In this document: positions 1 to 64,000 of the stretch, one piece after another
How positions within the stretch are numbered: the first letter of the stretch is position 1
Layout: every line of letters begins with the position of its first letter
Source of the DNA: Calditrichota bacterium
GTDB taxonomy: Bacteria > Calditrichota > Calditrichia > Calditrichales > Calditrichaceae
Assembly (NCBI GenBank): GCA_024278755.1
Contig: JAJRSO010000061.1
Coordinates: 114,938 to 178,937 of the forward strand
DNA length: 64,000 nucleotides
Reading direction: 5' to 3'
The notes under the pieces: model-generated
What the model was told of the DNA's origin: nothing
The model's database searches: none
The model's input: the letters and a program-made list of their open reading frames with translations, nothing else
Translations under genes and position numbers: made by a program

Positions 1-261
1 ATCGGCCAGGAACAAAGCGAAATAGAAGAGCTGGCCAATCTTAGTGTTTCCGTTAAAGGCGGGGATACCGGTTTATTTATACGTGAAATTAAACCCGATT
101 TTCATAAAATAAGTCTGCGATCAAAAACTAGAGTTGATGTGAATCAGGTTGCCAAAGCTTTTAACGGAGGCGGGCACAAGCGTGCCGCGGGTTGCAGGAT
201 TGAGGGAAATAAACAGGATGTTATAAGCGCTCTTCTAAACGAAATTGAAAAACAACTTTAA
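1..261 (+). CDS. nrnA: 3' fragment of DHH/DHHA1 phosphoesterase (NrnA-like oligoribonuclease / pAp phosphatase); 5' end outside window
   Basis: Frame 1 open from base 1 to TAA 259-261; translation ...DVNQVAKAFNGGGHKRAAGCRIEG... contains the DHHA1 GGGH-x-x-AAG signature. Confidence 0.7.
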   Translation: MGQEQSEIEELANLSVSVKGGDTGLFIREIKPDFHKISLRSKTRVDVNQVAKAFNGGGHKRAAGCRIEGNKQDVISALLNEIEKQL

Positions 262-290
262 ACGTTTAAGAATCCACGAAAAATATATTT

Positions 291-326
291 GTACCGCTGC
301 GTACAGTAATCTGTACGATACGGTAC
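291..326. repeat. 36-nt nested perfect palindrome GTACCG-ctgc-GTACAG-taat-CTGTAC-gata-CGGTAC, 30 nt after the nrnA stop (possible 3' hairpin, no U-tract)
   Basis: Outer arms GTACCG/CGGTAC and inner arms GTACAG/CTGTAC are exact reverse complements. Confidence 0.5.
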
Positions 327-403
327 GGCTCTGTCCTTCCATTTAAATAATAGTTTCTCCTATTTTCTTTATTTATAATAAGTTGTAAGTAAAGAAAATA
401 GTT

Positions 404-419
404 TGGCACGTCTTATGCC
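404..419 (+). promoter_or_regulatory. candidate sigma54 (-24/-12) promoter TGGCAC-gtctt-ATGC
   Basis: Matches TGGCAC-N5-TTGC at 9 of 10 positions with GG-N10-GC spacing; about 90 nt upstream of ATG 507. Confidence 0.35.
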
Positions 420-506
420 TGATAACCGGTAACAAACGAAAGGTGTGAATCCGACCAAGGGCCCGGAAAGATTCAGTAAATGGTGATATTTATTTTGGAG
501 GGAATA

Positions 507-1487
507 ATGAAACGATTAATGTATGTTTTGACAGGACTGAGTTTACTCACATTTGTGGCTTGTTCCACAAACAGCGTAAACGATGATGAATTAAGCGCCT
601 GGGAAGAAGAAAATACCCAGCAGGTTCAGGATGTTCTGAATGCGGACGAAGATTTGAATTTTACCGTTGTGGATGACGGAGATGAAAATAATATCGATAA
701 TGATGACCCGAATTGGGTGGGAAGCGCTTCTCTCGGAAAAACAGCGGCGATGCGGACTCATTACGGCCGTATACGCAAACATCCGGTGGAACGTAATATT
801 CAAATCATTTTCGACACGGATACAACGGCAACCGCTTATATTTATACAAAGCTTAAAGGCATATTTGTTGTACACAAAGCCGAACTAGTGGGAGACACCG
901 TTTCTGTTAGTCGCTATGAAAAACCGATGACTCATGAAGTGGAACGTGTAGTACATCTTAAAAAAGTACGCGACACGGAGCAGGCTCGTCTGAACTGGAA
1001 AATTACGGATATTTCCATGCGAAGCGGCGCTTCTCCCAATGCCACGGTTGAAATTGTTGAAGTGGACGTTATGCCTTCCGAACAGGACTCTGTGGTAATA
1101 ACCGATCCGCTGAGCTATTTTATGAACGGTAACAATATGTTTCTCTTTCCGCGCTTTACGGATGTAAGCGTACGTGTAATCGTAAAAAATACATCCGCTA
1201 CGCCGATGATTTATCCGGACGGTACCGAAGCTACCGAAATGGTACGTCTGTATTACGGACGCAACCGTCTTGGTAACTTTGCCCGCAAGGCGTTTACCTG
1301 GGTTGGAAAAGATGATTTGGGCAATAATGTGTACGAAGGCAGCTGGACAATACAGCAGATTCCGGGTATGCGGCACCATGCACTTATTGACGTAGTCGAT
1401 AACGGAACGGTACTGAGCTCGGATAATGATGCATATCCGTACAATTCAAATACGTGGTCAACGCCTTATATGGTAACGGTATTTTAA
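507..1487 (+). CDS. hypothetical lipoprotein (acidic linker, beta-rich body)
   Basis: ORF 480-1487; probable start ATG 507 preceded by GGAGGG; MKRLMYVLTGLSLLTFVAC is a signal peptide plus lipobox Cys. Confidence 0.75.
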   Translation: MKRLMYVLTGLSLLTFVACSTNSVNDDELSAWEEENTQQVQDVLNADEDLNFTVVDDGDENNIDNDDPNWVGSASLGKTAAMRTHYGRIRKHPVERNIQIIFDTDTTATAYIYTKLKGIFVVHKAELVGDTVSVSRYEKPMTHEVERVVHLKKVRDTEQARLNWKITDISMRSGASPNATVEIVEVDVMPSEQDSVVITDPLSYFMNGNNMFLFPRFTDVSVRVIVKNTSATPMIYPDGTEATEMVRLYYGRNRLGNFARKAFTWVGKDDLGNNVYEGSWTIQQIPGMRHHALIDVVDNGTVLSSDNDAYPYNSNTWSTPYMVTVF

Positions 1488-1508
1488 TTACACCAAAAAC
1501 ACTGCGCG

Positions 1509-1534
1509 GCGGGCGCTTTTGGTGCCCGCTGTTT
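1509..1534 (+). terminator. hairpin GCGGGC-gcttttggt-GCCCGC followed by tgTTTg
   Basis: 6-bp GC stem 22 nt after the stop of 507-1487; short T-run. Confidence 0.45.
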
Positions 1535-1581
1535 GCAGTTATCGGGAGATACGCTTATCTTAGTACGGATAAGGAAAAACC

Positions 1582-3078
1582 ATGAATACCAATACTAAAA
1601 TATTCTTTCTGTTAATTCTATTGTTCTCGCTGAGTCAGGCGCAGAATTTTTCTGTATTTAACAAAGCCGCAGATGAATTGGAAAACCGGATCGAATATTT
1701 AAAACAAACGGCCGATCGATATCAGGTTAACAGAGCCAATGAATATTTAAATCAGGCTTCGGGAAAACTGGAAGAGGCCCATTCTCTATTACGACAAATT
1801 CCGCCCAGGGTTAATGCCGCCTGGGCCGCCTACCGTCAGGCTAAAGCGCTTACCGATCAGGCCGCTAAAATACTGCTTATTAAGCCGGCTTTACGCGCCG
1901 GCGCCGAAATGGACCGGTTATTGCTCCAGGCCGAATCGCTGGTACAAAACTCCAATAATGCCGAAGCGCGCTATATGCTAACACGTGCGCGTTCTTTTCG
2001 TTTCAAATCCGAAACGGCGTTTCGTAATTCCAGATTTGTAAAAGCCCGCGAGTACTACCGTATTGCGCTATTTTTTGTTAATAAATCCATTAAACTTGCC
2101 AAAGGCGCAACCGGAAACAATTCAGGCCAAAGTTATGAGCAGTTGTTAGAAGATATTACAAATTTGTATGGTGATTTGAGTACGGCGGCCGGTTCGGATG
2201 CCGCACTAAACACGCTGCTGCAAAAAGCGCAGAACGCCCTTCGTTTAGCACAAAAGGCCAACGAGCAGGGACGTCGTCGCCAGGCACTTTTACAACTGCA
2301 AATTTGTGAACGTCTTTTATACCGGGCGGCGGATTTAAGTCAGCAAAAGGGGCAGGGGAGAACAGAGCAGATTAATTCCAATCTTATGTCGCTGGAGCGG
2401 TATATTTTAGGAATCGAAGCCGATATTCAGAATAAAAATAATCGTCAGAGCTTACGTTTATTGCGCAAAGCCAAAGACTTTTTACGCGCCGCACGTCATG
2501 ATTATGAAAACAATGCTTATAAACAGGCAGAATCTAAAATTGCCTTAGCCCAGCGTATGGCAGCAAAAGCTCTGCGCCTTTCCGATCAGGATACGCCTGT
2601 TGCGCTTGAGGATATCGAACGGCGTATTAATGAGATCAGGCATTTAATTGAATTACAGCAGCAGAAAACCGTCAACAAACAGGGGCGGCTTATGCGATTG
2701 TTCCATCGGCAGGCAGAACATTTGCTAGATTCTGCCGAAAACGATCTTCAATCCGGAGATTCGCAAATTGCTTTTCAAAAAACTAAAACGGCGCTTCATT
2801 TAATTAATCGCCTTGAATCTGTTTTAAGTAATCCGAAGACTAACGGGCAAACTGCTTCGCAACTGCAGGAACGATTGCAGCAGGCAAAACGCGCCATACA
2901 GGTTTTAGAAAAAAACACATATACAAGTCCCGGAAGTGCGGTTTTATTGCCATTGTTAAGAACTCTTTCCGAAAAAGTCCGAATAGCAATAGACCGGGGC
3001 GATTTTTTAACGGCCGGAGAAACACTTAATTTTATACAGGGCAGAATTAATAGTCTTATGAAATCGGAAGCTCACTAA
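1582..3078 (+). CDS. secreted all-helical repeat protein, function unknown
   Basis: 498-aa ORF; N-terminal signal peptide MNTNTKIFFLLILLFSLSQAQ; Ala/Leu/Arg/Gln-rich sequence with recurring L-x2-A-x3-L-x2-A helical-hairpin modules. Confidence 0.8.
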   Translation: MNTNTKIFFLLILLFSLSQAQNFSVFNKAADELENRIEYLKQTADRYQVNRANEYLNQASGKLEEAHSLLRQIPPRVNAAWAAYRQAKALTDQAAKILLIKPALRAGAEMDRLLLQAESLVQNSNNAEARYMLTRARSFRFKSETAFRNSRFVKAREYYRIALFFVNKSIKLAKGATGNNSGQSYEQLLEDITNLYGDLSTAAGSDAALNTLLQKAQNALRLAQKANEQGRRRQALLQLQICERLLYRAADLSQQKGQGRTEQINSNLMSLERYILGIEADIQNKNNRQSLRLLRKAKDFLRAARHDYENNAYKQAESKIALAQRMAAKALRLSDQDTPVALEDIERRINEIRHLIELQQQKTVNKQGRLMRLFHRQAEHLLDSAENDLQSGDSQIAFQKTKTALHLINRLESVLSNPKTNGQTASQLQERLQQAKRAIQVLEKNTYTSPGSAVLLPLLRTLSEKVRIAIDRGDFLTAGETLNFIQGRINSLMKSEAH

Positions 3079-3091
3079 GTTACTTAAATCT

Positions 3092-3250
3092 ATGAATAAA
3101 ATATTTTGGTTATCCGTACTGTTTTATTGCAGTACTTTTCTGTTTGCTCAGGCAGCGGAGACCGATGAATACCAATTTTTATTAACGGAGGCATCGGTCT
3201 TTTTGCATTATAATCCGGCTTCTGCATCCGGAGCGGCTTTAATCGATTAG
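3092..3250 (+). pseudogene. 52-codon N-terminal fragment (signal peptide) of the downstream beta-barrel gene, ended by in-frame TAG 3248-3250
   Basis: ATG 3092, MNKIFWLSVLFYCSTFLFAQA|AETDE; same frame as 3449-4588; only the TAG separates the two. Confidence 0.6.
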
Positions 3251-3448
3251 GCCAAACAATATGCCCGGCAAAAAGACTATTTTCTTGCCTCGGTTTTCCT
3301 GGAAGAATTTTTACAACAACAAACCGGTTCCAAACCGATCATTAAGCAGGAAAACAAATCCCGTTCAGAGCCGGTTTCATTTACAATTAGCAGCGGAATT
3401 GATTACAATCACCAGGAGTTTGAACTGGATTATATCGAAAGTGATTCT

Positions 3449-4588
3449 GTGCTTGCCGATCAAATAAAAAAACCATTTGCCGCTCTTGATGTAACCGCAC
3501 GTCTTTCCGGAACGGATGAAAACGGAATTCATCTAAAGGCAGGCATTCGTGGCGATAAAGAGAATACGTCATTACGAACTCAACTTCTGGCATTAGGACA
3601 AATAAAAACCTTAGGTTACCAGGTAGATGCAGGATTTATTTATGATAACAACAGAGCCTATCCTGACTTTACTTTTTCGGAATTTAACAGCAGGCAAAAT
3701 GCAAACTGGAAAGTATCTTCGGCCTGGTTCATGCGGGCTGATAATGAAATTCGTTACAAAAAGTATAAAGCCCCCTCACAAACAACCCCCGATTTTTTAA
3801 AAAACACTTTGCGTGTAACATCCGGCTATTTTACTCCCGCCGGAAATATCGTTTCGTTTGTTTACACTGCGGATTTCAATGAAAGCACAGACTATTCCAA
3901 TAATGATTATTTTGAACAAACCGCTGGCGTTAACGGGTCGGAACAGATACGGAATACGGTGGAGCTACAATACGGATTGACGGCCAAAATAAAGAATTTT
4001 GTCTATGCCATAAACGATTCGGTTATTTCAAACCGCGCGCAATCGGTTTCTTTACGATTTCAGACCGATATGGGATTGAACGCAGCTCTGCATTGGAAAC
4101 TTGCATATGACGGTTTCTACAAACACTATATAAAACAGACCGAACAGGATCCCGATTATCAATTGCATACATTGTCCAATACGTTACAGTTTACGCTGTT
4201 CCGCAGTGTTCGCCTTTCAACCGGAGGATTGCTGGAATATAAAAAGCATTTTACTTTTCCGGGAGCCGAATCGGTTTATATCGAAGAACAGGATTACACC
4301 GGCGCCGGTATTTTATTGGGTTTGGAATACTATCAATATCAGGGATTGCTTATCTCCATAGAAACCGGATACGCTCAACGTCGTTCCCCCAAAACCCTTT
4401 CCGAATCGTGGAGCAGTATTAATAATAACCGTTCCGTATTCAACCTTAATTTACTCTTACAGATACCGTTTGCCCGGCAATTCAGTTTAAATATGTATGC
4501 CTCTTACGATAATGACCGGGATTTGGACAGCGATACCGGAAATACCAGAAGTTCTATTTTTTCTGCCGAAATACAATATAAATTTTAG
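3449..4588 (+). CDS. outer-membrane beta-barrel-like protein body; frame is open from 3251 and continuous with 3092-3250 apart from one TAG
   Basis: ORF-track start is a GTG with no signal peptide of its own; alternating aromatic/polar strand pattern; C-terminus ...FSAEIQYKF ends in Phe like an OMP beta-signal. Confidence 0.65.
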   Translation: MLADQIKKPFAALDVTARLSGTDENGIHLKAGIRGDKENTSLRTQLLALGQIKTLGYQVDAGFIYDNNRAYPDFTFSEFNSRQNANWKVSSAWFMRADNEIRYKKYKAPSQTTPDFLKNTLRVTSGYFTPAGNIVSFVYTADFNESTDYSNNDYFEQTAGVNGSEQIRNTVELQYGLTAKIKNFVYAINDSVISNRAQSVSLRFQTDMGLNAALHWKLAYDGFYKHYIKQTEQDPDYQLHTLSNTLQFTLFRSVRLSTGGLLEYKKHFTFPGAESVYIEEQDYTGAGILLGLEYYQYQGLLISIETGYAQRRSPKTLSESWSSINNNRSVFNLNLLLQIPFARQFSLNMYASYDNDRDLDSDTGNTRSSIFSAEIQYKF

Positions 4589-4665
4589 GAACAATTTTGT
4601 CTTAAATTCGTTCTATTATTTTAATAACGGTTTATTACAGAAAAGATTCTTTACCAAACGAAATT

Positions 4666-4717
4666 CAGAACAGGGAAATGGGCATTTACACCCCCCTATA
4701 ATTTGTTCTGTTTTTTT
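4666..4717 (+). terminator. hairpin CAGAACA...TGTTCTG followed by T7
   Basis: 7-bp stem with long internal loop, then TTTTTTT at 4711-4717, about 80 nt after the stop at 4588. Confidence 0.45.
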
Positions 4718-4773
4718 AATAATCCGGCTGTTTTGTAGGTTTGCTGTTTATATAACTAAATACACCGATAGTG

Positions 4774-4802
4774 TTGACATCGAATTAAACAAAATTTAAA
4801 TT
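4774..4802 (+). promoter_or_regulatory. sigma70-like promoter candidate TTGACA-N17-TAAATT
   Basis: TTGACA 4774-4779, 17-nt spacer, TAAATT 4797-4802; about 150 nt upstream of ATG 4955. Confidence 0.3.
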
Positions 4803-4954
4803 CCAACACGCTTAATCGGCTTTTTCTTTTTGCAGTTACAGCCCTCTTTTTACAACATTTATGTTAGTTGTTTAATATGAGACGTGTATATCTGTTTTAT
4901 TATTTTAATCTATGATCGGGAAGATCAAACACATTATTCCCGGGGAGAAACAAA

Positions 4955-6139
4955 ATGGAGTTTAATCATCTGTATTTATTGTCTACATATTTAAAGAAAT
5001 GGTCGTTCGGTGACAGCCGGATTTCCCTCAATTATTCTTTTTGTATGAACGAGACCTATGTGCGTAACTATGTGGATATGCGCATCTCTTCACCGCTTAA
5101 TATGGTCAACGAATTTATGAACCATTGTTTTTACCGGGCCAAGGAACAGGTGTCCGGCGAAACCGGTGATACGGCCGGAATGCAGCAAGCCGGGCATAAT
5201 ATTGTTTTAATCAATGAGTCGGAGATAAAACTTAAACTAAATGCGTTTTTAACAAAAATTCTGAAAGAGTTTAACAATAATAAGCGCAGTAACGGCCGGC
5301 AACGTATGATCTCCACTCGTAGCCTCGATTTTTTTTATAATGATTTTGAATTTGAACCGCTGGATGATACTATTAAATTCTTTGTCCATCTGAATCGTGG
5401 AGCTAATAAAATGAATGGCGATCTTTGGACAAACGCTGTGGATGATTTAAAAAATGCGCTGGCCATTAAAAAAGATGATATCGTTGCCAATAAATACATG
5501 GCCACTGCGCTAAAAAAACTGGGTCGTTTCGATGAGGCGCTGAACTATTTAAAAGTATATGCCGAATCGGAAAATTCTACCGAAAGTCTCGAAGACCTGG
5601 CGGCAGCTTATTTAAGCTTATACGATTTTAAAGCGGCCGATAAGGCATTTGCCAAATTAGAGAAAAATGAACCGGGAAGTTTATCTGTTCTGTTTGGACG
5701 GGCGATGATAGCCTATAAACAGGGTAAAGGGTATAAAACCCTGCTGGATAAAATTTATAAATTAGATCCCGACTGGCTTGTGGAAAAAATAAAAAAGGAC
5801 TGGGACTATAAACTACCGGAATACGAGGGAAATGAAAGCAATCGGTGGAACGCTGCCGCCGCTGCTCGTTATCTGGGGTTTGAACGCCCGTTTGATTTAA
5901 CGCGCAAAGCGTTTAACGGTGAAATGCCTTCCTATTTTGATGCCGATAAAGGAACCATTCGGTTTATAAAGGCCGAACTGGATGCCTGGACGGATATTAT
6001 GAACCGCTATAAAATTGATGAAGTGAACTACCATACCTATCCGGACCGTCTGACAAAAGACGAGATAAAACAGGGACGCGCTCCAAAGAAACCCACTGTA
6101 AAAAAGCCTGAAAAGGAAAAAGCTGTAAACGTGGGATGA
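4955..6139 (+). CDS. TPR-repeat protein with C-terminal excisionase/MerR-like helix-turn-helix
   Basis: 394-aa ORF; TPR-like helices (ALAIKKDDIVANKYMATALKKLGRFDEALNYLK...); C-terminal AARYLGFERPFDLTRKAF...IRFIKAELDAWT resembles an HTH_17-type DNA-binding motif. Confidence 0.65.
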   Translation: MEFNHLYLLSTYLKKWSFGDSRISLNYSFCMNETYVRNYVDMRISSPLNMVNEFMNHCFYRAKEQVSGETGDTAGMQQAGHNIVLINESEIKLKLNAFLTKILKEFNNNKRSNGRQRMISTRSLDFFYNDFEFEPLDDTIKFFVHLNRGANKMNGDLWTNAVDDLKNALAIKKDDIVANKYMATALKKLGRFDEALNYLKVYAESENSTESLEDLAAAYLSLYDFKAADKAFAKLEKNEPGSLSVLFGRAMIAYKQGKGYKTLLDKIYKLDPDWLVEKIKKDWDYKLPEYEGNESNRWNAAAAARYLGFERPFDLTRKAFNGEMPSYFDADKGTIRFIKAELDAWTDIMNRYKIDEVNYHTYPDRLTKDEIKQGRAPKKPTVKKPEKEKAVNVG

Positions 6140-6146
6140 GCAGACT

Positions 6147-7559
6147 ATGAAAAAAAAACTGCTGCTCATCAATCCGTGGATTTATGATTTTACCGCCTAC
6201 GATTTATGGAGTAAGCCGTTAGGGCTGCTTTATCTCGCCTCTTTTCTGCGAAAATACGGTTTTTCCGTTCAGTATATCGATTGTCTGGAAAAAGAAGACA
6301 ATGCGCCTGCGTCACGAAAATACGGCTCGGGACCCTATCGCCGCGAAATAATCGAAAAACCCGAAATTCTAAATCATGTCCCGCGCCACTATGCGCGTTA
6401 CGGTATCTCCGAAAATGCTTTTTTAGAACAACTGTTGCAACATAAACAGGCCGGCGCCGTTTTGGTTACCTCTATTATGACTTATTGGTACCCGGGAGTG
6501 CAGCGGGTGGTGGAACTGGTACGCGAACATCTTCCCGGCGTACCGGTTATTCTTGGCGGTATATATGCCAGCCTGCTTCCGCAGCACGCTCAAAAAACGG
6601 TTAAACCCGATTATCTGATTACCGGCCCGGGAGAAATTAAAGCCCTGCGGCTACTATCGGAACTAACCGGTTTTAAAAATGACAGCATCCCGCTACCGCT
6701 TTCTCTGGACGATTACCCGTACCCGGCATTTGATTTAATTAAAAATCCGGAATACCTGATAATTATGACCGAACGCGGTTGTCCTTACGATTGCTCTTTT
6801 TGTGCACAAAAAAAAATAGCCATGCCCTACACACGCAGAGAGCCCGCAAAGGTAGTGCAGGAATTTAAAGATCGCTATAAATCGTTTCGTCTGCGGGATT
6901 TTGCTTTTTATGATGACGCTCTGTTTATTGCCAAAGAAAAACACATTCAACCTATTCTTGAGGAATTAATCCGTAGCTATTTACCCCTGCGTTTACATTC
7001 TCCAAACGGCTTGTTTGCCAAACATGTGGATAAAGAATTGGCGCAACTGATGTACAAAAGTAATTTCAAAACCATTCGCATCAGTTTTGAAACCTCCAAT
7101 GAGGCGCGCCGCAAAGATATGTACAGTAAGGTAAGTAATGATGATATGATTCGGGCGGTTGGCTATCTAACGGAAGCAGGCTACCGGCCGAAGGATTTGG
7201 AAGCATATGTGCTAATGGGCCTACCGGGACAGGATTTAAGCGAAGTCATTGCCAGTATCGTATTTGTGCATAGTTTGGGTGTGCGGGTGAGCCTGGCCTC
7301 ATTCTCGCCTATTCACGGTACGCGGGAATTTGACAAAGCGGTACAAGCGGGATTGATTTCCGCGGATATCGATCCCTTGCTGACCAATAAATCCATCTTT
7401 CCTTTAAGCGGCCCGCATTTCAGTTATGAATCATTCCGGAAAATCCGTACCTTTACGCAAACGCTGAACGAAGCGGCCCTGCGCGGTTTGTCCCTCTTTA
7501 CGGACACACTAATCGGAGCCGATGTGCGGCGCATTGTGGGACAGATTGCTTCGGAGTAA
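6147..7559 (+). CDS. B12-binding-domain radical SAM protein
   Basis: 470 aa; N-terminal KKLLLINPW...LGLLYLASFL cobalamin-binding-type domain; CPYDCSFC (CxxxCxxC) radical SAM cluster motif. Confidence 0.9.
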   Translation: MKKKLLLINPWIYDFTAYDLWSKPLGLLYLASFLRKYGFSVQYIDCLEKEDNAPASRKYGSGPYRREIIEKPEILNHVPRHYARYGISENAFLEQLLQHKQAGAVLVTSIMTYWYPGVQRVVELVREHLPGVPVILGGIYASLLPQHAQKTVKPDYLITGPGEIKALRLLSELTGFKNDSIPLPLSLDDYPYPAFDLIKNPEYLIIMTERGCPYDCSFCAQKKIAMPYTRREPAKVVQEFKDRYKSFRLRDFAFYDDALFIAKEKHIQPILEELIRSYLPLRLHSPNGLFAKHVDKELAQLMYKSNFKTIRISFETSNEARRKDMYSKVSNDDMIRAVGYLTEAGYRPKDLEAYVLMGLPGQDLSEVIASIVFVHSLGVRVSLASFSPIHGTREFDKAVQAGLISADIDPLLTNKSIFPLSGPHFSYESFRKIRTFTQTLNEAALRGLSLFTDTLIGADVRRIVGQIASE

Positions 7560-7624
7560 AACGGCTCTGAGCTGCCAGAACGGCCGGTGGCTATTTTAGT
7601 ACGGAATTAATACGGAAAGAACCG

Positions 7625-8086
7625 ATGAGTGAAAAAAAATACCCGGTAAAACGGGGCGGAGAATACGCGTTAGAAATTGAAAAGCTGGCCTTTGGCGGGG
7701 CCGGAGTGGCCCGGGTGGAGAACTATGTTATTTTCGTAAAGGGGGCGCTGCCCGGCGATCGCGTTAAAGCCCGGATTTTCAAACGTAAACCCTCTTTTGC
7801 GGAAGCCCGTCTTTTAGAAGTGCTAACCCCCTCTCCGCAACGGGAAACGGCTCCCTGTCCCTACTTCGAATGGTGCGGCGGCTGTACCTGGCAAAATCTA
7901 AGTTACGAAAACCAGCTTAAATACAAACGGGAGATTACAGCCGAATCTTTACAACATTTGACTAAAATACAGGATGCGGACGTGTTACCGGTGATGCCCG
8001 CGGAACCGAATTTTGGCTACCGTAACAAAATGGAATTCTCCTTTTCCGACCGGCGCTGGTTATTGCCGGAGGAACTGGGTAAATAA
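7625..8086 (+). pseudogene. rlmD: 23S rRNA (uracil-5)-methyltransferase RlmD/RumA, N-terminal part (TRAM domain plus 3 of 4 Fe-S cysteines), ended by in-frame TAA 8084-8086
   Basis: TRAM-like YALEIEKLAFGGAGVARV...; CPYFEWCGGCTWQ cluster motif; same frame as 8090-9031. Confidence 0.85.
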
Positions 8087-8089
8087 GAG

Positions 8090-9031
8090 ATGGATAAGGA
8101 TTTTGCCTTGGGGCTGCATGTACCCGGTACGTTTGATAAAATTATTCAGATAGACCGTTGCCTGCTACAGGACGAACAGGCCAATGAGGTTTTGCAATTT
8201 GTTAACCGCTATGTGCGCGAACATAATCTGGTTCCGTATGGTATCCGATCACACCGGGGATATCTGCGTTTTCTGGTCATCCGCCGTAGCGATTACAGCG
8301 CAAAAATTATGGTTAATCTGATAACTTCCGAAGAGACGCCCGAAGTGCTTCAGCCTCTTGCCACTGATTTGATGAAGACATTTCCCTTTGTTGCTTCTGT
8401 TGTTAATAATATTAACAGCCGTCCGGCGCAAATTGCCCTGGGTGAAAAAGAAATTCTGCTGGCAGGAGAACCCTGGATCGAGGAAAAACTGGGCGGATTC
8501 CGGTTTAAAATATCGGCCAATTCTTTTTTCCAGACTAACACAAAACAGGCTGAGCGCCTATACGAACAGGTGCTGCAGGCAGCCGAGCTTAAAAGGGGTG
8601 ATATTGTTTGGGATTTGTATTCCGGAACGGGAACCATCAGTCTGTTTCTGGCACAGCAGGCCAAAGAAGTTATCGGTTTTGAGCTGGCCGACAGCGCTGT
8701 GGAAGACGCTTTTAAAAACGCCAAAGAGCACGATGTTTTAAATACTCGCTTTGTTGGCGGTGATTTACTGCACCGTTTACGCGATACCCGTCCCAAACCG
8801 CATGTACTGGTAACCGATCCGCCACGGGCAGGAATGCACGAGAAAGTAGTACGTTATCTGAATGAGATTTTACCGCGCCGAATCGTCTATGTTTCCTGTA
8901 ATCCCACCACTCTGGCCAGGGATTTGGCGTTGCTCAAGGATCACTATGCCATTGAACGGGTACAGCCGGTGGATATGTTTCCGCATACGTACCACATCGA
9001 AACAGTGGTTAAATTGACCAGGAAAGCATAA
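8090..9031 (+). pseudogene. rlmD: RlmD/RumA C-terminal part (4th cluster Cys plus SAM-dependent methyltransferase domain)
   Basis: ...IIQIDRCLLQ..., FFQTN, DLYSGTGTISL SAM motif, DPPRAG, catalytic VYVSCNP; separated from 7625-8086 only by TAA plus one GAG codon. Confidence 0.85.
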
Positions 9032-9032
9032 T

Positions 9033-9608
9033 ATGAATAGTCTGCGAAAACTAACCTTTGATGAAATTTTCAGCCAGAGGCCAAACCTTGCGCAACTAAA
9101 AACCATGGCGCGTATGCCCATCTATGCCTTGGTGGAAAATATCCGCAGTATGCACAATGTGGGCAGTCTCTTTCGCAGCAGCGACGGGGTGCGCCTTGAA
9201 AAACTGTTTTTATCCGGATACACGGCCCGGCCGCCCCGTAAGGAAATCGATAAAACAGCCCTTGGCGCCACCGACAGTGTCCCCTGGGTTTTTAGCAAAG
9301 ATCCGCTGCCGGTTATCGAAGAACTAAAGGGGAGAAAGGTACAGATTGTTGTGGTAGAACATACCAGCGCCAGTATTCCCTACAGCGAAGCGGAATACCA
9401 TTTTCCCGTTTGCCTCGTGATGGGCAATGAGGTGGACGGTGTTTCGCAGGAAGTTATCCGGCAGGCGGACATGGCCGTGGATATTCCCATGCTTGGTTTA
9501 AAACAATCGTTAAATGTGTCGGTAGCATACGGAATAGTACTGTACCATATTCTTTCCCGTTTTCAACAAAACGATGAGAAGTTTTCCTTAGAAACGGATA
9601 TATTGTAA
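9033..9608 (+). CDS. SpoU/TrmH-family RNA 2'-O-methyltransferase
   Basis: 191 aa; HNVGSLFRSSDG, LVMGNEVDGVS, IPMLGLKQSLNVSVAYGIVLY SpoU motifs. Confidence 0.85.
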   Translation: MNSLRKLTFDEIFSQRPNLAQLKTMARMPIYALVENIRSMHNVGSLFRSSDGVRLEKLFLSGYTARPPRKEIDKTALGATDSVPWVFSKDPLPVIEELKGRKVQIVVVEHTSASIPYSEAEYHFPVCLVMGNEVDGVSQEVIRQADMAVDIPMLGLKQSLNVSVAYGIVLYHILSRFQQNDEKFSLETDIL

Positions 9609-9632
9609 GCGAGTAGGAAATTAGCATAAATC

Positions 9633-9661
9633 TTGACATATTTTTAACAACCGCTTAATTT
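9633..9661 (+). promoter_or_regulatory. sigma70-like promoter candidate TTGACA-N17-TAATTT
   Basis: TTGACA 9633-9638, TAATTT 9656-9661, 80 nt upstream of ATG 9741. Confidence 0.3.
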
Positions 9662-9740
9662 GTCCGGGTCTTGCGGTTTCAAAGAATCCGTTTTAAACAA
9701 AGACCACGTGGTGATTTTTGATATAGCCTGAAAGCAAAGC

Positions 9741-11276
9741 ATGACTAATAAAAAAATATTTATTTTAGATAATGATAAAAATCAAACGGAAATTCTGTTT
9801 AATCTGATTGCGGAAGATCACTACGAAGGGCGGCTTTTTAATTCCATTGAAGATCTGACCGCTGCTTTCTCCGATCAGATTCCCGCGCTATCATTGATCG
9901 ATTATCATAGCCTGCTAAAAGCGGACCGGCAGCAAGTTATCCGGCTTTTTCAAATAATGAAAGATCAGGAGATTTCCGTTTATAACGTTCCGGAAGACGC
10001 TGCCCGCCGTTTGGCTTTTTATGAACTGGGCGCCCGACGTGTATATGACTCCGGCCATTCTCTGGAAGAAATGTATTTTAGTTTGCGTTGGCTGATGCGT
10101 ATTGTGACCGATGAAAATAACCGTGTTTATCAAAACTCCCACGGGAATATAGAAGATTTACCTCTGGAAGCGTTGATTCCGATTCTAGCGTCGGAGCGGC
10201 GTTCCGGTGTTTTAAGTATTCATACGCCCAGCGGCAGCGGAAAAATCTATTTCTACGGCGGGATAATTATGAATGCCCAAACCGGGCCGCATAACGGAGA
10301 AGAAGCCTTTTTTCATATGCTTTTATGGAATAGCGGACGTTTTGTGTTTATGTCCCTGGCCGATTTAAAGCCCGAAAATAAAATTACGCTTAGTAATTTC
10401 GGTCTGATTACTAAAGGCCGGCAGATTAAAAAAGAATTCGAGACCCTCGTTGCGAAAATTGCTCCGCTGCAAAACGTCATTCGGGCCGCCCGTCTCGGCG
10501 ATCTAAAGATGTCTAACCTGGAAATCAAACCCGGTTTCGTTGATTTTATTAAACGGCCGCATACAATGGAAACCGCGGTTGAAAATGCTTTCTACACGGC
10601 TCTGGAAACGGTTAAAATTCTACTCCGGCTTAGGGACGATGGGTTTTTAATCATCAATGAACCGGTAGGAATTGAACCTTCCGAAAGCGAAGAGGTCGAT
10701 AAAAAAGCCGACGTGCAACTAACTTTAAGCGATATCGAATTTAAGGCGTTACATGAAAATTTGAAGTTAGATGAACAAACAACGGCAAAAATTGTTGTGA
10801 TCAGTGCGGATAAAGACAGCCGAACAGGATTTATTGGGGATATTGCCGGCCAGTTTCGCTCGGGTGGCGGCAGTGAAAATCTGGAAGTCGGGCGTGTTTG
10901 TATCAATGAAACACTGAACCTTTTTCTCATCGGTCTGGAAATGAATCAAAAAGCGGCGGAGGCGGTAAACCAGATTTTTGGCGGTTTGGCCGGCTTTATT
11001 TTTCTCATTGACGGGAAAGCTTCCGAGCAGTTTGAATATCTTAATTATGTGATGAACCAGATTCTGAGCGATAAACCCTTACCCTCTGTTTGTGCGGTTT
11101 ATAATATCCCGGAGCATGAATCGGTTTCCAGTATACGTAAAAAATTTACCGCTCCCGAACAGCTTATTTGGATAAAAAAACCGGATGATTCATTGAACCT
11201 GCTGTTCTCAGTTTATCCCCTTGATGTGGAAGAAGAAAACGAATCAGAACCTGAAGAGAAGGACGCGCAGGAATGA
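9741..11276 (+). CDS. degenerate receiver domain + PATAN (DUF4388) domain + C-terminal degenerate NTPase-like domain protein
   Basis: 511 aa; REC-like N-terminus (ILDND..., LSLIDYH) lacking the K-P motif; DUF4388-like LEALIPILASERRSGVLSIHTPSGSGKIYFYGGIIMNAQ...EEAFFHMLLWNSGRFVF. Confidence 0.75.
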   Translation: MTNKKIFILDNDKNQTEILFNLIAEDHYEGRLFNSIEDLTAAFSDQIPALSLIDYHSLLKADRQQVIRLFQIMKDQEISVYNVPEDAARRLAFYELGARRVYDSGHSLEEMYFSLRWLMRIVTDENNRVYQNSHGNIEDLPLEALIPILASERRSGVLSIHTPSGSGKIYFYGGIIMNAQTGPHNGEEAFFHMLLWNSGRFVFMSLADLKPENKITLSNFGLITKGRQIKKEFETLVAKIAPLQNVIRAARLGDLKMSNLEIKPGFVDFIKRPHTMETAVENAFYTALETVKILLRLRDDGFLIINEPVGIEPSESEEVDKKADVQLTLSDIEFKALHENLKLDEQTTAKIVVISADKDSRTGFIGDIAGQFRSGGGSENLEVGRVCINETLNLFLIGLEMNQKAAEAVNQIFGGLAGFIFLIDGKASEQFEYLNYVMNQILSDKPLPSVCAVYNIPEHESVSSIRKKFTAPEQLIWIKKPDDSLNLLFSVYPLDVEEENESEPEEKDAQE

Positions 11277-12736
11277 ACACCATTATCGTAATTGCCGAAA
11301 ATAGGGATGATTTCACTCTTTTCTCGTCTAATTTTTCGAATCTTCCCGTTCATTTTTCATGGAATAAGTCGATGCCGGACGCCCTTGAGAATCTGGCCCT
11401 GGAACAACCTTTTATCCTCTTTGCCATATCGAGGAAAAAAGAACTCCTGCTGGAGTGGCTGACAACCTATGATTCGTCGAAATTTCAGATTCCGTTAGTG
11501 GCCTTTATCGGCTCACTGGATTGGGCCGACCGCGAAATGTTCTGGAAAACCGGCGTAAGCGATATTGTAGAGTTGCCGCGCAGCCGCAAGGAACTGGAAT
11601 ACATTATTCGCGCTTTTCTGATTCAGCCAGGCGGACATAAGAAGGACCCCGCCGTGGAAATTCAGGGGCAATTGCAGGATATGAGCGTGCTTGATATTAT
11701 CCGCAGTTTTGCTTCCGGAGAAAGGAGCGGTACCGTAATTCTGAACAAAGGCGCCGCCAAAGGACAGTTGGAGTTTAATAAAGGAAAACTGGCGAATGCT
11801 TCTTTGGCCGAATGCGATCCGGTGGAAGCGGTCATGGTTATGTCCCTCTGGAAAGAGGGGTATTTTTCCGGCCGGTTTGATAAAGGCAGGCATAAAGAAC
11901 GCATTCTTCTGGATACGGAACTGGTAGTTGACGAATGTCTGAATTATCAAAAGGCCTATAAACAGTATCTGAAAAAACTGCCCGACTGGAATCTTCCACT
12001 GTATACCGATCCCGATTTGGAATATCAGGAATTTGGGCCGAAGGACCGGGAGATTTTACAGAAATTCCGCAATGGTTTGAGCCTAAGCCGCTTTATGGAA
12101 GGGTACGAGGGTAGCTGGAATTTCATCTTTAAAAAATTTCTCCTCTGGCTGGACAGAAAATGGATTTTAAAAGAAGATGCTTATCGTCTGTTGCAGGCTA
12201 AAGTAAAAGCAGATGCCCGAAAATCACCTTTTAGGAAAATGTTTGAAAAGGTGTTTTCTAAAAAAGAAGACGATCTCTTTTCAGCGGAAAATGAAATTGA
12301 AGAGACGATGGACGAGGAAGATACGTTTATTAAAATGCCCGTGCAGGAATCTCTGTTTAATACACCGAAGGCATTGGAACGTTTTATCGTCCCGGAGGAA
12401 GTTTTATTGGAAATCCCGGTTATTGCGCTTGATGACAGGGAAGAAACGCTCTTCCTGGAGGAATCGGATTTTACAGCCATCAACGAAACGGATGCTTTTT
12501 CGTTTTGCGAATACACGTTTTCGGCCAACCGGAAGGTCTATTTATATCGTATAAAAGATTTTCTGCAGACAACGGATCTCAGCGCCTATGATCTGTTATT
12601 AACAAAAGTCCCTTTTATCCTTCTTTTAATCGCCCGGGAAACAGATGCGGTACGAAACGCAATACAGCGATTGCAGCAACGGTATAAAACGCCGCTTCTC
12701 TTCCTTTCGTCAGCATCGGTTGATGAAAGCGCGTAA
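11273..12736 (+). CDS. paralogous pseudo-receiver + PATAN (DUF4388) protein; frame stays open 41 more codons after TAA 12734-12736 (to 12862)
   Basis: 487 aa; ATGA overlap with upstream gene; REC-like N-terminus without phospho-acceptor Asp (ILFAISRK); DUF4388-like MSVLDIIRSFASGERSGTVILNKGAAKGQLEFNKGKLANA...VMVMSLWKEGYFSGRF. Confidence 0.75.
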   Translation: MNTIIVIAENRDDFTLFSSNFSNLPVHFSWNKSMPDALENLALEQPFILFAISRKKELLLEWLTTYDSSKFQIPLVAFIGSLDWADREMFWKTGVSDIVELPRSRKELEYIIRAFLIQPGGHKKDPAVEIQGQLQDMSVLDIIRSFASGERSGTVILNKGAAKGQLEFNKGKLANASLAECDPVEAVMVMSLWKEGYFSGRFDKGRHKERILLDTELVVDECLNYQKAYKQYLKKLPDWNLPLYTDPDLEYQEFGPKDREILQKFRNGLSLSRFMEGYEGSWNFIFKKFLLWLDRKWILKEDAYRLLQAKVKADARKSPFRKMFEKVFSKKEDDLFSAENEIEETMDEEDTFIKMPVQESLFNTPKALERFIVPEEVLLEIPVIALDDREETLFLEESDFTAINETDAFSFCEYTFSANRKVYLYRIKDFLQTTDLSAYDLLLTKVPFILLLIARETDAVRNAIQRLQQRYKTPLLFLSSASVDESA

Positions 12737-12862
12737 ATAACGCTTCAAAAAGAGCTCCGGGATATTTCGGAAAAGAAGTTGATTCTGTTTAACAGCCTTT
12801 CCGGAGACAAAGTGGAACAGGCGCTTACGGAGGCCGTTTCACGCTATTTGAACCCCGTTTAA

Positions 12863-13111
12863 TTAATGCCACGGGGGGAGCGTTTGTAAAGAAATTTTAT
12901 AAGCAGAACAAGGCTTCCGGATATATGTGAATACCAATTTCCTTTTATCCTTTGCATCTGCTTTTTGACGGATGGTACGTTTGTCTGGCAAAATGACAGA
13001 GATCGGAATTAGTTTCAACGGAGGCTCGTTTAAATCCCATCCAGACCGGTTCAGTTTCCCGATCCTTATATCGTGATAAAGATTCAAATCCTTCCGGCTA
13101 CCCCGTTGCAT
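12863..13111 (-). CDS. small hypothetical ORF (82 aa), doubtful
   Basis: Only ORF in a 530-bp gap; no recognisable RBS or family; its stop abuts the stop of the + strand extension at 12860-12862. Confidence 0.25.
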   Translation of the reverse strand: MQRGSRKDLNLYHDIRIGKLNRSGWDLNEPPLKLIPISVILPDKRTIRQKADAKDKRKLVFTYIRKPCSAYKISLQTLPPWH

Positions 13112-13265
13112 CTATATCGGTGTCTTTAACTTGCGGCGGGGGTGTTCGTTCAACCGAGCCGTTTAATTGGAATGGTATACATCACAACCTGAACAGATAA
13201 ATGTATTATATTAAACTAAACATATTTCTGAACGATATTAGAAAAGGAAACACAATACCGGGAAG

Positions 13266-15476
13266 GTGACTATGTTAAAAAAAATCCACGGAGTGATTTG
13301 GACCCTTATTTTTCTGATGCCGCAGATTCCGCATGGAGTTCAGGGCAGTGGGAAAACGGTGTTTGAATATGTCCGCGGATTAGAATATGCCGATAGTCTG
13401 TATGCGGCCGGAGCCTACCCGCCGGCTCTTCAATCATACCAAAAAATTATAAATACTCCTCCCGTAAAGCGCGATCCATCCACACTCTTTCGCACCGCCT
13501 ATTCTGCTTACAAATCTCAAAACTATATGCTGAGTAGTGAAATCTTTTTAAAACTGAGTTCCGAATATCATTTTCTTTCCGAGTATAGCGCCTATTTTTA
13601 TCTGAAAAGTACCTGGAATACCGATCCCAAATTAGCCGCGCGCCTCTCCGAAGCATATATCAATAAATATCGCCGGCATGCCTTTGCCGATTCGCTGATT
13701 ATTCCCACGGCAGATTATTTTTTTGAACACCGTAAATATAAAAAGGCAGAACGGTTTTACCGGCTTGCCAAAACATTGCGCATCGATAAAAAACGGAATG
13801 CTCAGTATTTAATCCGCGCCGCAGAATCAATGTATCTGGCCGGATATCGAAAGAACGCCCGGGATTTATTCCGGCAGATTATAAAAAAATATGCGTCCAA
13901 ACCGGCTGTGTTACAACTGGCTAACCGGTTGCGTGCCGAGCAACCCGAATTTGTACAAAATATCCTTTTTGATATTGTAAAGGTTTACACCGCCCACCGT
14001 AAATTTACGACGTCCCGCCATTTACTCGAAGATTATATTAAAGGAAATCCGGCGCATAAAAAGATAGAGAAAGCTCGTTTTTTGCTCACTAAAATTTACT
14101 ATCAGCGTGGGAAATACCGCTCGGCTTTGTATGGTTTTAAGAATGTATTAAAAAATATTAAGGATAAAAACCTGGAGCCGCATCTGCGTATTTATATCGC
14201 CCGGACCTACCGTAAACTGGGAAATAAACAAAAAGCTGTGGCGCTGTATCTCGATTACGCCAAACGTTTTCCGCGTAGACGACTGGCTTCGGAAGCTGTG
14301 TGGAAATCGGCCTGGCTCGAAGAAGAGATGAACCATTTTAAAAAGGCGCTTGACCTGTACCATTTGGTCTATTCCCGCTGGCCGCGCAGCCAGTTTGCAA
14401 AAGAGGCTTATTTCCGCGAAGGTTTTACCTATTTCCGTTTTGGACAGTACGAAAAGGCAAACACCGTTTTTAAGAATATTCAATCCAAAAGATGGGAAGA
14501 TGTACATATCAACCGCGCCGGGTACTGGTCGTCCTTATGTCTCGAAGCGCTGGGCGATACGGTTGCCGCCAAAACGATTCGTCTTAATTTGGCCACTAAT
14601 TTGTGGGACGATTACTATACCATGCGCAGCTATCTTTGGGCACGGGAAAACGTAGACAGTTTAAACCAGCCTCTAAGTACCGCCTATCCTGGCGGAAATC
14701 CACTGCTCGATTACGGAAACGGAGTGGGGCGGCTGTTAACTAAAATCGAACAGGCCTTTCAGTTACGGCTTCTGCTGGGTGAGCGGTATGGTAAAGCGGC
14801 GCTTTCGGATATTAAATTTTTGCTTAAGAATAAAGAAGAGTGGATTGCTCTGGCCGAAATTTATAAAAAGTTTGAAGACTATGGAAAGGCTTATGAAATT
14901 TATGATTTGATAAACCGCCGCTATTTTTCCGGTCTCTCTTATAAAGAAAAAACGTTTATGCTTAAAGAGCGTTTTCCCTATTACTACGATACGTCGACCG
15001 AACGCTATAGCGAACGCTTTGGCGTGGAAAAAGAATTAATTTTGGCGGTCATCAAACAGGAGAGCCAGTATAAGAATGACGCCGAATCGTGGGCCAATGC
15101 CCACGGGCTGATGCAGTTAATTCCGGCTACCGCGCGGGAGATGGCCAGCCTGACCGGCAATAAATTAAGGTCAATCGATCAGCTATACGATCCCGATTTT
15201 AACATCCGTCTTGGCGCCCGTTATTTAAAACGCCTGCAATACCAATTTGACGGCCGTAAAGAGCGCATGTTAGCCGCATACAACGCCGGACCGAACCGGG
15301 TAAAACGTTGGCAGAAAAAAATCGGCGCCAATTTGAGCGATGTTTTTATCGAAAACATCGAATTTGCCGAAACACGCGACTATGTACGCAAGGTATTAAA
15401 AAACTACTGGGCCTACAAGGTTATGAGCGGGGAGTTTGAAACGGAAAATAATTTGTTATTGGGATTGTTTGATTAA
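13266..15476 (+). CDS. soluble lytic murein transglycosylase (Slt70-like; superhelical TPR-like N-domain + SLT domain)
   Basis: 736 aa; probable start ATG 13272; signal peptide; C-terminal ELILAVIKQESQYKNDAESWANAHGLMQLIPATA (E-S...GLMQ SLT motif), AYNAGPNRV. Confidence 0.9.
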   Translation: MTMLKKIHGVIWTLIFLMPQIPHGVQGSGKTVFEYVRGLEYADSLYAAGAYPPALQSYQKIINTPPVKRDPSTLFRTAYSAYKSQNYMLSSEIFLKLSSEYHFLSEYSAYFYLKSTWNTDPKLAARLSEAYINKYRRHAFADSLIIPTADYFFEHRKYKKAERFYRLAKTLRIDKKRNAQYLIRAAESMYLAGYRKNARDLFRQIIKKYASKPAVLQLANRLRAEQPEFVQNILFDIVKVYTAHRKFTTSRHLLEDYIKGNPAHKKIEKARFLLTKIYYQRGKYRSALYGFKNVLKNIKDKNLEPHLRIYIARTYRKLGNKQKAVALYLDYAKRFPRRRLASEAVWKSAWLEEEMNHFKKALDLYHLVYSRWPRSQFAKEAYFREGFTYFRFGQYEKANTVFKNIQSKRWEDVHINRAGYWSSLCLEALGDTVAAKTIRLNLATNLWDDYYTMRSYLWARENVDSLNQPLSTAYPGGNPLLDYGNGVGRLLTKIEQAFQLRLLLGERYGKAALSDIKFLLKNKEEWIALAEIYKKFEDYGKAYEIYDLINRRYFSGLSYKEKTFMLKERFPYYYDTSTERYSERFGVEKELILAVIKQESQYKNDAESWANAHGLMQLIPATAREMASLTGNKLRSIDQLYDPDFNIRLGARYLKRLQYQFDGRKERMLAAYNAGPNRVKRWQKKIGANLSDVFIENIEFAETRDYVRKVLKNYWAYKVMSGEFETENNLLLGLFD

Positions 15477-17069
15477 CGCCTCTCTTACCTGTTGCACATA
15501 CCATTGAACAATGATGGCGTTAAAATTTCTGCCGGATTTATCGACCCTTATTACTCTTCTTTCTAAATCATTTGTAAAATAGCGGGTAATTTCCGCATAA
15601 TTATTGGGGTCATTTTTTTCGCGAAGACGCTGTCTCATTCTTCCCGGTAAATGGGGCCGCAGGCGGTTTTTTATATTTTGTATTTTATAAGCCGCAGGAC
15701 GGGGTTGGAGCTCTTTTTTAAAATTTAGATGATATTTTGCAAAATAGTGATTAACAAGAACATCGTCATACAACCGTTTATTCAGTTTAAAAGAGTAAGG
15801 TACGTTCTTAAAAAAATCAAAGAGACCGTTATCCATAAAGGGATGCCGGTATTCGTACCCGAAAAAATCATAGACGTTTGATGAATTAAAAATAAACCGG
15901 GCCAGTTTTTCCTTTAAATCCCAGTTCTCAAAAAGGGAATAGGCAAAGGGCTGTTTGCCGGAAGGCAGGGCTTCGGAGAGGGTGGTTTCAATTTCATTCA
16001 AAAAAAACTGTTTTATTTCCGGTGATCTTTTTAACAGTGCATATTTGATCGCATAAATCTGGCGAGCAATTTCGGAAAGCGGCGCATCTTCCGCGATATT
16101 TCCGTTTTTCAGTAATTGGCTGCCGCCGAGGAAATCACCGGAATGTCCGGCGCTGAAGATGGCGTTTTCCGGAACGATATTATTTCCCTTTAAATATTTA
16201 AGCGCAAAATAGCTTTCCATAAAAAACATGGAAGCGCAATTGGCCGCGAAACGGTAATATTTATTAAAAACGGGATCCTGCATAAAACCGGAAATCCGTG
16301 CGCTGTCATGGGAAATGAAATGCCAGGGAAATCCAAGAATCTCTGCCGTTTTTTGCGCATAGTCTGCTTCGGGAGTGTCTTTGCGCCCGAAGGTAAAACA
16401 GACCGCGTTTTTATATCCGGCCTCTTTTAGCATCACCGCAATTAGGCGGGAATCGTACCCACCGCTTAGCGAAACAACAGCCGTCCGTCCCTGAAGGGAC
16501 TGAATGAAACGGTTAAAACTCTGTTCAATCTGTTCGATTAATTGCCTGCGCTGTCGTTCATACTTCGCAGGATTGATTTTGGAGGTGAAGTATACATGAT
16601 AATATTCCTGTCGCGCTTCAACGCCGTCAAAATGAAAGATGGCTCCCGGACGAACCTGGAAAATTCTGTTAAGAAGGGTGTGATTGCCGCTGACAAATCC
16701 GGTGGCTAAAAACTCGCTGATCCGTGTTTTGTCCGGAGAAGAAACATCCCGCCGCGCTGCCAGCCATTCGGCTTCATCGGAAATAAAAAGGTCTGCTCCA
16801 TTCTGCCAATAAAAAACGGGAAAACTGCGCAGGCGGTCCACGGCGGCAAACAACTGATCTCCTTTTTGCAGAATCACGCTAAAGAGCCCGTTTGCCCCTT
16901 GCACTTTTTTCCGGAAGTTATTTAAAGTGGAAACAGAATCAAAGTATTCCAGCAGCTCTGCTCCGCTAAACAGGCGGTCGTTTTCATCAAACAGATAGCC
17001 CTTAACCGAAAGCCCGTCCCGGCGGAACCATTTATACCCGTAATTGAAATTTAACCGAACCGTTATCAC
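15456..17069 (-). CDS. asparagine synthetase B-family amidoligase lacking the N-terminal catalytic Cys
   Basis: 537 aa, GTG start; begins MITVRLNF... rather than MCG; PP-loop VVSLSGGYDSR. Confidence 0.85.
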   Translation of the reverse strand: MITVRLNFNYGYKWFRRDGLSVKGYLFDENDRLFSGAELLEYFDSVSTLNNFRKKVQGANGLFSVILQKGDQLFAAVDRLRSFPVFYWQNGADLFISDEAEWLAARRDVSSPDKTRISEFLATGFVSGNHTLLNRIFQVRPGAIFHFDGVEARQEYYHVYFTSKINPAKYERQRRQLIEQIEQSFNRFIQSLQGRTAVVSLSGGYDSRLIAVMLKEAGYKNAVCFTFGRKDTPEADYAQKTAEILGFPWHFISHDSARISGFMQDPVFNKYYRFAANCASMFFMESYFALKYLKGNNIVPENAIFSAGHSGDFLGGSQLLKNGNIAEDAPLSEIARQIYAIKYALLKRSPEIKQFFLNEIETTLSEALPSGKQPFAYSLFENWDLKEKLARFIFNSSNVYDFFGYEYRHPFMDNGLFDFFKNVPYSFKLNKRLYDDVLVNHYFAKYHLNFKKELQPRPAAYKIQNIKNRLRPHLPGRMRQRLREKNDPNNYAEITRYFTNDLERRVIRVDKSGRNFNAIIVQWYVQQVREALIKQSQ

Positions 17070-18178
17070 TTATTAAATCCTGCTTTTTGTAAAAGGCGGT
17101 ACAGAAGCGCGCCGAAATAGAGCGACCGTTTTTGGGCGTCCGTAATGATTTTAAACCCTTTTTTATAAAAATTGCCCGAAAACAGCAGTTGATAAAACGC
17201 TTGCCCTCTCAGTCCGGAAACTTGCGGACTTTGTTCGGCCGTGGCGTATAAAACAGCGTGGGCTTCCCGCCGCCATTTTTTGTAGTAAGCTGTAAAATTT
17301 GAGCGGTGTTTTATTTCCTCTAAAAACATCGGTTCCCCTTCCCGGATCCGTCCCTCTTGCAAATCCGCTTTAGTGGGAAGAAGATCGTAGCGAAAGCTTT
17401 CTTTTGAAAACTGAAATTGAACCAGAGCGCTTTTTTTGGTTGCGGGAAAGGTACCGTGTTTTGTAATATGAAACACAAAATTCCCGAGCGAATGGAAGAT
17501 TAGCGTTTTTTGCACCGTTTCAATTCCCTGAAAAACATGGCTGTGGTGGGCGATGATAATATCCACACCGTTTAGGGCCGCCAGCCGCCGCAATAATTTT
17601 CTTCGGGGAGGAGAAGGGAAACGGGTGTACTCTTCACCGCCGTGTATATTCAGAATGACCCAGTCCGCTTTTTCCGAGGCTTTTTTTATAAGGGATTTTA
17701 ATTTTTTGGAATTTGAAAATGTAAAAACCGATTCCGCGCCTGTTGCGGCGGCATACGCTCCGGGAAGTAATATGGCAATCAGGGCAATTTTTAGTTCGCC
17801 GCTGGAAAGGTATTGAATGGCGGCTGTTTGGTCTATTCCAAAAGAATGAGCGTCGGCGGATTCGATAGTTTTAACCGTTTCCTGTAAACCGCTCTGTCCG
17901 CAATCCAGGGTATGATTGTTTGCCAGGTTCAATACCGGATTGCAGCGCTGTTTTAAATAGGCGATGGTATTTGGGGGCTGGCGCAGGTCCACGGCTGTTT
18001 GCGCGCTAAGCGTTTCCGAGGTGACCGGACCTTCGAGATTGGCGACCACAAAATCGGCGGATTTTAACGCCGCCCGGATTCCGTCGCTAAAAACAGTTTG
18101 GTTGGCGTTTACCTTTGTTTTAAATATTCCGCTAAAACTCAGGTCTCCGCTAAATAGTACGTGAAGGGGTTGGCTCAC
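17066..18178 (-). CDS. CapA/PGA_cap-family metallophosphatase-like protein
   Basis: 370 aa; VLFSGDLSFSG, VANLEGPVTS, NLANNHTLDCG, HGGEEY, IIAHHSHVFQGIE; 4-nt overlap with downstream gene. Confidence 0.85.
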   Translation of the reverse strand: MSQPLHVLFSGDLSFSGIFKTKVNANQTVFSDGIRAALKSADFVVANLEGPVTSETLSAQTAVDLRQPPNTIAYLKQRCNPVLNLANNHTLDCGQSGLQETVKTIESADAHSFGIDQTAAIQYLSSGELKIALIAILLPGAYAAATGAESVFTFSNSKKLKSLIKKASEKADWVILNIHGGEEYTRFPSPPRRKLLRRLAALNGVDIIIAHHSHVFQGIETVQKTLIFHSLGNFVFHITKHGTFPATKKSALVQFQFSKESFRYDLLPTKADLQEGRIREGEPMFLEEIKHRSNFTAYYKKWRREAHAVLYATAEQSPQVSGLRGQAFYQLLFSGNFYKKGFKIITDAQKRSLYFGALLYRLLQKAGFNK

Positions 18179-19452
18179 TCTTCTGCTTTCCTGGCGATGT
18201 ACAATAAATAAACCATTAGAATACCGTTGAATATAAGCCCTGTCAGGGAAAAAAAGAAGAGGGAATAATAGGCGCTGTTAAAAAAAACAAATCCTGCGTA
18301 AAGCGAAGCGGCCCGGAAGAGGAGCAGAAAAATATCATAGATCACCATCTGCTTCTGGCGGTTTAAGATAGCGATTATAAATGTGATAGGCGAATTTATG
18401 AACATCACAAAGAGCCAGGGAAGCAGGATCAAAGCATAGGCGCCCGCTGTTTCCCATTCGGCGCCAAAGATAAATCCAAAAAAGAAACTGAGGGCGAACA
18501 ACGCAGTAAAAAGGGGGATGGCCGTCAGAAATAGTTTTTTATAAATACGTTTTATAAACCGGTAGAAGCCGCTCTTTTTATTGTAAATATTCGCCGCCTG
18601 CTGATAAAAAACCTGTCCCACCGATTGCCCGATTAATCCGGTCGGCGCGCCGATGATGCGGTTGGCCAGCCCGTAGTAAGCGACGGAAGAGATGCCGAAA
18701 AAGCGGGTTAGTAAAAAAACCGGCAGTTGATTGGAGAGGGTGTTTAAAAGCCCCATTAATGTGTTGAAGAGAGGGAAATTTTTATAGAGTAGAGCAAGCC
18801 GCAGCATTCGTTGCGGCGTTACTTCGCGCAGCAGGCCGCGCTGTTTTTTAAAAAAAGAGACGCCCAGAGTCAGGGCGGAAATAAATTGCCCGGCAATAAG
18901 ACCGGGAATTAAACCCAGCGTTTCAAAGCCCCCGGCTCCTCCGCCTAACTGCGCTGTTGCCGCTGTTCCGGATTTTAGTACCTTGGCATAGGAGATTGTT
19001 TTAAAATATTTTTGCCGGTTATGCCAATAACTGAAGGATTGAAAAAAACCAACCAATAAAACGCTAATCGGGATAAAAGAGAGCCAGGGGCCAATGGCGT
19101 CATTCTCTAAAAAGAGTAGAATGGCGTCATAAAATAAATAGAGTAAAAGGGCAGATAAAAAACTGACGGTTAACGCCGCGCTGAGACTGACAGCCAGCAG
19201 ATTAACCGCATCGCTTTCCTTTTCGGGCAAAACAGTGGTTAGTTCGTATTTTAAGGTCGAAAAGACGGCCAAAACCGCCAGGGCGGAAGCGTAAATAAAA
19301 TAGAGGCCGAAGATTGCTTCGCTGAACATACGGGTTAAAAATGGCGCGGCGGCGAGGGGAATTAGCTGCGCTACTATGGTGCCGCTGAACAGCGTAAACG
19401 TGTTTTTAAAAAAGTCGTTTGCTGTTAATTTTTTCAGGATGGATTTTTTCAT
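18175..19452 (-). CDS. polysaccharide flippase (Wzx/MOP superfamily)
   Basis: 425 aa, multi-spanning hydrophobic protein with the usual Wzx-like layout; 4-nt overlap with CapA gene. Confidence 0.8.
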   Translation of the reverse strand: MKKSILKKLTANDFFKNTFTLFSGTIVAQLIPLAAAPFLTRMFSEAIFGLYFIYASALAVLAVFSTLKYELTTVLPEKESDAVNLLAVSLSAALTVSFLSALLLYLFYDAILLFLENDAIGPWLSFIPISVLLVGFFQSFSYWHNRQKYFKTISYAKVLKSGTAATAQLGGGAGGFETLGLIPGLIAGQFISALTLGVSFFKKQRGLLREVTPQRMLRLALLYKNFPLFNTLMGLLNTLSNQLPVFLLTRFFGISSVAYYGLANRIIGAPTGLIGQSVGQVFYQQAANIYNKKSGFYRFIKRIYKKLFLTAIPLFTALFALSFFFGFIFGAEWETAGAYALILLPWLFVMFINSPITFIIAILNRQKQMVIYDIFLLLFRAASLYAGFVFFNSAYYSLFFFSLTGLIFNGILMVYLLYIARKAEE

Positions 19453-19853
19453 AAAACCGATTATCAGGATTCTTCTTTGTTAGTAAATACCGTTTCAATA
19501 TTAATGAGGATGCTCCAACGTTCTCCTTTAGCAGACCCAATGCGGATAATGCGTTGTTTTCCCTGCATTCTTTTAAAGATTGTTTTTTACAGCCGTTACA
19601 CTGGTATTTAAAAGTATACTCATTTTTATTATAGACGAGTAAGGTCTTTTTTAATAGCGAAGAATATTTTTACGTTATTTTTTCCCCACTTTTTTGCCGT
19701 TATTTCCCAATTATTTAAAAAAGCCAATAAAGGTTTGGGCGCTTTTTCGACTGTATTTGGAATCTCCTGGCGAAAGAACGGCCTGTTTTATTCCACCGAT
19801 CGATTCCTTCAGTTCAACTTGTTCATTTCCGGTATATGGCATGTCGTTTGTTC

Positions 19854-20966
19854 CTAAGAATGATTCATACGTTTATAAATCTGCAATAATTCCCGGCTCT
19901 CATTTTCCCAACATAATTCTTTTGCCGCTTTTCTACAATTCTCTTTCCACCTTTGCAGCCGCTGCGAATCGGACAACATGACGTTAATTCCGTCGGCGAT
20001 ATCCTGTGAATTTTCGGAATTAACGGTTAAGCCCACATCAAAACGGGAAATATAATCCACCATGGTGGGCGTGTTGCCGGCCAGTACGGGCACACCGGAC
20101 ATAATATATTCGAAAAATTTATTGGGCAGGGCAAATTTATGGTTTTCGGAAACAGGCTCCAGCAGGGTCGCCGCAATATCTGCCTGGCTGGCAAAATCAA
20201 CGATTAAACGATTGGGCACAAAGGGACGGAAAATAACCCGCTGGTCCAGTTTAAGTTTCCGTACCAGTTTCCGCAAAGCAAATTTGAGCATGCCTTCTCC
20301 TACGAGAAGCAGCGTTACGTTGTCTGTCAGTGCAATGGCCCGGATTAGATTTTCCAGTCCGCGGTGTGGCATAAAATAGCCGTGAAACAGAACGACGGGA
20401 CGGGGAAGCTGTAATTGATATTCCGGCGGTTCAGGCGTTTTGGGCTCATGAAAATTCGGCACATTGCGGATGATGGCAATCTGTTTCAAATATGAATAGT
20501 GCGCACGGTAGCGCTCGGCAATGGGCTCGGAAACGGTGATCAGCGTATCTAAAAAAGGTGCGATTTTACGCTCGAACCAGAGCCAAAAATCTCGTTTTAA
20601 CGGGCGCTTTTGATAGACGCCCAACCCTGGAAAAAATTCGTGGGCATCGTAAATCAGGCGGCTGGGATTAAAGAGCTGACGGATGAGAACGGCGGGCACG
20701 ACCCAGAGGCCGCGCAGATGAATCACCTCGAATCTTCGAAATAGAATACGCAGCAGCAGAACAAAATTAAACCAGATAAATTTAAGCGGGCCGCCGCTGA
20801 AAGGAACCGAAATATGGATCAATTTAAAAGGTATTTTACGGTTGCTGCTTGCAGCGATGGAAATGGCTTCCGGTTCGAATCCGGCTTCACGGGCTGTCTC
20901 CATTTCGTTTAATACTCGTCGGCGGTTCTCAATGGGATCGATGCTGATGAATAAAATTGTTTTCAT
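19854..20966 (-). CDS. GT-B fold glycosyltransferase (family 4-like)
   Basis: 370 aa; C-terminal donor-binding region ...ALPNKFFEYIMSGVPVLAGNT... Confidence 0.85.
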   Translation of the reverse strand: MKTILFISIDPIENRRRVLNEMETAREAGFEPEAISIAASSNRKIPFKLIHISVPFSGGPLKFIWFNFVLLLRILFRRFEVIHLRGLWVVPAVLIRQLFNPSRLIYDAHEFFPGLGVYQKRPLKRDFWLWFERKIAPFLDTLITVSEPIAERYRAHYSYLKQIAIIRNVPNFHEPKTPEPPEYQLQLPRPVVLFHGYFMPHRGLENLIRAIALTDNVTLLLVGEGMLKFALRKLVRKLKLDQRVIFRPFVPNRLIVDFASQADIAATLLEPVSENHKFALPNKFFEYIMSGVPVLAGNTPTMVDYISRFDVGLTVNSENSQDIADGINVMLSDSQRLQRWKENCRKAAKELCWENESRELLQIYKRMNHS

Positions 20967-22543
20967 GGCGAACCGTGGGTTAGGATAAAGGTTTTCTGCC
21001 TGTTTTTATTTTGAATATACAGCAAGCGGTCCTTTACCGTAAAGGAAATATCCGCACCCTCGATTTTTGGCGGCGCTGCCGATTTAGGCAAAAGCAGCGT
21101 AAACGCTTCAATCTCAGCCGGAAAGATGAATTGGATTTTGCCGTCCGGAAGGTGCTGCATGCAGATGGCCCGGCGTTGCGCTATCCAGCGACTATGCTTG
21201 CTTAGGGTGACAATCCAGGGTTTTTCCTGCTCTAATAAATTGATAAATTCCTGCCAGATTTTCACATAATTTGCGGGCTGCAAAATATGATTGGTATGCC
21301 ACAGAGCGGTGAATAGTCCACCGTGCCGTTTCACCCGATTCATAATCTGTTTAATTTCTTTTATTGATACTTCTGCTTTAGCCCCTTCGTTTGGCAGGGT
21401 ATTTTCGAAGAAATTTGTAGGAATAACCAGAATCTGTTTTTTACGTTCGTTTACAAAATAGGGACGGGTTGTACCGGAGCGGAAACCGCTTCGGCGACTG
21501 TATGATAGAGTGGTTTCGTAGTCCAGGTCTAAGCGGGCGGCGATGTCCCATATTTTGGGGAAAAGGGCGCGCAGATAATGATGGCGCATTCCTTTAAGTG
21601 TTATGCCGGAAACACACTCTAATTTTCGCTTCTCTGCCACATAGCGTCCGGGATGCTCAAAGGCAAAACGGCTGGGATGCAGCGCGATTTCGTGCTGCCG
21701 CGCGGTTAGCTTTTTTAGAAGCGTTTTTATTTTTCGGCCATTAATGCGGTAACGGAAATGGCGCCCTTCCAAATAGCGGGCAATGAAGAAAAAGGTAGCC
21801 TGCCAGTTTTTGTTGCTATAAAACGATAAAAGCTGCTCAAATCCCCAATGACGCTGATCCTGGTTTTCAATGTCCTGTACAGTCAAACCCGGTGTGAATC
21901 CTGCGCGGGCTTTCAGTTTTAAAAAGGCTTTTTTAAGCGGATGAAAAGCGCGGACAAAATCCACATCGTGTGTCAGGGCGACGGCGAATGCTTGTCCCGC
22001 GGGCCAGGCGGCTTTTTTTATCAGCGGAATTTCTAAGTCTTCCGTTTTTTGTTCCAGCCATTGCGCGAAATGATCGGTCAGAATGTCCACCACCGGAAGC
22101 TGAACCCCGCCGTAGGCGTACAGGATACTCTCCCGGCCTTCGGGGTCCATTTGATCGGGATGGCTAAAAACGCTTTCTTCGATACGCATCAAATGATAAT
22201 AGACGTTGGCGAAAATATCAAAGTTAAAACAGTTGCTGTGCGGCGAGTGTAACACCGTGCCGGTGAGCAGGGGAACTGTTTGGCCGTCAAATTCCATCTC
22301 TTCCCAGGAAGACTGTTTTTCCTTTAAACGGTCGGGAGGCCGCAGAGCGGGAATATGCAGGCAGGGCCGAGGTGCTTTTGTTTCGGTTTCTGCAGGGGCA
22401 TATTCCAGAAAAAGCCCGACCGTTTCGGCGGCTTCTGCCGGATCAATCCAGGAATAAAAAAAACCGCCATTATCTAAAATAGTGCTGAGAATGCTTTGCA
22501 CCTCCGGCGTACTTAATTCATTTTTCAGACAGTAAATTTGCAT
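20963..22543 (-). CDS. polysaccharide deacetylase-like (CE4-type) protein with extra N-terminal domain
   Basis: 526 aa; FAVALTHDVDFV and downstream His-containing motifs resemble CE4 deacetylases; assignment by eye only. Confidence 0.6.
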   Translation of the reverse strand: MQIYCLKNELSTPEVQSILSTILDNGGFFYSWIDPAEAAETVGLFLEYAPAETETKAPRPCLHIPALRPPDRLKEKQSSWEEMEFDGQTVPLLTGTVLHSPHSNCFNFDIFANVYYHLMRIEESVFSHPDQMDPEGRESILYAYGGVQLPVVDILTDHFAQWLEQKTEDLEIPLIKKAAWPAGQAFAVALTHDVDFVRAFHPLKKAFLKLKARAGFTPGLTVQDIENQDQRHWGFEQLLSFYSNKNWQATFFFIARYLEGRHFRYRINGRKIKTLLKKLTARQHEIALHPSRFAFEHPGRYVAEKRKLECVSGITLKGMRHHYLRALFPKIWDIAARLDLDYETTLSYSRRSGFRSGTTRPYFVNERKKQILVIPTNFFENTLPNEGAKAEVSIKEIKQIMNRVKRHGGLFTALWHTNHILQPANYVKIWQEFINLLEQEKPWIVTLSKHSRWIAQRRAICMQHLPDGKIQFIFPAEIEAFTLLLPKSAAPPKIEGADISFTVKDRLLYIQNKNRQKTFILTHGSP

Positions 22544-23565
22544 CAGGCCGTACCGCGGGATTTACGCATCCAGAGCCGTTGTTTTCGGCGCAGGGTGGTC
22601 AGTAGTTTAATCCAAAGATTTTTTTGATATATCACGCGGAAGGTCGGCTGTAAGCTGCCGCCGAAGCTGCGCTTAAACTGTTCGAATTCCGGTGTGTTGG
22701 CGCCGAGAAAATCGAAGGTACGCCCTTCAAAGCCGGGCAGGGCAAGGATTTCGGAATACAAATACTCGGAACCGTATGCCGCGCGAAAGGCCGCCGACAT
22801 TCCGGCAAAGAAAGAAAATACATGGCCTTCGTCAAAGCCCACGATGATGCCGGCTGCAGGCGTTTTATCCAGAAGCAGATAGAAAACACGGCCCAGCCTT
22901 TGACCCAGCATTGCGTTAAAAACCGGTTCCATCTGCGCGCGAGGCAGGGGCGGTTTTAATCCGTGCTGCCGGTAGCTGTCAAAAATAAAATCCATAAGCG
23001 GATGCAGTGTATCCGATTCTTCCAAACACAGGTTTCCCTGGCGGCATTTTTTAATCTTTCGGCGCAGCGCCTGGCTGTACTGTTGGGGCAGTTCGTCCGC
23101 GGACAGGATGGGAAAACGATAGGTGTAGCGGGTCTCTTCTTTAAATCCGCGCCACAGGTAAGGGCGAATGTCGCTACTTCCCGGGGGGAGGGTTAGGTCG
23201 ATATAATCAAACCGCTCCATCAGATAATCCAGCAAACGACCGGTGATTTCATTGCGCGCCGCTGCCGCCGATGATGCTTTTTGAGAACTGTCTGCTGCAA
23301 GCAGAATACCCTGGTACGGCGTCAGCGCAGCCTGTGTTATGGCCCGGATACCGCCCGTTTTTTTAGGCCAGTATAAAATACCGCCCCGGATGGTTTCATC
23401 CGTGAGGGCGACCAGAATGCGGAAATCACGGCCGGTAACGGTTTTGAGGATTTCCGCCCAGGCTGTGCCGAAATAGAGGGAGCCCAGCGGCGCCTGCAAA
23501 ACAAAACGATCCCAGCGTGTGTATTCTCCGGGATCGAGATGGACTATTTTAAACGGTTTGGACAT
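22543..23565 (-). CDS. FemAB / BioF2-like GNAT acyl- or aminoacyl-transferase
   Basis: 340 aa; overall resemblance to Acetyltransf_6/FemAB-family proteins of EPS loci; TGATG overlap with downstream gene. Confidence 0.65.
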   Translation of the reverse strand: MSKPFKIVHLDPGEYTRWDRFVLQAPLGSLYFGTAWAEILKTVTGRDFRILVALTDETIRGGILYWPKKTGGIRAITQAALTPYQGILLAADSSQKASSAAAARNEITGRLLDYLMERFDYIDLTLPPGSSDIRPYLWRGFKEETRYTYRFPILSADELPQQYSQALRRKIKKCRQGNLCLEESDTLHPLMDFIFDSYRQHGLKPPLPRAQMEPVFNAMLGQRLGRVFYLLLDKTPAAGIIVGFDEGHVFSFFAGMSAAFRAAYGSEYLYSEILALPGFEGRTFDFLGANTPEFEQFKRSFGGSLQPTFRVIYQKNLWIKLLTTLRRKQRLWMRKSRGTA

Positions 23566-23641
23566 ATTGGTTTTAACCCATAAAACAATCGCCGGATTGT
23601 TTTAAATCAGATGTTTAGATACTGTTCAACAATTTTTTAAA

Positions 23642-23716
23642 CGCTTCTAATCTGCAAAAGCTTAGAAGCTTGGTAATGATATTAGAATGCTTCTAATCCT
23701 TAGAGGCATAGAAGCG
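23642..23716. repeat. cluster of five GCTTCTAA / TTAGAAGC half-sites forming nested inverted repeats
   Basis: cGCTTCTAAtc (23642), aagcTTAGAAGCtt (23658), ATTAGAAtGCTTCTAAT (23681-23697, 7-bp arms), TAGAAGCg (23709); outer 8-mers CGCTTCTA/TAGAAGCG are reverse complements. Confidence 0.6.
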
Positions 23717-23727
23717 GTATGTTGCCG

Positions 23728-24645
23728 CTAACCCCGGCCAAGCAGACGGGCAATGACCGCCTTCTGCACGTGCATACGGTTTTCCGCTTCATCGAACACG
23801 ATGGATTGTTTGCTGTCCACCACGTCATCGGTAATTTCGTCGCCGCGGTGTGCCGGCAGACAGTGCATCACATAAGCATCCTTGCGGGCGTGCTTCATTA
23901 ATTCGCTGTTTACCTGATAGGGCATAAAAATTTTACGGCGTTCGGCGGCTTCCGCTTCCTGCCCCATGCTGGCCCAGACGTCTGTGTAGACTACGTCCGC
24001 ATCTTTCACTGCGGCGACGGGATTGGCCAGGACTTCCACTTTGCTCAATCCGGCCTGTGCCGCGAAATCCAGGGTCGCCTTATCCGGTTCGTATCCGCCC
24101 GGCGCACAAATCACCAGATGCATCGGCAACTTGGCCGCGAGATTAATCCAGGAATTGGCAATGTTGTTGCCGTCGCCGATATAGGTTATTTTTAAATCAT
24201 TCAGATTGCCTCGATGTTCTTTCACGGTAAAGATATCCGCCATAATCTGGCAGGGATGGTTGTAATCGGTTAGGCCGTTAATCACCGGAACGGTGGCGTA
24301 TTCGGCCAGTTCCAGCATATGATCGTGTGAAAACAGACGGGCCATGATAATATCATTATAGCGCGAAATCACACGGGCAATATCTTTAACCGCTTCGCGT
24401 TTACCGATACCGATATCATTGGGCGAAAGGTAGAGCGCGTAGCCCCCCAGTTGGTACATGCCGGTTTCAAAAGAGATGCGCGTGCGGGCTGACGGTTTGG
24501 CAAAGATCATTGACATGGTCAGACCTTTACAAATATGGTGCTCTTCCCGTTTTTTTGTTTTAGCCTTTAGCTCGGCGGTTAACTCAAAAATACTTTCGAT
24601 TTCCTCGCGGGAATAGTCCGCAATCGATACAAAATCTTTATTCAT
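23728..24645 (-). CDS. argF: ornithine carbamoyltransferase
   Basis: 305 aa; SARTRISFE carbamoyl-phosphate motif, DYNHPCQIMAD (HPxQ), HCLPAHRGDE. Confidence 0.9.
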   Translation of the reverse strand: MNKDFVSIADYSREEIESIFELTAELKAKTKKREEHHICKGLTMSMIFAKPSARTRISFETGMYQLGGYALYLSPNDIGIGKREAVKDIARVISRYNDIIMARLFSHDHMLELAEYATVPVINGLTDYNHPCQIMADIFTVKEHRGNLNDLKITYIGDGNNIANSWINLAAKLPMHLVICAPGGYEPDKATLDFAAQAGLSKVEVLANPVAAVKDADVVYTDVWASMGQEAEAAERRKIFMPYQVNSELMKHARKDAYVMHCLPAHRGDEITDDVVDSKQSIVFDEAENRMHVQKAVIARLLGRG

Positions 24646-25166
24646 ACAAGAATCCTCTAAATAGTTGAATTATGTGTTTATAGTATTCAGATTTATAATC
24701 TTAGGAATTTACACATAACAGGGGAAAAAGAAAACCCAAAAGGAGAAATACCAGGAAACAAATACCAAATGGCAACTAAATCTCAAAAAGCAATTTTTAA
24801 AATACAAACTTTTGCCACAGAGGTCACAAAGCTTGTTAACGGACGATTGAAGATTAATGAACGCAGATTGCAGAAATTTTTAACGGTACGAATTTCAACA
24901 GCCTTCGCGCCGCAATCGGTTATATGGGACGACAAAGCAATCCACCCTCAATTGCAAGGAATCACTTCGCCCTTCGTTCTTGTGAAGACGATCAATTAAG
25001 AGAGTTAAAAATCAAAACAGAAATTACTCCCAAAACTCAAATTACAAATCTACAATCGATAGGCTTAAACATTCTTTGTGTCCTCCGCAGCAACTAATTG
25101 AATTTTGTAATTTGTTTATTAGTAATTGTGTTTTAACTTAGAGCGGTCGAATTAGCGGGAAATACA

Positions 25167-25931
25167 ATGAAACATCCAGTTTTATCTTTTCTCTTTCGTC
25201 TTGTGTCTTTCGCCTTGTTGTTTACGATATGCTATCCGATACTCTCGTGCAGAGAAGAAGCACCTAATCTAAAAAAAGCCGATCGGCTTAGTGCACAGGG
25301 TTTATACATACAGGCGGAAGAATTTTTAAGAACGGCGCTAAGCAAGAATTACGTAGACACTATGCAGTATATGCGTATCCGCAATCGGTTAAAAATCATT
25401 TACCGTTTTCGTTTTTTTAAACCATTGGACACATTGATAGCCGCGAAAAAATGGCAGCAAGCGTCTGTTGAGTGGTATCGTCTAAACAACGCTTTAAAAG
25501 ACTCCTCCGAAAAGACCATGCACTTTTATGGCTTTGATCTTTTTCATAAAAAAAGTCGTATCGATAGCGCCATGGGTAGCAAAAAGGCTTATTGGAGCGC
25601 GATAAAAAAAGGACTGCAATTTCCTTCGACAAATACAAAGTATATCCGTCAAAAATATGAAGAACTGGGATTTTATTTAGCCGAACAGGATAGCCTGGAA
25701 GAAGCCCGGGCCATGTTCGATCGTTCTTTACGCATTCTCCGTGTAACAGAACTGAGCGACTCTTTAAAAGAAATCTACTTTTCCTATATGGAAGGACATT
25801 TTGAAGGCTGTCTGCATTTATTGAAATCACTGCCGGATACCGTAAAAGACAATCACTGGAGAAATTTGCAGTTTTTTCTGGATAAATATGGAAAAGAACT
25901 CACTCTGGATGAGCGTTTTAAATTATGGTAA
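25167..25931 (+). CDS. hypothetical lipoprotein, helical
   Basis: 254 aa; signal peptide with lipobox ...CYPILSC. Confidence 0.7.
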   Translation: MKHPVLSFLFRLVSFALLFTICYPILSCREEAPNLKKADRLSAQGLYIQAEEFLRTALSKNYVDTMQYMRIRNRLKIIYRFRFFKPLDTLIAAKKWQQASVEWYRLNNALKDSSEKTMHFYGFDLFHKKSRIDSAMGSKKAYWSAIKKGLQFPSTNTKYIRQKYEELGFYLAEQDSLEEARAMFDRSLRILRVTELSDSLKEIYFSYMEGHFEGCLHLLKSLPDTVKDNHWRNLQFFLDKYGKELTLDERFKLW

Positions 25932-25969
25932 GCGGTACTTATGCGTAGTACGAAAAAAGTTACATTCTA

Positions 25970-25998
25970 TTGACATACAAAAAGAATATTCTTATCTT
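25970..25998 (+). promoter_or_regulatory. sigma70-like promoter candidate TTGACA-N17-TATCTT for the tRNA locus
   Basis: TTGACA 25970-25975, 17-nt spacer, TATCTT 25993-25998; about 50 nt upstream of the first tRNA-like element. Confidence 0.4.
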
Positions 25999-26049
25999 TG
26001 GCAACTCATTTACGGAATCGTTCAATTAGGAGAGATTCCAAATGATTCT

Positions 26050-26113
26050 TGCGGGATCGTCTAGTGGCAGGACGTCCCGATTCTCGGGATAGCCGCCGGC
26101 TACTAGGGAAGGC
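26050..26113 (+). pseudogene. tRNA-Gln-derived element: 5' 25 nt identical to tRNA-Gln, anticodon arm replaced, 3' half degenerate
   Basis: TGCGGGATCGTCTAGTGGCAGGACG is identical to 26141-26165; then GTCCCGATTCTCGGGAT (26074-26090) replaces the CTG anticodon arm; no 3' acceptor strand complementary to TGCGGGA. Confidence 0.6.
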
Positions 26114-26140
26114 TCTTTTAAATTAAGTATATGTTTTATT

Positions 26141-26211
26141 TGCGGGATCGTCTAGTGGCAGGACGCCTGGTTCTGGCCCAGGTAGCCGGGGTTCGAATCC
26201 CTGTCCCGCAG
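26141..26211 (+). tRNA. tRNA-Gln (anticodon CTG)
   Basis: Cloverleaf folded by hand: acceptor TGCGGGA/TCCCGCA, anticodon stem CCTGG/CCAGG, loop TTCTGGC (CTG at 26173-26175), T-loop TTCGAAT; no encoded CCA. Confidence 0.9.
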
Positions 26212-26234
26212 CACAGTTCTTTACAGCACCATCT

Positions 26235-26308
26235 GCGCCCATAGCTCAACTGGATAGAGCGTTTGGCTACGGACCAAGAGGTTGGGGGTTCGAATCCTCC
26301 TGGGCGTA
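26235..26308 (+). tRNA. tRNA-Arg (anticodon ACG)
   Basis: GCGCCCATAGCTCAACTGGATAGAGC D-arm typical of tRNA-Arg; loop CTACGGA (ACG at 26269-26271); T-arm GGGGG-TTCGAAT-CCTCC. Confidence 0.9.
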
Positions 26309-26312
26309 CATT

Positions 26313-26342
26313 AAAAAAAGCACTCGTAATGGGTGCTTTTTT
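26313..26342. terminator. bidirectional rho-independent terminator AAAAAAAGCAC-tcgtaatgg-GTGCTTTTTT
   Basis: A-run / GC core / T-run hairpin immediately after tRNA-Arg. Confidence 0.6.
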
Positions 26343-26360
26343 ACATCTGATGTTTTTTTT

Positions 26361-26427
26361 GGCGCGTTCGTCTATTGGTTTAGGACGTCCCGATTCTCGG
26401 GATAACACGGGTTTCGTGTTTGCGCCG
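26361..26427 (+). ncRNA. tRNA-Glu-derived compact cloverleaf (copy 1), not a canonical tRNA
   Basis: Acceptor GGCGCG/TGCGCC, D-arm as tRNA-Glu, anticodon-position hairpin TCCCG-ATTCT-CGGGA, T-position hairpin AACACG-GGTTT-CGTGTT; both loops 5 nt, no TTCGA T-loop. Confidence 0.5.
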
Positions 26428-26504
26428 GAAAGCAACACACATTCGTTGTTCATTGATTTATGCACGAATGTAGACAACTGATTTTTTTATTTGTAGTTTT
26501 TTTT

Positions 26505-26571
26505 GGCGCGTTCGTCTAGTGGTTTAGGACGTCCCGATTCTCGGGATAACACGGGTTTCGTGTTTGCGCCA
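26505..26571 (+). ncRNA. tRNA-Glu-derived compact cloverleaf (copy 2)
   Basis: Same as copy 1; its first 27 nt are identical to genuine tRNA-Glu at 26649-26675. Confidence 0.5.
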
Positions 26572-26648
26572 GAAAGCAACACACATTCGTTGTTCATTGA
26601 TTTATGCACGAATGTAGACAACTGATTTTTTTATTTGTAGTTTTTTTT

Positions 26649-26721
26649 GGCGCGTTCGTCTAGTGGTTTAGGACGCTGGCCTCTCACGCCGGTAACACGG
26701 GTTCGACCCCCGTACGCGCTA
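26649..26721 (+). tRNA. tRNA-Glu (anticodon CTC)
   Basis: GGCGCGTTCGTCTAGTGGTTTAGGAC Glu-type D-arm; anticodon stem CTGGC/GCCGG, loop CTCTCAC (CTC at 26683-26685); T-arm ACGGG-TTCGACC-CCCGT; acceptor 3' strand ACGCGCT. Confidence 0.9.
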
Positions 26722-26745
26722 CTCTTTTACTAACTTGCCTAAATT

Positions 26746-27225
26746 ATGTCCGATTCAAATTTATCTGTACAAAAATCCCATGAATATTTTATGCAACAGG
26801 CCATCATCGAAGGCCAAAAAGCGCTTAAAAACGGCGATGTTCCCGTTGGCGCCACGGTTGTTCTAAATGGCAGGATTATCGGCCGCGGTTACAATCAGGT
26901 AGAACTGCTCAAAGACCCGACGGCCCATGCCGAGATGATTGCCATAACGGCGGCATCTAATTCCATCGGCGAAAAATGGTTGCGGGAGGCATCCCTATAT
27001 GTAACCGTCGAACCCTGTTCCATGTGTGCGGGAGCCAGTGTGCTGGCGCGTTTGAAACAGGTTATTTACGGAACGCCGGATATTAAAACAGGCGCGCATT
27101 CCAGTCTATTCAATCTGCTTAACGATCCTCGTCTTAATCATCGTATTGAAGTGATTGCGGGTGTCCTGAAAGAAGAGTGCGCCGCCTTGATGGTGGATTT
27201 TTTTGAATCTCTGCGCCGAAAATAA
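26746..27225 (+). CDS. tadA: tRNA-specific adenosine-34 deaminase
   Basis: 159 aa; CDA zinc motifs HAEMIAI and PCSMCAGA; starts 24 nt after tRNA-Glu. Confidence 0.9.
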   Translation: MSDSNLSVQKSHEYFMQQAIIEGQKALKNGDVPVGATVVLNGRIIGRGYNQVELLKDPTAHAEMIAITAASNSIGEKWLREASLYVTVEPCSMCAGASVLARLKQVIYGTPDIKTGAHSSLFNLLNDPRLNHRIEVIAGVLKEECAALMVDFFESLRRK

Positions 27226-27330
27226 TACAGCTTTCCTGTTACATGGTTTTCAAAGCCACACACCGGGGCGAACTTCTGTTATTGTTTACTATCTGTTTGT
27301 GTTTTGCTATTTGTCCTTTGGGGCTTCTGA

Positions 27331-27350
27331 TGTTACATTTTGTTACATTT
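27331..27350 (+). promoter_or_regulatory. exact tandem direct repeat TGTTACATTT x2 (third TGTTACAT at 27237-27244); candidate OmpR-family operator
   Basis: 10-bp periodic direct repeat 70 nt upstream of the response-regulator ATG 27420. Confidence 0.4.
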
Positions 27351-27419
27351 CAGACATAATTCATTTACGCCTTCTATGTATATTTAAATTGCTATTTAAA
27401 AACAAGCGGAACAGCAGAT

Positions 27420-28106
27420 ATGAGCAAAACGCTTCTTCTCATTGATGACGACAGGAGATTAAATAGTCTTTTGTCGGACTATCTTAAGAAATTTGGATTC
27501 GAAGTGTACCCCGTTACCCATCCCGAAACCGGTTTACGCTATCTTGCAGAGCATTCTCCCGATTTGATTATCCTCGATATTATGCTTCCGGATATGAATG
27601 GATTTGAAGTCTGTAGGCGCATTCGTAAAAATTACAGCACGCCCATTATTATGCTCACAGCGCGCGGCGAAGTAACCGATCGTATTGCCGGTCTGGAAAT
27701 TGGAGCCGATGATTATATGCCTAAGCCGTTTGAACCGCGAGAGCTGGTTGCCCGCATTCAGACTATTTTACGCCGCGGCTCTTTACGGAAAAATGTAGGA
27801 ATATTAACGTTCGGTATACTTTCAATTAATTTAGCCGGACATAGCGCCGCGCTCAACGAAGAACAAATCGATCTGACCACAGCAGAATTTGAGATTTTAA
27901 AATATTTCGGAACAAATCCCGGAAAGGTGTTAAGTCGAGACGATATAATGGACAAAATCCGCGGTATTGAGTGGGATGCCTTTAACCGCTCGGTAGACGT
28001 GTTGGTCAGCCGGTTGCGGCAAAAGCTTGGCGATGACCCCAAAACTCCCCGTTTTATTAAAACCATCTGGGGCAGTGGATACATGTTCATTGGAGGAAAT
28101 ATATAA
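27420..28106 (+). CDS. OmpR/PhoB-family response regulator
   Basis: 228 aa; receiver (LLIDDD, LIILDIMLPDMNG, KPF) plus winged-helix output (IKTIWGSGYMF). Confidence 0.9.
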   Translation: MSKTLLLIDDDRRLNSLLSDYLKKFGFEVYPVTHPETGLRYLAEHSPDLIILDIMLPDMNGFEVCRRIRKNYSTPIIMLTARGEVTDRIAGLEIGADDYMPKPFEPRELVARIQTILRRGSLRKNVGILTFGILSINLAGHSAALNEEQIDLTTAEFEILKYFGTNPGKVLSRDDIMDKIRGIEWDAFNRSVDVLVSRLRQKLGDDPKTPRFIKTIWGSGYMFIGGNI

Positions 28107-29392
28107 TGAGCATGAGCGAACGTATTAAAACCTCTGTCTTTATGAAAATAATTTTAATTTTTCTCGGAGCGCATATCATTATTGGCGTTGCCGGATTTAC
28201 GGTACACAGATATTTTGCTGTGAAGCATCATCAGGATTCCATTATAAAAAACATGGTGCATTACAGTCGTTTTCTGGCTGAAGAAATCGGTTTGCCGGCC
28301 GATACCGCTCGGGCCCGGCAATTAAGCGACGACTACCATATTCAAATTAAATTAAAAGATGCCACCGTTCACTGGCAAAGCGAATCTTTGCTACCTGGTT
28401 TTTTTATGACCGACAGCTCGAAACAGATAAAGTCAGGGCTAACGGGAGATCATTTTTATGTAGAAATTGTGCATTCCGCCGGGCACTATTTATTTATTTA
28501 CGATACCAATACAAATAAAGAGGCCGCTACGGCGCAATGGCGCCTTTTACTAATGATCGCCACCATGATGGTTATCCTGACGATTTTGTATTTTGTAATT
28601 CGTTTCCTGTTACGTCCGTTAAAATTATTAGACAAGGCGGTTGTTGAATTAAGCAGGGGGAATATGGATCACCGGATTAGTATCAACCGTCGGGACGAGT
28701 TTGGCGATTTAATTCGCTCCTTTAATCAGATGGCTTCCCGTTTAAAACAAATGCTTAAAATGCGCGATCAGCTGCTTTTGGATGTCAGCCACGAAATGCG
28801 TTCACCTTTAACCAGAATTAAAGTGGCTCTTGAATTTTTAGAAGACGGTCCGGCCAGAGAAACCATTCGTGAAGATCTGACGGAAATAGAATTGATGACC
28901 GCTGAATTACTGGAATCGGAACGCTTAGACAGTAGATATGGCGGGTTGCATTTACAGACAATTAATTTTACGGATTTTATGCGGCAAAGTATTTCTGTAT
29001 ACAATAGCGACAAGCAGCGCATTGTTTTTAATACAACAGCGACTGAGGTTTTGTTTCGGGCTGATCCGGAACGTCTGCAAACGGCTTTTTCCAATCTGTT
29101 TCAGAATGCTCTGAAATATTCGAATACCGACCAGAAACCAGCGACTGTCACCATCGCTCAAAACAACAGTACTATTATCGTTAAAATTCAGGATTATGGC
29201 CAGGGTATTCCCGAGCAGGACATCCCTTTTGTCTTTGAACCTTTTTACCGGGTGGATAAATCACGTTCCAAAGAGACCGGTGGATATGGGCTGGGACTGA
29301 GTCTGACAAAAAAAATAATCGAAGCCCATAAGGGTACCATTGAAATGGATAGTTCTATAAACAAAGGAACACTTTTTACGATCAAATTTTAA
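28106..29392 (+). CDS. sensor histidine kinase (2 TM, HAMP, HisKA, HATPase_c)
   Basis: 428 aa; H-box SHEMRSPLT, N-box LFQNALKYS, G-boxes DYGQGI and GGYGLGLSL; TAATG overlap with regulator. Confidence 0.9.
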   Translation: MSMSERIKTSVFMKIILIFLGAHIIIGVAGFTVHRYFAVKHHQDSIIKNMVHYSRFLAEEIGLPADTARARQLSDDYHIQIKLKDATVHWQSESLLPGFFMTDSSKQIKSGLTGDHFYVEIVHSAGHYLFIYDTNTNKEAATAQWRLLLMIATMMVILTILYFVIRFLLRPLKLLDKAVVELSRGNMDHRISINRRDEFGDLIRSFNQMASRLKQMLKMRDQLLLDVSHEMRSPLTRIKVALEFLEDGPARETIREDLTEIELMTAELLESERLDSRYGGLHLQTINFTDFMRQSISVYNSDKQRIVFNTTATEVLFRADPERLQTAFSNLFQNALKYSNTDQKPATVTIAQNNSTIIVKIQDYGQGIPEQDIPFVFEPFYRVDKSRSKETGGYGLGLSLTKKIIEAHKGTIEMDSSINKGTLFTIKF

Positions 29393-29420
29393 GTACGAAC
29401 GCTTATTTAACGGAGGAACA

Positions 29421-30533
29421 ATGCGCAATAAATTAATTGGTCTGGCAGGAACAATAGGTATAATTGTAATAAGTATCGTCATTGCCTCGGCCTTTGCCAA
29501 ACAAAAAAAAGACCCGCCGCACAGGGCGCATGATAGTAGTGTGAAATCATATAAAACCGAAACCGTTCAAATAAAAGAAACCGCTCCTGTTTTTAATACC
29601 GGCGGAACCTTGCAGGCTTACAATAAAATTATGCTTTTTGCGGAAGTAAGCGGCATTCTGCACGAAACAGGTACACCGTTTCGCGGCGGCAGCCATTTTA
29701 ACGCGGGACAGATTATTTTAAAAATTGATGATCGGGTGTATCGTAATAATGTTTTGGCACAAAAGAGTACGCTGCTTAATCAGTTTACCCTGTTTCTTCC
29801 GGATCTTGCTATTGATTATCCCGAAAGCGCAAAAAAATGGCAGGCCTATCTGAATAATTTTGAATTGAACCGGCCAATGGCGCCCCTGCCGGCCGCAGCT
29901 GATACAAAAGAAAAGTATTTTATCGCTTCCCGTAATATTTACAGTTTATATTATCAGGTAAAAAGTATGGAAGAGACACTGGCAAAATATACGATTCGCG
30001 CGCCCTATAAAGGAATCGTTACCGAATCGGATATTACTGCCGGCAGTTTAGTGCGCGCCGGTCAGAAATTGGGCGAATTTACAAATATCTCTGTTTATGA
30101 AGCGGCAATGCCTGTTAATCTTAGTGATCTTCCTTTTGTAAAAATAGGTGATCGTGTTACCCTAACCTCGGAAGAGCTGCCCGGTACATTTTCAGGGAAG
30201 ATCCGGCGTATCAATGAAAAAATCGACCGCAATACACAAACGGTTCAGGTTTTTATTTCTGTTTCGGATCCTAATCTAAAAGACGGTATGTATATGAATG
30301 CCTCCATTCAGGCTTCGGGCAACATTGTTTGCGCAAAAATTCCCGAAAAATGGCTGGTGAACGGCAATAGTGTGTATCTCCTGAGAGATTCCAGTTTTAT
30401 GCTATGCCCTGTTCAGGTTATTTTGGATCAGGATGACAATGTTTTAGTGCACGGTCTTAAGCAAGGCGAAACAATCCTTGCACAGGAAGTAAACGCGACC
30501 GATGCCGTTGTTCCCGCCGATGAGATGCATTAA
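29421..30533 (+). CDS. RND efflux periplasmic adaptor (MFP/HlyD family)
   Basis: 370 aa; N-terminal TM anchor, lipoyl/beta-barrel pattern (IRAPYKGIVTE...). Confidence 0.85.
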   Translation: MRNKLIGLAGTIGIIVISIVIASAFAKQKKDPPHRAHDSSVKSYKTETVQIKETAPVFNTGGTLQAYNKIMLFAEVSGILHETGTPFRGGSHFNAGQIILKIDDRVYRNNVLAQKSTLLNQFTLFLPDLAIDYPESAKKWQAYLNNFELNRPMAPLPAAADTKEKYFIASRNIYSLYYQVKSMEETLAKYTIRAPYKGIVTESDITAGSLVRAGQKLGEFTNISVYEAAMPVNLSDLPFVKIGDRVTLTSEELPGTFSGKIRRINEKIDRNTQTVQVFISVSDPNLKDGMYMNASIQASGNIVCAKIPEKWLVNGNSVYLLRDSSFMLCPVQVILDQDDNVLVHGLKQGETILAQEVNATDAVVPADEMH

Positions 30534-30577
30534 GTCCGGTCTATTACTGAAATATTAAAAATTAAACTGGAAGACCT

Positions 30578-33500
30578 ATGAAAGAATTCATTAAACAATT
30601 TATAAAATATCCGGTACTGGGAAATGTAATCGTTTTCACGGTGCTCATATTTGGATTCTTTGGGCTAAGAAGTCTGAAGACCACTTTTTTTCCGCAAATT
30701 CCCAGTAAATTCATTGTTATTCAGGCCGTTTACCCCGGCGCCTCTCCACAAGAAGTAGAAGAAGGCATTGTGCTTAAAATTGAGGACAACCTGAAAGGAC
30801 TTACGGGAATAGACCGGGTGACGTCAACCTCCTCCGAAAATCTGGGTACCATAACGGTGGAGTTGCATACCGGCTATCCGATTGATGTTGCATTGCAGGA
30901 TGTTAAAAATGCCGTGGATAAAATCAGTTATTTCCCGGTTGGCATGGAACCGCCCGTAATTTTTAAGCGGGAGATGATGGATTTTGCCGTTAATTTTGCC
31001 GTTCATGGCAATGTGGATCTCAGAGTTTTAAAAAAGCATGCCCGTAAAATCGAACGCGAATTACGCAATGTGGACGGTATTTCAAAAATTACGCTAAAAG
31101 GTTTCCCAAAGGAAGAGATTGAAATAGGGTTCCGTGAAGACGCTTTGCGGCGTTACAATATGAGTTTTACCGAAGTTAGCAATGCCATCCGCAAAACAAA
31201 TATCCGTGTCACGGGCGGCCGGATAAAAGGAAGTAAGGAAGAACTCCTTATTCGGGCCAGCAGCAAAGGGTATTACGCGGATGAACTTAAAAATATCGTT
31301 ATCCGCGCTTCGGCAGAGGGCGCCATTATCCGCCTGAAAGATGTGGCCGAATTGCGTGATCGTTGGGAAGATCGCCCCGACCGGGTTTATTTTAACGGAA
31401 AACCGGCCGTAAGTATTGATGTTAACACCACAAACGAAGAAGATCTGTTTTTCGTATCCGATTACGTTTTAAAGTATATTAAAAAATACAACGTAACGCA
31501 TAATGAAACCCAAATATCAGTACTGCGGGACGGCTCTAAAATTATCCAGGAGCGTATAAATATTTTAACTAACAACGGTATTTGGGGTATTATTCTGGTG
31601 ATGATTTTTCTAACCCTTTTTCTTAATGCCCGTCTGTCCATTTGGGTTTCACTGGGGATTCCCATCGCATTTGCCGGTATGTTTGCCCTGGGACCGTTGT
31701 TTGGCATCACTATAAATGTAATGTCGCTCATGGCTATGATCCTTGTAGTGGGGATGTTGGTAGATGACGGCATCGTGGTTGCCGAAAACATTTATCAGCA
31801 TTATGAAAACGGCAAAAAACCATTTTTAGCCGCCGTGGACGGCACACTGGAAGTACTGCCTTCGGTACTGTCGGCCGTATTGACAACTGTCGTTATCTTT
31901 TCCACCTTCTTCTTTTTAGAAGGCGGCATGGGCGATCGCACCAGAGATTTAGCCTATGTGGTTATCGCCGCCCTGATTTTTTCACTGGTGGAAGCAACCT
32001 TTATTCTGCCGGCCCATGTGGGACATTCCAAAGCATTAAAAATTGAACCCGAAAAGAAAAACTGGTTTGAAACAAAAACGGAAAACTTTCTGTTTTGGAT
32101 TCGGGATCGGATATATGCCCCCCTTTTACGTTTTAATATCAAACATACGGCGATTGCTTTAGCCATCCCTGTGGCTTTGCTAATTATTACCATTGGGGCG
32201 CTAAAAGGCAGCCTGGTTAAAACAACCTTTTTCCCAAATATCGAAATGGACAATGTAAAAGTTAGTCTGCAAATGCCGGCAGGAACCAGTACAGCCGTCA
32301 CAAACGGCCATTTACGCACTATCGAAAAGGCCGTTTGGACTGTTAACGAAGACTACCGAAAGACTCATAAATCCGCTTCCGCTTTGATTACCAGTGTGGT
32401 ACGTAATATTGGACCCGGCACCAATACGGGTTCGGTTACGGCTAATTTTGTTTCCGTTGATAAGCGCGACTGGCCCAGCTTAAAAATCGTGGACAAAGTA
32501 CGTAAAAAGACAGGCGCTATTCCCAATGCGGTGAATTTGGAATTTGGCGGGGGCAGCCATTGGGGAAAACCGGTTTCCATTGCCATTACCGGAGATAACT
32601 TGCAGGAAGTACGCGGCGCTAAAGATATGCTGAAAAGAGAATTGCGCAATATCAGCGTTATTAAGGATGTGGTCGATAACGACCCGCCGGGACTGCGTGA
32701 AGTAACAATTGATTTAAAAGAAAAAGCGCTGGCTCTGGGTATCACGCCAAAAGACGTGATGGATCAGGTACGCGCCGGTTTCTTCGGGGCGGAGGCACAG
32801 CGTATTCAGCGCGGAATTGACGAAGTTCGTATTTGGGTGCGTTACACAATAGATCAACGCGCCACTTTAAGTCAGTTAAAGCAGATGCGTATCCGTCTGC
32901 CTAATAACCGCGAATACCCGTTAAATGAGATTGCCGATTTAACCATCAAACGGGGAATCACAACCATTAACCATGTTAATACGCAGCGCACAATAAAAGT
33001 GGAAGCCGATATTTCCAATCCCAAAGAATCGGTAACCGATTTATTGGCCAATATCGAAGCCAATATTTTACCGTCGCTAAAAGAACAATATCCGGATATT
33101 CATTTTGCGTTTGAAGGTCAGAGCCGGGAATCGGCTAAAACCGCGAAATCTGCCAGAGCGGTTATTCCTCCTGTTTTGTTGCTGATGTTTATCATTGTCG
33201 TGATAACCTTCCGCTCCTTTTCGCAGGCCTTTATCGTGTATCTTACCATCCCTTTCGGAATAATCGGCGTGATATGGGGCCATTTCATTCAGGGCTATAT
33301 TGTAAGCGTTCTTTCGATGTTTGGAATGATTGCCCTGATGGGTATTATGGTGAACGATTCCCTGGTTTTGATAAATGCAATGAATCAATTGTTAAAACAG
33401 GGCTTACCTTTCCGCGAAGCCTTGTACAAAGCCGCCGTCAGTCGTTTTCGTCCGGTACTGTTAACCTCACTTACGACCATTGCCGGGCTGGGACCGCTGA

Positions 33501-33724
33501 TTTTTGAAACAAGTTTTCACGCACAGTTTTTAGCGCCTATGGCTATTTCGCTCGCTTACGGATTGCTTTTTGCCACCATGTTAACCTTGTTGATGATTCC
33601 GGCGTTGTTAATGATTTTGAACCATATAAAAGTTTTTATATACGGATTATTCAGCAAAGAACAAATGCAACCGCGGGATGTGGAGCCGGCTGTGCGGGAA
33701 GACCTGTTTATTAAAGGGCTATAA
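30578..33724 (+). CDS. RND efflux permease (AcrB/AcrD/AcrF family)
   Basis: 1048 aa; 12-TM/2 large-loop architecture; LVVGMLVDDGIVVAENI and GIMVNDSLVLI motifs. Confidence 0.95.
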   Translation: MKEFIKQFIKYPVLGNVIVFTVLIFGFFGLRSLKTTFFPQIPSKFIVIQAVYPGASPQEVEEGIVLKIEDNLKGLTGIDRVTSTSSENLGTITVELHTGYPIDVALQDVKNAVDKISYFPVGMEPPVIFKREMMDFAVNFAVHGNVDLRVLKKHARKIERELRNVDGISKITLKGFPKEEIEIGFREDALRRYNMSFTEVSNAIRKTNIRVTGGRIKGSKEELLIRASSKGYYADELKNIVIRASAEGAIIRLKDVAELRDRWEDRPDRVYFNGKPAVSIDVNTTNEEDLFFVSDYVLKYIKKYNVTHNETQISVLRDGSKIIQERINILTNNGIWGIILVMIFLTLFLNARLSIWVSLGIPIAFAGMFALGPLFGITINVMSLMAMILVVGMLVDDGIVVAENIYQHYENGKKPFLAAVDGTLEVLPSVLSAVLTTVVIFSTFFFLEGGMGDRTRDLAYVVIAALIFSLVEATFILPAHVGHSKALKIEPEKKNWFETKTENFLFWIRDRIYAPLLRFNIKHTAIALAIPVALLIITIGALKGSLVKTTFFPNIEMDNVKVSLQMPAGTSTAVTNGHLRTIEKAVWTVNEDYRKTHKSASALITSVVRNIGPGTNTGSVTANFVSVDKRDWPSLKIVDKVRKKTGAIPNAVNLEFGGGSHWGKPVSIAITGDNLQEVRGAKDMLKRELRNISVIKDVVDNDPPGLREVTIDLKEKALALGITPKDVMDQVRAGFFGAEAQRIQRGIDEVRIWVRYTIDQRATLSQLKQMRIRLPNNREYPLNEIADLTIKRGITTINHVNTQRTIKVEADISNPKESVTDLLANIEANILPSLKEQYPDIHFAFEGQSRESAKTAKSARAVIPPVLLLMFIIVVITFRSFSQAFIVYLTIPFGIIGVIWGHFIQGYIVSVLSMFGMIALMGIMVNDSLVLINAMNQLLKQGLPFREALYKAAVSRFRPVLLTSLTTIAGLGPLIFETSFHAQFLAPMAISLAYGLLFATMLTLLMIPALLMILNHIKVFIYGLFSKEQMQPRDVEPAVREDLFIKGL

Positions 33725-33762
33725 AATGTACCCAGGCGTTCGGACGGGTGGAACAATAGCAT

Positions 33763-33854
33763 ACACCCTGAGCATGTCGAAAGGTAGAAATTGGCTTCGG
33801 CTTCGTTCAGCTACCAATAAAACTGTACCCTGAGCGGAGTCGAAGGGTAGAAAT
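33763..33854 (+). repeat. two copies of a ~29-nt REP-like element (C/T)ACCCTGAGC..GTCGAA(A/G)GGTAGAAAT
   Basis: Copies at 33763-33791 and 33825-33854; second has 6-bp internal inverted arms TACCCT/AGGGTA. Confidence 0.55.
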
Positions 33855-33865
33855 AAGGAATTAAT

Positions 33866-35176
33866 ATGAAAAATTTTAAAATTATCCTTTATGTACAACT
33901 CTTTTTTTTAGCTGCTGTCCCGTTGTTTGCCCAGGAATTATTAACTCTGGACGACGCTATTGCGGCGGCGCTGAAAAAAAATCAACAGATTCGGATTTTT
34001 CGCAATACGGCGCAAATCAGCGCCAATAATGTCCATGTGGGAAATGCCGGTTTTTTGCCGCAAATTAATGCCAGTACAGGAATCAATTATAATGACGCCG
34101 TGTCGCAGACCTTTGCGGGACTGGCCGATATTAAATCAACCGTTACGTCTGCTAAAGTGGATGTGAGTTATAATCTGTTTGACGGCCTGGGTTCCTTTTT
34201 TACATATCGCAAACTAAAATCACAATCCCATAGCAGCACACTGGCTGCGCGCAATGGTATCGAAGGCGTTATTGTTCAGACGGTGGCCGGATATTATGCT
34301 CTGGCAGCGGCCGAAGAGGCAGCGCAGATTGCCAGAGAAGGATTGTCCATCTCATTGGAGCGTTTGCAGCGGGCGCGTAAACGGGCCGATTTCGGACAGG
34401 CCAACAAACTGGATTTGTTAAATGCCGAAGTCGATTTAAATACAGACTCGGTTACCTACCTGAATGCCTTACAGCAATTAAAGGAAATGCAGCATAGTTT
34501 TAATGTGTTGTTGGGTGTGGAACGCGACGCGCCGTTCACCGTATCCCATCAGGTGTCTTTTGCCGCGTTGAAAACGGAACAGGATTTACTTAACAGCGCT
34601 TTTCAGAACAACGCGCTGTTTTTACAGGCAAAAGAGGAGCTTCAGGGCGCGCAATTTGACCGGTATAAATCATGGTCTTCTCATTTGCCTCGCCTGGATT
34701 TGCGCGGGTCGTACGGACTTAGTCAATATGAATGGGATTTTAAGGTAAAATGGGACGATCCGCATAAAAACGCCAGCGCCGGACTTACATTAAATCTCAA
34801 TCTGTTTGACGGCTTTAAACGAAGTATTCAGACTCAGAATTCTAAAATCGTAGTCAGAACACGAAAACTTCAGGTAGAGCAGGCTCGCCTGAATCTTAAA
34901 AAAGACCTCAGCAATGCTTACAGCGCCTATCAAAATAAACGGGTTGTTCTGAAAATGGAACAAAAAAGCGCCGCCTCGGCCGAGTTAAATTTTAAACGCA
35001 GTAAAGAGCTGTTTGAACTGGGACGCTTAACCAATACCCAGTTTCGTGAAGCCCAACTGAATCTGATTCGGGTAAAATACAATCTTTCTCAGGCAAAATT
35101 TCAGGCCAAAACCGCAGAAGTGGAGTTGTTACGTTTAAGCGGCTTATTGTTGAGAGAAGAAAACGGACGACCGTAG
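33866..35176 (+). CDS. TolC-like outer-membrane efflux protein
   Basis: 436 aa; signal peptide; two OEP repeats (LTLDDAIAAALKKNQQI...). Confidence 0.9.
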   Translation: MKNFKIILYVQLFFLAAVPLFAQELLTLDDAIAAALKKNQQIRIFRNTAQISANNVHVGNAGFLPQINASTGINYNDAVSQTFAGLADIKSTVTSAKVDVSYNLFDGLGSFFTYRKLKSQSHSSTLAARNGIEGVIVQTVAGYYALAAAEEAAQIAREGLSISLERLQRARKRADFGQANKLDLLNAEVDLNTDSVTYLNALQQLKEMQHSFNVLLGVERDAPFTVSHQVSFAALKTEQDLLNSAFQNNALFLQAKEELQGAQFDRYKSWSSHLPRLDLRGSYGLSQYEWDFKVKWDDPHKNASAGLTLNLNLFDGFKRSIQTQNSKIVVRTRKLQVEQARLNLKKDLSNAYSAYQNKRVVLKMEQKSAASAELNFKRSKELFELGRLTNTQFREAQLNLIRVKYNLSQAKFQAKTAEVELLRLSGLLLREENGRP

Positions 35177-35214
35177 TGCGTTAGAAAAACAGTATCTTTT
35201 TATTCCTTTTGTAA

Positions 35215-35242
35215 ACCTTCCGGGACATAAAACCCGGAAGGT
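35215..35242 (+). terminator. perfect 10-bp hairpin ACCTTCCGGG-acataaaa-CCCGGAAGGT
   Basis: About 40 nt after the TolC stop; weak T-tract. Confidence 0.45.
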
Positions 35243-35347
35243 CTGCTTTACATAAACCGGAATAAAAAATCACATCAGAACCGTTGAGATATATAGCAAA
35301 TCGTTGTAAATTTGTCTGTGCCTTATTTTTATTATCCGGAGTGTATT

Positions 35348-37972
35348 ATGAAAAAGAACATTCTGTTTTTCTTTTCTATTCTAATTGCCAGTTCTGTATT
35401 TGCACAGGAACAGACCGTTGGTCTTTTTCTAAACACGGTTTCTGCTCAGGAGGGCTATACCTTATTTACTCCCATGCATTCTTCCGAAACCTATTTAATT
35501 GATAATGACGGTTATGTGGTGCATTCCTGGAAAAGTAAATATCCACCGGCCATGACGGCTTATCTGCTGGAAGACGGAAATCTGTTGCGCACGCTTCAGG
35601 TAAGCGACAACGAAAATTTTAATTTTGGCGGTAAAGGCGGCGGGTTTGAACTATTCGACTGGGACAATAATTTGCTGTGGCGCTATTATTATCATGGTAC
35701 GGAACACCGCCAGCATCATGATATCGAACGGTTGCCCAATGGCAATGTACTGGTAGTGGCCTGGGAATATAAAACAAAAGAAGAAGCCATTGCGGCCGGA
35801 CGCGATTCAAGCCTGTTAAAAGACGGCGAGCTATGGCCGGATGAGATAATCGAAGTTGAAAAAGTTTCCGCAGACAGCGGACGCATTGTTTGGGAATGGC
35901 ATTTCTGGGATCATCTGATCCAGGATTTTGATTCCACAAAAGCCAATTACGGGGTTGTAAAAGACCACCCCGAGCTGCTGGATATTAACTATGTTTTAAA
36001 TCCGAACAAGGCCATTGCCGACTGGACACATTTTAATGCCATCGACTATAATCCGCAACTGGATCAGATACTGGTCAGCTCGCACAATACCGACGAAATT
36101 TATATCATTGATCACAGTACAACAACGGCGGAAGCGGCCGGGCATAGCGGCGGCAATTCCGGTAAGGGAGGCGATCTACTCTATCGCTGGGGAAATCCGC
36201 TGGCTTACCGCACCGGAAATGAGACCAATCATATGCTTTTTGGGCAGCATAATGCCCATTGGATTGCTCCCGGGCTGGAGGGTGAAGGCCATATATTAAT
36301 ATTCAATAACGGCGGGCAACGCTCGGATATCAGTTATAGTTCGGTAGACGAAATTGTACCGCCCGTAGATGATGCCGGCAACTATATCTTTGCAGATTCC
36401 ATTTACGGGCCGGAAACCCTTTCCTGGACATACAGCGCCGAAAACCCGCAGGATTTTTTCGCAAAATTTATTTCCGGCGCTCAGCGCCAACCCAACGGAA
36501 ATACATTGATCTGCTCGGGTCCTACCGGTAATTTTTTTGAAGTAACCAGGCTCGGAGAAACGGTTTGGAACTATGTTAACCCAGTCGGGACATACGGTCC
36601 TCTGATTCAGGGTGAATCCACGGATAAGGCCGGAAATGCTGTTTTTAGAGCCTACCGTTTTACAAGCGACTATTCCGGCCTGGTCGGGCGGGATTTGACT
36701 CCGGGCGCTCCGCTTGAATTCTATACGCCGCCTTTTATATATCCCATTGTTGACAGCGGACAGGAAAGCTATTTTAACAATACTACTTTAATTCCGCATC
36801 CCGGCGAAGCAGATCCTTTTTTCGGACAGGACGCCATGTATGCCGGCTATCAGGCAGCATACCGTGATTATAAAAACGGAACCGTTTTGGATATGAACAC
36901 GGGACTCACCTGGCAGCAGGCCGAAGACGGACAATTGCGGAATTTACAGGATGCGCTACACTATGCCGATACGTTAACTCTGGACGGCAAAAGCGACTGG
37001 CGTCTGCCTGCTCTGGAAGAACTGCTGACGCTTGTTGATTTTGGACGGGAACAGGTGATGATTGACACCGGCCTTTTTTCGGCATTACCCGAAGATAAGA
37101 AGTCGCTTGAGTACTGGACCGGTTCCCGCGCCGATCAATTAAACGGACGCCCTCTGGCGCTTGATTTCGGTAATGGGCAAACACGGTTTTCCGATGCGGA
37201 TACGCTCTTTTATGTGCGCTGCGTACGCGGACCGCTTTATACCGATTCACTGGGGATTGTCGACGACGGAAGCGTATTAACCGATTCGTCCAGCGGACTG
37301 ACCTGGCAGCATGCGACAGCTCCCGCAGCACTCACCTGGCAGGAAGCGTTGAATTACGCCGAAACACTTACCGACGGGGGCTTTTCGGATTGGCGTCTGC
37401 CCAATGTACGCGAATTGTATAAATTAGCCGAATACTACCACACTTCACCAGATAAAAACAATACTGCGGGAGTGGAAACCTTTTGGAGCAGTACCAGCAA
37501 TACCGCCAATCCCGCTCAGGCTTGGGCCGTGGATTTTAGCGGATACGATTCCCTTAATACTTACCTGGCAGGCAATATTCATCCTCTGTTTAAAACGGCC
37601 ACACAATCGGAAAGCGGAACGGCCCTGGTACGCTGTGTGCGCGGCGGCGGAATCTCCGTTACCGGTATCCGTAAAACAGTTCCTAACCTACCCGCAGATT
37701 TTACACTGGAACAGAATTTTCCCAACCCATTTAACCCGAGTACTACCATCCGTTTCAATCTGAAGCGGAGTTCCGATGTATCTCTCATCGTCTATAATAT
37801 GCTGGGGCAAAAGGTGCGTACGCTGTTAAACGGAAGGGTAAGCGCCGGAAAGCATCAGCTTGTTTGGGACGGCAGAAATGCACAGCGGGCAATGGTGAGC
37901 ACCGGAGTGTATTTTTATCAGTTTAAAAGCGGCCATCGCAGGGTTGTTAAAAAGATGCTGCTTGTGCGCTAA
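35348..37972 (+). CDS. T9SS-secreted multidomain protein: arylsulfotransferase (ASST)-like beta-propeller + DUF1566 (Lcl-like) repeats + Por-secretion C-terminal domain
   Basis: ORF 35312-37972, likely start ATG 35348 (MKKNILFFFSILIASSVFAQ); HHDIERLPNGNVLV and THFNAIDYNP...IYIIDHS; GLTWQ...SDWRLP..EL x2-3; C-terminus NFPNPFNPSTTIRFNL...GVYFYQF. Confidence 0.8.
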   Translation: MKKNILFFFSILIASSVFAQEQTVGLFLNTVSAQEGYTLFTPMHSSETYLIDNDGYVVHSWKSKYPPAMTAYLLEDGNLLRTLQVSDNENFNFGGKGGGFELFDWDNNLLWRYYYHGTEHRQHHDIERLPNGNVLVVAWEYKTKEEAIAAGRDSSLLKDGELWPDEIIEVEKVSADSGRIVWEWHFWDHLIQDFDSTKANYGVVKDHPELLDINYVLNPNKAIADWTHFNAIDYNPQLDQILVSSHNTDEIYIIDHSTTTAEAAGHSGGNSGKGGDLLYRWGNPLAYRTGNETNHMLFGQHNAHWIAPGLEGEGHILIFNNGGQRSDISYSSVDEIVPPVDDAGNYIFADSIYGPETLSWTYSAENPQDFFAKFISGAQRQPNGNTLICSGPTGNFFEVTRLGETVWNYVNPVGTYGPLIQGESTDKAGNAVFRAYRFTSDYSGLVGRDLTPGAPLEFYTPPFIYPIVDSGQESYFNNTTLIPHPGEADPFFGQDAMYAGYQAAYRDYKNGTVLDMNTGLTWQQAEDGQLRNLQDALHYADTLTLDGKSDWRLPALEELLTLVDFGREQVMIDTGLFSALPEDKKSLEYWTGSRADQLNGRPLALDFGNGQTRFSDADTLFYVRCVRGPLYTDSLGIVDDGSVLTDSSSGLTWQHATAPAALTWQEALNYAETLTDGGFSDWRLPNVRELYKLAEYYHTSPDKNNTAGVETFWSSTSNTANPAQAWAVDFSGYDSLNTYLAGNIHPLFKTATQSESGTALVRCVRGGGISVTGIRKTVPNLPADFTLEQNFPNPFNPSTTIRFNLKRSSDVSLIVYNMLGQKVRTLLNGRVSAGKHQLVWDGRNAQRAMVSTGVYFYQFKSGHRRVVKKMLLVR

Positions 37973-38020
37973 ATGCAAGGATTAGAAGCGTTATTTTAAT
38001 ATCACGCCAAATTATACATA

Positions 38021-38049
38021 GATCGTTCCGAAAAGGACGGTCTCTTTTT
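38021..38049 (+). terminator. rho-independent terminator GATCGTTCC-gaaaa-GGACGGTC + TCTTTTT
   Basis: 8-bp stem (one bulge, one G-U) followed by T-tract, 50 nt after stop 37972. Confidence 0.55.
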
Positions 38050-38265
38050 ATTTTCACAACCCCCCCAGGCAAATTGTTCCCACAGGAAGAAACGTTTTAT
38101 TGCGGCGCTAAGCCTTTAGGGGTAAAGGTTTCCTTTAAAAAACTATTTGTAAATCTGATTTTTATATTCATGCATTAGTATCCGGTTAAAAGAAAGCCTA
38201 TCGAAGGAAAAATCAAGTTTGCCAAAGGACTAAAAACATTGAATGTATCGGAGAATTGATTATTC

Positions 38266-38412
38266 CGCCCGGCGTTAATCCACCCGTCCCGATATTCGGA
38301 ATTAGATCAGGAAGGGGAAAGTTCCCGGTCGATCGACCCGGCCCATAACGGGTAACCGGGAAGAGGGGAGGGTAAGATGAGCAACCCGGTTCACCTGGTT
38401 TTCCCTTTTTTG
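38266..38412 (+). ncRNA. candidate structured RNA / leader (GC-rich island in AT-rich spacer), family unknown
   Basis: Several exact helices: CCGGTC-GATC-GAC(C)CGG; AACCGGG...CCCGGTT (7 bp); alternative AACCCGG-ttca-CCTGGTT followed by TTCCCTTTTTT. Confidence 0.25.
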
Positions 38413-38725
38413 GAAAATCTTAGATCTAATCGGACACTATTGCTCAATTTCTAAAGTGAAATATAGGCAATACCAAAATACAAGCGCCAAATAACAAATA
38501 AACACCAAATTCTAAAATTTAAACGTGCATTTACAAGGTAATTTTTGTTTGATATTTATATGCGGTTTTTTTTATTTGAATCTGCTGACTAACTGTCTTC
38601 ACAGGCCCTGCGACTGCCGGACTCTTGAAGGCGTTGGCCCCACATACGACTGCTTTACTTCATCTATAATGTTATCAGTTTTATTCCGCCATCAAAAGTA
38701 GATTCATTTATGTAAAAAGAAATGC

Positions 38726-39811
38726 TCAGATTTTGCTAAAATCGTTTAGTACTTCGCGATGCGACAGCAAATATTGCATCGCCTCGGTTTCACTCATCTG
38801 GCTCAGATAGCGGCGCAATTTCATTGCTTTTGTATAGGCCTCCCGGTTCATTAGCAATTCTTCTTTGCGAGTGCCGGATTCATTGATATTAACCGCGGGG
38901 TACAGCCGTTGCTCGGCACATTTTTTAGATAACCTAAGATCCCAATTACCGGTGCCTTTGAACTCCTGAAAAATGATTTCATCCATACGGCTACCCGTAT
39001 CCACCAAAATGGTGGCGATGACGGATAAGGAACCGCCAAATTCGATATTCCGGGCGGCGCCGAAGAAACGCCGGGGCAATTCCATGGCGTTGGCGCCCAA
39101 TCCGCCGCTGAGCGTGCGTCCGTTATTGGATGCGTCGGAATTAAAAGCCCGCGCCATTCGGGTCAGTGAATCAATAAGCACCAAAACATTTCCGCCGGTT
39201 GCCGCATCATGGATGGCGGCATTCATGGTCATACGCACCTGGCGCAGATGATTGGCGGTGCCCTCGTCCGAAGAAGAATATAAAACATGTGCCTTGTCAA
39301 CAGAACGCCTAAAATCGGTTACTTCCTCCGGACGTTCATCGACTAATAAAATAAAAATTTTTATTTCGGGGTGGTTTTTTCTGACAGCGAGAGCAAAATG
39401 TTTGAGGATGGTGGTCTTCCCTGTTTTGGGAGGGGAAATGACCATTCCCCGCTGTCCCATTCCGGCAGGTACGGCAAAGTTTAATATTTTCCCCAGCGCG
39501 TCACGTTCGTTCAGGCATAAGTTTAACTGTTCTTCCGGATTAATGCTGGTTTGTTCCTTAAACTTTTTTCGTTTACGTACGGCATCCGGTAGGTGTCCGT
39601 TAATTTTATCGATGGACGCTAACTGAATTTTTCCGTCCTTTTGTTTGCTGGTTTTACCTTCGATGTACATTCCTTCTTCGAGGAAAAAATTACGTATCAG
39701 AACCGGCGAAACAAAAACGTCACTGTTGGACGGCCTGAAATTGTTGTTGATATCCCTTAAAAACCCAAACCCTTTCGGAAAGATTTCGAGATATCCGTTT
39801 GTTTGTTCCAA
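38726..39811 (-). CDS. rho: transcription termination factor Rho (short form lacking the N-terminal helix bundle)
   Basis: 361 aa, TTG start with GGAG 6 nt upstream; GFGFLRD RNA-binding OB fold at residue ~13; Walker A PPKTGKTT; LVDERPEEV; FFGAARNIEFGGSL; SGTRKEELL. Confidence 0.95.
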   Translation of the reverse strand: MEQTNGYLEIFPKGFGFLRDINNNFRPSNSDVFVSPVLIRNFFLEEGMYIEGKTSKQKDGKIQLASIDKINGHLPDAVRKRKKFKEQTSINPEEQLNLCLNERDALGKILNFAVPAGMGQRGMVISPPKTGKTTILKHFALAVRKNHPEIKIFILLVDERPEEVTDFRRSVDKAHVLYSSSDEGTANHLRQVRMTMNAAIHDAATGGNVLVLIDSLTRMARAFNSDASNNGRTLSGGLGANAMELPRRFFGAARNIEFGGSLSVIATILVDTGSRMDEIIFQEFKGTGNWDLRLSKKCAEQRLYPAVNINESGTRKEELLMNREAYTKAMKLRRYLSQMSETEAMQYLLSHREVLNDFSKI

Positions 39812-39933
39812 TGATTACTCCAATTGTAATAAGTGATACAGAGAGGCGTTATGCCGGTCAAAAGAGCAGACATCCGTGTCCGGACTGCTTGTACACCTGA
39901 CCCGCGGCGCCGGTCTGCGTTACGGCTTTCTGT

Positions 39934-40893
39934 TTAATCGATCAGCAGTCTGCCGTCTTCCATTATTTTTATATCGTCCACATAAAGGGTCGGTTCCAAA
40001 ACCACACCATCGATATGGACGCCCACATTGCAGGTTCCGCCCATGCCGATATTATTCCCCCAGGCCACATGGATGGTACCCATTACTTTTTCGTCTTCCA
40101 GTATCTGTCCGGTAATGATGGCCTCGTGATTTGTGCCGATGCCCAGCTCGGCTACGGTCATACCTTTCTTACCGAAAGCGCTTAAAGCCTCTTCCAGTTT
40201 TTGCGCCTCTGAACCGCCTTCGAATTTGACGGCAAACCCGTCTATGATAGTTACTTTGAGCGGCGTCCCGTTGATTTTCCCGATAGTGGCAACGGAGGCA
40301 TCGATAAAAAGAACGCCATTGCTTTTACCCTCTTCGGGCATTAAAAAGGATTCGCCGCTGGGCAGATTGCCGCCCATTCCTTTTTCGCGTACCAGGCCGG
40401 TGGATGAAATTGCCCGGATACCGTCGATGGGCATGGTCAGGTCGGATCCTAATTTTGTGGTAATCCGGGCGACCTTTCCCGCATTGAGAATTTCGGTAAT
40501 TTTATCCGTGCGTTCGGCAATTTGGTTATAATCCGCTTTCAGAGTTCGTCCCATCATTTCTTCGGTGATGCCGGGCATAGTAGCGACCCGCGTTCCCACG
40601 CTGCAGGCGTTGCGCCGGGCGTCGGTATGGGTAAGCGATTTGGTGGTAGGGCAAATGACCACATCAAATTGCGCCATTAGTTTGGCCACGCTTTCCGGCG
40701 GCTCCTGGCCGTTTACGGCAGCAGGGGGCATGGTTACCATCAGCGCCTCCTTTGCCAGTTTCTGCCCCACGGTATACAAGGCTTGCCCGATTGTACGTTT
40801 ATTATCGTCGGTGACGATTAGCAAGGTTTCATCTTTTTTTAACGCCATACAGGTATCTAATGCCGTTTTTGCGGCAGATAACAGTGCTTCCAC
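39934..40893 (-). CDS. M29-family aminopeptidase (AmpS/PepS-like)
   Basis: 319 aa; C-terminal IHVAWGNN...GGTCNVGVHIDGV resembles the M29 metal-binding region; family call by eye. Confidence 0.7.
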   Translation of the reverse strand: MEALLSAAKTALDTCMALKKDETLLIVTDDNKRTIGQALYTVGQKLAKEALMVTMPPAAVNGQEPPESVAKLMAQFDVVICPTTKSLTHTDARRNACSVGTRVATMPGITEEMMGRTLKADYNQIAERTDKITEILNAGKVARITTKLGSDLTMPIDGIRAISSTGLVREKGMGGNLPSGESFLMPEEGKSNGVLFIDASVATIGKINGTPLKVTIIDGFAVKFEGGSEAQKLEEALSAFGKKGMTVAELGIGTNHEAIITGQILEDEKVMGTIHVAWGNNIGMGGTCNVGVHIDGVVLEPTLYVDDIKIMEDGRLLID

Positions 40894-41184
40894 AATTACT
40901 CCTCAAGTGCGTTGTTAGGAATTATAAAATTAAAAATAAACAGAATCAGTCTGCTCCGGCTAATCGCTCAAAAAAGCCCTGCCTACTGGTTCGGGAAAAC
41001 AGTACCCGGTACTGCTGTTTAGGTTAGCTAATTTTTTTTTACCACAGATAGTACGAATAAACATAGATTTAAAATAGGTCTGTATTTATTGTGAAACCGG
41101 CGGTTCTGCGTTACCTCAAATTAGATTGAAAAAGAAATGTTTTAATAATATTAGACACGGGAAGACAAATTTATTTTGTCCGGT

Positions 41185-42972
41185 TTAAGGATAAAGCGCG
41201 TCTATTTCATCTTTGTATTTTTCTTCGACCACGTTTCGTTTTACTTTAAGAGAAGGCGTCAATTCACCGCTTTCAATAGTAAACGGGCTGGGGGCAATAT
41301 AAAAATCTTTTATTCGTTCGTATGATGCATACGAAACGGTCAGGCGTTCAATTTCCTGATGGATTAGTTTACGAAGCTTTTCGTGTTTATCAAAATTTAT
41401 CGGTTTTATCAAACCAAATCCTTGTTTTTGGGCCCAATTGGCAACCGCTTCGTCCGAGAGAACCACCACCGCGGTACAGTATTTCCGTTTATCGCCAATC
41501 ATCACCGATTGTTCGATATATTTGCTGAGAATCAGCTCGTTCTCAATGGGTTGCGGCGCCACATTTTTACCACCGGAAGTGACGATGATATTTTTCTTGC
41601 GGTCGGTGATGAACAGAAAGCCTTCCTCGTTTATGTAGCCGATATCTCCCGTGTAAAACCAACCCTCGTTGTCCAGAACATCGGCCGTTGCTTCGGGGTT
41701 TTTATAGTAACCCTGCATCACATGACCGCCGCGGGTCAAAATTTCGCCGTCATCGGCAATTTTCACTTCCTGATTTGGCAGGCAGCGCCCGGCGGAACCG
41801 AACCGAAAATTATCCAGCGTACTCATCGTAATGGCCGGGGAGGTTTCGGTTAATCCGTACCCTTCCAAAATGTACTGTCCGGCAGCCGCAAAAAAAGCGG
41901 CGATTTCCGGAGATAGGGGAGCGCCTCCGCTGACGAAAAAGCGGATGCGTCCGCCCATTTTGGCTTTCAATTTGGAAAAGACCAGCTTGTCGGCGATTTT
42001 TTGTTTAATCCCAAGCGCAACGCCGCTAGGCGCTCCGGCCAGTTTTTTTTGAATAAAGGTACGTCCGGTATCCACGGCCCAATAAAAAATTTTTTGTTTT
42101 ATGGCAGAACCCGAATCGGCGGTGTCCAGAATTTTAGCATACATTTTTTCGTAGAGACGGGGTACGGAAATCATCAGTGTCGGTTTGACTTCGAGGATAT
42201 TTTGCGGCACGGCTTCGATGCTTTCGGCATAGGCGATTTCAATAGTATGATAAACGGCCTGGTAATGCCCGGCCATCCGTTCAAGCACATGGCTGAGCGG
42301 CAAAAAGGAAAGCAGTAAATCGGTATCATAAAAAGTAAATATCTGAGCGGCATTTTCGATATTGGATAAAAAATTATGATGCAGCAACACCGCGCCTTTG
42401 GGCTCGCCGGTTGTGCCGGAGGTGTAAATAATGGTGGCCGGGTCCTGTCGTTTTACGGTTTTTATTTTCTCCTGAATAAGCGCCGGATTTTCTTGTAAAT
42501 CAAGTGCGCCGTTTTGTTCGAATGCGGTAAGGGACGTCCATCCTTGTTGCGCCTGCGTCTCTTTCATGGTGATAAAATGCTGACAAACAGGGAGATTGTT
42601 TTTAATGGTATTTACTTTTTCGGTCTGAATTTCATTTTCGGCAAAAAGAATTTTTGCTTCGGAGTGTTTCAACAGAAAAGCTATTTGCTCCGGCATCAGA
42701 GAAGGGTAAATGGGTACCAGCACCGCGCCGATGGAAATAACGGCGTAATCGATAAGCGCCCATTCCAGGCAATTGTTGGAAAGAACGGCCGCCTTGTCGC
42801 CCGGTTTTAATCCTGTCTTTAGTAAAGCCGCCGCGATACGTTCGGCCTGATCCACGGCCTGTTTGTAGGAAACGGAAATCCATCGGCCGTCTTTTTTAAA
42901 ACGATAACCGGCTTTGTCTGCAACTTGTTCACGTCGGGAAAAAAACATTTCGGCAAGATTTTGGTAACTCAT
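41185..42972 (-). CDS. long-chain acyl-CoA ligase (AMP-binding, FadD-like)
   Basis: 595 aa; IIYTSGTTGEPKG AMP motif, GYGLTETS, GWFYTGD. Confidence 0.9.
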   Translation of the reverse strand: MSYQNLAEMFFSRREQVADKAGYRFKKDGRWISVSYKQAVDQAERIAAALLKTGLKPGDKAAVLSNNCLEWALIDYAVISIGAVLVPIYPSLMPEQIAFLLKHSEAKILFAENEIQTEKVNTIKNNLPVCQHFITMKETQAQQGWTSLTAFEQNGALDLQENPALIQEKIKTVKRQDPATIIYTSGTTGEPKGAVLLHHNFLSNIENAAQIFTFYDTDLLLSFLPLSHVLERMAGHYQAVYHTIEIAYAESIEAVPQNILEVKPTLMISVPRLYEKMYAKILDTADSGSAIKQKIFYWAVDTGRTFIQKKLAGAPSGVALGIKQKIADKLVFSKLKAKMGGRIRFFVSGGAPLSPEIAAFFAAAGQYILEGYGLTETSPAITMSTLDNFRFGSAGRCLPNQEVKIADDGEILTRGGHVMQGYYKNPEATADVLDNEGWFYTGDIGYINEEGFLFITDRKKNIIVTSGGKNVAPQPIENELILSKYIEQSVMIGDKRKYCTAVVVLSDEAVANWAQKQGFGLIKPINFDKHEKLRKLIHQEIERLTVSYASYERIKDFYIAPSPFTIESGELTPSLKVKRNVVEEKYKDEIDALYP

Positions 42973-43338
42973 AGTTTTCCTTTACGCGGTTTGGATGATT
43001 AAGATGCAATATAGTTTTTTTGATAGAAGGGTTCAAGTTAGACGTTTGTTCCGAGCCGGCCGTTCGGGTTACGGGGGGTACTTAATCCTATCCGGATGGG
43101 TTTTATTCCCTGCCCTGTGGGCATGACAAATATTTAAGTTATTCTGCATTTCCCGTTGTTTGTAGCGGGGCTGTTAATATAAAGTTTCGATGGGAGTTCT
43201 CCGGGTACGTTTACAAACATGGTTCTTAAAAAAACGCTTGTTTAATTATTGCAAATTTGTGTAGTTTCTTTCAGATAATCCAAATGTCAAGATGCTAAGG
43301 CCGGGCGTTGGTAGGAGTAAGAGAAGGAGAAAGAGTAG

Positions 43339-43875
43339 GTGAAGCGAATATCATTTTATTTTATACGGGTTATGGTTCTGTTTTTCGTATACAATTGCAG
43401 TCAGCCGTCCGATACGGAAACGGCAGATTTACAAGGCCGCTGGGAAGAAACCTTTGACTGGGTGAGTCCGTGGCCGGGCGCGATTCTTCAGGCGCCGTCG
43501 GATGTCTTTGCCGTGCAGCGAACGTCGGTAGTTATCTTTACGGAAGACAGTCTGACGGTTACTATTTTGCCACAGGCGCCGGATTGGGCTTTGCCGGATT
43601 CAATGGACGCGGATGGAAATTATGTGGATGAGACGGGTTTTACGTTTTCTTCTGCTACAACGTATAAAGGATCCTACTCCGCAACGGAGGATCGCATTAG
43701 CGTTCTGCTTGATGGTAAAACAAAACCGCTGGAATTTGGGTTTTACATTAAAAAGGATGAACTAACCTTAACGACGCTCGGTGTAAAAGATTCGACGGAG
43801 AGCATCGGCCATCCTAATTTTTCGTTTGTCTGGGACTATGGAATGCTTAAACCCATCGGGACTTTTAACCAATAA
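43339..43875 (+). CDS. hypothetical lipoprotein
   Basis: 178 aa, GTG start after AAGGAGAAAGAG; signal peptide ending ...VYNC. Confidence 0.65.
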   Translation: MKRISFYFIRVMVLFFVYNCSQPSDTETADLQGRWEETFDWVSPWPGAILQAPSDVFAVQRTSVVIFTEDSLTVTILPQAPDWALPDSMDADGNYVDETGFTFSSATTYKGSYSATEDRISVLLDGKTKPLEFGFYIKKDELTLTTLGVKDSTESIGHPNFSFVWDYGMLKPIGTFNQ

Positions 43876-43900
43876 CCAAGAACCGATTAACGATTAACGA

Positions 43901-44476
43901 TTGAAGAGGGAAAAGAACACGATGTCAAAAATACCGTATCAGGGAATTAGCCGTAAAACCTATTTTCGCCTTTTAATTATTTCCGGTCTTCTCTCTTTCG
44001 TACTTCTGATTACACTCAATCGTATTGACCTACATTTAAAAACCGACGCCGCTCCGCAGGGTATTATTTCATTTGAACTGGCTTCCAACCCGGATGTTTC
44101 GCAACAGATGATACAATCCTGGGATGGCGCGGCAAAGATGTACGCCGCTTTTAGTCTGGGTATCGATTATCTGTTTATGATTTCCTACGCGCTGTTTTTA
44201 TCACTTTTGTGTATGCTGCTGGCTAATAAGTTTTCCGAAAAACGATTCCATTATAATGCGGGTATTCTGCTCAGTTACGGTTTGTGGCTGGCCGCCGTTT
44301 TGGACGCGGTGGAGAATTTTGCCCTGTTCCGCTTACTGTTCGGAAGTACAAATACCCTCTATTCGGGCCTGGCCGCCGGCTGTGCGGGCGTTAAATTTAT
44401 TTTGGTGCTGCTCGGTTTTCTTTATCTGGCCTGGGGCGGCATTGTGTTGCTGCTTTCCCGTTTGCAGTCAAAATAA
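43901..44476 (+). CDS. hypothetical integral membrane protein (about 5 TM)
   Basis: 191-aa ORF; more likely start ATG 43922 (MSKIPYQ...). Confidence 0.65.
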   Translation: MKREKNTMSKIPYQGISRKTYFRLLIISGLLSFVLLITLNRIDLHLKTDAAPQGIISFELASNPDVSQQMIQSWDGAAKMYAAFSLGIDYLFMISYALFLSLLCMLLANKFSEKRFHYNAGILLSYGLWLAAVLDAVENFALFRLLFGSTNTLYSGLAAGCAGVKFILVLLGFLYLAWGGIVLLLSRLQSK

Positions 44477-44494
44477 AAAGACTCTTTTAATAAA

Positions 44495-44752
44495 ATGGGT
44501 ATGAGCGTATTAAAATATAACGTATTTTATATCCTATTTTTCTTTTTTATCCAGGCTTCTTATTCCCAAATTCTAACGGGAAAAGTTTTTGATAAGGAAG
44601 CGGGTACGGTTTTAAGCAACTGTAATATTTCCGTTTCCGGTACAAACCGGGGCACGATTACAAATGAAGACGGGTTGTATTCTTTGGAAGTCTCCAAAGG
44701 TCTGGGTAAAAATTTTGTATTTTCCGTTAAAATGAGTGAAATTGGGTTGTGA
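44495..44752 (+). pseudogene. remnant of a TonB-dependent receptor/SusC-like gene: signal peptide plus carboxypeptidase-regulatory-like domain only
   Basis: 85 aa; QILTGKVFDKEAGTVLSNCNISVSGTNRGTITNEDGLYSLEV is the CarboxypepD_reg motif normally followed by plug and barrel, which are absent. Confidence 0.5.
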
Positions 44753-44820
44753 TTTGTTTTTATAATATTCGAAGCCAGATTCCAGGATTGGATAAAGGAC
44801 AGGAAAGTAACGAGGTACAC

Positions 44821-45258
44821 TTGAAAAGTATTAAATTTCAAAATATTATAAAATCTTTGCTTCTGTTCGTATCCGTTTTTCTCCTTTTTTCCTGCGGCTC
44901 AACCAAGCACATCCTCAAACCCTTTCACAGCGACGGCTGTAGCTTATTTCCCGATCAAAATTTAATTACGCATAAGGATTGGAGCGACTGCTGTCTGGAA
45001 CATGATATAGCTTACTGGCGGGGCGGCACCAAAGCGCAACGGGTAGCGGCGGATTCTTTGCTGCGGATTTGCGTGCTTAAAAAAACCGGGAGCAAAAAAC
45101 TGGCCGATCTGATGTACAAAGGAGTGCGCATCGGCGGAAGCCCCCATTTTCCCACCTGGTACCGCTGGGGATACGGTTGGAACTATATGCGTGGTTATGC
45201 GCCGCTCACCAGGGAAGAACGATTGATGGTCATTGCAGGATTAAAAGCAATAAAGTAA
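44821..45258 (+). CDS. lipoprotein with phospholipase A2-like CC-x2-HD motif
   Basis: ORF 44749-45258; probable TTG start 44821 (LKSIKFQNIIKSLLLFVSVFLLFSC lipobox); DWSDCCLEHDIAYWRGG resembles the PLA2 CCxxHDxxY catalytic motif. Confidence 0.5.
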   Translation: MKSIKFQNIIKSLLLFVSVFLLFSCGSTKHILKPFHSDGCSLFPDQNLITHKDWSDCCLEHDIAYWRGGTKAQRVAADSLLRICVLKKTGSKKLADLMYKGVRIGGSPHFPTWYRWGYGWNYMRGYAPLTREERLMVIAGLKAIK

Positions 45259-45582
45259 TCCGTTATTCCCGCAAAGGCGGAAATTCAAATAAAATTTAAA
45301 ATCTTTTTTGTTCTGGCTCCCCGATAAAAGCCTTCGGGGATGACACTTTATGTAATTTTGCCAATCGCCATTCGTTAATCTTCAATCGTTAATAAAAAAA
45401 ATGTCGGGTCAACGATTAACGGAGTCAGAGTGCAGAGTTTTTTAACGGTACGAATCCCAAAGGCTTCACACTATTTTTCATCGGTAATATTCTTTCCAAT
45501 AAAGAAATTATATTTTTTCCCGACAATTAAAATACTCTTTTATGGAATCGTTGTATTCCTTCTATTTATTAGGAGATCTAAA

Positions 45583-46500
45583 ATGAAATGGAAAGTCGTT
45601 TTAATTTTTGCGCTTAGCGGTTTTATCTTTGGGACCGTTCATGCGCAATCCGCCAAAAAGAAAAATATTGCGGTGATCGATTTGGACAGCCGCGGTGGTT
45701 TGTCCAAAGCGGAAGTGGGCACTCTTACGGATCGTCTGCGTTCCATGCTGGTGCGCACGCATACCTTTACGGTGGTCGATCGCGGACTGATGGAAGACGT
45801 TCTAAGTGAACAGGGCTTTCAGATGTCCGGATGTACGTCTACCGATTGTGCGGTTGAAGCCGGAAAAATTTTAGGTGTGGAGCAGATGCTTTCCGGAACC
45901 ATCGGTCGCCTGGGAAAACTGTATACGATTGATATTATTCTAATTGACGTATCCACTTCGCAGATTATTAAATCGCTCACCCGGGATTACCGCGGGGAAG
46001 TGGAGGGCCTGGTCGGTTTAATGAAATCTTTAGCCGACGAATTAGCGGGAGCGGCTCCGGCCGAAACAAAACCGGTTGCCAAAAAGAAGATACCTAAAAA
46101 ATACACTTTGTCGCTTAATTCCTATCCTTCCGGCGCCCAGGTGATTATCAATAGTAAACAAGCGGGTACAACGCCCTATTCCATAAAAGTGAATGAAAAT
46201 ATGAAACTTGATATTCAGATTAAAAAAGCCAATTATCAAACCTTTCAGAAATCATTGTTGGTAAAAAAAGACGAGGAAGTAAATATTAATCTTAAATATT
46301 CGGACGCCTATAAAAAATATCTTGCCGCAAAGCAAAAGAAAAAGGAACCGCCTGTGGCAAAAACCGGTGTTAAAAGTTCCTCCGGTATGTGGTGGTGGAT
46401 TGGCGGAGGCGTTGCGGTTGCCGCGACGGTGGCCTATTTTCTAATACAGGATAATCCGCAAGGGACAAACGCTTTCCCCGAGCCGCCTTCACGGCCGTAA
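45583..46500 (+). CDS. secreted CsgG/LpoB-like domain + PEGA domain protein with C-terminal TM anchor
   Basis: ORF 45430-46500, likely start ATG 45583 after AGGAG; signal peptide MKWKVVLIFALSGFIFGTVHAQ; PEGA-like LNSYPSGAQVIINSKQAGTTPY. Confidence 0.75.
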   Translation: MKWKVVLIFALSGFIFGTVHAQSAKKKNIAVIDLDSRGGLSKAEVGTLTDRLRSMLVRTHTFTVVDRGLMEDVLSEQGFQMSGCTSTDCAVEAGKILGVEQMLSGTIGRLGKLYTIDIILIDVSTSQIIKSLTRDYRGEVEGLVGLMKSLADELAGAAPAETKPVAKKKIPKKYTLSLNSYPSGAQVIINSKQAGTTPYSIKVNENMKLDIQIKKANYQTFQKSLLVKKDEEVNINLKYSDAYKKYLAAKQKKKEPPVAKTGVKSSSGMWWWIGGGVAVAATVAYFLIQDNPQGTNAFPEPPSRP

Positions 46501-46544
46501 AACAGCATCGTTTTGAACAAGGATGATTTCAGGAGCTAAATAAA

Positions 46545-49500
46545 ATGAAAAATATAAAAAAGACAATTCTAATATTCGTATTGAGTTTCATAAGCGCCGG
46601 TATTGGCTATGCACAGGTTCCTGCGGCAGATTCGCTGGCGCTTGTAAAATTGTACGATTCAACAGGCGGTGATTCATGGTTCAATAATTCAAACTGGAAA
46701 TCTGCTACAAATGTAGACGACTGGTATGGAGTTACCGTTTCTAACGGCAGGGTGAAGATCATTACCCTTAAATCCAATAATCTGACAGGCAATATTCCCG
46801 CACAAATTAGTGATTTAACAGCGTTGGAACGACTGGATTTAGTCGATAATCAGATCGGCGGGGCGATTCCCGCTTCAATCGGTAACCTTACAAATCTCTA
46901 TTATCTGAATTTAGCGTGGAATAATTTTTCGGATGCTTCATTCCCACCGGAAATGAGCAATCTGACCAATCTTTTGTATCTGTATCTATCATCTTGTAAT
47001 TTAAGCGCATTTCCGTCGTTTGTATTTAACCTGACACTTCTGAAAACATTAGCGCTGGATTATAATCAAATCCCACTTATTCCTGCAGCCATCGAGAATT
47101 TAGTAAATTTAGAGTCACTGCTTTTAGCGTCAAACCAGTTAAACGGAAATGTACCGCCACAGCTTTCCAGTCTGTCAAAACTACATACGCTTAATTTAGG
47201 CCAAAACGGATTTAGTACTCTGCCCACAACCATTACCGATATGAGCTGGTTAGTCGTTTTGTATATGTGGGGAAACGCCCTGGACGAAGCCGATATGACC
47301 AATTTTGGAAACCTTACGAATTTGAACCTGGTTAGTTTTAGCAATAATGCCTTCCATTCCATTCCGACAGAGATTACTTCCTTGTCGAATTTGGAAAGTT
47401 TATATCTTGCCTCAAATCAAATCACCAATACTGGTTTGGGAAACCTGGGCGATATGACAGGGCTGCATAGCCTGAGCCTGGGCGGAAATCAATTAGATGC
47501 CTTCCCCACCGAAGTTTTGAATTTTACGGATTTAGAATACCTGGAATTGGCCTATAATCAAATTTCAGGCGAAATTCCTTCAAGAATAGCAGACCTTTCG
47601 AATTTATACTTTTTATACCTGAATCGAAATAAGTTCTCCGGCGCGGTTCCGACGGGTATCGCCGATTTATCCAATTTGATTCGGATTGATCTGAGCGAGA
47701 ATGAGTTGGATGAACTGCCCGCTTTTAATGTAGCAAACGATTTTCAGGAGATTAAAATATATGATAACTATTTTACATTCGAAGATATCGAACCGAACCT
47801 TGTTTTTGATAGTTCTGTTTTTACCTATGCCCCGCAGAAAGAAGTGGGCGCCGGTATGGATACGGTTCTGGCGGTGGGTAGCAGCATTACCTTAAATGTA
47901 ACGGTAGGCGGAAATAATAATGTTTACCAATGGTATAAAAATGATACGGTCTTTCCCAATGCCACAAGTAATTCGCTCGTTGTCCATCTGAATAATCCTG
48001 CGGATTTTGGCGCCTATAAACTGCGCATTACCAATACACATGCCACCGAACTTGAGTTGTGGAGTAAACCGTTTATTTTAAATCAGGAAAATTTACTCGA
48101 ACAGGATTCGCTGGCTCTTGTGGCTTTGTTTAACGCACTTGACGGTTCCAACTGGTCTAAACGAACCAACTGGTTAAACGGGCCGGTTTCGGACTGGTAT
48201 GGTATTAGCGTCCAGAATGGCCGGGTAGAAGAGTTATTGTTAAATAATAATAATCTGGAAGGAGAATTGCCTCCGGAAATAGGCGCTCTTGATGCCGTAC
48301 TGTATCTGAAATTAAACGACAATAAGATTAGCGGATCGGTTCCTCAGGAAATATTAAATATGTCGGCATTGGTGGATTTACATCTTCAGAACAATCAGAT
48401 TGAAGATATTCCAGATTTGCATGGACTCAGTCCACACCTCGGTACGCTGATGCTGGAAGGGAATAAACTGATATTCGATAATTTAAAACCAAATATTGAC
48501 GTTCCCTTTTCCATTTTTTCATACGCTCCGCAGGATAGTTTGGATATCGGTGATGAGCGGACGTATGGATGGGGCGGTAATATCTTTTTACAGGTTCCCA
48601 CGCCAAACCCGGACAATCACTACGCATGGTCTAAAAATGGCAGTCCCGTGGGGGGGGATAAAAATCCGCTTGAAATTTTCTCGATTAATTATTCAAATGC
48701 CGGAAGATATACCTGTGCGGTAACCAATTCGAAATTGCCGGATCTGATACTTCATCTAAGACCCGTGGAAGTGAACGTAGTTGGAGAACCGGCTGTTTAC
48801 TATCAGACAGATGTGCCCACCGCTCCACATACTGCACAGATTAATTTTCAGGTAAATCCCGGCGGATTGCCAACTACCGTTGAAATTCACTACGGAAAAA
48901 CGAATGCCTATGGTCTGGTAATCCCGTATAATCAGGGACCGCTTCAGGGTACACAATTTCTGGATTTAAGTATGTTTCTTCCCGATTTGGAACCCAACAC
49001 CGGTTATCAGTATAAAATAACGGCGCAGAATGACTCCGGAACTGTTTTTGTCGATGGTTTGTCTTTCACAACCAAATCATACCCCGTTTCATACCAGGTT
49101 AACGAACACATTGCTTTGCCGGAGCGCGGTAAAAAGTCCGATTATAAATCGAGCGATTACCGTCTGTTTGGTCTTCCCGGATCCAGTAATACCCCGCTTG
49201 AAAATATTTTTACCGGTACGCCTGATGAGGATTGGATAGCCTATCTCGATAATGGCAACGCCAGTAATTACTATCAAAAATTTGGCACCTTTGATGATTT
49301 CTATTTTACCCAGGGACGGGCCTTTTGGGTGCTGAGTCTGCATAATGTGGATATAGATCGTTCCCTTGAAGCTGCGCATCTAAATGGTTTTTCTGAGGCG
49401 GAGATCAGTCTGCATGAGGGATGGAATTTAATTACTAACCCTTTTAACCAATCGGTCTCATGGACAAGTGTTGTCGACGCAAATAATTTATCGACATACC

Positions 49501-50384
49501 AGATTTATAGTTTTAACGGCGCCTTTGATACACCGGAAAAACTCGAACCTTTTCAGGGCTATTTGTTCCGGCCTTCTCCGGGAATGGGTGTTTTACGAAT
49601 TCCTTTTCCGGATGGTGGTGTTATTAAAAACGCTGCAAAGAAGGTTGTTACACCGACGCAGAGAAATGGATGGGAGTTAACCCTTGTGCTGGAGTCGGAA
49701 GGATTCAGAGATGGCACTACCCGTCTGGGCGTCCGTAACGATTACACGGAACAGGAAATAACCAATTACAAAAAACCGCGGGCCATGGGCGATATTTTAA
49801 ATATCTGGTTTGAACATCCGGAATGGGACGAAGCTGATCCGGTCTATGTAACGGATTTCCGTTCGCTTGACTCCGATCCCCATCGCTGGACGTTTAAAAC
49901 CAGTCTTTTCCCGGGGAAGAAAGCAATGCTGCGGGTGTTGAATCTGGAACAAATTCCCGAAGATCAACAGGTGTATCTCATTCAAAAAACGGATGGCCGC
50001 TTCTGGAATGTACGTCAAACAGATGCAGTTTCTTTTATTCCCGTAAAAAAAATAAATGAATTCGAGATTGTCGTCGGCGAAAATACCCTCATCGAAGATA
50101 TCCTCAAAAAAATGGCGCCAACGGAATTTTCTCTGGAAGCGAATTTCCCGAATCCGTTTAATCCGACGACTTCCATTCGCTATACGTTAGCGGCTGCGAG
50201 CCGTGTTAACGTAACGGTTTTTAATGCTCTGGGGCAACGCGTACGGACCCTCGTTGACAGCCAACAGGAAGCAGGGAACTATTCCGTTACATTTAATGCG
50301 GCTAATCTGGCGAGCGGAATCTATTATTACCGGATTACGACAGACGCATTTACACAAACCCGAAAAATGATTTTGATGCGCTGA
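46545..50384 (+). CDS. T9SS-secreted leucine-rich-repeat protein (two LRR blocks, Ig/FN3-like domains, Por-secretion C-terminal domain)
   Basis: 1279 aa; about 20 LxxLxLxxNxLxGxIP repeats; C-terminus NFPNPFNPTTSIRYTL...GIYYYRI. Confidence 0.85.
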   Translation: MKNIKKTILIFVLSFISAGIGYAQVPAADSLALVKLYDSTGGDSWFNNSNWKSATNVDDWYGVTVSNGRVKIITLKSNNLTGNIPAQISDLTALERLDLVDNQIGGAIPASIGNLTNLYYLNLAWNNFSDASFPPEMSNLTNLLYLYLSSCNLSAFPSFVFNLTLLKTLALDYNQIPLIPAAIENLVNLESLLLASNQLNGNVPPQLSSLSKLHTLNLGQNGFSTLPTTITDMSWLVVLYMWGNALDEADMTNFGNLTNLNLVSFSNNAFHSIPTEITSLSNLESLYLASNQITNTGLGNLGDMTGLHSLSLGGNQLDAFPTEVLNFTDLEYLELAYNQISGEIPSRIADLSNLYFLYLNRNKFSGAVPTGIADLSNLIRIDLSENELDELPAFNVANDFQEIKIYDNYFTFEDIEPNLVFDSSVFTYAPQKEVGAGMDTVLAVGSSITLNVTVGGNNNVYQWYKNDTVFPNATSNSLVVHLNNPADFGAYKLRITNTHATELELWSKPFILNQENLLEQDSLALVALFNALDGSNWSKRTNWLNGPVSDWYGISVQNGRVEELLLNNNNLEGELPPEIGALDAVLYLKLNDNKISGSVPQEILNMSALVDLHLQNNQIEDIPDLHGLSPHLGTLMLEGNKLIFDNLKPNIDVPFSIFSYAPQDSLDIGDERTYGWGGNIFLQVPTPNPDNHYAWSKNGSPVGGDKNPLEIFSINYSNAGRYTCAVTNSKLPDLILHLRPVEVNVVGEPAVYYQTDVPTAPHTAQINFQVNPGGLPTTVEIHYGKTNAYGLVIPYNQGPLQGTQFLDLSMFLPDLEPNTGYQYKITAQNDSGTVFVDGLSFTTKSYPVSYQVNEHIALPERGKKSDYKSSDYRLFGLPGSSNTPLENIFTGTPDEDWIAYLDNGNASNYYQKFGTFDDFYFTQGRAFWVLSLHNVDIDRSLEAAHLNGFSEAEISLHEGWNLITNPFNQSVSWTSVVDANNLSTYQIYSFNGAFDTPEKLEPFQGYLFRPSPGMGVLRIPFPDGGVIKNAAKKVVTPTQRNGWELTLVLESEGFRDGTTRLGVRNDYTEQEITNYKKPRAMGDILNIWFEHPEWDEADPVYVTDFRSLDSDPHRWTFKTSLFPGKKAMLRVLNLEQIPEDQQVYLIQKTDGRFWNVRQTDAVSFIPVKKINEFEIVVGENTLIEDILKKMAPTEFSLEANFPNPFNPTTSIRYTLAAASRVNVTVFNALGQRVRTLVDSQQEAGNYSVTFNAANLASGIYYYRITTDAFTQTRKMILMR

Positions 50385-50833
50385 TGCGTTTAAAATTTTT
50401 AAAAGAGACGGCTATTATTATTATTTTAGCGGCCGTTTCGGCTATTGTATTTAACGGCTTTTCCGAAAACGGGCTTAATATTATTTATAAACCGTTGGAA
50501 ATTCCGCCCGGAAACACAGTTAATCTAAGCGAGTTAAAACAACTCCTAAAAAAAGCGAACGTGGTTTTAATTGATGCCCGTAACAATGCAGAGTTTATTC
50601 AGGGGCATATTCCGGGCGCCCGAAACCTCCCGCTACAAAGTCCCAGAAATGCTAAGATTGAATTCTTGTCAAAATTTCCCAAAGAGATCGTTTTTGTTTT
50701 ATACTGTATAAATGTCGAATGCTCGCAGTCCGAGCATTTGGCAAAACAGCTTAATCTATTGGGCTTTTCCAATACACATGTTTTTAACGGCGGCTGGCAG
50801 GCCTGGCAGAAAGCGGGGCAGAATGCGCAATAA
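50384..50833 (+). CDS. membrane-anchored rhodanese-domain protein
   Basis: 149 aa; VVLIDARNNAEFIQGHIPGARNLP, active-site loop LYCINVECSQS. Confidence 0.85.
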   Translation: MRLKFLKETAIIIILAAVSAIVFNGFSENGLNIIYKPLEIPPGNTVNLSELKQLLKKANVVLIDARNNAEFIQGHIPGARNLPLQSPRNAKIEFLSKFPKEIVFVLYCINVECSQSEHLAKQLNLLGFSNTHVFNGGWQAWQKAGQNAQ

Positions 50834-52544
50834 ATATATTTCCTTTCTTTTTCGATTGGTTTTGGGCCTGTTATTTCTCTTTGCCTCTCTTGATAAAATT
50901 GCCCATCCTTCCCGATTTGTAACCGCGGTAGGAAATTACCAACTATTGCCCGATGTGCTCAGTTATTATTCAGCGTTGTTCCTCCCCTGGCTGGAACTGT
51001 TTTGCGGTCTCTTTCTTATTGCCGGCATCTTTGTGAAAACCAGCGCCGGGCTGATTGGCTTAATGCTGCTTGTCTTTTTAGCTGCTCTGCTCAGTGCCTT
51101 GTTCCGGGGACTCAATATCGATTGCGGTTGTTTCTCCGGCAGTACCTCCGTTTCGCTGCTGCGCTTGTTGGAAGATCTGGTAATGCTGGCCATGGCTATT
51201 TATCTGGTTTTTTGTTACGAACCCTGGCTTGGTTTACACCTCCGAATTCAGGAAATGCGCCTATCCCGGGTTGTAATTTTTTTGTTAATCGTTTCTGCTT
51301 TTGCCGTTCAGGCGCAAACCACGGTTACCATCCTGCATACGAATAATATAAACGGCACACTGGAAAACTGTCTTTGCGCCGATCATCCCCTCGGTTCTAT
51401 CGAAAAGATAAAAACAGAAGTGGATTCTATTCGTAGCGGGAATTCCACTGTTCTGTTTGTGGATACGGGTGATTTTTTTTCCGCCTTCGGCGATAAACAA
51501 AAAGACCGGATTTCCATTCAGGCGCAGCGCCTGTTGGCCTATAATTTTTTGGGAATCGGCGATCAGGAGTTTTCTAACGGCGCTGCTTTTTTCCGCGATG
51601 AGATTTACAGCCCGGAACTGCCCTATAGTTCTCTGAATTTAAAAATAAAAGGGCTTGGGGGAATTCCGGCATACAAACGAATTTCGGTGGATGGCACCGA
51701 TATTTTAATAACTTCGGTAATTGCTCCCGATGTCTTCCGTTTTTATGATAAGAACCTAATCGCGGACATTCAAACAGATGATCCGGTTCATTCACTCCAA
51801 ATTTTCCTGAACCGTCATTCGGCCGATTTTATCATTCTGGTATCGCATCTCGGATTGGAGCGGGATAAAATGATTGCCCAAAAATTTCCGGCCGTTAATC
51901 TGATCCTCGGCGGGCACAGTCAGGATGCGTTAAAGCAGGCGCTAAAAATCAATAAAACGATTATCGTGCAGGCCGGAAGCGACGGTTATTATTTGGGTAA
52001 AACCGTTGTTCACTTTTCTAATACGAAAAAGGTTACAGGCTTTACATCGGAACTGTTGCCCATGTATCTTAGGCTTGCCAATGATGAGCAGATTGCCGAT
52101 CTGGCCCGTGGGTATGATTTTCAATTTATTAAAAATAGTTTTAAGCACCAAAAACTTCCCCGGCCGGTTGGCGCCGGGTTTCTGACCCTCCCTGCAAATC
52201 GCTGTGCGGCCTGCCATCAAAAACAGTATGAAAAATGGCAAAAGAGTGCGCATGCACACTCCTGGGAAAGCATTCGGAAAAAAAAGAAGACAAAATCCGC
52301 GCAATGCGTGGTTTGCCATGTGAGCGGTTTCGGCCGTCCCGACGGATTTATAAATGAAAACCTGACGCCGGAACTGAAAGCGGTGGTTTGTACAGATTGC
52401 CATTGGACAGCGCCGGAACACCTGCAAAAGAAAAGCAAAGAGACGGTTCAAAAAATAAAGGCTTCCGTCTGCCTGCGTTGTCACGATACGCGCAACGATG
52501 CGGATTTTGATTTCAAAAAAGAAAAACCACAAATTACACATTAA
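50823..52544 (+). CDS. fusion: MauE/DoxX-like membrane domain + degenerate 5'-nucleotidase/metallophosphatase-like domain + tetrahaem cytochrome c (c554-like)
   Basis: ORF 50712-52544, likely start ATG 50823; LLFLFASLDKIAHPSRF...; ILHTNNINGTL / VDTGDFF / IGDQEF / GGHSQD in place of NDxHG / GD / GNHEF / GGHSH; four CxxCH (CAACH, CVVCH, CTDCH, CLRCH). Confidence 0.8.
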   Translation: MRNKYISFLFRLVLGLLFLFASLDKIAHPSRFVTAVGNYQLLPDVLSYYSALFLPWLELFCGLFLIAGIFVKTSAGLIGLMLLVFLAALLSALFRGLNIDCGCFSGSTSVSLLRLLEDLVMLAMAIYLVFCYEPWLGLHLRIQEMRLSRVVIFLLIVSAFAVQAQTTVTILHTNNINGTLENCLCADHPLGSIEKIKTEVDSIRSGNSTVLFVDTGDFFSAFGDKQKDRISIQAQRLLAYNFLGIGDQEFSNGAAFFRDEIYSPELPYSSLNLKIKGLGGIPAYKRISVDGTDILITSVIAPDVFRFYDKNLIADIQTDDPVHSLQIFLNRHSADFIILVSHLGLERDKMIAQKFPAVNLILGGHSQDALKQALKINKTIIVQAGSDGYYLGKTVVHFSNTKKVTGFTSELLPMYLRLANDEQIADLARGYDFQFIKNSFKHQKLPRPVGAGFLTLPANRCAACHQKQYEKWQKSAHAHSWESIRKKKKTKSAQCVVCHVSGFGRPDGFINENLTPELKAVVCTDCHWTAPEHLQKKSKETVQKIKASVCLRCHDTRNDADFDFKKEKPQITH

Positions 52545-52561
52545 AAGATGGAGAGAAAAAA

Positions 52562-53257
52562 ATGGCTCCTGATTATAAACTCTTTTTTTATGAAGAAATT
52601 ATGCTGCTTTCTTTGCGTGATCGGGAAGGAACCATGGAACCGATGGTTTCATACAGGGAAGCGATAGGTGGAGCTATTTTGGCGGAGTTGTTATTGGAGC
52701 AATATATTAGAGCCGATCCCTCCAAACGGTCGCAGCCCATACAGGTTTTAAAGGATGGACCCGTTAGTGATGAACTATTGAATGAATGTCTGGAAAAAAT
52801 CAGATCCGCAAAATGGCGGAAATCTGCGCAGGAGTGGGTGATGCGCTTTAGCAATATAAAAGATATTAAACATCGTATTGCCGAACGTCTTTGCAGAAAA
52901 GGTATTTTGTCGGAAAGTGAAGACAAGGTGATGCTGTTTTTTACCCGCAGGATATATCCGGAAGTGAATCCTCAACCGGAACGGGAGATTTTGGAACGGA
53001 TACACAGCGCTGTCTCGACGGAAGAAGGGGGCGTTGACCCCAGGACTACGATGCTTATTTCTCTTGCTTATCACACGGGTTTGTTAAAACGGATAATCGA
53101 TAGAGGCATCCTGAAAAGCAGGAAAAAACGAATTAAAAAAATTATTAGTGGGGAAGCGGCAGGCCAGGCCAGCGCAGAAGCAATTCAGGCCGTCCGGGCT
53201 GCCGTGATAGCGGCTGCCTTAATACCGACGATAGCGGCGGCTTCCGTAACATCATAA
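52562..53257 (+). CDS. GPP34/GOLPH3-family protein
   Basis: 231 aa; LFFYEEIMLLSLRDREG..., AIGGAILAELLLEQYI, Ala-rich C-terminal tail typical of bacterial GPP34. Confidence 0.7.
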   Translation: MAPDYKLFFYEEIMLLSLRDREGTMEPMVSYREAIGGAILAELLLEQYIRADPSKRSQPIQVLKDGPVSDELLNECLEKIRSAKWRKSAQEWVMRFSNIKDIKHRIAERLCRKGILSESEDKVMLFFTRRIYPEVNPQPEREILERIHSAVSTEEGGVDPRTTMLISLAYHTGLLKRIIDRGILKSRKKRIKKIISGEAAGQASAEAIQAVRAAVIAAALIPTIAAASVTS

Positions 53258-53407
53258 GAGTGAGTATATAATACAGTATCTAAACGTGTTTCCCACCCTG
53301 TTTTTATCGGGAATGAATATTGGTTTTTTTCGGACGTTGTTCATTCTTACTATATCTCTGAACGATCTCATATTTATACGCGATTTTCTAAAAAAATAAA
53401 AAAGTAC

Positions 53408-53436
53408 TTGCATCTTAAAAAAAACTATTATAAATA
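53408..53436 (+). promoter_or_regulatory. sigma70-like promoter candidate TTGCAT-N15/17-TATAAA/TAAATA; direct repeat ATTAACAAA x2 just downstream
   Basis: TTGCAT 53408-53413; AT-rich -10 options 53429-53436; repeats near 53453 and 53478 before ATG 53495. Confidence 0.35.
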
Positions 53437-53494
53437 GTAAACGACCTAAATAATTAACAAAGTTAAATATTAAAATCATTAACAAATAGGGCGT

Positions 53495-54073
53495 ATGTCA
53501 GCGACTCCGCAACAATTAATTTCCGAATACAGCCGAATGCTGTCTCAGTTACTGGGCGATGTGATGGAGCAGAGTTATCTGTTGCACAAAGCGCCGCACC
53601 AACTCACCAGAACACAATTTTCAATCCTAAAAATATTAAACACTTCCGGTTCTTTTCTCGGCAGCGAGTTGTCCCGGATTTTGGGCATCAGTCGCCCGGC
53701 CGTTAGTAAAAATGTGGATAAACTGGTTAAACATAAACTGGTTACCCGTAAGATTTTAAAAAAAGACCGGCGTACCACCGAAATCAGTCTGCTTAAATCG
53801 GGAAGAAATTTTGTACAGGCTTACGAAAAAATTCGTTTGCAAAAGCAGGAAAAGGCGCTGGAAGTTTTAAGTGATCGGGAAAAAGAATTACTGGCCGAAC
53901 TGCTTAGTAAATATGTGCGCAGCTGTATGTTCGGGGAAGACATGCTGGATGTCATTTGTCTGCAATGCAACGATGTGATTATGGAGGATTGCCGCTTAAT
54001 TAATCAGGAGAATAAATGTCGATTTGTGGAGAAGATCGAAAAGCAAAGAGCGATTAATCAAAACAGAAAATAG
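53495..54073 (+). CDS. MarR-family transcriptional regulator with Cys-rich C-terminal extension
   Basis: 192 aa; winged HTH LTRTQFSILKILNTSGSFLGSELSRILGISRPAVSKNVDKLV; tail CMFGEDMLDVICLQCNDVIMEDCRLINQENKC. Confidence 0.85.
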   Translation: MSATPQQLISEYSRMLSQLLGDVMEQSYLLHKAPHQLTRTQFSILKILNTSGSFLGSELSRILGISRPAVSKNVDKLVKHKLVTRKILKKDRRTTEISLLKSGRNFVQAYEKIRLQKQEKALEVLSDREKELLAELLSKYVRSCMFGEDMLDVICLQCNDVIMEDCRLINQENKCRFVEKIEKQRAINQNRK

Positions 54074-54118
54074 ATTTTGTTTCGTTAACCTAACCTAACT
54101 AATTGAGGAGGAAGCAAC

Positions 54119-55282
54119 ATGTCCACTGTTTTAAACTATCTTTCAAAGCAAGGACACGTTCCAGAAGATTCTGAAATTAGAGGTGTTTCCCGCAGAGACT
54201 TTCTGAAATTCTGTACAATAACCGCTGCAAGTCTTGGTTTGCCACTGGGAATGGCCGATGCAATTGCCAAAGCAGTTGCAAGTAAAAACAGGCCTCCCGT
54301 AATCTGGCTCCATTTCCAGGAATGTACCGGTTGTACCGAATCCCTACTCCGAGCCACACATCCCACTGTAGAAAACCTCATTCTGGATTTAATTTCTTTG
54401 GATTATTCCGAAACCTTAATGGCCGGCGCCGGACATCAGGCCGAAGCGGCCCTGCACAAATCCGTTACCGAAAACGAAGGCAAATTCATTCTTGTTGTGG
54501 AAGGCTCCATTCCGCTTAAAGACGATGGTATCTACTGTAAAATCGGCGGCAAAACAGCGCTCTCCATTTTAAATGAAGTTGCGCCCAAGGCGGCAGCCAT
54601 CGTGGCCATCGGTTCCTGCGCTTCCTGGGGCGGCGTGCAGTCTTCCTACCCGAATCCAACAGGGGCGGTTGGCGTTAATGCGATTGTTAAAGATAAACCG
54701 GTGATTAATTTACCGGGTTGTCCGGCCAGTCCCTATAATCTGCTTTCGACTGTTCTCTATTATTTAACCCTAAAAAAATTACCCGAACTGGATAAAAAGG
54801 GCCGGCCGAAATTTGCTTATGGCAGGCTTGTACACGAAAACTGCGAACGGCGTCCGCATTTTGACGCCGGTCGTTTTGCCAATCAGTTTGGCGACGACGG
54901 CCACCGCCAGGGGTGGTGCCTGTATAAACTGGGCTGTAAAGGTCCGGAGACACATGCCAACTGCCCGGTTCAGTTATACGGAGATGTGGGCTCGAACGCC
55001 TGGCCGGTAGGAACGGGGCATCCCTGTTTTGGCTGTACCGAAAAAGGGGTTGGGTTCGAAAAACCCATCTTCCAGCAAGCCAGCGTCTATACGGCAACTC
55101 CGCCCGCGCTCTTTCCGGATATTAATCAGGATAAAGGCAGCGGTTTTACAGCCGGAGCCGCTTTGGTTGTGGGCGCAGCCGCCGGCGCTGCCGCTGTTTC
55201 GGGGATGAAAATTTCGAAAGCGCTGAAAGAAACGGATGCGGAAGACGCAAAAGCTCCGGCAGATAACAAGCAGGAGGGTTGA
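54119..55282 (+). CDS. hybO: [NiFe] hydrogenase small subunit (Tat-exported, C-terminal TM anchor)
   Basis: 387 aa; twin-arginine SRRDFLKF; ECTGCTES proximal-cluster motif; GSCASWGG; GCPASP. Confidence 0.95.
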   Translation: MSTVLNYLSKQGHVPEDSEIRGVSRRDFLKFCTITAASLGLPLGMADAIAKAVASKNRPPVIWLHFQECTGCTESLLRATHPTVENLILDLISLDYSETLMAGAGHQAEAALHKSVTENEGKFILVVEGSIPLKDDGIYCKIGGKTALSILNEVAPKAAAIVAIGSCASWGGVQSSYPNPTGAVGVNAIVKDKPVINLPGCPASPYNLLSTVLYYLTLKKLPELDKKGRPKFAYGRLVHENCERRPHFDAGRFANQFGDDGHRQGWCLYKLGCKGPETHANCPVQLYGDVGSNAWPVGTGHPCFGCTEKGVGFEKPIFQQASVYTATPPALFPDINQDKGSGFTAGAALVVGAAAGAAAVSGMKISKALKETDAEDAKAPADNKQEG

Positions 55283-55283
55283 A

Positions 55284-56291
55284 ATGAAAATTGAACGAAG
55301 AGATTTTTTTAAGATTCTCTCGGTCGGGGCGCTGACTGCCGCCGGAAGCAAACCGGCACAGGCCAGAGAATGGCAGTTTACGGGTCGTCCGCCCAAAGCG
55401 CCGGCCCTGCTGTACGATTCTACCTTATGCATCGGCTGTAAAGCCTGCGAAGTGGGCTGCAAAAAAGCCAATGGACTGGAGCCGGACCATTCGGCCCTGG
55501 AAAAGACCTATGGAGTTGGTCATGTTTGGGATAGCGCGGACGATCTCGATACCAATTCCTGGCTGAAAATCAAACTGTATAAAGACGGCGATGCTTCGGA
55601 AAAAGACCGTGAAACAGACGGATTTGCCTTTATGCGTTCCGCCTGTATGCACTGCGTGGAACCGGATTGCCAGTCCGTTTGTCCCACATCGGCCTTACTA
55701 AAAGATCCCGAGACCGGAATTGTCTCCTGGGATATTGACGCCTGCTGCGGTTGTCGTTATTGCCAGGTGGCCTGTCCTTTTGCCATTCCCAAATTCGAAT
55801 ATGAAGAAGCCTTTCCTAAAATTCAAAAATGCTTTATGTGCGAACACCGTCTGGCGGAAGGGAAGATTACCGGCTGTGCCGAGGCCTGTCCCACCGGCGC
55901 AACCCTGTTTGGCGAATACGAAGAAATCCTTGCCGAAGCGAAACGACGCCTGGCGGTTAAAGAAGGCGATACGTACGACTATCCGGTGCATACACTGGAA
56001 TCGGGAATGACCAAACCGCGTCCTGCCGCCCAATATATAAATCATGTGTATGGTGAGAAGGACGGCGGCGGCACGCAGTACATTGTCCTTTCGGCGGTTC
56101 CTTTTTCTAAACTGGGTTTACCCAAACTACCCGAACATTCTTCCTCTTCAAAGTCGGAAGCGCTGCAGCACGGATTGTATCAGGGACTTATTGCTCCCAT
56201 CGTTTTGTTTGGCGGTTTAGCGGCGGTTGCTTTTCGTAATGTACGACAGGAAGAAAAAGAAGAACAAAGGAGGGCCCAAGATGAAACTTAA
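55284..56291 (+). CDS. hybA: hydrogenase 4x[4Fe-4S] ferredoxin-type subunit (HybA-like)
   Basis: Likely start ATG 55284 after AGGAGGG; Tat signal ERRDFFKI; CIGCKACEVGC, CMHCVEPDCQSVC, CCGCRYCQVAC, CFMC...CAEACP; C-terminal TM. Confidence 0.9.
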   Translation: MKIERRDFFKILSVGALTAAGSKPAQAREWQFTGRPPKAPALLYDSTLCIGCKACEVGCKKANGLEPDHSALEKTYGVGHVWDSADDLDTNSWLKIKLYKDGDASEKDRETDGFAFMRSACMHCVEPDCQSVCPTSALLKDPETGIVSWDIDACCGCRYCQVACPFAIPKFEYEEAFPKIQKCFMCEHRLAEGKITGCAEACPTGATLFGEYEEILAEAKRRLAVKEGDTYDYPVHTLESGMTKPRPAAQYINHVYGEKDGGGTQYIVLSAVPFSKLGLPKLPEHSSSSKSEALQHGLYQGLIAPIVLFGGLAAVAFRNVRQEEKEEQRRAQDET

Positions 56292-57414
56292 ACCACTTGG
56301 CGGAGAAATCTGGACAAAACCCTTTAAAGTGTTACTTCTGATTGCTGCTCTTGCAGGGGTTTTTATAATCCGGCGTTTTATTTTCGGATTGGGTGCCGTT
56401 ACAAATCTGAATGACGGGTACCCGTGGGGTATGTGGATCGTCTATGATGTAGTTACCGGCACGGCCATTGCCTGCGGGGGCTACGCCATGGCTATTTTGG
56501 TCTATATCTTTAACCGCGGTAAATATCACCCGATGGTGCGCAGCGCTCTGCTGGCCAGTCTTTTCGGCTATACACTGGCAGGAGCCTCAATTTTACTGGA
56601 TGTGGGACGTTACTGGCAATTGCACAATGTTTTTATGCCCGGTTATTATAATCCCAATTCGGTGATGTTTGAAGTGGCTTCTTGTATCGCCCTTTATGTT
56701 CTTGTGATGTGGGTTGAATTTTCACCTGCTTTTGCAGAGCAGAAAAAAAAGGAAAAAGTACATAATTTTTTAAATAAAATAATGTTTATTTTTCTTGGGC
56801 TCGGTGTGTTACTGCCAACCATGCATCAGTCGTCGCTCGGTTCGCTGCTCATTGTTGCCGGTGAAAAATTGTCACCCTTATTTCAGACCATGTGGATTCC
56901 GTTACTCTTTCTGTTAACCGCTGTTTTAATGGGTTATTCGATGGTAATTCTCGAGTCCATTTTATCATCGGTTGGTTTTAAACGGCCCGTTGAAACCACC
57001 ATGCTTGGCCGGCTTTCTCGTTTAATTCCGTTTCTGCTGATTATTTTTCTGCTTATTCGTTTTGCGGATATAATCATTCGCGGCCAAATCGGATTAATAT
57101 TCCGTTTCAATCTGGCCGGTATAATGTTCATTATTGAAACCATTCTGTTTATGATTCCAATGGTGATTTTATTTTCCGAGAAAAACCGCGGCCGCAGTCA
57201 GATGTTGTTTATTTCGGCTGTGCTGATGATTTTGGCCGGCGCTTTATACCGTTTTGACGCCTTTATTGTGGTGTTCAATCCCGGACACGGCTATCATTAT
57301 TTTCCGGCTTTTCAGGAAATTATGATAACGCTGGGAATTATTGCGGTCGAGATTATGGGGTACCTTATTTTTGTTAAAAGGCTGCCTGTACTTCCCGAAG
57401 TAAAACACGCTTAA
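56281..57414 (+). CDS. hybB: NrfD/PsrC-type integral membrane quinone-interacting subunit (HybB-like)
   Basis: Likely start ATG 56281; about 10 TM helices; position between hybA and the large subunit as in E. coli hyb. Confidence 0.85.
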   Translation: MKLKPLGGEIWTKPFKVLLLIAALAGVFIIRRFIFGLGAVTNLNDGYPWGMWIVYDVVTGTAIACGGYAMAILVYIFNRGKYHPMVRSALLASLFGYTLAGASILLDVGRYWQLHNVFMPGYYNPNSVMFEVASCIALYVLVMWVEFSPAFAEQKKKEKVHNFLNKIMFIFLGLGVLLPTMHQSSLGSLLIVAGEKLSPLFQTMWIPLLFLLTAVLMGYSMVILESILSSVGFKRPVETTMLGRLSRLIPFLLIIFLLIRFADIIIRGQIGLIFRFNLAGIMFIIETILFMIPMVILFSEKNRGRSQMLFISAVLMILAGALYRFDAFIVVFNPGHGYHYFPAFQEIMITLGIIAVEIMGYLIFVKRLPVLPEVKHA

Positions 57415-57432
57415 AATTAGGAGGTAAAATAA

Positions 57433-59133
57433 ATGGCTCGAAGAATAACGGTTGATCCGGTAACCCGTATCGAAGGACATTTACGGATTGACTGCGAAGT
57501 GGAAAACGGAAAAATTAAAAACGCCTGGTCCTCCGGCCAGATGCTTCGCGGTATCGAGAATATTCTTAAAGGGCGCGATCCTCGTGACGCCTGGATTTAT
57601 ACACAACGTTTTTGCGGCGTTTGTACCACGGTACATGCTATCGCTTCTGTCCGTACGGTGGAAAACGCGCTAAACATGGAAGTTCCGCTGAATGCGCAGT
57701 ATATCCGAAATATGATTATTGCCGCACATGGCATTCACGATCACATGGTACATTTTTACCATCTGTCTGCGCTGGATTGGGTGGATGTGGTTTCGGCGTT
57801 GGGCGCCAGCGCTAAAAAGGCCTCGTCTCTGGCTCAAAGCCTCTCGCCCTGGCAGGCCAACGGCGTGCAGGAGTTTAAAGCGGTTCAGGATCGCCTGAAG
57901 GGTTTTGTGGGCACCGGCCAGTTGGGTATTTTTCAGAACGGTTACTGGGGCCATCCTGCCATGAAACTACCGCCGGAAGCAAACCTGATGGCCACCGCGC
58001 ATTATTTGCAGGCCTTCGAATATCAGCGTAAAGCCAACCAGATTACCACAATCTTGGGCAGCAAGACGCCGCATATTCAAAATCTGGCCGTCGGCGGTGT
58101 GGCCAATCCCATTAATCCGGACAGTCAGTCGGCTTTAAACTTTGAACGTCTCTATTATATTAAATCGCTTATTGATGAGCTTGGCAGTTTTATCAAAGAC
58201 GTCTATATGGTGGATGTGGCCGCGGTGGCTGCGTTCTACCCGGAATGGTTATCATACGGGCCGGGGGTTTTAAATTATCTGTCTGTTCCCGATTTTCCAG
58301 AGGATACAAAGGGAACAAAATTCGGAACGCCGGGCGGGTATATTCCTAACGGGGATATCGGTAAATTTATGCCCATTACCAGTTTTAAAGACGATCTGTT
58401 TAAGCAGAGCGTAAAGGAAAGCATCAAACATTCCTGGTACGAAGGCGACTGGTCACGGCATCCGTGGGAAGAAGATACCGAACCGCATTACACCGATTTT
58501 CAGGATAATGGAAAGTACTCCTGGGTGAAAGCGCCGACCTTTAAAAATAAACCGGCGCAGGTTGGCCCGCTTGCTAACGTACTGGGTATGTATGCCGCCG
58601 GTCATAAAGCGACGCAGAAATACGCCCATGCCGTACTGGATAAAGTGAATGCCATCGGTAAGCATAATGCCGGTCTGGAAGTGATGCATTCCACGCTGGG
58701 TCGTCATGCCGCCCGGGTAATCCGCTGTGCAGTGCTGTACGAAACATTGCAGCGCAATTACGATTTACTCATTAAGAATATCTCTTCGGGCGATATGGCC
58801 ACGTTCAATCCGCCCACATTCCCCAAAGGGGAACAGCGCGGATTCGGTTTCCATGAAGCGCCGCGCGGAACGCTTTCGCACTGGATTGTTATTAAAGACG
58901 GTAAAATTGATAATTACCAGGCGGTGGTACCGAGTACCTGGAATGCCGGTCCGCGTAACCAGGATGACGCTCTGGGACCCTACGAATCTTCATTGTTGGG
59001 AAATCCCGTTGCCAAAGAAAAGGAGCCATTGGAAATTTTAAGAACCATCCATTCCTTTGATCCCTGTATTGCCTGCGCGATTCATGTGCACGATAACGAA
59101 AAGAAAGATATTGCGCGGGTAACGGCCTGGTGA
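57433..59133 (+). CDS. hybC: [NiFe] hydrogenase large subunit
   Basis: 566 aa; RIEGHLRI, L1 QRFCGVC, L2 DPCIACAIH followed by a short tail removed on maturation. Confidence 0.95.
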   Translation: MARRITVDPVTRIEGHLRIDCEVENGKIKNAWSSGQMLRGIENILKGRDPRDAWIYTQRFCGVCTTVHAIASVRTVENALNMEVPLNAQYIRNMIIAAHGIHDHMVHFYHLSALDWVDVVSALGASAKKASSLAQSLSPWQANGVQEFKAVQDRLKGFVGTGQLGIFQNGYWGHPAMKLPPEANLMATAHYLQAFEYQRKANQITTILGSKTPHIQNLAVGGVANPINPDSQSALNFERLYYIKSLIDELGSFIKDVYMVDVAAVAAFYPEWLSYGPGVLNYLSVPDFPEDTKGTKFGTPGGYIPNGDIGKFMPITSFKDDLFKQSVKESIKHSWYEGDWSRHPWEEDTEPHYTDFQDNGKYSWVKAPTFKNKPAQVGPLANVLGMYAAGHKATQKYAHAVLDKVNAIGKHNAGLEVMHSTLGRHAARVIRCAVLYETLQRNYDLLIKNISSGDMATFNPPTFPKGEQRGFGFHEAPRGTLSHWIVIKDGKIDNYQAVVPSTWNAGPRNQDDALGPYESSLLGNPVAKEKEPLEILRTIHSFDPCIACAIHVHDNEKKDIARVTAW

Positions 59134-59624
59134 TAGAAAAAACACAGATCACGGTTCTGGGTATCGGTAACCTGCTCATGCACGACGACGGCGCCGGAAT
59201 CCAGGCTGTTCAGAAACTGATGAAAAACTACCGCTTTGAACCGGAAATTCAGTTGATTGACGGAGGTACAATGGGCAGCGAATTGCTGCCCATTTTTGAA
59301 GAAGCGGATAAACTGATTATTGTGGACGCCGTCAATTTTAATGAGGAGCCGGGTTTTATCGGCACCATCGAAAACGATGCTATTTTATCCCGTTTAATGA
59401 CCAAACTCTCCATGCATCATCTGGGCCTAACCGATGTGTTAAGCCAGGTGAAGCTATTGGATATCGAACCGTCCCAAATTTACCTCGTGGGCATCCAGCC
59501 GGAAGATTTGAATGAACTGACTATGGACCTTTCGGATGCGGTTGCCGACCGGATGGATCGAATGCTGGAAGTAGTTTTGATGAAATTAGAAGAGTGGGGC
59601 GTTTCGGCAGAACCGGTTTCCTGA
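59130..59624 (+). CDS. hybD: hydrogenase maturation endopeptidase (HybD/HyaD family)
   Basis: 164 aa; VLGIGNLLMHDDGAGIQ motif; 4-nt overlap with large subunit. Confidence 0.9.
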   Translation: MIEKTQITVLGIGNLLMHDDGAGIQAVQKLMKNYRFEPEIQLIDGGTMGSELLPIFEEADKLIIVDAVNFNEEPGFIGTIENDAILSRLMTKLSMHHLGLTDVLSQVKLLDIEPSQIYLVGIQPEDLNELTMDLSDAVADRMDRMLEVVLMKLEEWGVSAEPVS

Positions 59625-59631
59625 ACGGTTT

Positions 59632-61155
59632 TTATATTTCGCCCATAATCCGTTCGTAAGTGTCTTCTACTTCGTCACAGATTAGACGCACCGTCATGCT
59701 AATTTCGTTTTGAATTTGCGTATCGACTTTTTTTAATTCCGGAATATCAGATAAGTACTTTATGATATGTTGCCCAAATGTATCAACGGCGGTAGTCACT
59801 TCGTGCGCCTGAAAATCCTCTGCAAAGCGTTTCACCGCCAAATCGCGCGCATACTCCAGCGCATGCAGCCGGTCGCCCGTGCGAGAAGCTATTTTGATGA
59901 TACGGTAGAAAAACGACAAGCGTTTACTGATTTCATCGTTTGGGAACTCCTGATATTTTGCTAATGCAGTTTTACCGTTGCCAGGCGAAAATAAAATAAT
60001 CCCCTCTCTTGTAATCTCATTTTCATAAACTAACAGCATTTGATAAATTAACAAATTGGGATCCAGGGTTGCTTTTTGATGCAGGGATTGAAAATTAATC
60101 AATTCCCAGTGGTAAGGATCCGCTTTCATGTTTTCAAGTAAAAACAACAGGCGGCGCATGATATGATAGCGGGGAATGGGTTCCCACGATAAAACACGGC
60201 GGGAATGAGAAGCGTCCACATTCATTTGCGTATCGATGTATTTCATCATCCAGGGCCGTTCGAAAGAATGAAGTTTTAATAGTCGGCCGAAAAAATACTG
60301 GCTAAATACGCCGATGCGGGCCAGCCATTTGGCGATAAAAAACGGTTTAAGCAAGCGTCCGTGGGCGTAGTGAACGGCCAATTTATACAACTGGTGGTGT
60401 GATGTGCAACCGTCGGGACTGGCGATTAATATATGATAATCGGGCAGTGTGTCGGCCTGGCGGATGACAGCCGCTAAAAAGGAGTTTAAATTGCGCACGT
60501 GAATATAGGGAATGGCGCTGGTTCCTTTACCGGCCAAAATCCGGGATTTCCAGCCGTTAGACAGCCAGGTGCTTAAAAACATGTACAGCGGCCCGTATTC
60601 GCACCAGTCGCTAAAAACGGCCGCCAGCCGGATGACGGTACAGGGAAATGTTGCGGCGTATTCTTTGATCATGATTTCGCATTTGCGCTTGCTAACCGCA
60701 TACGGAAAATCGGCGTCCGCCGGACTCTCTTCCGTTAGAATATCGCGATGGGTTTTAAATTTGGAGATGGTCAGGGAACTGGCAAAAATAAAGCGCTTTA
60801 TATTGAGGCGGGCGGTGTTTTCAAGGATGATGCGAGTACCGTTTACATTGGTTCGTTCAAACTCCGGATGTTCCTTGTTTTCAAAATCATAGTACCCCGC
60901 CAGATGGATTAAAAAATCGGCTCCCCCGTTTTTTGCGATATGGCTGAATGCCTGCTCCACAAATTCTTTTTCGGCAATATCGATGCGCAGCCAGTGCACG
61001 TTTTTATGCTGTTCTACATTTACTTTCTTTTGCGAACGTCGGGCGATGGCATAAATATAGGCGTCGTCACGGAAGGCTTTAATCAGGTGACGGCCGATGA
61101 TACCGGACGCGCCGGTAAGAACAATGATAGGCAGTTTGGACGGTCTTGCGTGCAT
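59632..61155 (-). CDS. NAD-dependent epimerase/dehydratase (extended SDR) with about 170-aa C-terminal helical domain of unknown function
   Basis: 507 aa; Rossmann VLTGASGIIGRHL; YAVSK catalytic Y-x3-K. Confidence 0.8.
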   Translation of the reverse strand: MHARPSKLPIIVLTGASGIIGRHLIKAFRDDAYIYAIARRSQKKVNVEQHKNVHWLRIDIAEKEFVEQAFSHIAKNGGADFLIHLAGYYDFENKEHPEFERTNVNGTRIILENTARLNIKRFIFASSLTISKFKTHRDILTEESPADADFPYAVSKRKCEIMIKEYAATFPCTVIRLAAVFSDWCEYGPLYMFLSTWLSNGWKSRILAGKGTSAIPYIHVRNLNSFLAAVIRQADTLPDYHILIASPDGCTSHHQLYKLAVHYAHGRLLKPFFIAKWLARIGVFSQYFFGRLLKLHSFERPWMMKYIDTQMNVDASHSRRVLSWEPIPRYHIMRRLLFLLENMKADPYHWELINFQSLHQKATLDPNLLIYQMLLVYENEITREGIILFSPGNGKTALAKYQEFPNDEISKRLSFFYRIIKIASRTGDRLHALEYARDLAVKRFAEDFQAHEVTTAVDTFGQHIIKYLSDIPELKKVDTQIQNEISMTVRLICDEVEDTYERIMGEI

Positions 61156-61169
61156 GTTAATTTTCCTGC

Positions 61170-61562
61170 TCAGATACGGGTTCGGTATTCACGATAAAGG
61201 AGATAAAGAATGAGCGCCATTAGGCCGTCCGCCAAAGCCGAAAACAAAACCATCCATCCGGCGGTATAAAAAAAGTATATGGTAATTAAAAATGCGAAGG
61301 CAATGGTTTTGGCATAAATTGAGAACTGAACGAGCCCCGGAGAGCGTTCTGTCTGGTAGGCGGCCATCAGGTAAGCGGCGGCCATTACGACATGAAATAC
61401 ACCGGACTGTATCTGAAAGAAGCGGCCGCTGTATCCGTAAAACCCGAACAGAGGCAGGAGTTTTGTGGGTAAAAACATAAGTCCCAAGGCAACGCCAAAA
61501 GAATGGATTGACATGAGCCACAACATAAGGAACACCCGTTTCCGGGGATGAAGGTGTATCAT
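61170..61562 (-). CDS. small integral membrane protein (4 TM), hypothetical
   Basis: 130-aa hydrophobic ORF 14 nt upstream of the SDR gene. Confidence 0.6.
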   Translation of the reverse strand: MIHLHPRKRVFLMLWLMSIHSFGVALGLMFLPTKLLPLFGFYGYSGRFFQIQSGVFHVVMAAAYLMAAYQTERSPGLVQFSIYAKTIAFAFLITIYFFYTAGWMVLFSALADGLMALILYLLYREYRTRI

Positions 61563-61746
61563 TTTTCACTCGCAGCGCTTAACGGTTGTTCTGAAAGAGT
61601 GACTGGGTTAAGACGGTTCTTACCTTATCGACGGGTTTTTGCCGACCGCCAATAAAATAACAAGCCATAATGATCTTGTAAACAATAAAAAAAAATAGTT
61701 GTCTTAACCGAATACCGCTAAGATTGTTTTCCGGAAAGTTTTCTGT

Positions 61747-62928
61747 TTAGGCATAGGTGATGATTTTTATAATATCTTCGTCTCTTAACGGAATAATGCT
61801 TTTTGGTATGGCGCTTTCGATTTTGAAGAGGGGTTCATGCTTATATTTTAACAGATTGCATTTGTACGGCGAAACCCGCCCTCCTTTGACCGGATCGATT
61901 ATGACACGTATTTCAGGATATAAAATTTGTTCCGGATCAATTCGGATAACAATGCCGATTAATCCGTTAACCAATTTTACGAGTGTTCCAAAAGGATAGA
62001 TGCCAATGGATTTTATAAATATATTGACTAAGGTATTGTCAAATTTACGTTTGTTCTTAAAAAATATTTCCGAAAGCGCAATAGTTGGCAATAGTCCTTT
62101 TTTATACCCTTTATCCGATGTTGATGCGTCATAAACGTCAATAATGGAAACCATTTTACCATATAAGCTTATTTCATTATCTGTTAAAGCTTTCGGGTAT
62201 CCGCTGCCATTCAAACGTTCATGGTGTTCTTTTACCATTAAAAGGGTACTCTTTAAAACATCGGGCTGGTTTTGCAAAATACTAAATCCGTAGTCCACAT
62301 GTTTTCTTAAAATATCTGTTTGTTTTTGCGAAAGTTTACCCGGTAGGTTTAATATTTTTGAGGGGATATTAATCATACCAATATCATAAAGCATTGCGCC
62401 ATGGCCTAACTCGTATTGTTTTTTTACATCAAAACCGTATGTATGCGCAAAGGCGATCATTAAGACAGAACTGCTGACAGGATGTTCCAGCAGGTAGCGG
62501 TTTTTTTGTTTCATAACCGATAGCCCGCTCAATACAAATTTATTCTGCAAAATAGAATCCGCAACTTTTGCAACAACGTCTTCCGCTTCATTTAGAATAA
62601 GCTTTTTCCCATATTGAACATCTGTAATTATTTTATTAACGACATTGCGGGCTTCTTTTTGAATGGCTAAGGACTGTTTTAATTGCTGACCTAAATCGGC
62701 TTCTTGGTCAATTGCTTTTAGTAACGGAGGAGCTGCGGTTTCAGGCCTTTTGGTTCTAAGGGTATCAATAAATACATGGTTATAACCGCTTTTTTGTAAG
62801 AGTTGAATAAATGATTTATCGGCAAAACAAGCCTTTTTATCTGTGGAGAGAAAGCGGTTCCAGGTTCCGGCAACATCAACAACATACATCCCCGGATTTA
62901 GTTCTTCAATGTTTATGCGTTTAATCAT
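61747..62928 (-). CDS. HD-GYP domain cyclic-di-GMP phosphodiesterase
   Basis: 393 aa; LYDIGMI (HD) and HHERLNGSGYP (GYP) motifs. Confidence 0.9.
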   Translation of the reverse strand: MIKRINIEELNPGMYVVDVAGTWNRFLSTDKKACFADKSFIQLLQKSGYNHVFIDTLRTKRPETAAPPLLKAIDQEADLGQQLKQSLAIQKEARNVVNKIITDVQYGKKLILNEAEDVVAKVADSILQNKFVLSGLSVMKQKNRYLLEHPVSSSVLMIAFAHTYGFDVKKQYELGHGAMLYDIGMINIPSKILNLPGKLSQKQTDILRKHVDYGFSILQNQPDVLKSTLLMVKEHHERLNGSGYPKALTDNEISLYGKMVSIIDVYDASTSDKGYKKGLLPTIALSEIFFKNKRKFDNTLVNIFIKSIGIYPFGTLVKLVNGLIGIVIRIDPEQILYPEIRVIIDPVKGGRVSPYKCNLLKYKHEPLFKIESAIPKSIIPLRDEDIIKIITYA

Positions 62929-62960
62929 ATACTCTGCTTTTGTTTGGTAAAAAAGGAGGT

Positions 62961-63386
62961 TTAGGTTAAATCACTAGGATAATTTTTTAAATAGGGTTTC
63001 AGTTTTATATCCTCGTTCAGTACATGATCAATAAGCCAATGTCTTAAAAAATCTACCAAATCATTCGATTGTTTTTCCAATTCCTGTGCCGAATATTCGG
63101 ATTTTACCTTGTTCCTAAGTTCCATAAATTGTTCGAGGAGTCGTTTATGTTCCTGCTTATGTTCCTGAATTTCGGGGTATTTTATCTTAGTCTGTATTAT
63201 CTCTTCCCGCATAAAATGATCGTATGCATAGCTATAGAGCTGCGCCAATGATTCTACCAAAACCTCTTTGTCGTCAGGCGTTTGTAAGGCTAATTCAACA
63301 GTGTTAATGTAGCAGACTAAGTAGCGGTGGTCATGATCAATTGCATTGTTTCCCAAGTCCATAGATTTTCGCCAGATTAATGCCAT
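62961..63386 (-). CDS. bacteriohemerythrin
   Basis: Likely start ATG 63386 after GGGAGA (track ORF extends to 63428); W-x-x-SMDLGNNAIDHDH, HFMREE, HKQEHKRL, WLIDHVLNED iron-ligand motifs. Confidence 0.85.
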   Translation of the reverse strand: MALIWRKSMDLGNNAIDHDHRYLVCYINTVELALQTPDDKEVLVESLAQLYSYAYDHFMREEIIQTKIKYPEIQEHKQEHKRLLEQFMELRNKVKSEYSAQELEKQSNDLVDFLRHWLIDHVLNEDIKLKPYLKNYPSDLT

Positions 63387-64000
63387 TATTATCTCCCTGA
63401 ATAATAAATTGAGGATTATTATTGACAACTACATTTGGCTTAGAATGGATTAAAAAACACGTAAAGAAAAAGAAGCACAGGATGTATAATTAAAATATAC
63501 AAAAAATAAATTTAAAGTCAAATACCGACTGTCCGGAAAACGAGTCTTTGTTTTTCTGTGAACGGGAAACTATCATTTTTTTTAGCTCTTTGTGGAATGG
63601 TGTGGTAAAAACGCCCCTTATTATCACTACGCCGGAAGCGGACAGACCGAAAAACGCAAATTTAAAAAGATTACCGATGTTTTCGTATTCTTATAATTAT
63701 TTTTTATTGACTATAACGTTTTTAAATTACGACACAATTGTCTTGTATCTGCTTTTAAGCAGACATTGAAAGGTTTTAGTAAATACGTGTACCCACTATA
63801 AAATCTGCTAATTTCACGAATTAACGCGAATGTTTTTAACGGACATTAAAAAAATCGTACTCTCCGTAAATCCGTGTCCGTGTATATTCGCGGCAACTTT
63901 TTTTTAAAGTAATTTGCCCACACAAAACCGCATAGAACCTCTATCTTTTTAGATGGAATTAAACAAAAATTGTAACTTGCGGCTAATTACATAGTTTTTG

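Follow-up and report, generated by a model that had tools for sequence, protein, structure and literature searches.

Introduction

The tRNA-linked repeats (TLRs) of Escherichia coli (Egan and Landy 1978) lie in tRNA and rRNA operons and are mostly without known function (PMC8144298). The segment that they have in common with the upstream gene is its 3' end, over 18-19 bp (PMC8144298). A tRNA-operon spacer, 3'ETS-leuZ, acts as an RNA sponge (cited in PMC8144298), and in Bacillus cereus a non-decoding pseudo-tRNA, tRNA-Other, has a regulatory role (PMC3399842). The commonest known source of partial tRNA genes is the integration of mobile elements (PMC9897764). Our literature search found no work linking Caldithrix with tRNA-like elements.

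Here we describe a tRNA locus of a Calditrichota bacterium (assembly GCA_024278755.1, contig JAJRSO010000061.1) in which disabled copies of two tRNA genes carry the same palindromic hairpin. The window is the whole stretch of 64,000 nucleotides that was analysed; positions are those of the window and all features given lie on the forward (+) strand. Syntenic loci of relatives (L numbers) were reached from tadA homologues, and T11 stands for L004/L001.

The tRNA-Gln-Arg-Glu-tadA locus and its tandem units

In the window, the locus begins with a sigma-70-like promoter for the Gln-Arg unit (TTGACA-17-TATCTT, 25970-25998), found by scanning with 10/12 matches and identical in sequence in L008, the nearest relative. 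It is followed by the genuine tRNA-Gln(CTG) (26141-26212, Rfam tRNA score 58.3 bits) and tRNA-Arg(ACG) (26235-26309, 62.9 bits), both detected by ARAGORN. After tRNA-Arg, the sequence contains a terminator-like hairpin, GCACTC-GTAAT-GGGTGC, with a T-run (26320-26343), and an equivalent hairpin is present in all relatives. The genuine tRNA-Glu(CTC) lies at 26649-26722 (ARAGORN; Rfam 58.4 bits) and tadA, encoding the tRNA adenosine-34 deaminase, at 26746-27225 (Pfam PF14437/PF00383; homologues named TadA by their sources). Since tadA starts 23 nt past tRNA-Glu and the gap holds neither promoter nor terminator, the two are probably co-transcribed. Neighbouring genes encode GNAT, OTCase, TPR and TadA proteins, a two-component system and an RND pump, with no integrase or transposase among them.

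Between tRNA-Arg and tRNA-Glu, Tandem Repeats Finder detected a repeat with a period of 144 bp (26352-26675, 2.2 copies, 98% matches, score 634). By direct comparison, unit 1 (26361-26504) and unit 2 (26505-26648) are identical at 142/144 positions, the mismatches being at 26375 (T/G, in the D-loop) and 26427 (G/A). The third copy runs into the genuine tRNA-Glu(CTC), whose nucleotides 1-27 equal those of unit 2. The array and its derivation from tRNA-Glu had both been proposed in the original prediction, and both are borne out: nucleotides 1-27 of tRNA-Glu are 27/27 and 26/27 identical to the two units, which also contain TAACACGGGTT. When aligned to tRNA-Glu, each unit retains nucleotides 1-27, the variable region and the start of the T arm, while the 17-nt anticodon arm has been exchanged exactly for a 15-nt palindrome, TCCCGA-TTC-TCGGGA.

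As delimited by the repeat finder, RNAfold and this alignment, unit 1 is composed of Glu nucleotides 1-27 (26361-26387, with G to T at 26375), the hairpin motif (26388-26402), a T-like hairpin (26404-26420), an acceptor-3'-like TGCGCC (26421-26426), a spacer with an 8-bp hairpin (26439-26471, arms 26439-26446 and 26464-26471) and a T-rich tract (26482-26504). In unit 2, the motif lies at 26532-26546, the T-like hairpin at 26548-26564 and TGCGCC at 26565-26570. The distal T arm has become a fold-back hairpin, AACACG-GGTTT-CGTGTT, of which the 5' arm is old tRNA sequence and the 3' arm is its exact reverse complement. Template-switch (fold-back) events leave such a combination of an old-sequence arm and an exact reverse-complement arm. 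The mini-hairpin of the pseudo-tRNA-Gln described below is built in the same way, and we infer that both hairpins carry a fold-back signature.

Like tRNA-linked repeats, the units hold, within a tRNA operon, a segment identical to part of the adjacent tRNA gene; the part shared is the 5' part of the downstream gene and not, as in E. coli, the 3' end of the upstream one. Scanning for promoters and terminators returned none inside either 144-bp unit. We had considered each unit of the window as a gene with its own promoter and terminator and rejected this, as the scan was empty and TAGACA-17-TAGTTT, picked out by eye, is weak. The 8-bp hairpin and T-run that had been proposed to end each unit are present. 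They do not make a canonical intrinsic terminator: the A+T-rich stem carries a 17-nt loop, the T-run begins 10 nt past the stem and the scan found no terminator-like site at the unit ends. The 78-nt spacer has no homologue in any relative.

Fold of the units and its conservation

The minimum free energy structure calculated by RNAfold for both units is the four-helix fold that had been predicted, so that in this genome the helices can form, with z-scores of only -1.7 to -1.8. The helices are the acceptor GGCGCG/TGCGCC, the D-arm, TCCCG-ATTCT-CGGGA and AACACG-GGTTT-CGTGTT; together, the 6 bp of the acceptor and the 6 bp of the T-like hairpin give 12 bp, the length of the stack in a real tRNA. 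Several elements depart from the canonical form. The acceptor helix has 6 bp, including one G-U pair, instead of a 7-bp stem, the substitute for the anticodon arm has a loop of 3-5 nt (A-TTC-T) in place of a 7-nt loop with U33 and purine 37, and the loop of the T-like hairpin is GGTTT instead of the 7-nt TTCRANY.

The classification that had been suggested as a check does not identify the units as tRNAs. ARAGORN, with relaxed thresholds (-ps70) and in mitochondrial mode as well, found no tRNA at 26361-26648 or at 26050-26140, and the Rfam tRNA model RF00005, for which membership requires at least 29 bits, called neither the units nor the pseudo-Gln in a 3-kb search at E<=10. Only the tRNA-Gln(CTG), tRNA-Arg(ACG) and tRNA-Glu(CTC) were called at the locus by the two programs. 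No Rfam tRNA-like family (tmRNA, YrlA, mascRNA, viral TLS) matched the units, sub-threshold matches to YrlA (18.2 bits) and mascRNA (22 bits) lie over genuine tRNAs, and in the window, L005 and L021 no Rfam family matched any pseudo unit.

The survival of all helices had been put forward as evidence for a structured tRNA-like RNA rather than a pseudogene, with covariance among relatives as a check. For this, the 21 proposed pairs were compared in five 5'-type units from three lineages. None of them (0/21) had changed on both sides. The D-stem and the hairpin are invariant among the five units and hence uninformative on the fold. The acceptor helix is paired in 73% of the cells, and it is reduced to 4 bp in L008, where the 3' strand reads ACCGCC and pairs only with GGCG, and to hardly any pair in the T11 5'-type unit. 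The latter also lacks the T-like hairpin, whose loop has 4 nt in the L008 units. Upstream (outer) copies carry D-loop mutations at the G18/G19 positions (26375 in the window; TACTGA in L008). With no compensatory change and two helices that break in L008/T11, the argument from helix survival does not stand. Absence of the array from close relatives had been named as a sign of recent neutral duplication; among the relatives compared, L015/L016 and L025 have the tRNA cluster without any pseudo unit. The TTC read at the anticodon positions is not conserved, the loop being TCC in L019 and GTCC in L027. An anticodon mimic (UUC for Glu) was rejected on this variation and on the presence of the identical loop in a Gln body.

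Since helices break, no pair is compensated and the spacer is unique, the cloverleaf is a property of the copies of this lineage and not a conserved fold. Judged by comparison of the sequences, it is the hairpin, not the mini-cloverleaf, that is kept among related genomes.

The palindromic hairpin and the pseudo-tRNA-Gln

Three copies of the 18-mer GTCCCGATTCTCGGGATA are present in the window, where 0.03 would be expected. The third copy, absent from the original prediction, is located at 26074-26091 within a pseudo-tRNA-Gln. The hairpin had been drawn as TCCCG-ATTCT-CGGGA; its pairing is confirmed, and the 5-nt loop is better described as part of a perfect 6+3+6 palindrome, TCCCGA-TTC-TCGGGA, which overlaps a second palindrome, GGACGTCC. 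With their flanks, the arms correspond to a permuted acceptor stem of tRNA-Gln, GTCCCG being its nucleotides 65-70 and CGGGAT its nucleotides 3-8. We estimated the probability of such a match by chance at about 0.02, allowing for the stems of the three neighbouring tRNAs.

Allowing up to 3 mismatches, the motif was not found elsewhere in the 64 kb, and a REP/MITE-like mobile palindrome was discarded for this reason. In the genome collection, the exact 20-mer GGACGTCCCGATTCTCGGGA is confined to Calditrichia/Caldithrix assemblies, with only 4 GTDB species representatives holding it, apart from one chance match in Mycobacterium. The motif is absent from viral contigs, and the only matches to the 20-mer in the metagenome set were two chance ones, inside a high-G+C superoxide dismutase gene. 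A sponge for CsrA-type GGA binding, by analogy with E. coli RrA/B/F, was rejected because the GGA triplets sit in stems and not in hairpin loops.

About 15 copies, from at least six lineages between which the intergenic spacers can no longer be aligned, all have an identical stem, while the loop varies by lineage (TTC, TCC, GTCC). The hairpin is kept together with its GGACG flank, a conclusion for which the statistical signal comes from the pseudo-Gln copy; in Glu-type units, motif and flanks are conserved to the same degree, so that the motif gives no separate signal of selection.

The pseudo-tRNA-Gln element (26050-26103) sits about 300 bp upstream of the Glu units and just upstream of the genuine tRNA-Gln. 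Its 5' part (26050-26074), covering the acceptor 5' strand and D-arm, is identical to tRNA-Gln nucleotides 1-25 at 25/25 positions (blastn-short). It continues with copy 1 of the motif (26075-26089), the arms of which equal tRNA-Gln acceptor nucleotides 66-70 and 3-7, and with a conserved block (26090-26125) consisting of the mini-hairpin TAGCC-GCC-GGCTA, then CTAGGGAAGG and a TCTTTT tract. In the mini-hairpin, the 5' arm is old tRNA sequence and the 3' arm its exact reverse complement. Further upstream, TTTACGGAATCGTTCAATTAGGAGAGATTCC (26009-26039) is probably a decayed 5' remnant of another tRNA-Gln, from its similarity to Gln nucleotides 1-30.

We aligned the pseudo-Gln of the window with that of L008 and the two copies of L003. 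Only 2/40 columns vary in the block GTGGCAGGACG-TCCCGATTCTCGGGA-TAGCC-N-CCGGCTRC, against 33/59 in the flanks (Fisher's test: block, p = 9e-8; motif alone, p = 5e-5). The 5' strand of the D-stem is mutated in L008 and L003, with CGGGATC kept. In these relatives, the lowest-energy fold contains two helices, A and B, instead of the palindrome hairpin (z -2.4 and -2.6). In helix A, CGGGAU pairs with GUCCCG; in helix B, AUUCUCGGG pairs with the downstream CCUGGGAGU, enclosing the mini-hairpin, and the conserved UCUUUU tract comes next. From these homologue folds, the alternative partners of the motif in the window are CGGGAT (26053-26058) and the downstream CTAGGGAA. In the window, the 3' arm of the motif and the block at 26090-26125 make up this terminator-like helix B. 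Helix B is 91% paired, against 27-49% in slid controls, and five of its pairs are altered on one side only with pairing kept (A-U to G-U, G-C to G-U).

Leaders of the T-box, PyrR and TRAP type are attenuators with alternative helices. In the pseudo-Gln leader, the predicted helices would be mutually exclusive, and a TCTTTT tract follows them; this was observed in only 3 lineages, with a structure derived from one of them. The modelled folds are thus suggestive, and suggestive only, of an attenuator-like arrangement in which 1:2 and 3:4 (terminator-like) would alternate with 2:3 (the palindrome). In such a leader each arm would have a second partner, which would explain why both arms are frozen in sequence. 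In the Glu units, neither arm has an alternative partner and the palindrome is therefore a plain hairpin there.

Loci of related genomes

One gene order is conserved throughout Calditrichia: Gln(CTG)-Arg(ACG)-Glu(CTC)-tadA. The locus is littered with partial tRNA copies, whose number and layout differ even within a species. L008, L009 and L010, with TadA 87% identical, have the same pseudo-Gln and at least two pseudo-Glu units. L008 repeats the pseudo-Gln/pseudo-Glu layout of the window with a unit of about 94 bp, its spacer being shorter than and unrelated to that of the window, and L009, from the same species as L008, shows a different layout with a foreign-type Arg 3' half. L003 has two pseudo-Gln units and no 5'-type pseudo-Glu. 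In T11, there is no pseudo-Gln; one 5'-type pseudo-Glu with a truncated T arm was found, together with several 3'-type units downstream of Glu. The latter are Glu paralogues of full length that carry G10A, C12A and the hairpin and have kept both the T arm and the 3' end intact; they fold as an acceptor/T-arm minihelix with a hairpin arm and are accompanied by a promoter-like TGTATAAT and a good terminator. L019, also lacking a pseudo-Gln, has a 3'-type copy downstream of Glu (loop TCC) whose decay is even: 1 change falls in the loop of the motif and about 5 lie in its flanks. L027 has a 5'-type copy with loop GTCC.

The flanks of the pseudo-copies match the tRNA-Glu of their own genome, TAGTGG in the window and L008 and TAGCGG in T11 and L019, which points to recent duplication or gene conversion. 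Many short-read contigs end at this locus. The pair L024 and L025 was set aside as presence/absence evidence, since the two are identical from tRNA-Arg on and unrelated upstream, possibly an assembly chimera.

Further tRNA-derived fragments were seen at other Calditrichia loci. A pseudo-Arg with a long D-loop insertion is present in L019, L021 and L024; RNAalifold gives it 36 pairs, of which 10 are compensated. In L021, L003 and L032, 3' fragments of Gln, Glu or Arg genes carry a two-hairpin insertion after the GGTTC of the T loop, the first hairpin covarying and the second being constant (UCCC-UUN-GGGA). Near tRNA-Ser genes, L017 and L034 contain tandem 70-nt repeats or hairpins with TCCCG..CGGGA stems. 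Every one of these hairpins is a near-perfect palindrome, and self-correction at the DNA level is a possible alternative to selection at the RNA level.

Discussion

The reading that we prefer, and to which we give an even chance, is that the 144-bp units are tandemly duplicated, disabled copies of tRNA-Glu(CUC), of the tRNA-linked-repeat kind, probably present as transcribed spacer. The units presumably do not decode, and there is no sign that they act as tRNA mimics; their hairpin core may have a function. The palindrome would have arisen in a tRNA-Gln context, as suggested by the identity of its arms and flanks to the Gln acceptor, by helices A and B and by the conserved pseudo-Gln block. 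From there, recombination or a template switch between the D-arms, which are almost identical, would have brought it into a duplicate of tRNA-Glu. Unequal crossing-over would later have enlarged the array, and we propose this as the cause of the 142/144 identity. Gene conversion would keep the parts of the units homologous to the real gene like it. The units would probably be transcribed as the spacer of the tRNA-Glu/tadA precursor and be eliminated as RNase P generates the 5' end of the genuine tRNA-Glu.

This duplication reading is favoured by the exact replacement of one arm in otherwise clear homology to the real gene and by tRNA finders that, even relaxed, call only the three genuine tRNAs. 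The units are also unstable, with a spacer private to the lineage, a 94-bp unit in L008, the L009 layout and none at all in L015/L016 and L025; pairs are not compensated, the acceptor and T-like helices break and the outer copies have mutated D-loops. The absence of integrase, transposase and viral copies argues against a mobile element as the source. Some observations fit it less well. The identical stem also occurs where the pseudo-Gln is absent (T11, L019), so that gene conversion from the pseudo-Gln cannot explain all copies. The hairpin has never been overwritten by the real anticodon arm, though its flanks match the own tRNA-Glu, the acceptor and T-like hairpin of the window sum to the 12-bp stack of a tRNA and the T11 3'-type units, with promoter-like sequence and terminator, resemble an independent small-RNA gene.

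Because of the constancy of the stem and its escape from overwriting, we keep as a sizeable rival, albeit a doubtful one, that Gln- and Glu-type units share a functional RNA module, namely the core, which runs from the 3' half of the D-arm through the UCCCGA/UCGGGA hairpin into the first part of the variable region. Bound by some factor, it would help the precursor of the tRNA operon to be recognised, processed or stabilised, the rest of each unit being dispensable and free to decay. Consistent with this, the stem is invariant with a varying loop, the pseudo-Gln block is conserved relative to its flanks and decay affects the 5' strand (T11 3'-type) or the 3' part (window, T11 5'-type) with the core always kept. 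Compensated hairpin insertions in other tRNA fragments of the locus (10/36 pairs in the pseudo-Arg, and the T-loop insertions) and the similar TCCCGA..TCGGGA hairpins after tRNA-Ser genes in L034 point the same way. However, the motif itself shows no compensatory change, which makes constraint on structure indistinguishable from constraint on sequence, Glu-type flanks are as conserved as the motif, the exact 20-mer is restricted to 4 GTDB species representatives, some relatives have no units and near-perfect palindromes are also what fold-back at the DNA level produces. In our opinion it is unlikely that a compact, stable RNA of about 66 nt with a cloverleaf fold is made from each unit and serves as decoy or regulator, for instance through binding to GluRS or to a different enzyme that recognises tRNA-Glu or tRNA-Gln. 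The four-helix fold is the minimum free energy structure in the window and nearly so in L008, its 12-bp stack and the T11 3'-type minihelix with its hairpin arm and promoter-like and terminator sequences would suit such an RNA, and the hairpin-bearing bodies derive from tRNA-Gln and tRNA-Glu, substrates of one enzyme family. Against it stand the lack of covariation and the loss of helices in relatives, including the D-stem destroyed in the L008/L003 pseudo-Gln and in the T11 3'-type units (G10A, C12A), the mutated G18/G19 of outer copies, the variable loop 'anticodon', weak folding z-scores (-1.3 to -1.8) and the absence of any matching Rfam tRNA-like family.

The palindrome could also act as DNA, as the site of a dimeric regulator (a roadblock or operator in tRNA units) or of a recombinase, which we regard as distinctly improbable. 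Its perfect 6-3-6 symmetry, conserved as sequence rather than as covarying structure, its overlap with a second palindrome and its position between promoter and genuine tRNA in the Gln unit would fit. Yet it is found only within tRNA-derived contexts and never alone, a loop of 3 or 4 nt would shift the spacing of half-sites, the genes beside the locus include no conserved regulator or recombinase and the changes that keep helix B paired are of the G-U type, meaningful only in RNA. We consider it very improbable indeed that the fragments are attL/attR scars of integrative elements targeting tRNA genes, even though such integration is the usual source of partial tRNA genes (PMC9897764) and the breakpoints of recombination in L024/L025 and L009 fall within tRNA-Arg. 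The units are contiguous, 144 bp apart, without cargo or a nearby integrase; the window copies are 5' fragments upstream of the gene, a scar would have retained the original anticodon arm and the motif is missing from viral contigs.

On the duplication reading, the locus is a well-documented case of tRNA loci collecting and remodelling partial gene copies, and it shows that helices still pairing in one genome are no proof of a structured RNA. A 15-nt hairpin remains unchanged in Gln- and Glu-derived copies across diverged Calditrichia. If functional, this hairpin or the attenuator-like pseudo-Gln leader would be a rare instance in which tRNA fragments have given rise to regulation within bacterial tRNA operons. 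We would go further only tentatively, holding it rather unlikely, though worth stating, that Calditrichia tRNA operons contain an undescribed family of cis-acting RNA elements built from tRNA fragments. Its members may include the Gln-acceptor attenuator-like leader, the pseudo-Glu hairpin-core modules and the hairpin-capped Arg/Gln/Glu fragments with their covarying D-loop and T-loop insertions, and it may tune transcription or processing of Gln-Arg-Glu-tadA, perhaps by sensing a tRNA-binding protein.

Comparison with known systems

With four segments that can pair either as 1:2 and 3:4 (a terminator-like hairpin before a U tract) or as 2:3, the pseudo-Gln leader would resemble leaders of the T-box, PyrR and TRAP type. 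Unlike them, it precedes a tRNA and not an mRNA, and the likeness does not extend to the pseudo-Glu units. If functional, the latter would resemble tRNA-Other or 3'ETS-leuZ as a non-decoding tRNA-derived RNA or spacer. In contrast to tRNA-Other, which has a full cloverleaf and is called by tRNA finders, they have neither canonical loops nor a conserved fold. With tRNA fragments derived from integration (PMC9897764; Williams 2002, cited there), they share being partial copies beside an intact gene that gene finders reject or class as pseudogenes; they differ in having no element between them, in their tandem arrangement and in the replacement of an internal arm. The closest likeness is to the E. 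coli TLRs, short operon repeats that hold part of a neighbouring tRNA gene, occur singly or as several copies in tandem and are transcribed together with their operon, as the units would be by analogy. There is no sequence relation between the two: the units share 27 nt of the 5' end and about 13 nt of the variable/T region with the downstream gene, and, unlike TLRs, have one arm replaced exactly by a palindrome and are able to fold as a cloverleaf.

A candidate attenuator ahead of tRNA-Gln

Between the promoter (25970-25998) and the genuine tRNA-Gln gene (26141-26212) lies a pseudo-tRNA-Gln leader at 26009-26125. It is composed of a decayed Gln remnant, nt 1-25 of tRNA-Gln, the same TCCCGA-TTC-TCGGGA palindrome as in the pseudo-tRNA-Glu units and a mini-hairpin. 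After these come a stretch complementary to the palindrome's 3' arm and, last, a TCTTTT tract. When the homologous leaders were folded (the copies in the related Calditrichia loci L008 and L003), the lowest-energy structure was a terminator-like hairpin; therefore, on the basis of these predicted folds, the leader may attenuate transcription of the Gln-Arg unit. At the other end of the cluster, tRNA-Glu is separated from the start of tadA by a gap of 23 nt (26722-26746), in which neither a promoter nor a terminator was found, and this arrangement is kept across Calditrichia. The editing enzyme for tRNA-Arg(ACG) is probably co-transcribed with the cluster encoding its own substrate. Further downstream, the eukaryotic SECIS_1 model gave a sub-threshold match at 27436-27490, where the response-regulator gene begins. 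It scored 29.3 bits (gathering score 35; E = 0.005) and is almost certainly a chance match.

Hairpin insertions and repeats at tRNA genes of related loci

An exact copy of the palindrome-containing 20-mer was present at the edge of locus L005 (7790-8000, minus strand). The roughly 200 nt that come after this copy are strongly structured (z = -3.1) and consist of tRNA-like pieces, with CAGCCYGACGAAGGAGGG repeated; an Rfam search of this region returned no match. Pseudo-tRNA-Arg 5' fragments (L021 2499-2747; L024 1598-1735; L019 385-482, minus strand) carry a hairpin insertion of 60-90 nt in the D-loop, the outer helix of which keeps its pairing with a sequence wholly different between lineages, 10 of the 36 pairs being compensated. 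The T-loop is also a site of insertion: in 3' fragments of three tRNAs (Gln, Glu and Arg), two hairpins are inserted after GGTTC, at the identical position (L021 2520-2585; L003 6978-7046, minus strand; L032 60-128 and 218-330). The second L032 unit contains a longer, nested insertion, with a promoter-like TTGACA upstream.

We also compared two contig pairs around tRNA-Arg. L024 and L025, whose tadA genes are identical, share the same sequence from tRNA-Arg onwards and are unrelated upstream of it. In the other pair, an Arg 3' half of foreign type is present in L009 and missing from its sister contig L008. Such differences reflect either inter-lineage recombination at tRNA genes or chimeric assemblies.

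Finally, repeats were found downstream of tRNA-Ser genes, as three tandem copies of a 70-nt repeat with TCCCGG..CCGGGA hairpins in L017 (853-1075) and as repeated CTTAGATCCCGAT..ATCGGGA hairpins in L034 (3147-3385 and 3475-3680). Calditrichia tRNA trailers seem to be generally rich in repeats and hairpins.
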